A stretch of DNA of 62,413 bases, filler included, from Squatina squatina (Eukaryota), in assembly GCA_031763465.1 (NCBI GenBank). It is 4 parts of 3 records of this genome, joined end to end, with 100 filler letters (N's around TTAATTAATTAA, not from the genome) between each part and the next. Parts side by side here need not be neighbours in the genome. Positions count along the whole stretch, not along the records: positions 22,536 to 37,419 come from JARFOE010000001.1; 3 more parts are not named here. One strand, given 5' to 3'. Positions 1 to 62,413 of this stretch are shown here, in pieces. The translations under genes were made by a program, and so were the position numbers. The notes beneath the pieces are model-generated. The model saw only the letters and a list, made by a program, of their open reading frames with translations, had not been told where the DNA came from and did no database searches. Within the stretch, counting starts at the first letter, position 1; each line of letters starts with the position of its first letter.

Positions 1-3000
1 GTTAGAAGCAGAGTAAAAGTTTGTATTCCATCCCAACCATTAGCCTCATCCTCAGTTTCAAATACAACCCTCTTTTCAATATGAATGGCTTTTTCTTTTA
101 TTTCTCATGTCAGCTATCCTTGGGCTTCTCTCAGTGAGATACCAATTCAGCGTACTCACTAACTTTTTACTAAGGGCCACAAGTCTAAGCAGTGTCTTGC
201 CTGTAGGGCACTCTTAGGAATGCTCCAACATATTGCACCAGTAAACGATGGTACATAGGTTTGCAAAGGAGGTGAATGGGAAAACTTTAAGGTGGTAGGG
301 TTCCATTATAGTGATAGGATCTATTCCTATCATTTGGTCTGTAGATGGTGAAAAAAACCTTGCTTGCTAATAGCGTTGCCTTATTTTTTCTTGCTGCATA
401 AGGGAAATAAACATTGTTGAATTGATGTTAATGTTCCACAGATGAACAGGTTAAGAATGGAGGCCTGGAGACTCATACAGCAGCAGGTCTGGGAAGGCGG
501 GCTATTCATTATATGAGTACCACTGCAAATTCTGAAAACAATGAAGAATGATGGTGATGGGGTGGAGTACTTTTTACTCAAAATATATGAATAGAAAACT
601 ATCGTGAGGTTGGGTGCTCTTGGGGCATTCCATAGTTGTGACTTCTGTTGAATGAGCCCCACAGAGACACAGATGGCTTAGCCTAGTCAGTGATATTACA
701 GGAGTGGCCTCGAGGATATGTATGTCACATAGGAATTGGGGTAGTACTTTATTCTCCCTAAATATTTCTTCCTTTTTAAAGAACCAAAACAGTTAAAACC
801 CATTCAGAAAACATATCAGATGTAATATTAAAATCCATTTTGTATGCAAACTGAACATCAATGAGTTGCAAACATACTGCACTAAATTAAAAATTCTTTG
901 CCTCTGGTATGAAAGTAATATGTCCAACCTGTTTTGTCTGTGATTGACAGTGCAACCTGCACTCCTGTAAATTTCAGTTCGTACCGGTACAAACTAATTA
1001 CTCGACTGGCTTGAACTGGTCTTGAGTGGTACATGATGGAACATGCTAGGAATACTAAATAAGGCAAGTAAATTGGACTTCATTAAATGGGGCATAATAC
1101 ATTTCCATTTTAAAATAGAGTTCAAAGCAGATTCTACTGGATCCTCCAGTGTGGCAGCCTGATCATAGCAGTTAGAAAAATTCCATTTGTATTACTTTTA
1201 AATTCCTGTGGTGATATTTTCACACAAAATAGAGTTAATGATCCTGAATATGGGGGAGTCAAAAAACAGTGGGCATAAATTCGAGATAGTCACTGATAAA
1301 TCCAATGNNNNNNNNNNNNNNNNNNNNNNNNNNNNNNNNNNNNNNNNNNNNNNNNNNNNNNNNNNNNNNNNNNNNNNNNNNNNNNNNNNNNNNNNNNNNN
1401 NNNNNNNGGAAGTGAATGATATAGCAAGCCCTTTCTACTTTAGTTTATAAATAAGCTGGTAAAACTTTAGCCCTCTGCACCATCCCAAGCTATCATGGGA
1501 AGAGGTTTCTTTTGGCTGCTATGTGTTAGCAACACTGGTATTTTCAACAAAATTATAAAAATGTCCTTTTAAAATTTGTTTGTAATTTCACCATAAGTAA
1601 TCTACCATTATGTTTACAACATCACCGGCACATAGAAAACAGAAACCCTCCCCCATGCCTTTAAAAAAAAAATTATTTGAAAATTGGTCGATGTTCCACA
1701 TCATCTACAATCAGATGCAGAGCATGTGGTTTGCTTCAGCCCATTTCACCATTTTGTACTAATGAAAGGGTTAAAAAGCTTTTTGTCTTCTTAGACAGTT
1801 TATAATTTCTGGTTTGGGATTAATAACACAAAGCACCTATTCTACTGGGCATCATTAGCAGCTTCATTTCCTCCTCCTTATCTGTCAATGAAAGGGTTCT
1901 GTAAACACCTCATGGCCAGTAATCTCTCTGGGAGTGTAGCAGTACTGTAACAGCAACAAGGATTGATCGGTCTGAGAATAGGGACACATTCTAAGGATTA
2001 CACTATTGGATGGATCCATTTTTTTTATTTTCAACAATTACAGTTGCAGCTTTTTAAGCAAAATTGGAGGAAATTACATTTGCAGAGAAATAAATGAGAA
2101 TTGTTTACTCTGTAGAGCCAGTCCTGTTACTTTTGAGTAGGATAATACATTAAAGAAAACCAATATTTTTCTTTGTTTATCTTCATTGTGAATGCATCCC
2201 CATGGCAGAAATAGTCAAACCTTCTTTAACGACAACCGGCATAGAAATACCACCCGTCTATAAACACCATATTTTTAGTATTCCTTGATTAGTGNNNNNN
2301 NNNNNNNNNNNNNNNNNNNNNNNNNNNNNNNNNNNNNNNNNNNNNNNNNNNNNNNNNNNNNNNNNNNNNNNNNNNNNNNNNNNNNNNNNNNNNNGATACA
2401 GTTGCATTATTTTATAGGCCCTTTGCTTTCCAGACAGTGGTTGAATACAGGGCCCCAGACTTTACAGACAAATCCTTGTGATGTCTTCTCACCATCTGTT
2501 AGCAAACCGATCGAGCTCAGTCGTAAATTGTAGCATCCTCCTGTAAATTGAAAGTCTAAAGTACTTTCATGGCATTTTGTTTGCAACAGGAAGTCAGCTG
2601 ATGGCTTAACCTCCCTCCGGGATAAGTCATGAGTGGGCTGTGGCCTCCAGTAATTTGGTGTTATGTGCAGTAGCTTGTAATAACAAGATCCTGAAGAAAA
2701 GGGAGCACTTCTAACTAGTGGTGCAGAGACTAATCTGTTAACAATAGATTACAACACAGCCTTTATGGTTAAACCCCTATTTTAGCAGAACTAAAAGACG
2801 TTAGAGATTTGAAATCGATTCATGTGTATGTAGATTGTCGATCATATAAGTGAGCGAGGCAGTGTCTTGAGGGAGCTGACCTAAATTAATATTGAAGATC
2901 CCACCATGTCCATTTTTCTGTTGTCAGGAGATGATAGTCAAGTTATCATGTATCCCACTGGCTTTTCTGTAATTTTTTTTAATATGTTGCCATGCTCTTT

Positions 3001-3203
3001 GAAGTCAAACAGTCTGATTTGAGCTGAATGTGTCCAGCTTGTTACAATTTCAAAGTAAAAAATCCATGATTGCTGCCATATTGGATAACCCTCGACTGGT
3101 CTCNNNNNNNNNNNNNNNNNNNNNNNNNNNNNNNNNNNNNNNNNNNNNNNNNNNNNNNNNNNNNNNNNNNNNNNNNNNNNNNNNNNNNNNNNNNNNNNNN
3201 NNN

Positions 3204-3440
3204 ATGTTCTATGTTCTATGTTTACAAATCCCTCCATGGCCTCGCCCCCTCCCTATCTCGCTAATCTCCACCAGCCTCACAACCCCCCGAGCTGTCTGCA
3301 CACCTCTAATTGTGTCCTCTTTAGCATCCCTGATTATAATCGCTCAACCATTAATGGCCGTGCCTTCTGTTGCCTCGGTCCTAAGCCCTGGAATTCCCTG
3401 CTTAAACCTCCCTGCCTCTCCGCCCCTCTCTCCTCCTTTA
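3204..3440 (+). mobile_element. L2-clade LINE 3' fragment
   Basis: Encodes YKSLHGLAPSL.. and GRAFCCLGPKPWNSL, typical of the L2 ORF2 C-terminus. Confidence 0.75.
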
Positions 3441-3450
3441 ACATCGAAAT

Positions 3451-3605
3451 ATAGAAGATAGGAGCAGGAGTCGGCCATTCGGCCCTTCGAGCCTGCTCAA
3501 CCATTCAATGAGATCATGGCTGATCATCCAAACTCAGCCCCCTGTCCCTGCTTTCTCCCCGTATCCTTTGATCCCTTTCATATCAAGAAATCTATTTAAC
3601 TCCTT
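3451..3605 (-). mobile_element. CR1-type LINE/SINE 3' end
   Basis: ggagcaggagtcggccattcggcccttcgagcctgctc...agatcatggctgat. The same motif recurs at 21480 and 31860. Confidence 0.8.
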
Positions 3606-4764
3606 CTTTTTCTGGTTGTTATGACCAAGAACTCCAATTGGTTTGAAGCTCTGCTTCATTTTGTTTCACAATTTTAATCACATTTTCATTGGTTTGCACT
3701 TATTCTGTGTGCACTTCTTTCCTCGATTGCCAAGCAGAGGTAAAGTTACTTGCATAAAAAAACTGATAACTTTAAACAGTAGTACAGGTTAATGCTTTCC
3801 AGGAGAATGTTCTTTCAGCTTGTGTAGAGGTGGATGTCCATGAAAGGGGGTCAAAATGTGCTTTAAATGAATGACAGGAATGAAAATTATATTAAAAATT
3901 TTTTTTTTTAATAATGTAGTGAAATGCCTGCATTATACCAGTTAACCCTTTCACAGCTGTAGAAAAAGTTTGTCCCATTTGATTTTTGGAATGTAATTTA
4001 GCTCAGCTTTAGTTTTTTTCTATTATTCATTAGCCATCATTTTCTGCATGGCTTGATTTGTTCTCACTATGATCGTACTGGCTAAGATCATTTGAACTAT
4101 CTTTCTGTTGTGTAAAACGCAAGTTTCCCCTCACCTAACTCGTCCAAAGCTAATGCTGAATATTTTAAAGAGGAATAGAGATTAAAGCTTGCAACAGTCC
4201 ACAATGAGCCCTAACTCTTTGACCCTCATTAGCTCCCCTTTTCTTTACTTCTCTCATTTTACTCAATCTTTCGCGATTTCATATTTTTCTTTTATCATCA
4301 CTTTTTACTTCAATATTTTCGTTGTTTTGGTTGCTCTGTTTTATTCACTTTTCATTCTCACTTTAATTTTCTCATGATTTTGTGCCATTCTTCTCTGTTG
4401 TGTTTCTCTATAGAACATATCTATTATTTCAATTTGTCTGTATCAGTTTTTTACTGATTTTTTGTTTATTATCCCTCTACATGACTTGGTTCTATCCCCA
4501 TAATCTCCAGGTTCTCTGTCCAGATGATCTATTGGCCTCAGGCACTTCATTAGCAGCCTGTTTTATAATGTCATATCCACAAATCCTGCAATACAGCTTT
4601 ATATGAATTTTAAGCGATATTCTTCAGTTTAACTAGTTTGGAATAGTCTGAGAACTGTGAAGATCAATATAAAATGTTATTTGGATAATCTACGTTGAGG
4701 CACGTTTTCAAATCCATTCCATATTTTAGATGTCAACAACAACATTCCATGGTGCTTCACGGGA

Positions 4765-4842
4765 GTGTTGGCATTCATAGCAAGAGGATTTGAGTATAGG
4801 AGCAGGGAGGTCCTACTGCAGTTGTACAGGACCTTGGTGAGA
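4765..4842 (+). mobile_element. CR1 LINE ORF2 fragment
   Basis: Encodes LAFIARGFEYRSREVLLQLYRTLVR. Confidence 0.85.
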
Positions 4843-4942
4843 NNNNNNNNNNNNNNNNNNNNNNNNNNNNNNNNNNNNNNNNNNNNNNNNNNNNNNNNNN
4901 NNNNNNNNNNNNNNNNNNNNNNNNNNNNNNNNNNNNNNNNNN

Positions 4943-5119
4943 GGGTCTGTTTAGACGGACCGGGGTTTTGACTGTACTATATATATGTGTTTTCCCTCAC
5001 GCCACCAGGTTGTCTTTACCGGGGGCGAGGGTGTGTACCAATAAAGCTTGAGACAATTGAAACTGATAGAATCTGCCTGTGCCGATATTATCCTAGTCCC
5101 CTATAAATCCAATGTCACA
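4943..5119 (+). mobile_element. Possible 3' part of an LTR (Gypsy/ERV-like)
   Basis: TATA-like run at about 4977-4986, AATAAA at 5040-5045, terminal ...TGTCACA, CpG-rich. The 5' part is lost in a gap. Confidence 0.45.
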
Positions 5120-5324
5120 AACAAGTGTATGGTGGGGGAGGCCTCGAAACCACCCAGCCAAACCACCTACACCTATTTCTAAATTAGTAATTATTTTTAC
5201 TGTTTTGTCACATCTATTAATTCATGTGCCTCGTATGTTGTGTCACTATATACCTGTGACTAGAGAATGACCATTTCCTCCAGGTGAGGAGTCAATGCTG
5301 AGAAGTCATTACAATACAATTGCC

Positions 5325-5575
5325 ACTATGAGTGTGAGGATCAGATTCGGAGCAATTTCTTCACACAGAATCATTGGAGCATGGAATGCTTTGTCACAGA
5401 GAATTGGGGAGTGGTTCATGCATAGAACATTGCATCTTTTAAAAGAAAGCTAGGTAAATATTTGAAGCATGGCTATGTGGGGCAATGGGACTATTTTTGG
5501 ATTGCTATAGCAAAAAGCTAACACAGGTATGATAGGCCAACTGACTTCCTTCTGTGTTGTAAACTTCTATGGTTC
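5325..5575 (+). mobile_element. Old CR1 LINE 3' end
   Basis: ttcttcacacaga...tggaatgc (FFTQR..WN) motif and terminal cttctatggttct. Confidence 0.7.
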
Positions 5576-8500
5576 TGAAGAGTGGTTTGTGTTTTAGAAG
5601 GAATTGGGAAGTCATTGCCAACATGAAATAAGTCCGAACCACTAACAAGGGCCATTAGTTCATAAGCAACTTAACTTGCATTATTACATTGTGCGCTATG
5701 GAGAGCTTTATTTGTTATATATTTATCTTATAGTACTGCTGCCACTTACAATCTCAGCTTGGCATAAATGCTGTCTGATAGAGTAGAGAGTGAACACTAG
5801 AGGTGTTTTTGCCCCATATTCCTGAAGCAGCAGAATTAGTGCTAACTACCATTCATTAACCGCCACCCTCCCCTGTACGGGGCACCAACATTTTTGATAA
5901 TGTTGGGCTATGTGTACATTCCTCAGTCATCAGTGAAAGTCTGGCAGCCAGAACTAAAAGTAGTGATCATGACTTTCTAATGAATATTTATGTACAAGCT
6001 TGAGCATATGCAGTAGTTTTTGTGTTGCCACATGTGCTGCGGAATCTGCCCCGCAGTGTAAATGGAGAAGATTCTAGAAGTCTGGCAGCCAAGACAAACA
6101 GAACCACTTCCATTGAAGTGGTTTTGTATGATGTAAACTCGCTATTACTGTCAGCAGCAAATTTCCATGAGAAAACAAGTTGTCAGGAAGAGTGGTTGAG
6201 GTCATAAAAAGCATTAACGGCCATTTATGAGGAGAGCTGGGAGAATCCAGTGAAATGTTACCCCCTAGCAGTTAGAAGATCAGTTCTACAGGTACGTGTT
6301 AGCTTTGGGTGATGTAAAAATACTACTTTTCCTTTCTGCAGTTTAACAACAGTTTAGCGAAAATGGACCATTGTCCTTTGCAATACAGAAGCTGTAGATT
6401 TATTACTAATCTGCCTTGACTTAACGCAAAGGCTAGCATTAGCAATTATCTACAATTGCAGTAATCTCCTCAAAGTCTGATATTACACTAACAATTATTT
6501 CAGTATGCTATGATGTCAAAAATAGGATAGAATGTTCTGATCCAGAATGTACATCCAAACCATTTAGAATCATAACGGGTGATTTTCAACCCCTTCAGAT
6601 GATATATAGGCATAGAGCTTCATTGATGCCACACCCATTTTGCAAGCATAAAATGGGCTCCTAAGCAGGCATGTGCATGCACATTCTGTGCTGGCGGTGT
6701 GCTGCCTGCAATCTCCTCTTCTTCTCTTCTTAGGCAGTCCCCCAAAGTCGAGGATGTGNNNNNNNNNNNNNNNNNNNNNNNNNNNNNNNNNNNNNNNNNN
6801 NNNNNNNNNNNNNNNNNNNNNNNNNNNNNNNNNNNNNNNNNNNNNNNNNNNNNNNNNNTTCCTGTTTTTAACTTATTTTTGAAGCACTACTTACGGCTCT
6901 GTCTGAACAGAAATGCATTTCAAAGATGCAATGAATACTAAAAAAAAGGAAAAATGATGAAAACCCCCTGAATTTTACACTTGACAAAGTTAAATACGAC
7001 ATAACAATGCAACCTCCACACAAATGGAAATACATACGTTTCACACAAGTCTGGGATTGCACAGCTGTTCCTAACTGTTACAAAATTTCCAGACAAATGA
7101 TTTTAACATTCGGCTATGACCATGGTTATACCATGGTTAGCAAACCATTCAATTGAAAACACAGAACCATTGCTTTTGCCAACAAGTACATAAATTAGCA
7201 CTTTAAACTTGATTCCAAGACAGTTCAAAGGAGATCCTTAATGGTTTACCAGCCAGTCTGGTGCCGGCTGTCATTTTAGATTTAAAGAGACATGGTATGT
7301 GATAATTTTCCTCATTCATTACAGATGCCATCTGTAATGAATAGGGAAATTTCCCTTTCTCTACAATTCAAATTTGGAACAATTTCTTGCTGTATAATAT
7401 TCACAGCAATAATTTTGAGCTATGGGAGTATTATTAATTGCTCCAATATTACCTTATGTTGTTGCTCACCTGATAGCTGCTGTATAATCAAACAGCTATG
7501 GCTGTGCCAGCTACCTCATTTTCTCTATGCTGGCAGATAGCCTGTGTGTCTTACCAGTGTTTTGAGAATCAGTATAAAATGGGTGAACGTTAGCTGTGTC
7601 ACTGAATTAACATGACATCCTGTCAGACTATAATGAAAAGCTGACTTTTTTGCATGGCTTCTGTGGCAAACCCTCCCTTCAAGCCTCTATAATATATACT
7701 TGCTGTTCACATCAGAGCCTTCACGGAATATGCAGCACTTATCATTTTGCTTGGTCTGAGTAAGTTGGCAGTCTGAGGATTGACCAAATTTTCAATCATG
7801 TACACCTAACAGATCCTATTGAGATGTCAAAGCTTCGTTAAGTCGTATGATGTCGCAAACATGCATTGTTATAGTTCCTCTGGAGTTCCGCCACCAGCCC
7901 ATCCCCACCAAACCTCTCGGCCTTTCCACCTTGCATTTTTATAGTTTCACAACTTGTCCCATTCCTGGGTTGAGACATTAAACTGAGGACTGCTTGCTTG
8001 TTCCTGTTGTTCAGGTGGGTCTTGAAGTGTCCTATGGCCCTTCTCAAAAGAGAGCAGTGAACTCTCAATCGATCAACTCTCACCCCCATCAGACAAAAAT
8101 GGACTCTAAACCAAATACAGTGATATTAGGAGGGAGAGACTTGGTCAAAGAGGTGGGTTTTAAGGAGGGTCTTAAAGGATAAGGTGNNNNNNNNNNNNNN
8201 NNNNNNNNNNNNNNNNNNNNNNNNNNNNNNNNNNNNNNNNNNNNNNNNNNNNNNNNNNNNNNNNNNNNNNNNNNNNNNNNNNNNNNTCATACGCTTATTA
8301 TAAACCACTCGTCAACCTGTGTCATACACTCATTTCATAATTTTCAAAGAAAGCAAATGCAATCAGCGAAGTGCCCAACTAAAAAATTCTTTTCTTTTTT
8401 GGACATGCCATGTACTTCTGGCATTGCAATGAACTGAACTGCTAAGCTGAAGCAAACTCATCATGCTGCATTCTTTTGCTAGGTATTACTCACCCCCATT

Positions 8501-9246
8501 TATTACATACATTAACACTCACTTAAATTTTACAACAAATGTTTTTGAAAATCAGTCTTTCTTTTGAAGTTAAATCAGTAATTCAAATAACCACAAAGTT
8601 GTTGTTGTCCGCCTAGTTTTTGTTCCCTCCACCGCAGCAGAGCTTTCCATATTGTGCAGATTCAAACCTCACATCTGTCTAGGAACATGCCAAAAATGTA
8701 TTTATTTATTTCTAAAGGACACAGAAAACAATGTTACAAAATTTCAACTGTCAAGGCATTGAATCAGGCAAACTTTGTTGATGATACAGCCCAGCAGTAT
8801 GCACTGTGGAAAGGCTGAGAATGATGTGGGTGTCATACAAGATCTGTACAGCATTTCTGCAACTGCTGTACTAATCTGAGGTTCTGATCAAATATTCATA
8901 TATTGCTTCCCCAAGAATATATAGCTAATTCAGTTCATTGCAATGTCACCAGCTCAAACTGGCTACTTGTCCATGTTCATTACTTGCACCTGAGCTCCTT
9001 TTCCCTTGTCAACTCCTTGAGACTGAGCAAATCTGTTTTACCTTGAAGCAAAATTGGCCATATTCATCCTCAGCGCACACTGCGTGACCAGCCTGAGATC
9101 ATCTGTTACAACAGCTGTGCGTGTCATACATCCGCATTCATCGTCCNNNNNNNNNNNNNNNNNNNNNNNNNNNNNNNNNNNNNNNNNNNNNNNNNNNNNN
9201 NNNNNNNNNNNNNNNNNNNNNNNNNNNNNNNNNNNNNNNNNNNNNN

Positions 9247-9916
9247 CCACCTATGCACTCCTGCTCCCTCCTGGTGTGAGCAACCTTGGTTCAGACGATG
9301 GTATGTAGCATTTGTTGAAGTATTCATTCACCCTGACTACCTGAGTGAAATCGTTAAATTTCTTCCTGCACTGTATGAGGGTCCTGGGGACCACAATGCT
9401 GCCCGAGATGTGCTGCGTTACCTTCCTCCACATCATGTGGAAGACTTGCAGCGAGCGCCTCCTGTCACTTGCCGGGTAGAGCACCGCCCTCCGTCTCTCC
9501 ACATCGAAAACCAACACCTCCAATGCTTGATCACAGAATCTGCGGGCTCTCTTCCTGGGTCCCACCTGGTTCAGTCCTCCGGCTCCTCCTTATTCTGCTT
9601 CTGCTTGCTGAGGCAGCTGCACAGCCAATAATGCTGAGAATGAGGTGCTGCAGCATCAATGAACCTCCCATTAAGTAGTGAAATAATCACTGTGGCAATC
9701 ATGACTTGCAATTAGGCTGCACCTGATATTGCTCCACTGTTTTTGAGAATAACGCCAATGAGCTTGGGTTTTAAGACTTAAATTAGGACTTCAATCATTT
9801 TATTGAGCAGTGAGCCCAAATTTTTTGTGCAGTCTAAAGCATTAGTGCCTGCCGCTAATTCTCCAACATTTCTACTGACACCGCCCATTCCTTGGCTATA
9901 ATAAATTTCCAGCCCC
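9247..9916 (-). mobile_element. PIF/Harbinger transposon remnant encoding a Myb/SANT-like DNA-binding domain (coding part 9332-9565)
   Basis: Translation RKRARRFCDQALEVLVFDVERRRAVLYP...WRKVTQHISG...RTLIQCRKKFNDF followed by donor AGG|gtgaat. Terminus GGGGCTGGAAATTT (minus strand) at about 9903-9916. Confidence 0.8.
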
Positions 9917-10079
9917 TTGTTTTTAGGAAGGTGAGAAGCCCTGTAATTTTTAAAGAAATTACCACATAGTTCTAATTTAAGAATTAATGGGACTACTGGA
10001 GGCTACCACTGGAAAGCTAAGATACAACTTCTGTACTTACCTTATTGTGGAACAGGGTTGAGTCGTCGTAACTTAGTTG

Positions 10080-10555
10080 AGTGCCAGGCAATGACTATCT
10101 CCAACAAGCGAGAGTCTAACCACCGTCCCTTGACATTCAACAGCATCACCATTGCTGAATCCCCCACCATCAACATTCTTGTGTTCATCATTGACCAGAA
10201 ACTTAACGGAAACAGCCACATAAATACTGTGACTAAAAGAGCAGGTCAGAGGCTAGGTATTCTGTAGCGACTGTCTCACCTCCTGACTCCCCAAGCCTTT
10301 CCACCATCTACAAGGCACAGCTTAGGGGTGTGATGGAATACTCTCTACTTGCCTGGATGAGTGCAGCCCCAACAACACTCAAGATGCTCGACACTATCCT
10401 GGACAAAGCAGCCCACTTGATTGGCACCCCATCCACCATCGTAAACATTCATTCTTTCCACCGCCTGCACACCGTGCCTGCAGTGTGAACCATCTAGAAG
10501 ATGCACTGCAGAAACTCGCCATGGCTTCTTCAGCAGCACATCCCAAACCGCTGGG
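10080..10555 (+). mobile_element. CR1-group LINE, ORF2 C-terminal fragment (second family)
   Basis: Encodes CQAMTISNKRESNHRPLTFNSITIAESPTINIL...DQKL..SHINTV..RAGQRLGIL. The same family occurs on the minus strand at 59160-59694. Confidence 0.8.
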
Positions 10556-11324
10556 TTAAAAGCCTGGAACTCACTCCCGAACAGCACATTTTAATCTCCT
10601 TTTTGAAGAAAGGAAGGAGGAGTACAAGTGACATTAAACCTTTCCAGCAGTCTGCCCATTCATCTGTCTACTCCGCTAAAAGTGAAAAAAATAAAACAAA
10701 GAATGGCTTTATTCATTTTACAATCAAGGTCCCTAGAGTGCTAGTATGGTTCCTTTTGAAGTGCTGTTTAATCTGACAGGAAATAAAACAACAACAGAAT
10801 CAACTATTTAAAAAATTGACAGAAACAAAATAGAAAAATGGATTCAGAAATCGACACTAAATTTTATGGGCAGGTGCCTTGGCACTAAATTTCTTTCAGT
10901 CTTGAAATTTAATCTGGTCAACTTTTTTGTAAATGGTAATGTCAATTTTAATTAAAAAATGATAGAAGCAAAGTATGCAAGAAATGTCTTCACAGATGTT
11001 CACCAACTTTTACAGTTCCATATAGAGTTTCATCTGATTTTTTAAAAAAGTTAATTTAGTTTCAGTTACTTTTAACAAAAGGAATTGGAAACAAAGTTAC
11101 TCTGGCATGGCTCTTCAAAGTCATTGGGAAATTCTCGAGAGGATCAGCTTCATTTAAAAATGGTGGTTGATCTAATTAAAACTAGGATAACATTTAAAAT
11201 GCCAACACATTTACTCGTGCTTTGACAGGAAATACAATGGGCATTTCAATACTTTCATGCATATATATTTAAGATGTAGTCTGGGACGCTTGTCACTTTT
11301 CTTAACAGCAGGACGTAGTGTTTT

Positions 11325-11875
11325 TTTTAAATCTTTCCTGGGATGTGGACGTGGATCAGCATTTATTGCCCAGCCCTAATTGCCCTTGAGACTGCCTTGT
11401 CTTCTTGAACCGCTGCAGTCCGTGTGGTGAAGGTACTCCCATAGTGCTGTTAGGNNNNNNNNNNNNNNNNNNNNNNNNNNNNNNNNNNNNNNNNNNNNNN
11501 NNNNNNNNNNNNNNNNNNNNNNNNNNNNNNNNNNNNNNNNNNNNNNNNNNNNNNTCACTCCTCAGCCTTTTCTTTTCTAGAGAAAAGAGCTCCAGCCTGT
11601 TGTCCAGACATTCCTAACATCCTTTCAGTTCTGGTATCATCCTGGTGAATCTTTTTTGCACTTTCACCAATGCCTTTATATAATATGGAGATCAAAACTG
11701 TGGGCAGTACTCCCAAGTGTGGTCTCACCAAGGTTCGGTACAAGTTTAACATAACTTCTTTGCTTTTCAATTCTATCCCTCTAGAAATTAACCCAGTGCT
11801 TTGTTTGCTTTTTTTAAATGGCCTTAATAACCTGCGTCGCTACCCTTATGATTTGTGCATCTGTAACCTCAGATT
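11325..11875 (-). mobile_element. LINE 3' tail (11325-11454) and CR1 ORF2 fragment (11555-11875), separated by a gap
   Basis: cagcatttattgccca..cctaattgcccttgag tail, and translation KSKEVMLNLYRTLVRPHL. Confidence 0.8.
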
Positions 11876-14659
11876 GCTGACACAAACCACTGGGATTTGC
11901 AGGGATGGGAGGACTATCTGCATTAACAAACTTTTTGGAGGTTTAAAGAGGGCTCGAGCCTTGTAGCAACATGAGCCTCCTGCAGCCCCAATGCAGGCCT
12001 GGCAGAATACCCAGGGCAGTGCTGTTAAAACACACAGCAGATCCGAGGGCTCTGCCCCAGGTTTTCCTCCCACTGTGTACCTGGAGCACTTTAGGGAGTT
12101 AACAGCACATTTGGTTTTTGTGATAGTTGATTGAACCTTTGTTAGTTAATGCCACAGCCATTGAAACGCAGTAGGTGAATCACATTTTGCCAAGGAATTT
12201 GATCCATTTTTTCCTTGAATAGCTTCAAACCTGGTATGTGCTGCTTATTATTCTGCACTTTGAGCTACACCTTGACATTTATGGATTCCTGTGTCCCAAT
12301 TCTATAAGGTTGTGGACAAATGCCAGCGGCCTCTCATATCAACATTTTTATGTCAATGAAAAACAGGCCAGGCGTAAGCTCCAAAATGATGGATGGAGTA
12401 ATTGCTGTGAAGAAGAAAGCACTCGTTTATGTAGAAAATTCTGAAGAAATTAATTTTACCTGCTGTTTCATAGTCTACAGTGATACATCTTGTGGAATTT
12501 TAAGAAGCTTATGAAAAAGGCACTTATGCTGCAATGCTATAACAAGGCTACTTCACAAAGGCCTTACTGAGTTCATACTAAATCACAAAAGAGAGCAGTT
12601 AGCCAGTATTTTCATCATTCAGTGATTACAGTTGAGAGATTTAAGTTCTTTTTAAAAAACACATTTTGAATGTTCACGGTGTCAGCAAAATGCAAAATAT
12701 ATTGACACACTCAAGTGAACTTTTCCAAGGATTTGGGTGTTCGTCCATGAATCCCACACAGTGATCTTATGATCTCAGTTACGTGGTCTGAGGGAGCATG
12801 TAAAGTGAAAGCCAGGCACACCTAATGTCTGCATACCGAGTGGAGGCCTAGTTTACTTTCCCAAATTTTCAGCTTGGGACCGTGCATAGGAAGGGAAAAA
12901 ATCTGAATAACAAAACAAACACATTTTAAGACTTCATCCTGTGGATTNNNNNNNNNNNNNNNNNNNNNNNNNNNNNNNNNNNNNNNNNNNNNNNNNNNNN
13001 NNNNNNNNNNNNNNNNNNNNNNNNNNNNNNNNNNNNNNNNNNNNNNNTTCATCTGTCGGTCCAGAAAGTGAGTGTTGGCACGTGAACTGACCATGAAAAG
13101 CATCATGGCTGGGACCAATCCCCCTGTCTCACCAAGTCCACCGACTTCAGGAGATCTTTCCAGCAGCAGGCAGTGGGCGATAATCAGGAATGTGATCCCT
13201 AACTGACAGTTTTCCTTCTCTAAGCCAAGACCAAATGCAGCACCTCAGCAGCAAATGTCCCAACAGATTCTGGCATCTTCTGGTCTGTGTGTCTCAGTGT
13301 TGTTACCCACCTGCCCAGTAGGGGGAGGTTACCGTACTAACTTAATGGAAGATGGAAGCGGAAAAACCAAGATTCACTCGGTCTTTAACACAAACTGGAG
13401 GAATGTTAAAAGTGTCAAAGCACTACGCTATCATACAAGCAGGATCCTACTCTCTGATCACTTGTTACTGTAGAGCAGCAGAGTGCCTGAAAATAGTCGA
13501 GATGACATTTAATGTTCCTTCCTACCCAATCATCTTCAGGAGCACTGCAAACTGGTGCAATACTTTGTAACGGATGCTGGTTTATGCTTGTGAAACCCCA
13601 CATGGTGAGCTCTGATTGAAGTTGTGCCAATTGATGAGTGAAGTGGGGGTGGGGGGGAAGGCCTTGCTTTTTATGTATGAAGGCTAGTATTATTGAATAA
13701 TCAAAACTGGGCATCTCAGTGGTTTTGATACTTGCATCCAGACCCCAGTTCGAAAAGGTTGGAAATCTCTGGCTTAATATACAGTAAGCTCAACTCTGCA
13801 CATAACTCACACTATATCTGACGTGAGGGTGATAGATGCTGACACCTGCAAAAAGTAGGAAAAAAATTGCTTTCCAGCATTCACGTCAGGAAAAAAAAAA
13901 TCTGTGCTCAGCTAATAAACTTTGTTATTAACACTTTTTTCATTTTGAGATTATCTGATAGATTTTCCATTTATTTCTAGTATGGCAGAAAATCTGTCAG
14001 ACTTTATAAATAATTTTGTGCTATGCCTGGATAAAGTTACCTGCATAATGAAAGTAATTGCTTCTATACAGTAGATGTTCTTCAGAACAAAGATCTTAAC
14101 TGGATAATCCTCATTCAAGTGAATTTTTTTCAGGAATTACAGGTTCGACTTGCCAAATGGTAACAAATTTCCTTTTGGAAGCTGCCAAGCATTACTGGTC
14201 TTCCAAGTAGTATCATTCTCTTGGTTTTCAATAATACCCAGTCTGCACTTCTATTCAATAGACAATCACTTATAGGCTAGAATTAAGAAACATAACTTAA
14301 AGAGGGAGTGTCACCATCCTTAGCCCCTTTATTTAAAAAAATACAGATCCAATTTTCTTTAGCCCTTAGACTGCCTATAGACCCAGGGAAACTGTTTTCT
14401 TTCTAGATTCCCTCAGGGAGGTACAGTTCAGACTTGGTTATTTACCTTTTTGGCATTTTAACTTATTGAAATTTTGTCTCATGTTTGTTAATACTAGTTG
14501 CAGTATGATTTGTAGTCTTGATTTATCAGCCAGTAAGATAAGTGTTTGCCTCAGGGACATTGCTTTAGAGGGGATATGTATGACTAGAAAAGCAGATGAA
14601 GGTAGACTTTTTGCTATGTTTTGTTCATATTTTTATTCTAATTCTTTGTAGAGGGCAAG

Positions 14660-15334
14660 AGAATTTTAAAGGTGGTGCAAGAACAGAGAGACCTGGGGTG
14701 TTTGTGCACAAATCTTTGAAGGTGGCGGGACAGGTTTACAAAGCAATTAATAAAGCATATGGGATCCTGGGCTTTATAAATAGAGGCATAGAATGCAATA
14801 GCCAGGAAGTTATGCTAAACCTATAAAAACCCTAGTTCAGCCCCCGCTGGAGTATTGCGTCAAATTCTGGGCACCACACTTTAGGAAAGATGTGAAGACT
14901 TTGGAGAGGGTATGGAAGAGATTTACGAGAATGGTTCCAGGGATGAGGGAATGTAGTTACATGGCTAGACTGGAGAAGCTGGGTTGTTCTCTTTGGAGCA
15001 GAGAAGGCGAAGAGGAGATTTGATAGAGGTGTTTTAAAATCATGAAGCGTTTAGATAGAGTAAATAAAGCTAAACTGTTTTCAGTGGCTGAAGGATCGAT
15101 AACCAGAGGACACAGATTTAAGGTGATTGGCAAAAAAATCGGAGGTGACTTGAGGAAAAGCTTTCTTACACAGTGGTTAGGATTTGGAATGCATTGCCTG
15201 GTAGGGTAGTGGATACAGATTCAAATGCAAATTGGACAAATACTTGAAAGAAAAATTGCAGGAATATGGAAAGAGTTGGAAAAGTGCGGCTAACTGGATT
15301 GCTTTTCAAAAGAGCTGGTGCAGACTCCTGTGCT
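14660..15334 (+). mobile_element. CR1 LINE 3' portion
   Basis: Encodes GVFVHKSLKVAGQV.KAINKAYGILGFINRGIE.., LEYCVKFWAPHFRKDV and TRGHRFKV. Frameshifted. Confidence 0.9.
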
Positions 15335-15724
15335 NNNNNNNNNNNNNNNNNNNNNNNNNNNNNNNNNNNNNNNNNNNNNNNNNNNNNNNNNNNNNNNNNN
15401 NNNNNNNNNNNNNNNNNNNNNNNNNNNNNNNNNNACTTACATAGGATGGTGCATGGGGGAAATGGGTCAGATGATCTAGTCACGCCCCCTTCTATTTACA
15501 TGAGTTGAATCATGCAGCTGGCACACCTTAAAGTGAACTGATGCCTTTTTTTTAGTGGATAGATCAGGGGCAGATTTTTGGTAGTGGATTTGAGATGGTA
15601 TCCTCTAAGAATCCCCAAACCTGGCCCCAAATGATAATTCAGCCCATATAGTCATCAACTCAAGGTGCTTCTGTGATTATACAAGTTCAAATTGTGTGTT
15701 CATTCAGCTTGTTGCAGTTTTTGA

Positions 15725-16015
15725 TATTTTGTTTTATTCATTCATGGGATGTGGGAAGCATTTATTACTCATCCCGAATTGTCCTTGAAAAGGTGGAGGC
15801 GAGCCGACTTCTTGAACCAATGCAGTCCGTGTGGTGAAAATACTCCCGCAGTGCTGTTAGTTAGGGATTTTGATCCAACAACGATGAAGGAATGGCGATA
15901 AATGTCCAAGTCAGGATGGTGTGTAACGTGGAGGGAAACATGCAGGTGATGCTGTTCCCATGTGCCTGCTGCCCTTGTCCTTCGAGGCTGTAGAGGTCGT
16001 GGGTTTGGGAGATGC
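15725..16015 (-). mobile_element. LINE 3' end (same family as 10080-10555)
   Basis: ttattcattcatgggatgtggg tail and HLPNPRPLQPRRTRAAG coding remnant. Another tail copy is at 18135-18243. Confidence 0.8.
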
Positions 16016-17042
16016 ATTCGAATGATTGCATAAATCTGATTCCTTATTTAGTATTAAGGATCCACTGTTTGAAAAATATTGACAATATTCAGTATCTTTC
16101 AGGTGATGTATTTCTCTTCCCGCTTCGCTCTTTATTTCTCTCTTACCTATTCCCTACGTTACTGTTCCCTCTGTCTATTTTGCTACTTACATCTCTGTCT
16201 TTTAAGTGTCTCACACAGTCACAGCTGAAAGAGGACAAGACTGGTTCAATTGTGTAATCAGCCTCAAAGCAGCAGTAAGTATTCCTTTTGAACATTGCAA
16301 CTGAATGTTTATGTATTTTATTGCTGTGTTCTGTATATATAGGAATGGTATCAAAGAAATGCAACGAAACAATGGAAAAATGAGTCGACTACAGGAAAAG
16401 TCTCATCATGAATAATGTAAATTGTAATGTCAGATTGGAATTTTTGTTGGATTACCTTCATGGTTCAGAGAAAAAAAAATCATCTTTTATTCTCCTTGGA
16501 GGTTTTTCCTGTGGCTGTTCACTTCCCTTGGGAGATTAAATAAATTAGAGTTTATGACAGCACAAATTGTACATGGTGTGTTGACAGGAGCATTCGATGA
16601 GATGAGTGACCTTCTCGCATTTCATATAGGCTAATGTTCTTATTAGGCAAGTTTACTTATTGGTACTGTGCCACCAGCTTACAACAAGCCTCCGGATATT
16701 TCAGCCACATCTTCCATCTTATATCATTGTGAGTTTAAGTAGCATCACAAATGTAAGACACCCACTGTGGGATTAGTTTTGTATTGTTCTAGCAAAGAGC
16801 CAGCACAGCCATGATGTGCCACATGGCCTCCTTCTGTGCTGTAAACATCAATGGTGCATGTTCTGTGCTCTTCCAGCAGTGTTTTTTCTTCACGACTGTC
16901 AACTACTTTGGGCGAGATCCATTGATCAGATCAGATGAGCCGCACTTTCTAACATACAAAAAAATACATGACGATAGTGGATGACCTGCAATGGGCCAAT
17001 TTTCCTCCTGGATGCCATTCACCTATCAACAAGTTATTTCCT

Positions 17043-17121
17043 ATAACATATAAAATTCTTAATGGATTGGACAGGCTAGATGCAGGAAGATTGTTCCCGA
17101 TGTTGGGGAAGTCCAGAACCA
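17043..17121 (+). mobile_element. CR1 LINE ORF2 fragment
   Basis: Encodes TYKILNGLDRLDAGRLFPMLGKSRT. Confidence 0.85.
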
Positions 17122-18749
17122 NNNNNNNNNNNNNNNNNNNNNNNNNNNNNNNNNNNNNNNNNNNNNNNNNNNNNNNNNNNNNNNNNNNNNNNNNNNNNNN
17201 NNNNNNNNNNNNNNNNNNNNNACAGTCCTAATATTAATCCAATCCTTGGACAGTCTTAATTCATTTATTTTTATTTCTGACTTCTGGGCAAGTCATATGT
17301 GTGCATTTCTTTTTACAAAAAAGATCCATTGTTTTTATCACCGTGATCTACATAAATAAATCAGTGCATAACTTGTCATCATTAGCATCTGGTAAAAGGA
17401 ATTGACCTCATAACATGGCATACATTTAAGTTAGATGACTTATCGCTGTGCAAAAATGTTCTGCTTAAAGCTCTTCATATTTTACAAAATGCCATTCCTG
17501 TAACAGCTGCCAACTTCATCAAACTGACAGAAGTTGAGAAAGTTGTTATTAATGACTAACCGCATGCCATCAGACCCCAAGTGTTAAACAAGAGAACACA
17601 TTATATTCTTAATCTGCTCACACACGAAGAGCTGAAATATTATCTCTTTGGCTGGCATCTCTCAGTCTCCCTTACTGTGCCTGAATGTGAGGAGACTTGA
17701 CTTCAGGGCTCCTGAGGTCAGACAGGAATGCAGATCCCAATCAGTCTTTGCCCACAGACCAGAACATTTGTTCAGTTTCAGCTTTGCTGAGCTTTTTGCC
17801 CTACAGGATATAGCTTGCTGCTATTTGTTTGAAATTACTATTCATTAAGCAGGTGTGAAACATGTTATTTTCAATTTAATGCTAACTTTGGAATAATGTA
17901 ACTTAGCATATTTATTTAAAAGAAACTGATGGAAGGAACAGGTCTGAACAATGATGATTGCAAGGTGAAATGAAAGTTCAGCTCATTCCTTGTACGCTTC
18001 TTTATATGATGCCATTTTGTTCAGCAAATTAGAAGGGATACTTTTGCAGCGATGCAACAAAACTGGTGCTTTGCAAATTTTCCTATTAACCCTTTGAATG
18101 TTAAATATGAAATTTAAAATTACATGGCCAGTTTTTTGTTGTTTTTATTCATTTATGGGATGTGGCAAGGCCAGCAGTTATCACCCATGCCAAATTGCCC
18201 TTGACAAAGAGGTGGTGAGCCGCTTTCTTGAACCGCTGCAGTCNNNNNNNNNNNNNNNNNNNNNNNNNNNNNNNNNNNNNNNNNNNNNNNNNNNNNNNNN
18301 NNNNNNNNNNNNNNNNNNNNNNNNNNNNNNNNNNNNNNNNNNNGCTCTGACAGCCTCCACAAGAGTAAGCAGCGGTGAATCAGAGAAGCGTGGTACAGGC
18401 CTCTGCCTTTGGCTATCCATCCTTCCAAAGTTATATCAGTACTGTGGCCTTTCTTTCACCTTCCACACTCCTCTGACAATATTCAAGTGAGTTGAGTGCA
18501 AGGCTGCTTTAAGTATGGGCACTGGAAATGAATTATTGATGATGTCATCAGACCCGCACCATTTAGGGGGGCCAGGAAATGCGCAAGCCTGCCTTAATAA
18601 GCGCCATTAATGGAAAGTCGTTCTGAGGAGCAGGATGATAAGAACGTGGTTCCAACCTGCCATACCGACCGCCCGCACCCGACCCACCCAGGTAATGAAA
18701 ATTCCAGCCATTGACTTCAGTTGCAATACATTAAGAGAATGCGATCACA

Positions 18750-18900
18750 AATGCAAAATACTGTGGATGCTGTAAATCTGAAATAAAAGCAGAAAATACT
18801 CGAAATACTAACAAAAGATCATCGACTTAAAACGCTAACTCTTTTATCTCTCCACAGATGCTGCCTGACTTGCTGAGCATTTCCAGCATTTTTTGTTTTA
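18750..18900 (+). mobile_element. Short inverted-repeat element of the type associated with Penelope-like retroelement termini
   Basis: Left arm aaaatactgtggatgctgtaaatctgaaataaaagcagaaaatactcgaaata and right arm ctctccacagatgctgcctgacttgctgagcatttccagcattttttgtttt are imperfectly self-complementary. Confidence 0.6.
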
Positions 18901-21454
18901 ATGTTTAAGAGAATGTGATCGTTTGAAGAGTTTCAGGTTTAAAGGATTTTATTGAGATCAGATTCAGTGATGCAGTTTCCACAGCAATAAATATGCCAAC
19001 TAGTAACATAAGTTGTATTGCGTATAAAATGGAATTTATTTGGTTCAAATTGCTTAAGTCAGCTTTATGACAAATCGAACAGAAACAGACCTATTTCCAT
19101 CATGGTGTATTGTATTTCCCTCCAGCAAGAGATGTCTGGCATGATAACTGGCTTTGGTGAGTCTAAAGAAACAGTTTTTGTTTCATCCAACTGTGCCCAA
19201 TACTTTATTCAAAACATAAAGGGAACTGGGGGCTGGGATTCTTCCCACTTGGTTCCAGATAACTCTAAGCTCAACATATAATTAGTCTGAGCTGGAAAGA
19301 CAGTGGGAAGCTCACCAGTATTCTCTATCCTATGCTGGCTAACTGAAATAGATTTAGTTGCTTAAACTCCAGCAGTATCCTGTTTGCAGTTAATGCCCCT
19401 TGTCCCTAATTTGTCCCTACAGGAGAAAAATGTACACTCTATATCAGACAAACTGAAATTCTACTACGGTCGATTTTCAAGTGACCACTTTCATTGGGCG
19501 CGAGAAGGCCTAAATGAACCTGCTGCTCTCCCAGTACAAGCAGTCAGAGGCCCAAACCATTTTAATGGTCAGCCTCATTAGCAGTTTTTTGGCAAGCTGT
19601 TCACACTTTTTGGAGCAGCTTGTCAATCAGAGGGGGCAGGAAATTTGGCAGCTCCACCACAGTGAAGGGTCAGGTTTTGGGGTCAATTTTTGTGAGGCCA
19701 GGATAAACTTTCCTGGCCCACAAAAATCGTAAAAAGTTTGAAACACTTTTTTTGAGAGGCGTGCTGTGGTCCCGTTAAAGAATGTTTATTAGGCCTCTCT
19801 ACTGCAGGTGGCAATGGGAAGAGTGTGCATATCCACCCTATTCCTGTCTAATGGGAGAGAGGAGATGAAAATCTCATGGTTGCTTGGTTTGGAGACTTCA
19901 CCACGGTCATGGGTTTGTGAACTTGTCAGACTCCTGACTAACCAAAAAAAAACTTACACTTAATTGAAATTCCTCATAAGGGGATAAGATCTTTCTACTT
20001 TTCAATTCCTCTAAACATTGCTACGTAAGATACATTGCCCATAAGAGAAAATCACTCTTAAAACACTAAGTGGGACCTACACATGACAATGTCTATATTA
20101 ACATGTAAAGGTAAATTCACCAATTGTGCACTTGCAGTAATGAACCATGCAGGTTGGAGAATCGGCTCTACAGTGTTGTAGACACAGTGTTGTACAGTGT
20201 CTGAAAACTGTGCTTCTTTTAAATGTGGCTCTTCGCTACAAGCGCATAATCGGTCAATTTACCATGAAATGAAGCCTATGGTTTCACACACAACACGCAT
20301 AAAACCAGATATAAACAAGGACACTGTTAATCTTTTGTTTCATTCTGGTGACTTCTCCCTCTCAGTTATTCTAAGCTGAATGTTGTACTTATTTTCTCAT
20401 TAAGTGTAGTGACACGAACAGTACTAAAAGCAGGGCAGCTCTGAAAATGCACTTCTGACCAGCAGCTGACATTCAGCAGCAACCCTTTTTCCTTTTGATC
20501 TTAGCACACAGATGGTATTCTATTATTCTCCCTCCTATGATGTGGAGCTCACTCCAATAGAGTTATTATAAACCATTTGCACCCAACCATTTCATCTAGC
20601 GGACCAGTGATTAGCCAATATTTGATTAAAGAGGAAATCTTTTGCTTTAACTTCAGAGGTTAGAGGGGCCTCCGCAAAAATTCATACCAGATTTTAAACC
20701 ACCTCTTTGGAAAAGCATTAACTAACATATAGGTTCCACTACTTTCTTCCTGGTTTTATAAAGCTATAATATGCATATTTTAAACTTACTCTAAATGTTT
20801 CTACATGAAGGCCAATTCCCATTACTTCAGCAGCCTTACCTGAATTGAGCTGTTAGTGTGTGCTTCTTCCATAGCCATGTTTGTTGAGCCCAGAAGAAAT
20901 TCCATACAGAAATACTTTTTTTAACTGATTTACGTCAGCCAACTTTTCTTCTTTTCCAAAAAATCCAAGTATGCTTATTCATCTCCTGTCCTAATGGTAC
21001 CAGGAGTCCATTTGTACACATTAAAATGCCAGGAGTCTTTGTTTTTAATTTCTGACCAAATATGAATAACAAATGCCATCATAAGCAGTCTGGCAGTGCA
21101 GACCTCACAGCAGCACATAGTGGTAAAATATGGGTTGGCACTGACCATTCCCCACACACCTAATCTTAGTCAGAGTGTCATGGGCAGGTTCTGAATGGGA
21201 GCCAAGGAAGCTGCCCATAGTGAGAGGAAAACAGAGCTAAACCAAGCTACTGGAAGCCAGTCACAAAGTAATATTAAGTTATCTGGGAGCATATTGCCTG
21301 CCTACTGTGTTAACCTCTGAACTTTTATTTTTACATGTGATCATTGCCTTTCAACACTATCTCAAAGATGGTCTCAATTGCACTGCAAATAAATTTGTAT
21401 CCCACTTTATGAATGAATCAGACAACACAAATTCAGAACATGTGTGGCACCAAT

Positions 21455-21640
21455 ACCATAAGACCATAAGACCATAAGAAGTAGGAGCAGGAGTAGGCCA
21501 TTTGGCCCATTGAGCCAGCTCCACCATTCAATTGGATCATGGCTGATCCGACATTTCTCAATGCCACCTTCCCGCCTTCTCCCCATAACCCTTGATTCCC
21601 TTACTGATTAGAAATCTATCTATCTCGGACTTAAATATGC
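21455..21640 (-). mobile_element. CR1-type LINE 3' end with octamer tail (CTTATGGT)3
   Basis: accataag x3 followed by gtaggagcaggagtaggccatt. Confidence 0.85.
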
Positions 21641-22435
21641 NNNNNNNNNNNNNNNNNNNNNNNNNNNNNNNNNNNNNNNNNNNNNNNNNNNNNNNNNNNN
21701 NNNNNNNNNNNNNNNNNNNNNNNNNNNNNNNNNNNNNNNNGAATGTACATTTTGTCAGGAGCCTTTTCTAAAAGTATTGAAAATTCTGAAGTGCAGGAAA
21801 GTTGTGACACAGACTATACTTATCTCTCGAACATAAAGCGGAGACAGATGCCCTTAACCAGAAAAATAAACCTTTGTTCGAGCAAGTAGCTGTCAGTTTG
21901 TGGGTTCTTAGATCACTTCGTTAAGCTGCATTATGTGCCTTGGGGTACAGGGCAAATTGCAGACAATGCTTTCAGTGTAATTCATTCACTTTCATCTCTC
22001 GTTTATTGACTGGGAATGAAAAAGACAAACAAATCTTTTAAATAAAACGTACACTTTTCTTTCTCTTTTTACTCTGAACAAATGGGTGTTTAGAAATCAG
22101 AATTAATTATTGTATGAGAGATGACAGCCCTGCCCTGTAGGAAAGACAAAGCTTTTAGTGAAGTTCATTAGTGAGCCCTGTATGGGGAATATTTCAAAAC
22201 TTATCCATCTGTTGAACAATTAAGAGAACATTTGCTCAGGTTTGAACATATTACAACTGCCCAAAAATTCACTCATTTCAAAACCTTGTGATGCATTTTG
22301 TAGCACATTAGATAGATACAGATTTACCTACTTAGGGACTAGAAATCAAACAACACTGATAATATTTATGTATTTTTGGCATATCATATTGTATTTAATA
22401 TATTTTAACAAAAGTTAGACCTGAGGAATTTGTTA

Positions 22436-22535
22436 NNNNNNNNNNNNNNNNNNNNNNNNNNNNNNNNNNNNNNNNNNNNTTAATTAATTAANNNNNNNNN
22501 NNNNNNNNNNNNNNNNNNNNNNNNNNNNNNNNNNN
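22436..22535. other. Artificial scaffold-concatenation spacer (44 N + TTAATTAATTAA + 44 N)
   Basis: Palindromic linker with stops in all six frames at 22480-22491, centred in a 100-nt gap. Confidence 0.97.
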
Positions 22536-22814
22536 CGCCATGACTCCTATCATTTGTCTCAGGTCGTCCAAGATAGTCCTCAGTGTCTCCAGGTGAGAGT
22601 CAAGCTTATCCAGCTTCCCTCCAGAAGAACCCCAGAGATCCAAATCCACAGGCTCAGGAGTTGGAGGCTGTCTTCAACTGAGCCCCTGCTCCCCACTGTC
22701 AGATTCCACTTTCACCTCTCTCTGACTCCTCTGGCACCATAAAAGTAATAAATGAAAGAGTTCCACACATATAAGAGACTGCACGGAACAGTCAGGGGAA
22801 CAGTTTGCTTATCT

Positions 22815-22975
22815 CGGTTGCTCTGGTGAGGTTGTTAAACTTCTTCCTTCACTGCAAAGAGGTCTTGGATTTCAAGCAGGCGATACTCACTGCCATAGCC
22901 ACATCTCTCAACAAAGTGCGTACCACATTCTTGCTGATGTCTCTGGCCCCACAAAGTGCGTTTCTCCTGCTCCAA
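22815..22975 (-). mobile_element. Second Harbinger Myb/SANT-like domain remnant (disrupted)
   Basis: Minus-strand translation SRRNALCG...LRDVAMAVSIACLKSKTSLQ*RKKFNNLTR, homologous to the RTxxQCRKKFND motif at 9332-9565. Confidence 0.65.
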
Positions 22976-24472
22976 GGGAAAGTAGATGCTGGACATCCCC
23001 CTCCTGATGTTGGCTAGGTGCCAGAGTTTACAGCAGCATGACTTGCCTCAAATAAAAAAAAATCATACTCATATTTAAATCCCTTCATTGCTGCACCTCT
23101 ATCTCACTCTGTAACCTCTTACAGCCTTCCAGCCCTCCCCCCAAACTCTCCATTCATCTGACTCCAGCCTCATGTGCATTCGCTCCCTTTGTCCACACTC
23201 TGGAATTTCCATCTTAAACCCTTCTAACTGACCTCTGAGATCTCTGGGTGACATCTTTCAGTGCCTACATGATCTAAATGAAACCATCATGTCTACTTTC
23301 CTGTTGAACAGTGAGGACTCAGATCCAACACCCAGCACAAATGGCATGCCTGGAATTCATCGTCATGACAGAGTCCTTTCTCCTGATGTGAATTTTCCAG
23401 CGAGCTGTAGTAAATTTGGGTGTAAGTTGTCATTGATAAGATAAGCACATTGTTACTACAATATTTTCATGCAGAAGTGGCAAATCTTTGCAATGTGAAT
23501 GAAAGAGAGGCTTGAAAATATTTTTTTTTGGAAAAGTTAAGAGAGTTCCTCCTTTAAACTGCAACCACAGGAAATAAAAATGACTGTGAGGGGGGTTAAT
23601 TTAAAACAAACAGGATAAAGGGACACTCTTGGCAATCTGTGCATTTCTCCCACTCACACACTATAAAGTACCAGATTGAGTTATTGTGCTTCATGTTACA
23701 GATGCTCAGATGATCAAATGCATTTCCTGATGTGCTATGCATCCACAATTTGCTTTGTTCCATGTTAGATGTAGTTCAGTAGGATATGAGTACTTTTAAA
23801 GTTACCAAAAATCCCATCTGCAACATGATCTATGTGCAATTCCTTTCCCTCTGTGAGAACAAGATCTTGGCACAAAGATTCCTCGGCATAATCCTAACAT
23901 TCGGGGGCTAACAAAACAACTGGCCCTCCAATGTCAGTGTTACTTTTGACACTGCCCATATGTGAAACTTCAGCCTCACCAAAACAATTTAAATACCTCA
24001 ACAAGAGATTTTGTTATTCAATGTATTGAATTTTGTACTTTAAATTCATTAAATATTTCTTAAGCTTCAGAAGAACTGGAACTAATCTTATTTCATATTT
24101 TAAACAGTGGCCTGGATATTAACAGGGCCGGGTTACGTTGGCAGGGTAAGGATGGAGTCCAGGTTTCCCCGCATGCTGTTGAATTTTAACTCCACAGTGT
24201 GCATGCATCTTTTATCCTTGACAGGTTCCCCGCCTGGAGATCAGCCTGATAGACAGGCTTGGCTCCCAGTCGGGTGTGGAGGACTCCGGAGCAGCCTGCA
24301 AGACTAGGTAGGTCCGATCCCCGACCCCAGGAGGGGGTCCAAACCCGAGGAGTGGGTTCCAATCCCAGGGANNNNNNNNNNNNNNNNNNNNNNNNNNNNN
24401 NNNNNNNNNNNNNNNNNNNNNNNNNNNNNNNNNNNNNNNNNNNNNNNNNNNNNNNNNNNNNNNNNNNNNNNC

Positions 24473-24536
24473 ATCTATAGAACCCATTCTCTATAGAATC
24501 TGCCTTTTATAGAACCCATCCTTTATAGAACCTGCC
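24473..24536. repeat. Short minisatellite with a unit of about 16 bp (TATAGAACCCATCCTT-like), 4 copies visible next to a gap
   Basis: tatagaacccattctc tatagaatctgccttt tatagaacccatcctt tatagaacctgcc. Confidence 0.75.
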
Positions 24537-25859
24537 TGATTTTTATTTAATTGATTTTAATAAACAAATACCGTGTGGTTTCTCCAACAGCCGGGTGATC
24601 CGCTCTGCCAGATTACCGTCCAGTCAGACCCCCAGTGTCCTCAGAACACAAAGGCCGAAAACTGAAAATAGTAATGAAACCGATTTAAATATGTAAAATA
24701 TGTTGTTCTTTTCAATACTTTCTCAGGGCTTTTTGTTCTTGTTCAGTCTTCTGCGTCACTTATTTTTAAATTTTCTTCACCCTCACTTCTATATTCTGTG
24801 ATAGTTTTAAAGATTTTGATTTTTCTCATTTCATTCCTTATTTGATCTGGAAATTTGTTTATCTGATCCGGAGTTTAATGCAGTTGATTTCGGTCCTGGG
24901 GTTCCTAGCTGATTTTGGAATATCTAAGAGCTCTCTTTCTGTTGTGCATAACCGGACAGCACTAGAACATTGGATGGTGTGGTTATTGTCACTATTAGCA
25001 ATCTGGCTTTGTCTCTATCTCCAACAGTTGCTTCACTCCATTCAATCACAGATTGTACAGATATTGTAGTGGGCTTGCTTTCTTCTAATCTTTCTGGGTA
25101 AATTACCACATCTTTAAACATTACAGAAAAAGCTGTCTATTCTCCAGCCATCATCATTCTCCAAATAACTGTGAACTAGCCAGTACTTAACAATATTTAT
25201 TCAGCACACACTCCCATGCCTATGTAAGAAGGTGCATTCCTGCCACTCATTGTGGATCATTGTCTCTGTCCTTGGTGCAGCTGCTTCAGCTTTTGTACCC
25301 TTATCCCACACATCATGCTTATATGACTGTGAACTATTCCAGGTGTCTTTGTTTGTGCCCCCATACAGCAATGCTCCACATCTAGACTTTGATCCTGTAT
25401 CCCGGGTGGCCACAAATCCCAAAACAATGGTGGTCATGTTAAAAAGCATTTAACCAAAATAACATTTTTTGAGTTACATTGTCAGTTCAGATCTGACTTA
25501 TGGTGTAGATGGCTGTTGATAGGCATCCAGCAAACAACCTAATAAAATGGAATTTCCATGGCCACAATCCTGTACACTTTTTCAACACACGTAAAGACAG
25601 CAACCATTTTGCAATCTCCAATAATCTGACATGGTAAGTTCTAGGTCATTGGGGAATGTGCGCAACCGAGGGAGAAAAAGAAAATCAAAGAACAAGTCAT
25701 CATCGGGTACTCTTAGGAGTAACGTTGGCCTGGGAGCAGATCATCTTGCGGAATTGTTTGAGGCTTGGGGAGGGAGCTTCATAGTAAGAGAAATAGCTAG
25801 AAATAGAGGAGAATGTAATTAGTTATGATCAGGTATACATTTTTTTCAATTAGTTTGTC

Positions 25860-26050
25860 TAAGGAGCTTGGAAAGGGAAGGGTAAGAAATAGTTGTCATG
25901 GTCCATGTCATAACCAATGACATAGGAAGGAACTGGAAGGAGGTCCTGCTAAGTAAGTATCAAGAGCTAGGAGCGAAATTAAAAAACAGGGCCTTGAGAA
26001 TGGTAAATTCTGAATTACCACCCAAGCCATGTGGTAATTGATAGAGGGAG
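25860..26050 (+). mobile_element. CR1 LINE ORF1 (SGNH esterase-like) remnant
   Basis: Encodes VVMVHVITNDIGR..KEVLLSKYQELGAKLKNR, resembling the VHVGTND motif of CR1 ORF1. Confidence 0.7.
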
Positions 26051-26951
26051 AAACAACAATAACAACAATTTGCATTAATATAGCATCTTTAACATGGTAA
26101 AATGTCCAAAGGTGCTTCACAGGAGCATTATCATAAAACAAAATTTGACACCAGGCTACTTANNNNNNNNNNNNNNNNNNNNNNNNNNNNNNNNNNNNNN
26201 NNNNNNNNNNNNNNNNNNNNNNNNNNNNNNNNNNNNNNNNNNNNNNNNNNNNNNNNNNNNNNAAAACAGAGCATGAATTAATGCTGACAGCTATGGCAGA
26301 TGGCAGGAAGCTGTCCCCATTTCTAAAGCTGAAATGAAAAGACACTGAGGATAAAATTCCACCTGGCATACACATACAGTCCCAGAAAATAGCTGGCCGA
26401 CAAGAGGATTTAATGCAGAACTGTGTGGAATCAAAGGCCAGGTACTATATAAACGTGGTCTATTTATGATGTATGCTTTCTGTGATCATTTAAAATTAGC
26501 TGTTTAGTGGCTCATTTGTCAATGTAACACTGATTTGGCCAAAATACCAGGAGGGATGACCGTCCAAATGCAAGCCGTACACATGATTTGTAAACAAACC
26601 ATTCAAGCATGCTTTGTGAAGCAAGTACCACAATTGGGTTTACAAGGGCAATGAAATCGACACCAGCAGACTGTGCAGAATCTTGGAATGCTTTAGATGG
26701 TGCAGTGGATACTGGGCATGGCAACAGATCAAACTGGACTGAAATGTTCAAGGATTTAAAAAACTTTGTACCTTCAGCAACATGTCTATTTAATGATGAA
26801 AATAATCATCTGTCTAGCACCGCAAGAATGAGTAAGGCAAGAAACATATGGTTAGCCTTTGTTTTATAATAACAAGGTACTCACTGGTTGTTGCACAGGG
26901 GGTATTGTATTGTTTGTTTTGTGTTGTGCTTTTTAATCGATAGATACTTAC

Positions 26952-27095
26952 GTTTTGAGCAATCACCACCACTCTAACCAGGCTTACAACCTTCTGTACA
27001 ATTCCCTGTGATATGATTACATTCAGTAGAACCATAACAATTTCTTTCATTACAGGATTTACTACCGTTCATACCATACATAGTCGTAGAGCACG
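26952..27095 (-). pseudogene. Isolated EGF/laminin-type cysteine-repeat exon (MEGF10/SCARF-like, invertebrate style) with in-frame stop
   Basis: Minus strand acag|CG...AAAC|gtaagt, 144 nt, phase 1-1. Translation CSTTMYGMNGSKSCNERNCYGSTECNHITGNCTEGCKPG*SGGDCSK. Confidence 0.75.
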
Positions 27096-29801
27096 CTGTN
27101 NNNNNNNNNNNNNNNNNNNNNNNNNNNNNNNNNNNNNNNNNNNNNNNNNNNNNNNNNNNNNNNNNNNNNNNNNNNNNNNNNNNNNNNNNNNNNNNNNNNG
27201 GCTAAGACCAGGGCACAGTCAGCTATAATTGCCTTTCTCATTCAGAGCCGCAGAATATTCATCACCTCCATATCATGTGCTTGTGTTTGCTAGGCAAAGG
27301 TCTAACTTACTGTGTTCTTCTGACTGCAATGACTTGAATGAGGCTGTGACAGCTGTTTATATTACTTGTGTTAAGAAATAAATGTCACAGATGCGCCTGG
27401 AACTGGTAGTACCCCTGAAACTTTCCTCTTTACTCTTGCTTTAATGGATTTATAAATGCGTTTACAAACAGCAGCCCTGAAGGTCCGATTGAGAATCCTG
27501 TGTAGAAATACTAATGTGTTCCTGCTCCTCAAGGGCTTTTACTGTCGTTAAGCAATCTTTTGAGATCTGTAATAACATTTCTGTCAGAATAAATTAAAGA
27601 TACAAGCAGATCTCCCATACAATTGATTATGGATAGTCTGGGGCCTGGGATATTGTGATGTTTAGCTGCTAACCCGACCTGTCTTTTTAAGGGTAGTGCT
27701 CATGTACTCTCTGTTAGAATCCATATAATTGCAGCTGTAAATTCCTGACAGGAATTAGAGGTCAGTAAATTGCTTGTAAATTTCAGGCTCTAGGTCAGGA
27801 AAAACCCATCATGAAATCCCTGGCATTCTTTCTCTCTTTTTAAGATTGTTTTACATCTGTAACAAAGTGTGACATCTGGAGTGTGACAACGGAATGCTAG
27901 ATGAAAGACATTTTATGGCCCTGAAAATCCACGAGCACAGCATCTCAGAGTAACGCAGGGTCAGGAGAAGATTTTCTAATTTTATTACAGGGGCCAGGGC
28001 CCCACAAAATTAGGAGCACATCCAGGTGCCCGCTATTGGGCGAAGACCAAAATGTGGCACTGGCTGTCCACTCTTACAAAGTGCCAGTCAACGCCCTTCC
28101 TCCATGTCCATACTGCCCCATCAGCCCCTTGAACATTTTTTTTAAATCTTCAGGGTTCCATTCACGACTCAAACTTAGATCCCCAGGTGGGTTCTGTAAA
28201 TGCTGGTTGGCAAGCCAATGTGCCTGCTTTCACTGGGCATACTGTCACACTGGCAGATTCTCAGGACAGGGACAAAGCAACTCCCAGCCTGGGAGTCCCC
28301 TCCCCTAGCCATGACCACTCCCCTAGCCATGTCCCCTATGATGCAAGTGACCTTGTATGGNNNNNNNNNNNNNNNNNNNNNNNNNNNNNNNNNNNNNNNN
28401 NNNNNNNNNNNNNNNNNNNNNNNNNNNNNNNNNNNNNNNNNNNNNNNNNNNNNNNNNNNNCTAAGGTTAGGGATTAAACGAGAGAGTTACCTGGTCTGTA
28501 ATGATTTACTACCATACCATACAGTGCAGTGACACACTAAGCCACTGGGAGAGCTAAATTTGGATTTTTTAAATGTTTTTTTTCCCCAGTGGTGATAATG
28601 GACATTTTGTTGACCTCACAGGATACTAGATTCAATGACATTGGACCTCACAATAGCCCACCCAAAATTGGATCAAGTACCTAATCTTAAACAGATAGTC
28701 TGGTACTGTAAATATACTATTACATATTGCAATACTCTCAGCTGCTATTTGTTACCAAAAAAAAAGCTTTCACATTTCCAGATCAAGCTCAGTTTGGATC
28801 TATTGCTCAAAACTAAATTTGATCTTGCAGCCTGTTTGGACAGCAGCATGTCCCTGAAGTAGGAAGATTGTTGGACTGTATCAGATTTCTGTCTCACACC
28901 TGCCTTGTTGTATGTGGATGTACAAAAAAAAACTCAGAATGGATTCCAATCAGATTGGATTCAGATCTATGTGATCTCCAGCTGCTTTAAAAGCTCTGCT
29001 TCGCCGCAACATCCGTTTGGAACATTTTAACAACTCAGAGCAACCAAGACTATTACCAATGGCAACAGTATCATTTCATCTACAGCACTGTTTTCTTCAA
29101 ATCTGGGCTGATGGATGTGTCCAGAAACTGAGGCGATGCGATCAAAACTCAAGGATGATGCCATCTCCCAGATATGTTTACAAAACCAAATCATACAGAT
29201 TTATAGTTGGGNNNNNNNNNNTTTTGGTCTTTAGTAACAGATAATGGATTAACTGATTTAAGATAATTTACCATGGAACTTTATGAAAATCATATCTGAT
29301 GTTCACAGGACCATAAAAAAATGTTGGAAAGAAAAGGCCACTTATCCAAACCAGTTCACTCCATTGTAAGTCTTCATACAGGAGACGAACACTCCATTTT
29401 TATCTCCATTTTTGCTGCCAGACTCTGAGATTTTTCATATTTCCTTTATATTTTTAAAATTTGGATGTGTTGATGAATTGTTGCATTTGTGAAAGAGTTT
29501 GGCAATTGAGCAATTTTTAAACTGTTGGCACCCAATATCAACATTATGTATCACAGCTGTACAAAGAATAAAGTTCCTCTATTCTGTGCTATGGAGCTGG
29601 TTGAGCCACAGNNNNNNNNNNNNNNNNNNNNNNNNNNNNNNNNNNNNNNNNNNNNNNNNNNNNNNNNNNNNNNNNNNNNNNNNNNNNNNNNNNNNNNNNN
29701 NNNNNNNNNNNGAGCTGTGAAAGCTGCCCTGCAATATAAATAAGGTGGGTTCACAGCACAAGGAGCTTCTTTTTGTATTTGTGAAGTGACTCAATCAACA
29801 A

Positions 29802-30010
29802 ACAACAACTTGCACTTATATAGCACCTTGAACATAGTAAATCACCCAAGGCACTTCACAGGAGTATTATGAAACAAAAATTGGCTCCGAAGAGACCTTC
29901 GGACAGATGAGCAAATGCTAGTCAAAAATGTAGGTTTTAAGGAGAAGAGAGAGGTAAAGAGGTTTAGGAAGAGAGTTCCAGAGCTTAGGGCCTAGGCAAC
30001 TGAAGGCACA
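29802..30010 (-). mobile_element. L2 LINE 3' end
   Basis: acaacaacttgcacttatatagcacc is the reverse complement of the L2 tail. Similar copies at 8095-8186, 26052-26160, 48300-48375 (+), 51815-51880 and 62360-62413. Confidence 0.75.
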
Positions 30011-31836
30011 GGTGTGGGAAGCTTTTGTAGTTTAGTCATTTATCTTGGGCAATTTATCAGTAAGTATATTAAGCAGAGTGCAAAGATGTCATTGCATCAA
30101 CAGCAATAGATATATTTTCTAATTGATTCTGTAACATTGTTTCCACTTTGCCGATTCACTGTCTGAGCTATTTTCGCTCTCTTTCTAGTGTCTTTTCACT
30201 ACATGATTGTGAGTTTTGAATATCATCAAACACTATTTTACCTTTTTGCAGTGAGTTTTATAACCAAAAGCTATTCACGGTGAACGTAAGCCAATGTTAA
30301 AGAATATTTTCTTTGTTAAGTCCATGCTGTAAGCAAGGTATCTGAGCTTTTGTTGCAGTTGAAACTTTCCTATGATGGTCAAAATGGCAACATATGGCTG
30401 CATTTTTGGAGTGGCTGTGTCTGGTCTGAAAACTCCTGGAGGCAACACCTTCAGTATTTAATTTGTGTTTTGGTGCTATGTTTAATGATGCTTAATGGAA
30501 GTGCAATGTGATCTCTCTCTCCTCCTGTCCACCACAAAAATAGAAAGGATTCAGAACAAAACATAGCTTCTTAAATAATCACTCAATCTGAGAGAACACC
30601 TATCTGGCATTAGAAATATGAAACTAGCCCATGTTTGAACTTAAGATGATAACTTGGGGTTCTTGTTAATTTGCATTTGAATGGAAATGATATCTTGGGG
30701 GGCGGGTGGTGTGGGGGGTTGGTGTGTGGGGGGCACTCCACCNNNNNNNNNNGGCCCCAAGCCACCTAATTTAAATAGGTGCTGTCTTCTTTAAACCAGG
30801 AATGATTTTGGTCATGACACCTGCAAGCAATGTGATGTGTTTGAGTTATTATATCTGAGTGCTCGGTAAAGAAACAGTGTTTGGATAAACGTTGCCCTTT
30901 TAGCAATGATGATTCCTGTTGTTTCTGCATTTGACAGGGAAACAGCATTCATTGCATATGCTGTCTTGATAACTTTCTGGAAACCCTTTATTGACATTGC
31001 TGAATGATATTGAATTATTGTGCATTTGTTTATCCTTCATCACGTTCTCAGAATATAAGACAGATGTTGTCAGAATGTAAGACAAGTGTTGAATGGAATT
31101 ACTGTGCACTATAATCAGCTTTCATTTTTTTGGATGCTAATATTTTTTATCCTAAAGGAGCGATATGTGCAGATTTGTCAACTAGTGTTACCAGTTCAAA
31201 TGTGCCAAAAATCAACTGGTTGGTGTGTTTACTCTCTTTGATTAAACACTCCAAGGATGCCATAAATCTTTTTGTTTAAGTACATTTGTATCTAGTTATG
31301 CAAATTGAGTGTGTAATTTTTATAGGCTCCCTAGCACAGATGTGATTATACAGAGTGTGTACTATTTATTCCAGTTCCTTAAATAAAAAGTGTCACCTCA
31401 TACTATGATGCAGTTTAAAATATCATTGAAGAAAAAAAATAGTAGTTTGAAGTTGTCTTAACCTGTGAAGTCCATGTAGGGTTACGAGCTCTTTGACCCC
31501 TTCATGGGAACCATGCCTTAACTTGTACTGTAATGTACAGCACTGAGCATACACTTTCTCTGGAACTGATTATATGAAGAAAATCAACCTTGCAATAAAA
31601 ATGTTCTCTTGTTCGAACATAAGGACATGGAAGTTTAAGTTAGATCAGCCCTGCTCTCCGTGTACTCCCCTAAATCCTTCCACTTTGCTACATCTACCCA
31701 CACTTTTAAAGTCTTTTCAAACACCTTTTCAAATGTGCATTTAATTCTCTCTCCTCATGTTTTTTACTTGACATCTGTTTCTCCTGTGTGAAATGCCATG
31801 GGAAGCTGGCCCAGATTTTGTGGTCAGCCAATCATT

Positions 31837-31944
31837 ACATAGAAACATAGAAAATAGGAACAGGAGTAGGCCATTCGGCCATTCGAGCCAGCTCCGCCAT
31901 TCAATATGATCATGGCTGATCATCCAAATTCAGTACCCTGTTCC
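31837..31944 (-). mobile_element. CR1-type LINE 3' end with (TTTCTATG)n tail
   Basis: acatagaaacatagaaaataggaacaggagtaggccattcggcc. Confidence 0.85.
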
Positions 31945-34206
31945 NNNNNNNNNNNNNNNNNNNNNNNNNNNNNNNNNNNNNNNNNNNNNNNNNNNNNNNN
32001 NNNNNNNNNNNNNNNNNNNNNNNNNNNNNNNNNNNNNNNNNNNNAGAGCAATTCAGCATGCACTATCCAGGCTTAAATGGGAAAAATAGTTACTTGGCAA
32101 ATGCTGCCAGCATCTGTGGACTTGTTTTGCAGCATGAGTCACCACTTTAAGAAGAGGGAAGAAAACTGATGTAAGAGAGAATGTAATCCTGTTAGATTAA
32201 CGTGTGTCATAGAAGCAATTTACTTTGCTTCAACTTGCCGATGTACACTGCATCTGCAGATAAAGTCTGCATTTTTATCTCTTAGTCCAGTAGAACATCT
32301 CAGTCTTTTCTGGATCTTAAGCCTGATTACATTTTGTACAGTATACTATGCCTTTCCCTGGTTTGTCCGCCCTTTTTAGACAGCCCCGCACAATATCTTA
32401 ATCAAACTATGTTGGTTTTATATCTTTCTGAGGTGCTGCTGATAGCTTAAATTTTGTTTTTTCCTTAATGAATATAAGAAAACAGACGGGAAGGGCAAGA
32501 GGATGCGGGGACCATTTAGGATTGTAAACTGTATTCATGTGATTGGATTTGTTTTTTGGAGGATGTAGGGGAGTGAGTCCCTTGTGGGATGTGTGCCTTG
32601 CCCTGGAGTATTGTGTGACTGAAAACATTCCTTTGAAAACCAAGTGCCTCAAAGGGAAGTCAGGAAATGCATTTGAGTCAGCATTGTTTATGGAGAAGCA
32701 GAGGAAATTAATAAATCAAGGAAGCCAGCACACGAGTTCCTTTTGAATATAGAAAATGACGTCTTTAATTAAAAAAATTTGAACAATGATGTCGGAGGCA
32801 AAGCTGCAGGGTCACAGACTTGTAAGTTATGACTGTGGCATGCCATGGTGTGCTGAGCTGCACAAAACCATGGGAACTCTACTGAAATGAAGAGATGTTT
32901 ATCAAAATAAAGCACTTATTTGCCTTCAGGCACTCTGTAAGGGATATTGGTTAAAGAGAAGTATCCTGCTTCCTATAGTAAATATGACTGTCCAGTAATG
33001 AAGGAAATATTTTTGGACTCATGAGAAAGGTTCTCATTCTCTTTACAGACCTGGGGTCTGAAGTGAGACAAAGAGCTATAGACAATAATATTTGGCATAT
33101 AAGTCAAGCAAACCTCAAGGTGTGACTTCTACAATGTTGCAAGCAATTATTTTATAGCTCAGCTACCCAGCAACTTTAATCCCAGTGGAACATAGCCCGT
33201 GCATTGGTTTTTAGGGCAACAATCACAGGGATTAGAAATTTCCCATCAAATACCTTCAAGGGTTTCGCGATTTTAATTTTAATTGTGCTGTAATATGTCC
33301 ATCCTTGGTGTGAATAGTACCAGGCTGTTGATGTCATGAAGTATACTGTTCGTTGACAATTCTACCGGCAGCTGCTGAAAGTGTGCATTTATAAAACATA
33401 AATAAATTGGAGCTTAAACTACTCACAGGGTCTAACATTATCTGAACCCTGGATTAGGTCGATACACTGACTGTTAAGTTCTGAATTTATCATTACATGC
33501 TCTACTGCAGGGTAGCGCACATATTGTAAAAATAAACATCTTGGCAAAAGACTCCCATTCTATTGCAGGATTTTGTACAGCTAATGTTGGCATTGCAATA
33601 TAAACGCAGACCTCCAGTGATGCTGTCATTGATCTTGCTCATCTCTGAACAATGTAGATGCCAGTATTGNNNNNNNNNNNNNNNNNNNNNNNNNNNNNNN
33701 NNNNNNNNNNNNNNNNNNNNNNNNNNNNNNNNNNNNNNNNNNNNNNNNNNNNNNNNNNNNNNNNNNNNNAGGGATATGTTTGCCTCCTCTTAGCACAGAT
33801 ATTCACCTGTCCTCTTTTTGACTTCTTGCTGGGTATAGTCCTACAGGCAATTGGCATCCTTCCCTACCTTGCCTGAGTTCCCATTATTCATTTGCGAAGC
33901 TAGATCGTGAATGTTGGTGTGGCAGGGGCAGATACTTGATTGGAGGTTTAAACATCGAGCTGTGGGAAAGATACACACAAATTTGGGAAGAGATAATTTT
34001 CAAAAACTTTGGAGAGGAAAGGGAAATTGCACATGGGGCAGTGATTTGCAAGGACAAAGGGGTCAAGGTTTATACAGTCGGTATTGTACTTAAGTACATC
34101 AAGAAATGTAAGAGTGTTTTATGAAAGAGGCAGCCAAAGCCTTAATAAACCTCTGCTTATGGTAGTCTTTAATCACATTATTTAATAGCAATATTTTTTC
34201 TTGCAG

Positions 34207-37200
34207 GCTTCCGAAAAATTAGCTTGGATGATCTGCGTAAAGCCTACATTGTAAAAGACGTTCAGCAGTATATCCTATATCGTCTGGACCAGGAGGAAGC
34301 ATTGAGACAGCATCTGACGAAAGAAACAGCTGAAATGCTGAACCAGCTCCATATTAAAAGTAGTGGCTGTTTCCTTTATCTTGAACGTGTCCTTGATGGA
34401 GTGGTGGAAAGTTTTATTATGNNNNNNGAGATTAGGGATATTCCAGGAACGCTAAATGGACTCTATCTCTGGCTTTGTCAGAGACTCTTCGTACGAAAAC
34501 AATTTGCAAAAGTGCAGCCGGTTCTAAATGTAATTTTGGCTGCTTGTAGGCCATTGACTATTTTGGAACTGTATCATGCAGTCTGGACAAAAAATATGAC
34601 CATGACGATTGAAGAATTTCAGCGGAAATTAGATATATTATCAAAGGTTCTTGTAGATGGCTTGGGAAGCACTAAAATTCTGTTTCATTACAGTTTTGCA
34701 GAGTGGTTGCTTGATGTGAAGCACTGCACACAGAAATACTTGTGTAATGCAGCAGAGGGCCACAGGATGCTGGCTATGAGTTACACATGCCGTGCAAAAG
34801 AGCTCTCCCCTTTGGAGGTACAGGAGTTTGCACTGCACCTGCTTAATTCCAACTTGCAGCTGGAGCCACATCACTTGGCTTTGTGGATGATCTGGAACAG
34901 CACGCCTGTGAAAGGAGCTTTGTCGACAATGATTCCTAAAGAGCAGGAAATACTACAGCTTTTAGTAAAAGCAGGAGCTCATGTGAACAGCGACGATGAC
35001 CGCACGTCATGTATTGTACGGCAGGCGCTGGAGAGGGAGGACTCCATTCGAACTCTACTAGATAATGGTGCTTCTGTTAACCAGAGTGACTCTAATGGAA
35101 GAACATTGTTGGGTAGTGCAGCCTACAGTGGCAATTTGGATGTAGTTAACCTACTGATATCTAGGGACGCTGATCTGGAAATTGAAGATAACCATGGGCA
35201 GACGGCACTTACACTTGCTGCAAGGCAGGGTCATACCAAGGTTGTTAATTGCCTCATTGGACATGGTGCTAACATAAATCATACTGACCAAGATGGCTNN
35301 NNNNNNNNNNNNNNNNNNNNNNNNNNNNNNNNNNNNNNNNNNNNNNNNNNNNNNNNNNNNNNNNNNNNNNNNNNNNNNNNNNNNNNNNNNNNNNNNNNNN
35401 NNNNNNNNNNNNNNNNNNNNNNNNNNNNNNNNNNNNNNNNNNNNNNNNNNNNNNNNNNNNNNNNNNNNNNNNNNNNNNNNNNNNNNNNNNNNNNNNNNNN
35501 NNNNNNNNNNNNNNNNNNNNNNNNNNNNNNNNNNNNNNNNNNNNNNNNNNNNNNNNNNNNNNNNNNNNNNNNNNNNNNNNNNNNNNNNNNNNNNNNNNNN
35601 NNNNNNNNNNNNNNNNNNNNNNNNNNNNNNNNNNNNNNNNNNNNNNNNNNNNNNNNNNNNNNNNNNNNNNNNNNNNNNNNNNNNNNNNNNNNNNNNNNNN
35701 NNNNNNNNNNNNNNNNNNNNNNNNNNNNNNNNNNNNNNNNNNNNNNNNNNNNNNNNNNNNNNNNNNNNNNNNNNNNNNNNNNNNNNNNNNNNNNNNNNNN
35801 NNNNNNNNNNNNNNNNNNNNNNNNNGCCGCATCCATGGGCCATGCATCTGTTGTAAATACCTCGTTGTTTTGGGGTGCAGCTGTAGATACCATTGATAGT
35901 GAAGGAAGAACAGTATTGAGTATAGCCTCAGCACAAGGGAATGTAGAAGTGGTGCGTACTCTGCTGGACAGAGGACTGGATGAGAATCATAGGGATGATG
36001 CTGGTTGGACTCCATTGCATATGTCAGCATTTGAAGGTCACCGACTAGTATGTGAAGCACTTATTGAACAAGGTGCTAGAACTAATGAGGTGGACAACGA
36101 TGGTCGAATCCCTTTAATACTGGCAGGTCAGGAGGGCCATTATGACTGTGTGCAGGTTATGCTTGAAAACAAATCAAATGTGGATCAGAGAGGCTATGAT
36201 GGTAGGAATGCATTACGTGTTGCATCATTAGAAGGTCATCGAGATATCGTTGAACTGCTGTTGAGCCATGGTGCTGATGTGAATTGCAAGGATGCTGACA
36301 GCCGGCCAACACTGTATATCCTGGCACTTGAAAATCAACTAGCAATGGCTGAGTATTTNNNNNNNNNNNNNNNNNNNNNNNNNNNNNNNNNNNNNNNNNN
36401 NNNNNNNNNNNNNNNNNNNNNNNNNNNNNNNNNNNNNNNNNNNNNNNNNNNNNNNNNNNNNNNNNNTCATGCTGATGTCAATTCCGCTGACAATGAGACG
36501 CGATCAGCTTTGCAGTCTACTGCATGGCAAGGGCACATGAAGGTTGTACAGTTGCTAATTGACCACGGAGCATTGGTAGATCACACATGCAACCAGGGTG
36601 CTACTGCTCTTTGCATTGCAGCCCAGGAAGGGCACGTGGATGTTGTTCGGACATTGCTGGAACATGGTGCTGATCCGAATCACGCAGACCAATTTGGGCG
36701 CACTGCAATGAGAGTTGCAGCAAAAGGTGGCCACACGCAGATTATAAAGTTATTGGAAAAGTATGGGGCCTCCAGTCTAAATGGATGTAGCCCTTCTCCA
36801 GTTCACACAATGGAACAGGCAGCCCCTCAGTCTGTCACTGTGAAAATGCAGTCCTTGACAATTAAATCAAATAGCTCTGGTAGCACCGGTGGAGATCTGC
36901 AGTCTGCTACACGTGGTTTCTCTAATGGCCCTCAACACCCTTTCAGTTCACCCTCTGAGTCTCCAGATTCAACAGTTGATCGGCAGAAGTCCTCATTGTC
37001 CAACAATTCACTAAAAAGTTCCAAAAACTCCTCTCTCCGCACAACATCGTCCACAGCAACAGCCCAGACTGTACCTATGGACAGTTTTCATGGCATGTCC
37101 TTCACGGAACAGATACAGCAGCATTCTTTGCCACGCAGTCGAAGCAGGCAGTCTATTGTATCTCCGTCATCTACTACACGTTCCATAGGACAATATGCTG

Positions 37201-37419
37201 GTTCTCCAACTAGTGAATATGAATGGGGACAAATGAAGCCCAATGTGAGATCTAGTAAAAGTAGCAAAACTGGACACATTGAACCCAGTGAAGGTTCCAC
37301 CAAAACTGGTTCATCTGGGAAGAGATCAGCCCAGAACAAGCAAAACAGCTCCTCTCAGCCAAAAGTTTTGGAATATGAAATGACACAACTGGACAAACGA
37401 ACAGCCATAAATAAAATGG
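34207..37419 (+). CDS. ANKRD50: Ankyrin repeat domain-containing protein 50, large coding exon (partial; 3' end cut by scaffold spacer, three internal N gaps)
   Basis: Acceptor tttttcttgcag|G at 34206/34207. Frame reads (G)[64 protein letters not shown]..., then multiple ankyrin repeats (GRTxLxxAA..GH..VV..LL..GA) and a Ser-rich tail ...[13 protein letters not shown]. Near-identical to human ANKRD50 as recalled. The ORF-track start (TTG 34224) and end (LIN*, from the linker) are artefacts. Confidence 0.97.
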
Positions 37420-37519
37420 NNNNNNNNNNNNNNNNNNNNNNNNNNNNNNNNNNNNNNNNNNNNTTAATTAATTAANNNNNNNNNNNNNNNNNNNNNNNNN
37501 NNNNNNNNNNNNNNNNNNN
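37420..37519. other. Artificial scaffold-concatenation spacer
   Basis: TTAATTAATTAA at 37464-37475 flanked by 44 N on each side. Truncates ANKRD50. Confidence 0.97.
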
Positions 37520-40500
37520 CTGCCCACACGGTCTTGGCCGAGCAAGGTCTTGACAAGCAAGGAGGACCAAGACGATTGGAGACCAGGCTCTGCTGCACGG
37601 ACTAACACATACACAAACACAGTCTCCTTTTCCCCCTCCACCGCTACTCCAGCCTCTGGCTCCCTGGGTTGCTGGATCCCCAAACTCCCGTCCTCTGGCT
37701 CCTTGTGCCCCTGAACTCTGGTACCCCAAACCTCATTCGCCTGTCTCCCCGGGCCTCGCTTCCCACTCCGCTGCTTCTCGGTGCTCGGCTCCTGACTCCC
37801 TGGGCTTCACGCTAACCGCTCCTCTGCACCACGGCCCCCGACCTTCTGCTCGCCCAGCCTCCCGTTCCCTGCGCTCCCGCTTTATTTTGCCAGCATGGAC
37901 GCCGCCATCTCGGAAAGACCCGGAGCTCAGCTTGGGCCGGGGGGTGGGCCCCAAATTTGCTCTTCCACGGGGCTCTGCTGCTCCCAACCTGTTGTGGGCT
38001 CTGCTGCTCCCACCCTGTGGTTTTAGGAGGAAGAGAAAAACCTAAGCGAGGTAAGAAATTCCATAGTTTACAGATCCTGGGAAAAAAATCAGAGCCAATG
38101 CAACAAGTCCTGATTTTAAAACTATTCAGTAAAATTAAGTTGGGATTCTCCGGTGAGACACCTGCAGATATTTGCAAGTTATCTTCTTTGCACACAAACA
38201 GGGCCAAAACTTTTTTTTGCAAATGGTTTAATTTATGCAGAATGGATTAATCCAAAGTGTGTTAGATGTCACACATTTTGTACACACAGCAATTCAAAGA
38301 GTGAATGTCTCGTTAAATAAAAGAAAAAGAGACACATGTTGATCCAATACAACAGCAAGATGGTTAAATAGGCCAGAAGAAAGGCAGGGCGGGGGAGAAA
38401 CTGGTGTCTCTTGAGATCTGCAGTGGAAATATCCTGAATGTTAAACAGAAAAACCTCAGGGCAGCCTGACATTCCTATTTCGCATCACAATAATCCAGTG
38501 TTTGGGTACAGCTGAAAGTGTTTCTTTCACCAGATCAGAGAATATGTCGGAACAGTGACCTTGCTAATGAGATGAGGTGCACCTTCAGCTGTTAGTAATT
38601 AAACCAAATGTTTGGTTTGTGGAGATGTCTGTGGCTGTTGCTGATTTGTTCTGATGTGTGCTTAAAGGGCAGAGCGGGTTGCACTGGTGCTGTGCAGCAG
38701 AGCACCTGTGTCCTTCAGCACTTATTGTGGGCTTTGTGGTTTCCCCAGGGTCCTAGCACCTGCCAGTTCAATGCTGGCAAAGACATGTCAGTGTTCTGTC
38801 TCCAGAAAAGGTTTGACAAAGAATTCAAAATTGGAATGGTCTGAAATTTTAGTAGTCAAACAATGTTATTCCTGTGCCTATGTCACTTATTTTTAGACAA
38901 TTTATTAAGACGTTATTTTAAAATAACAACTAACGGGCCATAGAAGCTTAATTTTTTTCAAATGCATCAATAATATGTTANNNNNNNNNNNNNNNNNNNN
39001 NNNNNNNNNNNNNNNNNNNNNNNNNNNNNNNNNNNNNNNNNNNNNNNNNNNNNNNNNNNNNNNNNNNNNNNNNNNNNNNNNNNNNNNNNNNNNNNNNNNN
39101 NNNNNNNNNNNNNNNNNNNNNNNNNNNNNNNNNNNNNNNNNNNNNNNNNNNNNNNNNNNNNNNNNNNNNNNNNNNNNNNNNNNNNNNNNNNNNNNNNNNN
39201 NNNNNNNNNNNNNNNNNNNNNNNNNNNNNNNNNNNNNNNNNNNNNNNNNNNNNNNNNNNNNNNNNNNNNNNNNNNNNNNNNNNNNNNNNNNNNNNNNNNN
39301 NNNNNNNNNNNNNNNNNNNNNNNNNNNNNNNNNNNNNNNNNNNNNNNNNNNNNNNNNNNNNNNNNNNNNNNNNNNNNNNNNNNNNNNNNNNNNNNNNNNN
39401 NNNNNNNNNNNNCTGGACAAATAAGTATTCAACAATTAAGTTTATGAAATATGCTTTACTTAAACATCCATTACTTTATTCTGCTGTTAAATTAAATTGT
39501 GTTTTAATTACTTTAAGCACATTGTTGTTGATGTATTGCCTGAACCTAATACTGTTTCTGAATTAGTCAGATGTTACGATTATAAATTACAGCGTAAGAA
39601 TCAAGATGCTTTCTCTTCTGAAGCATAAAAGCGATGCCCGTGCAACACTAGAAATGAATATGTTAGCATATTCTTGTGAAATTTCTTTCTAGATTATTGT
39701 AATAAAGGTGCCATCCCATTTTAAATAGGTTGACACCTTAATTACGGTAGTGGAAAGAGGGATTTCAAATAAATGGGTTCATTACTAACACTGCACAATC
39801 CCCAAGTCTTCAAGTGATTTGTTTTTCTGGCAGGGGAGGATCTTGTTATAAAGTTTCTTGAATCTTTTGATTTCTGAATATTGTGGACTCCACTGGGTCT
39901 AATGTTAAATCTGCTTTGTCAGATTTTAAGGTAAAGATAGCCTCAGTACCCCTGGGCTAGGGAGAGGGGAAAAATCAGCTTTGGCTCACTGCTGATTGCT
40001 ATGGTGGAAAGTACACATGTATATGTTGGGTCCAGACTCTGATTTGGTGCTTTGATTACAGTCTAATAGCCGCCCGTCACTAAGGGACAAAGATTCTGCT
40101 TGTATACTTCCAGTGCTCCCCTCGAGTGGATAGCAGAAAATAATACATTTTAGTCCATGATTTTCTTTCCTTAAAAATTTGTTTCTTCTTAATTGTGGGT
40201 TGGGAACATGCAGTTTTGTGGTATGTGTTGCTGGCCTGTGCTGAGAGTTTAGAAGTAGAATTTTTAAGTGTTCAACCCCGCTCCTGAATAATGGCCACAT
40301 GGGTGAAGCCCTGGAGGGCACTGGCACCTGTGGAACTGAAACCCAGCAGAAGTTAAGCCCTTCAGGGGAGGAGAAGAGAAAACTAAAGGGGAACTAAAAC
40401 AACAACAAATGAGATTGCCTGCATAACAAAAGTCACTGGACTTCAAAGTAATTCATTGTACATGAAACACTTTGGGATACTTCTGAGAGATGTGATAAGG

Positions 40501-43500
40501 AACTTTAAAAATGTATTTTTTTTCTTTCAGGTAAGAAAACCAANNNNNNNNNNNNNNNNNNNNNNNNNNNNNNNNNNNNNNNNNNNNNNNNNNNNNNNNN
40601 NNNNNNNNNNNNNNNNNNNNNNNNNNNNNNNNNNNNNNNNNNNCCCGATGGGGTCCAGTCGTGGGCCCCCTGTACAATAGGACGACACTCAATTCCAGAA
40701 TAGTAAAGAATTAATTTCGTATGACACAGTGTAAACAGTGGAGAAGAATAGGAGTTGCAGGTGTGCCGCATGAAGGGCTTGCTCTGCGAGGGAGGAACTT
40801 TCACACGAGTTTCACTTTTTACCGATTGACCTGTTCCTCAGATCAATTTATGTCAACACCGACCGTTGGTGTCAGATCTTGGCAAACAGTCACACTCTCC
40901 GCTAGAAAAATGCTCCCTTTCATTCATTCCTCAATAAACCCGGCAAATGTAAAGATAAAGCATCCTATCAGGCAGGAGCGTGAAGCTTAAGGTTCTCCCC
41001 GGAGGAGTGGGGGCTTCGAATGGGTCATTAAAGGGACAGTGCCCCTTTTCTTTTTAGAAGGATACTATATTGGGGAGGGGTTGATGGCGACCTCCTGTGG
41101 AAATACTCCTCACATCTATTGCCCACAAGTTATCAAAAAAAATCCCTTGTAAATCCCAAGCAGTTAGTTGATCGGCTCCCCCCCCCCCCAAAAAAAAACT
41201 AATTGTAAATAAATCCCTGTGGAGATCGAAATAAAGATGATGTGAATTTTAGAATCAAGGAACATGTGAGTGAGGATTGAAATGGATTTTGGATTGTACA
41301 ATGATAGAAAACATATTATTTTGATCACTTTAAGTTAAAAAGCGTAGCGTGTAGGATTTGCTTNNNNNNNNNNNNNNNNNNNNNNNNNNNNNNNNNNNNN
41401 NNNNNNNNNNNNNNNNNNNNNNNNNNNNNNNNNNNNNNNNNNNNNNNNNNNNNNNNNNNNNNNAAGGCATCATTAAGCCATTTAAAATAAATTTCCAATC
41501 ATGTATAACTAAGCTACTGATTTAGAAAGTAAATGTTGTGCATTATATATTTTCTCTTTCTTCAGCAAAGCACTTCATTTATTGTCAAGTTGCTTTACAT
41601 CATTTTGAGCTCAATTACACTTTCAGCAGCAGAGCAACTAATAATTTCATGCAGTGTGTTAAACTCTCCCATTGTGGAGTCTTTTATGTGACATGTATTT
41701 CAAATATATTTAACACATATGTGTTTGATTCAAATTAGTCAACAAATATAAGCATTAAAATACCAGACATGTGCATTTATATAGAGATAATTGTACATAT
41801 ATAGTTACATCTTTTCTTTTGTATAATGCTGTTTAATATAAACATGCAAAGTGGCATTTGATGGTTCCTATCTTAAACAAGTCTGAACAAAAGGCTTCAT
41901 CTTCACAGTTGTCTTTTACAATGCTGTTAAGAAATATGCTTGAATGTTAAAATCTTATGTTTCCAGTTTCAACTTGTCTTTACAACTAAAAACTAAATCC
42001 TGGGTAGTCTAACTCATTCCAAAAAGACAACTGCATACCTTGCCCCATTAATTAAAAAAATACTCGTGGAAATGTAGTGCTTTCTACTTTACTGTGGGAT
42101 CCTGCACAGAGAACTGCACGCGAAACATACTAAAGGTGTAAAATATCTGAATCACTAAACGTTACTACGGCAACCCGAATAACATAAAACAAATTGTGGC
42201 ACCTTAAATTGAAAACAGATGGGCTTGTGTTGTAAGGGGGAAAGTTCTTCAGAAACATCTAAAAGGGGAAAAACACGCACACACACGTCATTATTATTTA
42301 GTTAAAGGTTGCAGTTAAATATGAACCAAATAGGCAAAAAGAAAGCGATGGCACACAGAACCTGCAGCAAATCTGGACGAGAGATGGTTTTGGTTCCTGT
42401 TACAACAGTGTACACCTGCACCAACAACCTCTGCTCGTCCTCTGGGGCAAATAAACATGTGTTTGTGGGAGTGGGAGTGGGGGTGGGGGGTTAATTCGTG
42501 CCCACTTGTGGGGGAGGGAGAGCTAATATGCTCGATTCCTTTCTGTAAAAAGTCCAGAGGCCAAATATGTGCGTGTTTTTCATTCTTTTGACAACTGAAA
42601 AGTAAACATTTCAAGTTACTTTTTTGTTGCATTGCGACGGCAGTTCTGATACAACGTTTCCTCACGCCCCTGGGGAAATGTGGAAAACGCCAGTGAAAGA
42701 AAAAAAAAGAGCGGCAGCTACCAATTTGTTGNNNNNNNNNNNNNNNNNNNNNNNNNNNNNNNNNNNNNNNNNNNNNNNNNNNNNNNNNNNNNNNNNNNNN
42801 NNNNNNNNNNNNNNNNNNNNNNNNNNNNNNNTGGTGTCGGGGGAGATCCCACTACAAGATGAGTGATGCCCCCCCATGTCCGAATAGTCAGAATGGTAAC
42901 AAATCGAACGGGTCAGGCAAAGGTCACTATCATTGTGACTTGGCTCTCTGCTCCAAAAGGAAGCCAATCCTGCACCTCCGTCCCCACTTCACCATTATTG
43001 ATGGCTCCCATGGCCGAATAGTCCAATTTTTGCACTTTTCAAGAGGTCATCCAAAATCACCGAGACTCATAAAAGTGGCCGCTCCAAGTCACGCACACCA
43101 ATTTAAACCTTTTCGATGCTCTCTAGATGGGGATTTATGCAGCAAAAAAGCTTTGCAATGGTTCTCAATGATTTTGCGCTCTGATAGAAAGGTCAGCACG
43201 AGTGTCACCGCCTGTATAGCACCCAAAGAACTGAGTGCAATTCTTTGTCGTGCAGCCATTTTGGGTGGTGCGCCCTCTGATCATGTCATGGAGGCCGTTT
43301 AGCGCCTGGCGCTACGTTTCTAGCATTCCTGCGCTGGCGCTAAACTGATGCCAATTGCACAAATTTCATTTTAGTGCCAGAAAAGGGCATTAGACCCCTA
43401 ACGTCCATTTTGTGCCTATTTTGTGCTAGTGCCGGTGTGCTAATTGGGCATCCTATTGCTTATTGCAAAAAAGTGGAAATCCGTGTGGTTTTCTATATCT

Positions 43501-44749
43501 TTGCCTGTAACATTTATAATTATCCTGATATTATGTGTGATTGCTTTTGCACAGAACCCATGATTAGATCTAGATTTTTTGGTGTGAAACTTCAGTGATC
43601 TCAAATCCCCTTACTGCACCCAAGGAGTCAAAATAGAGTAGAATTTGGTGCAGTAATGAGGTGCTTCTACTAGATGACTCCAGTATGCGTTAAACTGAAG
43701 AGAAGATTCCATCAGATTGTATTCGTCAACAAGATCATAAGCACAAGGGAGAAGATTCCCTTGGTTACTATGGGCCTGAAATTCCTGGGCTGGAGAGCAC
43801 ACTTCCATTGCGCAAGTCTGGCAAGGTGGGTCCATTCTATCCCTTCCTTCTCTTCTTCATAATCATCCATTTGTTCCCTTCCGACTATCCCTCATTGGCG
43901 TCCTTTCCTTTTCTCTCCCTCCTTCATTACTAACCTTCTGCTTCCTTCTGCTTCTCATTCCTGTCTATTTACATCTCACCCACCACCCCCCCTCCATCCC
44001 CCCGTCCCAATCCGAGGCCTCCCTTTCTAATCTGCACCGTCTCCCTCCCACACGCGTGCGCACACCCTTCAGTAAAAAGACGGGAGGAGGCGACGGTGGA
44101 TATTCGACAATGGGGGGCATCGCCTGACCGATCCTGCCCTCGCCTGACGCCACGCACCCTGAGTTGAAGCTTTGGGAGGGGTGGTAGCAAAATTCCTGAC
44201 CCGTCTTGCTATCCCACCCCTCCTCTATCACACCTGCAAAGCGAGATCAACTTCTGGTTACCAGACACAAAGACAGCTAGTGTGTCAACATCTGTGCAAA
44301 AAAAATAAGGGGGGTGTTCCTTCTGTAGCCCTCTTCCTCCCATACACCGTACATCAGGCGAATATTACTCAAAATTCAGTAAATCGTTCCAAATTGAGAA
44401 ACTAATGAAAAGCATAATAGGAGACGATCAAAGGAATGTAAAGGGACTCGCGAAGTTTCCAGTCAAGTTTTGTGTGAGCAATTAACATAAATTTTTATAT
44501 GCAAAGGGAAAGAAATACTCGGTTGAGATCACTTAGGAGCATCAATGCTAAATATCTTCGATTTTTAAAGCAAAAACGCTTAAATGTCAAAGTTAAACTG
44601 CAACTGAAGAAATTAGAGCAAAAGACACGCTATGGCGACACTGATTCTGTAACAATACTAACATTGCATCTCAAGCGAACTAGCATTTTTGAAACATGGA
44701 TAATTTGGGTTTTTGTGCAATTGGAAACAACTTATTCGTGCAATTATAA

Positions 44750-45236
44750 GGAAGTCCCGCCCACCGCAAACCGATTGGCTCCTTTTAATTCCATTGTTCT
44801 CGCCCGGATCGCCCAGGGGCTACGTGATTGGTTGGTGGCGCTGTCAGTCACCGCAGTTTGTAATTCTGCCTAGACGAAGTTGCCTATAACGGGAACCGCA
44901 TGGAAGTTTCTGCGCTTTATTACCAGGAGCGGGCACATTTAAGAGATTTCACTGCAGGGGGGGGCGGGAAAGAAAAGACCAGATGAGTGGTTGCTTAACA
45001 CATTTTTGGCGTGCTTAAAAGACAGAGAAAGCTAGTCTCGAACACTGGCAGTGTTTGTAGATCCCCAACAAGGCATTCCGAGCCTGGGAATCTGATTGAG
45101 ATTATACAGAAGGGCTTGTACGAACTTTTTAAAAATGTTCAGAAAGCTTTCTATTATCGTCCTCTTACACTTTATTCTGCTGTACGCGGCTCTACCAGGG
45201 TCCCGGTCCCAGAGATCGAGTGGACCACGGGTAAGT
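44750..45236 (+). promoter_or_regulatory. Probable promoter and non-coding first exon of an unidentified gene
   Basis: GC box CCCGCCC (44756), two inverted CCAAT boxes (44774, 44827), TGACTGACAG TALE decamer on the minus strand (44841-44850), CpG enrichment, and a strong donor CGG|GTAAGT at 45231. Confidence 0.6.
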
Positions 45237-48111
45237 GCATTTAATACCATCATCTGACAGTCTTTTAATAAGTTTTTAAATCAAATTGCATTTCAATTTT
45301 ATTTTGCTTTCTTATTTTCTTACCCTGTTTTGCTCCGTCTGTTCCCCTTTTACTGTTTATATATAAACTTCAAATGTCAGTCAGCCATCCGATGACACCT
45401 GTTGTGCTTCCAACATACACAAGCAAATACTCGGGAGCAATAAGTTGCAAAGATTTGAAATGTGTTCTCCTGTTTCGCTGGGGACGGGAGACAGTGAGAT
45501 GCAATAAAAACGTTACTTATTAGATAGATTGAAGAAATAGTAACAGGCTTCGCTTCATTCGGGAGGAGGTGTGTGTGTGTGTGTATGTTGTAACTTTACA
45601 CTGATTGTGTCCAGGGCACAGTTTGAAAGCTTGATGGAGGATGAGGGGAGTTCTGTTATCTCCTTTTATCAGAGCTACAATCGTTTGTTTCGAGTAGAGT
45701 TGGGCTGTGGGGGTGGAGCGTGTAAAAGCAGGTCTTGTCCGAGCGCACACTCCCCACACTCCTTCTGCCCTTTTTCTTTCGGTGTTTCATTTTAAGCGTT
45801 TGGTTCTGCTCCGAAGTGGGACGGTAATTGATTCCAAAAAGAAAAATAGTTGCTGCCCTTGCAAGTCTCAATTTGGCACAGCACTTAAAAATGCAGCTGA
45901 AGTGTGTACTTGAAGAGAAGTGCATATGTAAAGTCTTCACCCAACTGNNNNNNNNNNNNNNNNNNNNNNNNNNNNNNNNNNNNNNNNNNNNNNNNNNNNN
46001 NNNNNNNNNNNNNNNNNNNNNNNNNNNNNNNNNNNNNNNNNNNNNNNCACAGCAGGGTGAAGTACCCCAGAATAGGAGAGGTGTATTTTCTGGCTGAATC
46101 CTGCTGGAATCCTGGACATAGTAATATTTTTTAAAAGCAGTTGATTTAGATCCAGCAATTGATTCGCAGGCAAGTCCCATTCTTCATACAGTGAAGTAAG
46201 GTTCAACGCAAACAACTAACATCAGACAAGTACTAATACTTGTACTATGGTATGGTGTGGTATTGTATCATATCGTATTCTAGTATTTTCAGTGAACAGA
46301 ATCAGACAAACTCCACGTTTCTCATTCAGTAGCTTTTTGACACCGGGCATTAGACACCTTACAGAGTGCTCCGTCTGCTAATAGTATAAATTAGTTTATT
46401 AGCTTTACAAATGGAAAGAGATTGAAATATTGAGATTAGGATGTGAGAAAACCTAGAAGAAGATAGAGAAACACTGGGGTTTAATCTAAATTTATGCATT
46501 AGGGCTTGCTGTATAACATCAATTGAAATTTAACAGGACTGGCCACAGGATGTTGAAACACTTTGGCGATCACAAGTAATATAATTGTCACGTGTGAATC
46601 GCAGATGTAGGGATTTGTGTGCTTAATAACTTTATCACTACTGAGCTCTTTGCCAGTCTTACAAACTTAATATTTACTTCACATCAAGCCTGTTTGCTTC
46701 AAGACTATATATATTCAGTTCAGTCATCTTTGTTTGTTAGAAGGGATTAGAAGATATATAATATACTGGGAAAATGACCCAAGTTGCTCTCGGTGCTTCT
46801 TTAGCTATTAATACAGTGTAACAGAGCAACACCGCTAGTCACTCAAAACACTTGGACCATTTTGAGAAACAGGGTCTGCGCCACAGTTTTTGCTTTCTGT
46901 GGGAAACTCTTTCTTGAACTGTTGATGCATTGTGCTGAAATGGCTCTGTATAATCCAGTTGGATTGCCCCGCCTTTTCCCGCCCTGACATAAAGTAACCG
47001 AATGAGACATTCTGTTCCCAGCGCCATCCAACGGGAAGATATTCGGGGTCAGTCTCGGGACACAGGGAGGGCTTGTGTGTGCTCTCGCTGAGCCCCGGCA
47101 TGCGATTGGCAGGGAGCCAGGGTGAGCAGAAGAGGTCAGTACCGCGAGCATACAAAACCCGCACGCTACTGGGACTGACCGCAGCCACCCAGGACGACAC
47201 AGTGGNNNNNNNNNNNNNNNNNNNNNNNNNNNNNNNNNNNNNNNNNNNNNNNNNNNNNNNNNNNNNNNNNNNNNNNNNNNNNNNNNNNNNNNNNNNNNNN
47301 NNNNNTGTATGAATTTGACTCAACAAAGATTGTTAAATGACATAATTTCTTTTTAACATAGGTCTATCTTTGATATATAACTGACATTCTAATAAATCTA
47401 ATTTGTTGACTCAAATGTCTTCATTGACAGGAATGGGTGTGTGAAAGGGCAAAGGGAATGTGTCTGGGCCGTGCAGCAAGGCGTATGTTTCTGCCCTTCT
47501 ACTCTGCGTTTCGAATGGTTGCACAGACTGCTAATGTAAACTGTGGTCAAATTCCAACATGTTCAAGATCTTGGACCAAAAAATAAATAAATAAGCTAAA
47601 CCTAATCAAAGCTGTTCAAAATCTCATTCTGTCAACGATCTGTTCTCTCTATACCAACCAATATTTTGCAAATAGCCCCGACTTGCACTTGTTTAGAAGG
47701 CTCCTTTAATAAGTAGATTGATGTTTTTTTTCTCTCTATTTCTTTGTGTTTAGATCAAAGTTTAAAAAAAATTCTGCTAAATCCCTGGGTCTCGCGCTGA
47801 GTGAAGATGAAGTGGTTCTCGACACTGAGGGAGAGAGCAGCAGAGGAAGGAGGGGCAGTTCACACTACTGAGCTGCGCCTCCCAGTGGCTGAGATGAAGG
47901 CCTAATTACTGGTTACTTATCTGACCTCTATATTGGGGTGAGACGAAAGAATCCTCTTTAGGACAAGTGGTTGGGGATAGACGTTTTGGGGGGAAAAAAA
48001 TCAATATTAGAAGGATCCCAATGAAGTGCAATTTGTTTTGGTTTTACATAATGCTAATAATTATCTCCATTTAAGTACAACAGTCAAGAAGTCTGCTGGC
48101 TCTTTTTACAG

Positions 48112-48227
48112 AAGCAGGCCCAACCAAGTGTCGGACAGAAAGGGCACAGCAAGCACAGGAACAGACCAAAAAGCCGCAGGAACCGGTCTTCATTCCAGAA
48201 TGTAATGAGGATGGCTCATTTGCTCAG
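48112..48227 (+). CDS. SMOC1: SPARC-related modular calcium-binding protein 1, internal exon encoding the N-terminal half of the first thyroglobulin type-1 domain
   Basis: tctttttacag|AA...GCTCAG|gtaaag. Translation (E)AGPTKCRTERAQQAQEQTKKPQEPVFIPECNEDGSFAQ matches recalled SMOC1 DAGQSKCRLERAQALEQAKKPQEAVFVPECGEDGSFTQ. Confidence 0.88.
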
Positions 48228-49052
48228 GTAAAGTAATGGGGAATGAGTAGGTGTGGGACAGTGAAGAAGCAATCACACCCCATCAATAGTCAAATTTTGT
48301 TTGATCACACCCCTGTGAAGCACCTTGGGATGTTTTACTACATTAACGGTGCTATATAAATGCAAATTGTTGCTGTTATGGTGCCCACAGTCCCATTGTA
48401 ATTGTGCGCTTACCATGGAGTTGCGTGTTTTCTTTAACTGCTTCCTAATATTTAGTTATGTCTTCCTCTTTCCACTGAAGTACCGTAAGCCGAATTTGGG
48501 AGATTATTGACTCCACCCTGCGTCCATGAAATTTAGTTTTTTTAAATACCAATCCTGTGGAGAAAATTTAAAAATATTTTATTTCTGCTGATACCACAAA
48601 ACATCATCAGTTGGTTTTGATAGGGTATAGAAGTTCAGGACATTCAGGACTAATTGAAAACCTGCTGCACATATTTCTAAATAGAATGTATATGAGAGCC
48701 AGCCACGTGATGTCATCAATGAGGTGAGCAGAACTCGCCCATAGTCTCACTGCTCAGGAGTTGTGTGCTTGTGGTGATATTTAGTATGTGCTATGGCTAT
48801 GATGTGATCTTTTCTATACACATTAATATATACATAGCCTCTTATCATATCAAAATGTCTATAAGCTCTTTACAAGGAATTACAAAGAATTTACAGCATC
48901 CTCCCACACTATTAACTTCATCTCACCCTATCAGCATATTCCTCTTCGTTTCTCCCTCATGTGTTTATCCAGCTTCCCCTTAAATACATCTATGCTATTT
49001 GCCTCAACTACTCCAAGCAGTAGCGAGTTCCACATTCTCACCACTCTGAGTA

Positions 49053-49400
49053 AAGCGCTTTACTTTACTTTGAAGTGTAATGACTGTTGTTATGTAGGCA
49101 CAATTCATAGCTACTCTCTACCTGTAAGTTCCCACAGACAGCAATGTGATGAACAGCCAGTTAATCTTCGTTGAATTTGCTGGCTCAGACACCTGCCCTT
49201 CACATTTTCCATGGGATCTCCAACATCCACATGACTTGTTAGACAAGATCATTTGAAGAAAGGAACTTCTGACAGTACATAACTCCCTCGGCCCTACACT
49301 GGAGTGCCAGAATGGGTCATGAGACCAAACCCTGATATGGGACTTAAATCTGTAACTTTCTGAGCCAGAGATGAGATTACTACCAACAGAGCCAAGCTGG
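49053..49400 (-). mobile_element. tRNA-derived DeuSINE (SacSINE1/AmnSINE-like), decayed
   Basis: Minus strand shows a tRNA-like head cagcttggctctgttggtag, then cactccagtgtagggccgagggag..ctgtcagaag, atcacattgctgtctgtggga and acaacagtcattacacttcaaag, resembling the Deu core and tail as recalled. Confidence 0.65.
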
Positions 49401-50261
49401 CCCTTTCCACCTTATGTGCAAAAGATTTCACTATGGGTTTGTAGCCCTGTTTGTCCCTTCCATGCTGCTCCTGTTGGTCCTCCCCTTGTGTTCTCTATTT
49501 TTGTGAAGTTGGCTACATCTTTAAGATGGAACACCTCTTCAACATAGGAAAGCATAGATTAAGTCATTTGGTAAACATTATGAAGTTAACAGGTTCCCAC
49601 AGCAGCCAAGCCAAGAGCTNNNNNNNNNNNNNNNNNNNNNNNNNNNNNNNNNNNNNNNNNNNNNNNNNNNNNNNNNNNNNNNNNNNNNNNNNNNNNNNNN
49701 NNNNNNNNNNNNNNNNNNNAAACACTAACACATGGAGCTCTGAAAAGTCAGCAATAATAGGGGTGAAGATTAACATTGTTCACATTTTAACATTTTTTTC
49801 TCCTCCTAACAGTGAATTTGTCAATCAGATCTGAAAGGCAGAAAGAGGCTTTGAATTTTGATCATTTGGAGCTGGAGTGCCTCCCAGCTGCATGCGTAGG
49901 CAGCCTGTGGGATGCAGAGGACACCAGTCATAATCACATAGCCTGCATTGGGATTTGGGTTTGTGGGAGGGGAGGGGGGTAGTGAGAGCTATCATCTTTG
50001 AGACAGTGCTGCTTTATCTGGCTGCACCTGCAGAAGGGAAAGAGGCAACGTGGCTTTTTTTTCTTCACTTCTTTTCTGAAGCTTATTAATTGCGCCTCAG
50101 AGCTCTGACTGTAAGTGGAGAAAAATAAAATAAATACTTTAGTAAGTGAGATTTGGCAGTGAAAAGCATGTTTACTGTACAAGCTTCTTTTCTAGAATAG
50201 CATGTCGAGCCAGATAGTTCGAAGTGCTTCTCACTGAGTTGTCAGTGCTCATTAAGGTCCA

Positions 50262-50361
50262 NNNNNNNNNNNNNNNNNNNNNNNNNNNNNNNNNNNNNNN
50301 NNNNNTTAATTAATTAANNNNNNNNNNNNNNNNNNNNNNNNNNNNNNNNNNNNNNNNNNNN
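50262..50361. other. Artificial scaffold-concatenation spacer
   Basis: TTAATTAATTAA at 50306-50317 flanked by 44 N on each side. Separates the SMOC1 block from the ANO6/ARID2 block. Confidence 0.97.
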
Positions 50362-50742
50362 ATAATTGGGCTCTTTTGTGATGTTGTTCTTGGTTCAAAT
50401 AAGCTGCTGATATTCACTGGCCAGCCTCCGATGCGAATAATAGTTAGTCACTTGGACAAGATTCTGACAGGCTGCTGTTCATGAGCAAAGGAAAGAAAAT
50501 TGTGGGGAATGTCATACACTGTTAAGTAAGCTACACAAAATCAGATGATAACTTTAAGTTTTGCCTTCTATATGCATTTGAAGCTGGAGATTATACTTCA
50601 GACTTGTGACTCCTTCTGAGATATGCACTTATATACATTTAATCCGAGTAAACCAAATTTTATAGAAATAGAATGTTTTACGCACTTTTGTTTTCTAGTT
50701 GATCTTTCAAAATGACACTTGCCTTTTTCTTTTTGTTTATAG

Positions 50743-50954
50743 GCATTGATCATTGCATTTACATCTGATATGATTCCCAGGCTTGTTTACTACTGGGCAC
50801 TGTCAGTGCAACCTCATGGAGAGTCTAGCAGTCCAACCATGCATGGGTACATCAATAGTACTCTCTCTGTTTTCAGAGTCACTGACTTCAGTAATCTCAG
50901 CAAGCCCACTAAGTTACCTTACTGGTTTGACCCTGAAACCGATACCACCTGCAG
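50743..50954 (+). CDS. ANO6: Anoctamin-6 (TMEM16F) internal exon near the C-terminus
   Basis: ttttgtttatag|GCA...TGCAG|gttagt. Translation ALIIAFTSDMIPRLVYYWALSVQPHGESSSPTMHGYINSTLSVFRVTDFSNLSKP...TTCR matches the anoctamin motif. The YYW..SV.P.G pattern and the position upstream of ARID2 favour ANO6 over its paralogues. Confidence 0.88.
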
Positions 50955-51344
50955 GTTAGTGGTTCTGCTACTGTAAATNNNNNNNNNNNNNNNNNNNNNN
51001 NNNNNNNNNNNNNNNNNNNNNNNNNNNNNNNNNNNNNNNNNNNNNNNNNNNNNNNNNNNNNNNNNNNNNNNNNNNNNNAATGGCCCTTCCCTTTAAGGGA
51101 GGGAAGGAGCCCTTCAACACAATAGCGCTGCACTGCCCAGTGTGCAGCGTTGTTCCACTCACTGCCCCACCTACTGCCAATTGCATCCAGGAAGGAAGTG
51201 GAGCATCAATTTAGCGCTTCACTTCCTTCCTGGGGCGCAACTGCTGAATTTTTTTAAAATTCTGAAGCCATTAGTGCTTGGTGCTAATTTTACAAACTTT
51301 TAAAACTTAATGTCCCAAACAGGACGCTTTTGAATTTCTCCCCA

Positions 51345-51815
51345 TCGAATCTTACAGCCAGGAGGCCATTCGGCCCAATCATGCCTTTGTCGATTCTTTT
51401 AAAGAGCTGTCCAGTCTCATTCCCCTGCTCTTTCCCCAATAGCCTTGCAAATTTCTCTTTTTCTTTTCAAGTATATATCCAATTCTTTTTTGAAAATTAC
51501 TATTGAATCGGCTTCCTCCACAATCTTTTCACACAGCGAATTCTAGGTCATAACACGCTGCATCAAAAAAATTCTCATCACCTCCCTGGTTCTTTAGCCA
51601 ATTATCTTAAATCGGTGCTCTCTGGTTATCAACCTTCTTGCAGTGGAAAAAGTTTCTCCCTATCCACTCTATCAAAACTCTAACTTTGAACACCTGTATT
51701 AAATCTCCCCTTACCGTTCTGAGCTCTAAAGTGAACAAACCCAGCGTCCTCTAGTCTCCACATGACTTAAGTTTCTCATCCCTAGTGTAATTCTAGCAAA
51801 TTTCCTCTGCATCCC
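51345..51815 (-). mobile_element. CR1 LINE 3' portion
   Basis: ggaggccattcggccca terminus and reverse complement of the CR1 ORF2 C-terminus (tctatcaaaact..gaacacctgtattaaatctcccctta). Confidence 0.8.
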
Positions 51816-52699
51816 CAACAACAACTTGTACTTATATAGCGCCTTTAAGCAGTAAAACGTCTCAAGGTGCTTCACAGGTTAATTCTGGTTATAAGTTTAA
51901 CTTTAATTCAGGAAATTTATAATCACTAGTACAATTTTAAAATACTTTTAACGACTTTATGACTCGTTACGTTTCACCGAAATCTTGATAATATGTGCCA
52001 GTAAAGCAAAAACATAACCTGCGTACCTTCGGTGTTTGATAATCCCTCCTGAGTGGCTTGGGACGTTTTACTCCGTTAAAGGCGCGATATAAATGCAAGT
52101 GTTTTTACCAGCATAGCTAAATCTGCGTCAATACTATCGAATGAAGATTCAATCCACTCATAAATTAAAGTTAATACCCCCCACAATACCATAGAGCAGT
52201 TGCGGACTTCAATTAAGGAAAACCATACTCTCATATCACAGCAGAAATCGGAGTACCACCAAACTCTAAACACAAGGTCGTTCTATTTCACATGTTAACA
52301 TTGATAATTACTCATTTTGGCTTAAATGTGCTACTTGAATTATTCAACTATCAATCTACACACGGTAAATAAAATCTACTGGATCTGGGATACCCTTTTT
52401 GCGAGCGAGCAGCATCGACTGGTGAATTGATGACAACTGCCTGGGATTCCCTTTCAAGTTCAGCAAATCGACGCGAACGAAGCGACTAAACTTATCAGAA
52501 AGTATCTGGGAACTCCTTCTTGCCAATTTGCTCACATTTTAAAACTTGTTCTCCTCTTTCTTTCTCTCTCTTTCCCTAAAACCGAACGACTGCAATGGAA
52601 AACCGTCTCTTCTTCCACACACACACACATACATTTCCATCAGGCGTTATCGCTGCGTGTTTAGAGAAGGGAAGGAAAAAAAAATCACAACGCTGCGCC

Positions 52700-53631
52700 T
52701 TCCTCAGGCGGAGTCCTCTAAAATAAAACCAAACAAGATTTTAAACAAAAAAAAAAAACGACCGCTCGTCTTCCTATTTCGAAAATAAATTGAAAAGAGT
52801 AGATTTGGGTGAAAAAAAGCCCTTGCGGATTGGATTCCCCTCTCTCTCTCTGGCCCCGAAGCAGCAAGATGCTGGGCGCCGCCATTTTGTGTGAGGAGAG
52901 CTCGGCCTGTCGAGGAGGAGAGGGGGAGGGGTGTCGTGTAATGGTCGAATAGGAGCACCCCCTCCCGGGGCCCAGGCTGTGGTGGCCGGTTTTGTTGAGA
53001 CGAGGCGCTATTGTTTCGCTTCTCGGAGGGAGGTTCGAGCCGCTACTGTTTGGTGCCTTGGCCGCCGCCGCTGCCGCCGCCAAGCACCAGCACTAATAGC
53101 ACCATTACCACCACCGCTGGTTATTTTTTGGGGGGTCTCGCTTGTGTGTTTTTTTCCCTCATTCTTTTCTTTCTGTGTGTGTGTGTGTGAGAGAGAGTAG
53201 AGTTCATGTTAAGCAGAGTGACTGCATGGAGCCGCTCACAACACTGCAGCCCGTGTAACACCGTCAAAAAAAACAGCAGCAACACCAAGATCTTTACACC
53301 AAAAATATAGACACATTTAAAACCACAACAATAACACACAATAGAGAACAAGATGTAAGTTTCTTTTTGTTTTTTTTCATTTTTTTTTTGTTCTCTTCAT
53401 TGGGTTAAAGGGAGATCGAAAGACCTAAGCGAGTCGTTACTCTTTTTCTCTTTTTTTTCTCTCTTCCCCCGCTTAAACTTTCGCACTCGCTTCATCAATG
53501 AGTGAGCCGCGGCGGAATGGGACACCGGGTCTCGTGTAGATATTGACTAAGTTTTGAAGAGGTTTATTTTTCTTTCGGGTTTTTTTTCACACACACACAC
53601 ACACACCATAACAACAACAACAATGAAAAAG
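52700..53631 (+). promoter_or_regulatory. CpG-island promoter and 5' UTR region of ARID2, with YY1 motif GCCGCCATTTTG at 52878-52889
   Basis: High CpG/GC density directly upstream of the ARID2 start codon, (GCC)n run, consensus YY1 site, (GT)n/(CA)n/(CAA)n microsatellites. Confidence 0.8.
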
Positions 53632-53726
53632 ATGGCAAATTCGACGGGGAAAATGCAGCCTTCAGACCCGCGGAGAAAAAGGCAAGCGTTCTTGGAGGAG
53701 CTGCGGCAGTTTCATCAGAACAGAGG
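53632..53726 (+). CDS. ARID2: AT-rich interactive domain-containing protein 2 (BAF200), first coding exon
   Basis: Translation MANSTGKMQPSDPRRKRQAFLEELRQFHQNRG followed by donor GG|gtaag. Human as recalled: [31 protein letters not shown]. Confidence 0.93.
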
Positions 53727-53862
53727 GTAAGAAAAAAACCTGAGGGGTGGGGAATAAAACTTNNNNNNNNNNNNNNNNNNNNNNNNNNNNNNNNNNNNNN
53801 NNNNNNNNNNNNNNNNNNNNNNNNNNNNNNNNNNNNNNNNNNNNNNNNNNNNNNNNNNNNNN

Positions 53863-53985
53863 CCATGCTGACTTTGTCCGATCCTGTCACTGTTATCCAA
53901 GTGCTCTGCTATTACATCTTTCAGAATGGACTCAAGTATTTTCCGCACGACTGATGTCAGGCTTACCGGTATATAACTCTCTTGA
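53863..53985 (-). mobile_element. CR1 LINE reverse-transcriptase fragment
   Basis: Encodes YIPVSLTSVVRKILESILKDVIAEHLDNSDRIGQSQH. Confidence 0.85.
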
Positions 53986-54629
53986 CCCTGACTTCCTTGA
54001 CCCTGGCACCAGAAAGGCAAAATGCCATCCTAGTGTCACTTTTACGGCACAGAAATGCCTGTCCAGTGCCCTAAAAATGGAATCAGCTGGCACGCTTGCA
54101 CTTCAACTCTTCTACCTCACCTATTGTGTAGCTGAGACACCCATGGTGCCACAGACTTGGCTCTGAATGCATTCCCCTGAGCTGAGGAACCACCATCCTC
54201 AAAATTTTCCACAATGTGAAGCCAGTTAGTTAGTGATATGGACTCAGTGGACTCCTGCACAATCTGCCTGGTCCTCCTCGTCTGTCCAGCAGTCACACGT
54301 TCCCTCTCTGTCTGCACTATCTTAACCTCAAGAGCAAAGTTCTTAATTGGTGGAAAGCCAATTTCCGTGTGCTGAGATTGGATCTGGCCTGGGAAATTGG
54401 AATCTAAGATAGGCAGGCAAAACTGCAATCCCACAATGGACTGGCTCCAAAGAGGAGGTGGTTCAAGTAATGTTGAGGCACATTCCCACGAAGGGGAAAG
54501 GAAAGGCAACCAAAGCCAAAGCTCTCTGGTTGACAAAATAGATAGAGTAAGATGAAGCAGAGAAGGGGGCGTATGACAGATGTCAGGTTGAGAACACAAG
54601 TGAGAACCAGACTGAATATAGAGAGTAGA

Positions 54630-57168
54630 GACAGGAAGTGTAAATGGTAATGAGAGGGGCAAAGAATGAGTATGAGAATAGATTATCAGCTGACATAAAA
54701 AGGACTCCAAAAGTCTCTATCGGTACACCAATAGTAAAAAGGTAGCAGGAGAAAGGGTGGAACCGATTAGGAACAAAATGGAGTTTTGCACATCATAGCA
54801 GAAGGCATGGCTGAGGTACTAAATGAGTAGTTTACGTCTGTCTTCACCAAGGAAGAAGATGCTGCCAAAGTCATAGTGAAATATTTGATGGGATGAAAAC
54901 AGATTAAGAGGATGTAATCGGAAGGCTGGATTTATTTAAACTAGATAAGCCACCAGGACCAGATGGGATGCATCCAAAGATATTGAGGGGAGGAAAGTTG
55001 AAAATTCTGGAAGTACTGGCAAAAAGTTTCTAATTCTCCTTGGATATGGGGTTCGTATTAATGGACTAGATAACTGAAAATGGTACACCCTTGTTCAAAA
55101 AATTGTGTATGGATAATCCCAGCAACTGCAAGCCAATCAGTGTAACTTTGGTTGTGGAGAAGTTTGTAGAATCGATAATCCGGGACAAATTTAACAAGTA
55201 ACTTGGACAAGTATGGAATAATGAAGGGAAATTAGCACAGGTTTGTTAAAGGGCAGTCGTGTTTAACTAAATTGATTGAGATTTTTCATGAGGTAACAGG
55301 GTGGGTTGATGAGGGCAATGCAGTTGATGTGATGTGCATGGACTTTCAAATGGCATTTGATAAAATGCTGTATCATAGGCGTGAGAGAAAAGTTGAAGCC
55401 CAAGGAATAAAAGGACAGTGGCAAAATGGATATAAAATTGGTTAAGTGACTGGAAAGAGAGTATTGGTGAACGATTGTTTTTTGGACTGGAGTCGTGTTC
55501 TGGAGCGGCTGGTACCAGGGCCACTGGTTTTTTTGTTATATATTAATTACTTTGAACTGTGTGCACAGGGCACAATTTCAAATTGTGCTTATGATACAAA
55601 ACTTTGAAGTATAGTGAACAGTGAGAAGGATAGTGTTAAACTTCAAGAAGACTTCGACACGCTTGTGGAATGGGCAAACACGTGGCAGATGAAATTTAAC
55701 GTAGAAACCTGAAAAATGATGCATTTCATTTCGAGGAAAGAGGAGGTGCATTGGAAACTAAATGGTAGAATTCTAAAGGGAGTTCAGGAGCAGACCGACC
55801 TGGGGTTATATGTGCACAAATCGTTGAAGGTGGGACGGCAGGTTGATAAAGCAGTTAAAAATGCATCCGGTATTCTGGGCTTCATAAATAGAAGCATAGG
55901 AGGAGAAATTGGCCCACTTTGTACCTTTCGTTAAAGCCTTCCAGCGGTGATAATGGGGCCCTACAAGCATTCCAAATGGGCGGAGCGAGAGTACCCACAC
56001 CCACAATCTTCCCTTACTGGTTAGCGTTGAATTAATGTCACAATCTTCTGTGTCTTGGAGATCATGATATTATCCTGAGTGCAGTGCCTTGTTACCGCAT
56101 GTGAACCTCGCTTCCACCCACTGCAGCTTTGCCAAGCTGCAACAGCGGCAGCTGTAGAAGACATTGTGAGGTTTGCTGGCCGATTGGTGAGTTATCGTTA
56201 AATGGATTGCTGGTGAGGTCGACAAAAAGTGTTTCATGGACCTGTGGGCATTTTTTTTGAATTTTCCTGCTGCTGTGATTGATCATTCCTGCACTCTGTC
56301 AGATTACTCGTGGCTGATCCTCGCGGATCGCAGTGCCGTGGCTGAGCATTCGACCCACTTTCTTGCTGAGACTCAGCAACGGCCCTTCTCTTTAACAGAG
56401 GAAATGAGCCTGTGATCCCAGCAGCACTGCATTGGACATTGTGCAGCACTCTGCTGCAACCGCCCCTTTTGCCTGGTTTAGGGCTCCAAGGGAATTTAGC
56501 ATCCCACTTCCCCACTAAAGTGTTAACTGGAAATTCGCATCTGCTGGAAATGGGTAGCATGACACAATTTCTATCCCAAGAAGTTAGGATGAAGTTTAAT
56601 AAATTTGTGCAACTGGTTAATTGTGTCCAATTCTGGGCAGTGCACTTTATGAAGGATGTGAAGGTTTTGTGTGGGCACAGAAAAGTTTAACAAATATAGT
56701 TCCAGGGATGAGGGACTTCATTAATGTGGATTGAGTGGAGAGTCTGGTGTTGTTCTCCACACAGCAGAGAAGATCGAGAGGAGATTTGATGTTGGTGTTC
56801 GAAATCATGAGGGGATTGGATAGAGTAGATCAAGAGAAACTGTTCCAACAGGCAGAAGATCGAGAATCAGAGGACATTGATTTAAGGGGATTGGCAGAAG
56901 AACTAGGAGCAACATGTGGAAAATTGCTTTTACACTGAGTGTAGTTAGGATCTAGATTTCACTGCCTGAAAGGATGGTGGATGCAGATTCAATTGTGGCT
57001 TTCAAAGGGGTATTCGATAAGTAATTGAAAGATAAAATGCAGGGTTACGGGGAAAACACGGGGGAGTGGGACTAGCTGAAGTGCTCTTGCAGAGAGCTGG
57101 CAGAGGCTCGAGGATCGAATGGCCTCCTTTTTTTGCTGTCACCATCCTATGATCCTATGATTCTATGA
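54630..57168 (+). mobile_element. Long decayed CR1 LINE ORF2 (RT) with 3' tail, interrupted by an insertion at 55899-56577
   Basis: Collinear remnants of MAEVLNE.FTSVFTKEE, PGPDGMHP, TPLFKK, FVKGQSCLT, MDFQ.AFDK, YDTKL and EWANTWQMKFNV, plus tail atcctatg-atcctatg-attctatg at 57144-57167. Confidence 0.92.
55899..56577. mobile_element. Non-autonomous DNA transposon (Harbinger-like) nested in the CR1
   Basis: Splits CR1 between ...ataaatagaagcata and aagttaggatg.... Imperfect TIRs GGAGGAGAAATTG / CAATTTCTATCCC. Confidence 0.65.
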
Positions 57169-58257
57169 AGTAATAAGAGTTTTAATGAAATATAGCCATT
57201 CAATCATTCCATAACAGGGTGGGGAAAACAGTTAGTTTATCAGAGAACACATCTGGCCAGACATCTTCCTTTGCTTTTGTTATAAATGTTACAGAAATGA
57301 AGACAGACTTGAACTTAAAGGTTTACTTGGTCAAATAGCAATTATATGGAATAAGATTGAAACATTCGTTAAGATAAAAATGTAAGGGGATNNNNNNNNN
57401 NNNNNNNNNNNNNNNNNNNNNNNNNNNNNNNNNNNNNNNNNNNNNNNNNNNNNNNNNNNNNNNNNNNNNNNNNNNNNNNNNNNNNNNNNNNTTAAAGGTT
57501 TACTTGGTCAAATAGCAATTATATGGAATAAGATTGAAACATTCGTTAAGATAAAAATGTAAGGGGATTGCACGTTTCTGTGGAACAATATTTTTTAAAT
57601 CTCAGGCAAGTAAAGTTATTGATGAGGTAGAGGTCAAGTAAATTCTTCTTATTTTGAGTTGTATTTGAGATTTGAAACAATTGCTTAATGCAAAATTCTG
57701 TGGATTTTCATGAATGTTTAGTTTCATAAAGACCTAAGATGCTGAGCTAATTGTAATCCATTTGAATCCTCAGCAAATCTATCACGTTCAGCAGTAAGTA
57801 TTGCCTCAGAAGTGTGCGATTATGTATTATTGCATGCACTGTTAAGAAATTTGTGACACATGATTTTCAATGTTCAGAACTTTATTGAATTGAGCATTAA
57901 ATAATGAATAAGCATCCCTTCTTTCACCATCAAAGTTCAGATTTATATCGGATTACCCAGCCAATGCACCAAATGTTTGCGTTTCTCGAGCGAAATAGAG
58001 ATGGATACATCTAAAGTGTACAACTGGGATAGACATGGTCAAGCACTGAGAATCAGATATCATTGTTCAGGTTCACTCGACAATCTATTTCTCATCTCTC
58101 TGCCTTTATTATGCCATTATGAGCCATCAGATAGGTCGTCCCACATTTGATGATACATCAGGATCATCGCTTTGATGGAATCCAGTACCTGAGCATGAGG
58201 AACAAAATGTAGCCAAGCGTAACCCCTCAAAGCATACTCATGTAATAACGATAATAA

Positions 58258-58944
58258 GAAAGCTGTCAGGCCGTTAAGACTGAATCCGACAGCAGGAAAT
58301 GGACAGGAAGCGAAATTTGTAAAGTTCATGGTATTTCCGCCAAAAGATTTATCCACAATAAACCCATTTTAGATTTCGAACGAGAAACTGAGTCTGAGGA
58401 TAGTTCTAATCTACACTTCTGTGCAAAGAAAAATACTTTCCTATTTCCTTTCACTGAACCTCCACTTGGAACTTCCCCAGTAGTGACGACTGAGAATTCT
58501 CTTGGATTCGAATTTCGATTTCCGTTAACAGGGCCTGGTTCAAATCAGATTCAACTGGTAATTAACAATAGCCAGGATTCTTTCTTATTCCACAAATTAC
58601 ACGGTGAGTAACTCAATGCATGGTGATCCTCACAACTCCATCTCACGTTATTCAATATCATCATATTCTCCTCCGAATTGAGTATCACAGGGAGTAACGG
58701 AACCTAAAATAGACAGACATATTGTGTTGATTATAGACAATGTAGCCTTCAAAATATTGAGCTTCCATGTAGTCTGCTTATGAATTGCTCTGGCTCCGCT
58801 TGGTTTGCTGTCAGTTCATCTCATCACTCTACATCAATTCAGCCAAAACTTACTCGTCAAAAGCATTCAAAGTACTTTAATTGGGAGACTTCATTCCTAT
58901 TCCCAATGGATACCAATAAATTCACATTGAAGACTTCAGAATAA
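58258..58944 (+). pseudogene. Decayed reading frame of unknown origin, possibly a viral envelope/glycoprotein remnant
   Basis: About 228 codons in one frame with only three internal stops (58609, 58624, 58705). Contains cysteines, N-glycosylation sequons (NNS, NGT, NCS) and RQKH-SKYFNWETSFLFP. CpG appears higher than in the flanks. Confidence 0.35.
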
Positions 58945-59159
58945 ACGCCATTGAAAACTAATTATGGGATTAATTTGGAAGGAAATGCAAGGTGTTGGGT
59001 AAATAATGTTTTCTGTGGATAGGTGCATCTGAACTGCTAGGCTTCTGTTTCTGAGTGCTGAAGCCATGAGACTGATTTCCTGACCTTTCTGTAACCTCTT
59101 GAAATTGTAGAATTCACAGGTGCAGGCTTTCTGTTTGAGCCCAATTGCTGTGATTTATT

Positions 59160-59694
59160 TTTGGTGATTCATTCATGGGATGTGGGTGTAGTTGGCAGGG
59201 CCAGAATTTATTGCCCATTCGGCGATGTTAATGCTATTTTATGTCAAGGGGCAGTTGTGCGGCTCTCGCTTGTTCAAGATAGTCATTGCCTGGCATTTGT
59301 TTGGCGGGAATATTACTTGCCACTTATCAACCTCAACCTCAATGACAGCCATAACTTGCTGCACGCGGGCATAGACTGCTTCATTTTGCGAGGAGCTGTG
59401 AATGGCACGGAACACTGTCATCAGCAAACAGCCCCACTTGTGACATGATGAAGGTGGGAAGGTCATTGATGAAGCGAGTCAGGAGGAGGCCGATATGGAT
59501 TATACACTGGGCACTTCTGGCTGAACAAGGTTGCTATGCTTCAGCCTTATCTTTGGCACTCAACGTGCCGGGCTCCATCATCACTGAAGATCGGGATATT
59601 CATGGGACCTGCTCCTCCCGTTAGTTGTTTAATTGTCCAGCACTGGATGTGGCAGGACTGCAGACTACAGATCTGATCCATTAATTGGTTGATC
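59160..59694 (-). mobile_element. Internally deleted LINE (same family as 10080-10555)
   Basis: 3' tail attcattcatgggatgtggg and translation DKWQVIFPPNKCQAMTILNKRE. Confidence 0.8.
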
Positions 59695-60082
59695 NNNNNN
59701 NNNNNNNNNNNNNNNNNNNNNNNNNNNNNNNNNNNNNNNNNNNNNNNNNNNNNNNNNNNNNNNNNNNNNNNNNNNNNNNNNNNNNNNNNNNNNNGTTGAG
59801 ATAAAAGATGAATGGTGGAGCAGGCTTGAAGGGACAAATGGCCTACTCTGGCTCCTATTTATTATGTTCTTATTGCATGTAGTTGAGAATAAAATTTCTA
59901 CTGTTTTTTTTCCCCTCTTGAGTTTAAAATTTGTGGAAGGAATTTATTGAAGAAGGGTTTAACATATCAATTTATTTGTGTTGAGAAAATATTAAACTTT
60001 TTAAATCTGTTCATTCTAAATTTTGCTCTGATAATTTTAAACTGAATGTTTATTTGTGCTAAATTGCTTCTTTTTCTTTTAG

Positions 60083-60301
60083 AATATATCCGACAAAGCT
60101 ATGGACTTAATACAGAATTTGTCACACTTAGTGACTACAATAAACTGGTGCTTTCCCTTATGTCTGGACTCCCAAATGAAGTGGATTTTGCAATTAATGT
60201 TTGCACTCTTCTCTCAAATGAGAGTAAACACATCATGCAACTTGAAAAGGACCCCAGAATCACCACCATACTGCTCGCACATGCTGGAGTTTTTGATGAC
60301 A
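60083..60301 (+). CDS. ARID2: ARID2 internal exon (equivalent to human exon 5)
   Basis: tttttcttttag|...|gtaag, 219 nt. Translation [72 protein letters not shown]. Confidence 0.95.
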
Positions 60302-60888
60302 GTAAGATATACTACTTAATGCTTACGCGTATTGACAGTATTTGCTGTGTTACTGGCTGTTTCACTTTTAAATACGGAATTGTTACATGTTAGAACATGT
60401 GGGATAAATTGGAAAGAAAAATCTAAGCTCAAAATATGTAAATTCACAATTTGTTCAACTTTGATATGCAGCTGAATTAGTTATCCAAATGAGGCAAATC
60501 TACTGGGATACTACCCCTTTTTAAAGTTTGATGTGAAATGTGACACATTATTCATGTGGTGTTCCTGCACACCCCACCCCAAGTATATGTAGGTCTTGAT
60601 CTGGAATAGTTCATCATTTCGTTTNNNNNNNNNNNNNNNNNNNNNNNNNNNNNNNNNNNNNNNNNNNNNNNNNNNNNNNNNNNNNNNNNNNNNNNNNNNN
60701 NNNNNNNNNNNNNNNNNNNNNNNNCAACACTCCTGAAGATGACATTTTAAAGAACTATTGTATGCATTTGCCTTTGTGGCTTAGATTTCATCTGCAATTC
60801 ATTGTGCATACTGTTTAATAAAATTTCAATAAGAAATTTATGTTATGCATGGCATAATTTAAAATGGCCTCTGTTTTATATTTCATAG

Positions 60889-60958
60889 TTCTGGAAAGAC
60901 AATGTTGAAGATAATGAAATACGGGAGCTCATTATTTTTAGGAACAATGGATCACCAG
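60889..60958 (+). CDS. ARID2: ARID2 internal exon (equivalent to human exon 7)
   Basis: tttcatag|TTC...CCAG|gttag. Translation FWKDNVEDNEIRELIIFRNNGSP, versus human FWKDIVDDNEVRDLI. Its phase joins the next exon. Confidence 0.9.
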
Positions 60959-61349
60959 GTTAGTGAAGGAATACATTTTTGAAAGCTCAAGAGCCAGAAT
61001 AAATATTTAACTGAAAAGTTGATATTTAGGGTTTTTGTTGAATAATCATTTTAACTGCAATGTTTTTATGGTTGTGAAGTAACAACTTCATCATGCGAAT
61101 GTTCAATATGCTGTATAGATAGAATGGTTAAAAAAAAATTGTCATCGCTGGTTTTCATGTGGTGAGTTCCCAATCTCTGTTGCATTGTTGAGGGAAATAC
61201 TGAGTAGAGATCAGTGACTTTACCCAGCAGGGACAGAAGGAACCTTTTGCTCTACTTTAATGCTTCATTTTCTGTATGAATTTGTATTTTTGTTTATGTA
61301 CCCAGATTTTTTTATGTCTTTATATAAAATTGATTTTTTATCAATTTAG

Positions 61350-61600
61350 GTACGAGTATAGAAGTAGATATGGAGACATCTTTATTCCACCCCTCTCATA
61401 AACTGGGCATCAATGATGTTGAGGGGCAACGGGTGCTTCAGATAGCAGTAATCCTTCGCAATTTGTCATTTGAGGAAGGAAATGTGAAGATGTTGGCAGC
61501 TCACCGTACATGTGTCCGCTTCCTCTTGCTGTGTTCCCATTGTCAGTATGCTTCTCTCAAGCAGCTGGGACTGGACACATTGGGTAACGTAGCAGCTGAG
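61350..61600 (+). CDS. ARID2: ARID2 internal exon (equivalent to human exon 8)
   Basis: tttag|GT...GAG|gtaag, 251 nt. Translation [61 protein letters not shown]...[12 protein letters not shown]. Confidence 0.95.
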
Positions 61601-62413
61601 GTAAGAAATTATTCTAATAGTGCATTTCAGTTACTAAAATTGTATGTATTCTATGCTCGTACAAACCATAATCTAACAGAGGAAAGATTGTTTTGTAATT
61701 ATATATGTAAATCAGTTATAATTAGTGTAATATTTTTGTGTAAACTGTAAATGTCATGCTTTGAGTTTGGGGGGAAGTCAACTTGCATGTGGAACTAGTG
61801 AGATTTCCTAGCTTTCATAAATGTACACATTTTGAATGAAAGCGAAAATATTCTTGTCTCTAAACCTCAAAGCAGGATTTTTATGAAATGCTGCATACCC
61901 TATGATTCTCCCCTCCTCCCTGACAGAACCCAAGAATCCCATAATGAACCAAACCCCACATTCCAATCTCTACTGCTATCAAACCCTAAATTCCCACCCG
62001 ATCATACCAAGTTCCAGAACCACTTTCTCAGCGATACTAAGATCACAGACCCACTCTGCTGTCGAAGCCTCGTACTTCTCGCACCCTAAATGCAGACACC
62101 CACTTTCAACCTGGTGCATGTTTCCTACATCTTGTTGAACATACTGGGCTATAAAACAGTTAATGAGATGAAGATTGACTGCATTGGTAAAGGACACATA
62201 ATGCATCATGCCATTGATTTAGAATTTTCAAAGAAAAATTAACAGAATTATAGAATTCGATCTGCTAAACATTGGTTAAAGAGCAAAAATGTGAGATCAT
62301 AGAGAAACAATACACAACTTGTTGTGGCTCGAATAATGCCTTGTGTGTTGATGAAAGAAAGAAGCAACTTGCACTTAAAGAGCACCTTTCACAACCTCCA
62401 CATGCCTCAAAGC

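What the first reader, a model, noticed from the sequence alone, without database searches (positions are those of the whole stretch)
26952..27095. Mollusc-style EGF-repeat exon embedded in a shark-like scaffold
Seen: a 144-nt phase 1-1 exon with ag/gtaagt boundaries, missed by the ORF track, encoding CSTTMYGMNGSKSCNERNCYGSTECNHITGNCTEGCKPG*SGGDCSK. TAG at 26974-26976 sits where the conserved Trp (TGG) belongs, and GGT sits where a Cys (TGT) is expected. Known: vertebrate MEGF10/11 and SCARF repeats usually read CxxxTGxCxCxPGWxG. The variant TGxCxxGCxPGWxGxDC with a CxxRxC segment is the form I recall from expanded MEGF10-like/PTP families of gastropods and bivalves. Inference: the exon is foreign to the ANKRD50 neighbourhood. 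It lies at the tip of a small contig next to a gap, so contamination or a chimeric read is the most likely explanation. Horizontal transfer or an unrecognised chondrichthyan EGF-repeat family are the interesting alternatives.
Basis: partly seen in the sequence, partly recalled or inferred. Interest (0 to 1): 0.7.

Follow-up and report, generated by a model that had tools for sequence, protein, structure and literature searches.

The report
Mollusc DNA contaminating shark assembly
A 199-base piece of a mollusc-type receptor gene sits at the very tip of a short shark contig, most likely stuck there by a sequencing or assembly error, in an assembly that also carries bird and bacterial DNA.

Summary
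The exon is real (minus strand, 27095-26952) and foreign. Its protein relatives are MEGF-like and receptor-phosphatase EGF repeats; all 25 of the 30 hits looked up that name an organism are molluscs, the closest abalones and a vent snail. Public runs of two other organisms hold a multi-copy family matching 26901-27099, exon plus 51 nt of intron; one run tiles it with 3-4 differences, and its contigs run on into unlike DNA at 26901. Left of that lies an old host repeat family, traced to 26889. So 199 nt of near-current mollusc DNA is joined to shark DNA at a contig tip. The stop and the lost Cys are private to this assembly; donors read Tyr/Phe (not Trp) and Cys. The same assembly holds two bird mitochondrial contigs and two more foreign tips fused to host repeats (a Sporosarcina-like gene, an invertebrate-type ND1). 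Best reading: a contamination chimera (about 0.92). Very recent horizontal transfer is not excluded, because the assembly's own reads were not available (about 0.04). A shark gene family is not supported. The scan's earlier notes held nothing like it.

The parts
26952..27095 (-). 144-nt phase 1-1 exon for one mollusc-type EGF repeat (MEGF-like / receptor tyrosine phosphatase ectodomain)
   Evidence: relatives; profile of mollusc repeats scores it 26.8 bits over positions 1-44 of the model, against 11.8 for the best host locus fetched
26901..26951 (-). 51 nt of the donor's own intron, starting GTAAGT
   Evidence: covered by X1 record 1 (26901-26959, 1 difference) and X2 record 8 (26901-27014, 3 differences)
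27096..27099 (-). Splice acceptor ACAG, cut off by the contig end
   Evidence: donor contigs run over the end of the stretch (1 in X1, 3 in X2, 1 each in X3 and X4), so the second end of the foreign piece is not seen
26974..26976 (-). TAG stop, private to this assembly; donors read Tyr or Phe
   Evidence: at 26974 other_depth equals all_depth in all 6 runs laid
27064..27066 (-). Gly codon where donors have Cys, private to this assembly
   Evidence: at 27066 other_depth equals all_depth in all 6 runs laid
26890..26901 (.). Host/foreign junction; 11 nt (26890-26900) assigned to neither side
   Evidence: host repeat homology ends at 26889 (L005); donor contigs have loose ends of 96 (X1) and median 196 letters (X2, 2 contigs) before 26901
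26275..26889 (+). Decayed host repeat, likely a pogo-type DNA-transposon fossil
   Evidence: 6 other copies in G000 at 60-76% identity; Pfam DDE_1 only at E 0.12, below cut-off; CpG o/e 0.24
27100..27199 (.). 100-N scaffold gap directly beyond the foreign tip

Best explanation
A 199-nt fragment of mollusc-type genomic DNA, one exon of a multi-copy EGF-repeat receptor gene plus 51 nt of its intron, is joined to a host repeat at the tip of a short contig, most likely as a contamination chimera. Shown: the fragment's extent, its 98% identity to another organism's DNA, the mollusc relatives, the host repeat to its left, and other foreign DNA in the assembly. Inferred: trace foreign DNA was in the library or sequencing data, and a chimeric molecule or a low-coverage contig extension carried the join. 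I favour a chimeric molecule, because no zone is seen where the host repeat family and the donor sequence agree. Also inferred: the two private T-to-G changes are read errors left uncorrected at very low depth. The piece would have no function in the shark.
For: (1) X1 records 1, 2, 6, 7 overlap by 30 nt and tile 26901-27099 with 3-4 differing sites, intron included; donor contigs run on unlike the window at 26901. (2) 25 of 30 hits looked up (of 150 listed) name an organism, all molluscs; 9 of the 10 best single-repeat matches are Haliotis or Gigantopelta, 1 is unnamed. (3) Up to 9 distinct contigs per site in one run and several different intron continuations show a gene family in the donors; G000 gave only the self-match. 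(4) 4 of the 7 matches to four mitochondrial marker families in G000 are foreign. L068: cytochrome b, 441 bits to chicken 1BCC against 377 to the next hit, then tRNA-Thr and tRNA-Pro. L071: ND3 frameshift after codon 58, known only from birds and turtles (PMC7814300 abstract). L067: a tip 98% identical to Sporosarcina QcrB fused to host repeat DNA. L070: a 42-codon invertebrate-code ND1 tip fused to host-repeat DNA. (5) Fragmented assembly: median contig 1192 nt in the window, N gaps inside a coding exon. (6) FCS-GX under-reports chimeras, and same-kingdom ones need 10 kb (PMC10898089, passages), so a screen of that kind would likely leave such a tip.
Against: No mollusc marker was found among the 7 mitochondrial, 8 18S and 11 5.8S rows (loose first look, lower bounds), and no second copy of the exon family. 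Both private changes are damaging, as in a decaying insert. The T-to-G argument is weak: two sites only, neither in the error-prone GGT trimer, and PMC8002175 cites an early T-to-G bias but found no clear dye signature itself (passages). The CpG excess of the tip (0.77 against 0.24) is reached by 7.7% of 1015 windows. That organisms A and B are molluscs is inferred; their names are coded. No contig with the empty host site was found.
Confidence: 0.92

Rival explanations
1. Very recent horizontal transfer: a piece of mollusc DNA entered the shark germ line by end-joining into an old transposon fossil, in a probable intron of the ankyrin-repeat gene (opposite strand), and has since taken two mutations.
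For: The join lies inside one contig, not at a gap. It is single-copy in G000 with no other mollusc marker found. Two private damaging changes.
Against: It lies at a contig tip, like the bacterial and invertebrate-type tips L067 and L070. No second junction, target-site duplication or mobile-element part is seen. No difference is listed at the four CpGs not made by a private change, whereas the host DNA around is CpG-poor (median o/e 0.32). Three paper searches (listings only) showed no title reporting such a case.
Confidence: 0.04
2. A real but somatic or gut-derived hybrid: prey or parasite DNA was in the sampled tissue and became joined to shark DNA during extraction or in a few cells; not heritable.
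For: Sharks eat molluscs (general knowledge). A bacterial tip also occurs.
Against: Bird mitochondrial contigs point to laboratory or sequencing cross-talk between unrelated animals. In outcome it is still contamination and differs from the best reading only in the source.
Confidence: 0.03
3. An unrecognised chondrichthyan EGF-repeat gene or pseudogene.
For: G000 has 116 laminin-type EGF matches, and the peptide aligns weakly to some (best 39% over 38 aa).
Against: 0 GxCxxGC-type motifs against 8 GxCxC-type in the 30 of 116 host loci fetched, versus 576 against 3 in the 150 relatives. No vertebrate among 25 named relatives. 98% DNA identity, intron included, to organism A. No paralogue in G000.
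Confidence: 0.01

Closest known systems
Gastropod MEGF10/11-like proteins and EGF-repeat receptor tyrosine phosphatases (Haliotis rubra XP_046560687.1, XP_046552075.1; H. rufescens XP_048238362.1; Gigantopelta aegis XP_041374115.1)
   Same: Repeat length and Cys spacing, the CxxR(N/H)C segment and TGxCxxGCxxG[WYF] motif; 46-55% identity over 46-49 aa. Several carry galactose-binding and phosphatase domains (3 of 10 scanned have Y_phosphatase).
   Different: Here one isolated exon with a stop and a lost Cys. No relative exceeds 57% identity among the 40 best single-repeat matches printed, so the donor species is none of these.
MEGF/GBD receptor-like phosphatases of Biomphalaria sudanica SudRes1 (PMC12297450, passages read)
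   Same: Expanded, clustered paralogous MEGF-domain genes in a snail: the kind of family the donors hold.
   Different: No sequence comparison was possible; three short motifs found nothing in 11 supplementary files, and one scanned file was not searchable.
Contig-end contaminant chimeras (FCS-GX paper PMC10898089, passages read)
   Same: Short foreign span at a contig end, animal in animal, of a class the paper says is under-reported.
   Different: That paper simulated 1-kb ends on 100-kb hosts; this one is 199 nt on 638 nt.
Vertebrate MEGF10/11, SCARF and laminin-type EGF repeats
   Same: Cys-rich EGF-like module with TGxC.
   Different: Host laminin-type repeats use GxCxC spacing. Host MEGF10/11 exons were not picked out by name; their spacing is recalled.

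Membership tests
Mollusc MEGF-like / RPTP EGF repeats | Best sequence relatives are mollusc proteins | tested here: met
   25 of 25 named hits, of 30 looked up, of 150 listed
Mollusc MEGF-like / RPTP EGF repeats | GxCxx(x)GCxxG[WYF] spacing and eight-Cys repeat | tested here: met
   motif in 148 of 150 relatives; the exon has it, with one Cys and the aromatic residue changed only in this assembly; profile score 26.8 bits
Mollusc MEGF-like / RPTP EGF repeats | Multi-copy, one repeat per exon in the donor genome | tested here: met
   several distinct contigs per site and different intron continuations in runs X1-X6
Mollusc MEGF-like / RPTP EGF repeats | Linked transmembrane and phosphatase or galactose-binding exons | not testable with these tools
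   only one exon is present; donor contigs cannot be fetched
Contamination chimera | Near-identity to another living organism, non-coding DNA included | tested here: met
   3-4 differences in 199 nt against run X1
Contamination chimera | Other foreign DNA in the same assembly | tested here: met
   L067, L068, L070, L071
Contamination chimera | Junction supported by one molecule or far below host depth | not testable with these tools
Genuine horizontal insertion | Host DNA on both sides, with a second junction or target-site duplication | tested here: inconclusive
   one junction only; the other side ends at a gap
Genuine horizontal insertion | Present in other individuals or related species | not testable with these tools
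   no related genomes are held
Vertebrate MEGF10/11 or laminin-type EGF | GxCxC spacing and paralogues or neighbouring exons in the host genome | tested here: not met
   (30 of 116 host EGF loci examined)

The most novel reading that the evidence does not exclude
A fragment of an ordinary, non-mobile mollusc immune-receptor gene entered a shark's germ line so recently that it is still 98% identical to the donor, a prey-to-predator nuclear gene transfer between phyla caught in the act.
Probability: 0.04. Interest if true: 0.8.

Novelty: not a real feature. Interest (0 to 1): 0.1.

Why it matters
As biology it likely does not matter: the shark probably does not carry this DNA. As a warning it does. 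This assembly holds bird mitochondrial DNA and short foreign tips fused to host contigs, so other 'horizontal transfer' findings on this genome, above all at contig ends, need read-level proof. If the join were real, it would be a rare case of a non-mobile invertebrate gene piece entering a vertebrate germ line.

Tried and rejected
Pfam and PDB sequence search (best E 0.068) did not place the peptide. Two word-index protein searches found no candidate. Scans of metagenome contigs and viral contigs found nothing; the one bacterial-genome match is a chance 21-mer. The protein-atlas look-up was not obtained, so language-model neighbours are unknown. No RNA holder listed. Laying X1, X2, X5, X6 on 24472-33669 at 80% gave depth in 4, 8, 6 and 5 of 30 bins, with none in the bins that hold young host repeats; this fits non-shark organisms, but lack of cover is not counted as evidence. 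A divergent 5.8S copy (L056) looked foreign, but its spacers align at 74-85% to host spacers; rejected. A second 18S (L019) is a host pseudogene, 89% identical with C-to-T decay. COX1 matches L015 and L016 and cytochrome b match L069 are broken and look like host nuclear copies; not classed further. The 26-aa frame after tRNA-Pro in L068 looks like ND6 by recall, but Pfam and PDB gave no hit. No empty-site contig. Earlier-findings searches by words and by sequence returned nothing. No structure was predicted: 49 residues with a stop would add nothing. PMC9334734 (passages) lists only two MEGF10 orthologues in Aplysia and did not help.

Full report
Observation. The window is a pack of four stretches with many 100-N gaps. 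The finding lies in an 837-nt contig, 26263-27099, at G000:C1:4266978-4267814. On the minus strand 27095..26952 is a 144-nt phase 1-1 exon between ACAG and GTAAGT that encodes the quoted peptide. It ends 4 nt from the gap. About 7 kb on, on the plus strand, lies a large exon with a TANC1-like winged helix and ankyrin repeats; the name ANKRD50 is recalled. That the host is a shark rests on earlier notes of the scan and was not tested here beyond CpG depletion (median o/e 0.32).

What the exon is. phmmer over 1.84 billion proteins, with X at the stop, gave 173 hits at E<=0.001, 150 listed. I looked up 30 of the 150: 25 name an organism, and all 25 are molluscs (Haliotis, Gigantopelta, Elysia, Solemya, oysters, clams); 5 name none. 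Of the 10 best single-repeat matches (46-55% identity), 9 are Haliotis or Gigantopelta and 1 is unnamed. They are annotated MEGF6/10/11-like, draper-like or receptor tyrosine phosphatase; 3 of 10 scanned carry a phosphatase domain. Such genes form expanded clusters in snails (PMC12297450, passages). The GxCxx(x)GCxxG[WFY] motif occurs 576 times and the GxCxC type 3 times in these relatives. In the 30 of 116 host laminin-type EGF loci fetched the counts are 0 and 8. A profile of mollusc repeats scores the exon 26.8 bits and the best host locus 11.8. G000 gave only the self-match by DNA and by protein.

How far the foreign DNA reaches. Six public runs of two coded organisms (at most three samples) share words with the stretch; all six were laid. 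Their contigs cover 26901-27099. In X1, records 1, 2, 6 and 7 overlap by 30 nt and tile all 199 nt with 3-4 differing sites, 51 nt of intron included. Several distinct contigs cover each site and continue into different introns, so the donors hold a gene family. At 26901 one X1 contig and two X2 contigs run on for about 100-200 letters unlike the window. On the right, donor contigs pass the contig end, so the piece is cut by the gap and no second junction is seen. On the left, a repeat family with six other copies in G000 (60-76% identity) is traced from 26275 to 26889. It is probably a pogo-type fossil (DDE_1 at E 0.12; otherwise recalled). The join thus lies within 26890-26901.

The two lesions. 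At 26974 and 27066 every covering donor contig differs from the window. Read errors at very low depth would explain them. An early study's T-to-G bias and G over-calling are cited in PMC8002175, but that paper saw no clear dye signature, and neither site is in a GGT trimer. This point is weak. Decay after a real insertion is also possible.

Is the assembly clean? No. Four mitochondrial marker families gave 7 matches, 4 of them foreign. L068 is an intact cytochrome b end, closest to chicken (441 bits against 377; 1BCC is Gallus gallus per PMC5966358, one passage), followed by tRNA-Thr and tRNA-Pro and a frame that resembles ND6 by recall, which would be the avian order (PMC4111848, passages). 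L071 is an ATP6-COX3-ND3-ND4L block with a frameshift after ND3 codon 58, reported only in birds and turtles (PMC7814300, abstract). L067 has a tip of about 490 nt, 98% identical in protein to Sporosarcina QcrB, with CpG o/e 1.26, on a contig whose other end is a host repeat, o/e 0.36. L070 has a 42-codon ND1 start open under the invertebrate code, best PDB hit 8b9z_H (60 bits; fruit fly by recall) over the next (51 bits), on a contig with a host repeat; being short, it is the least sure. The other 3 matches look like broken host nuclear copies. No mollusc marker was found, in these or in 8 18S and 11 5.8S rows; these searches are lower bounds. Chimeric ends are under-reported by FCS-GX, and same-kingdom ones need 10 kb (PMC10898089, passages); whether this assembly was screened is not known.

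Mechanism. Most likely trace DNA of a mollusc, probably a gastropod, was in the data, and a chimeric molecule extended a thinly covered shark contig by 199 nt. The median contig in the window is 1192 nt, and gaps interrupt a coding exon. A join by the assembler through shared words is less favoured, since no zone is seen where host family and donor agree; the host copies are old, so this is soft. The decisive read-level test could not be run.

Rivals. Very recent horizontal transfer (0.04) needs a second junction, presence in other individuals and host-level read support; none is shown, and bacterial and invertebrate-type tips of the same build argue against it. Searches of the paper library (listings only) showed no title on a mollusc host-gene piece in a shark. 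A prey- or parasite-derived hybrid (0.03) differs only in source. A shark gene family (0.01) fails on motif, relatives and DNA identity.

Verdict. Observation confirmed, foreign origin shown, artefact likely. Not a real feature of the shark genome; interest 0.1. The useful result is the flag on this assembly.

Noticed in passing
L067 = G000:C300206:1-490: Intact start of a Sporosarcina-like qcrB gene (98% protein identity) at a contig tip, fused to host repeat DNA: a second foreign-tip chimera.
   Followed up: yes
L068 = G000:C689970 and L071 = G000:C591745: Two free contigs of bird-type mitochondrial DNA (cytochrome b with tRNA-Thr and tRNA-Pro; ATP6 to ND4L with the ND3 position-174 frameshift). 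No intact host mitochondrial gene came up in the four marker searches.
   Followed up: yes
L070 = G000:C653340:3-128: Invertebrate-code ND1 start at a contig tip, on a contig with a host repeat: likely a third foreign tip.
   Followed up: partly
L056 = G000:C425321: A divergent rDNA unit: its 5.8S lacks about 10 states shared by the other 8 copies aligned, and its spacers are 74-85% like the main host spacers. Possibly a second rDNA type or an old paralogue.
   Followed up: partly
window 26275-26889: Decayed pogo-like transposase fossil with at least six other copies in G000.
   Followed up: partly
window 30697-30742: G-rich low-complexity run just before a 10-N gap; may be real or a sequencing artefact.
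   Followed up: no
window 9254-9589 (-): Open frame resembling a Myb/SANT-like DNA-binding protein of Harbinger-type elements, by recall only.
   Followed up: no
window 60046-60390 and 61334-61747 (+): Two coding-like exons resembling ARID2 by recall; no Pfam hit.
   Followed up: partly
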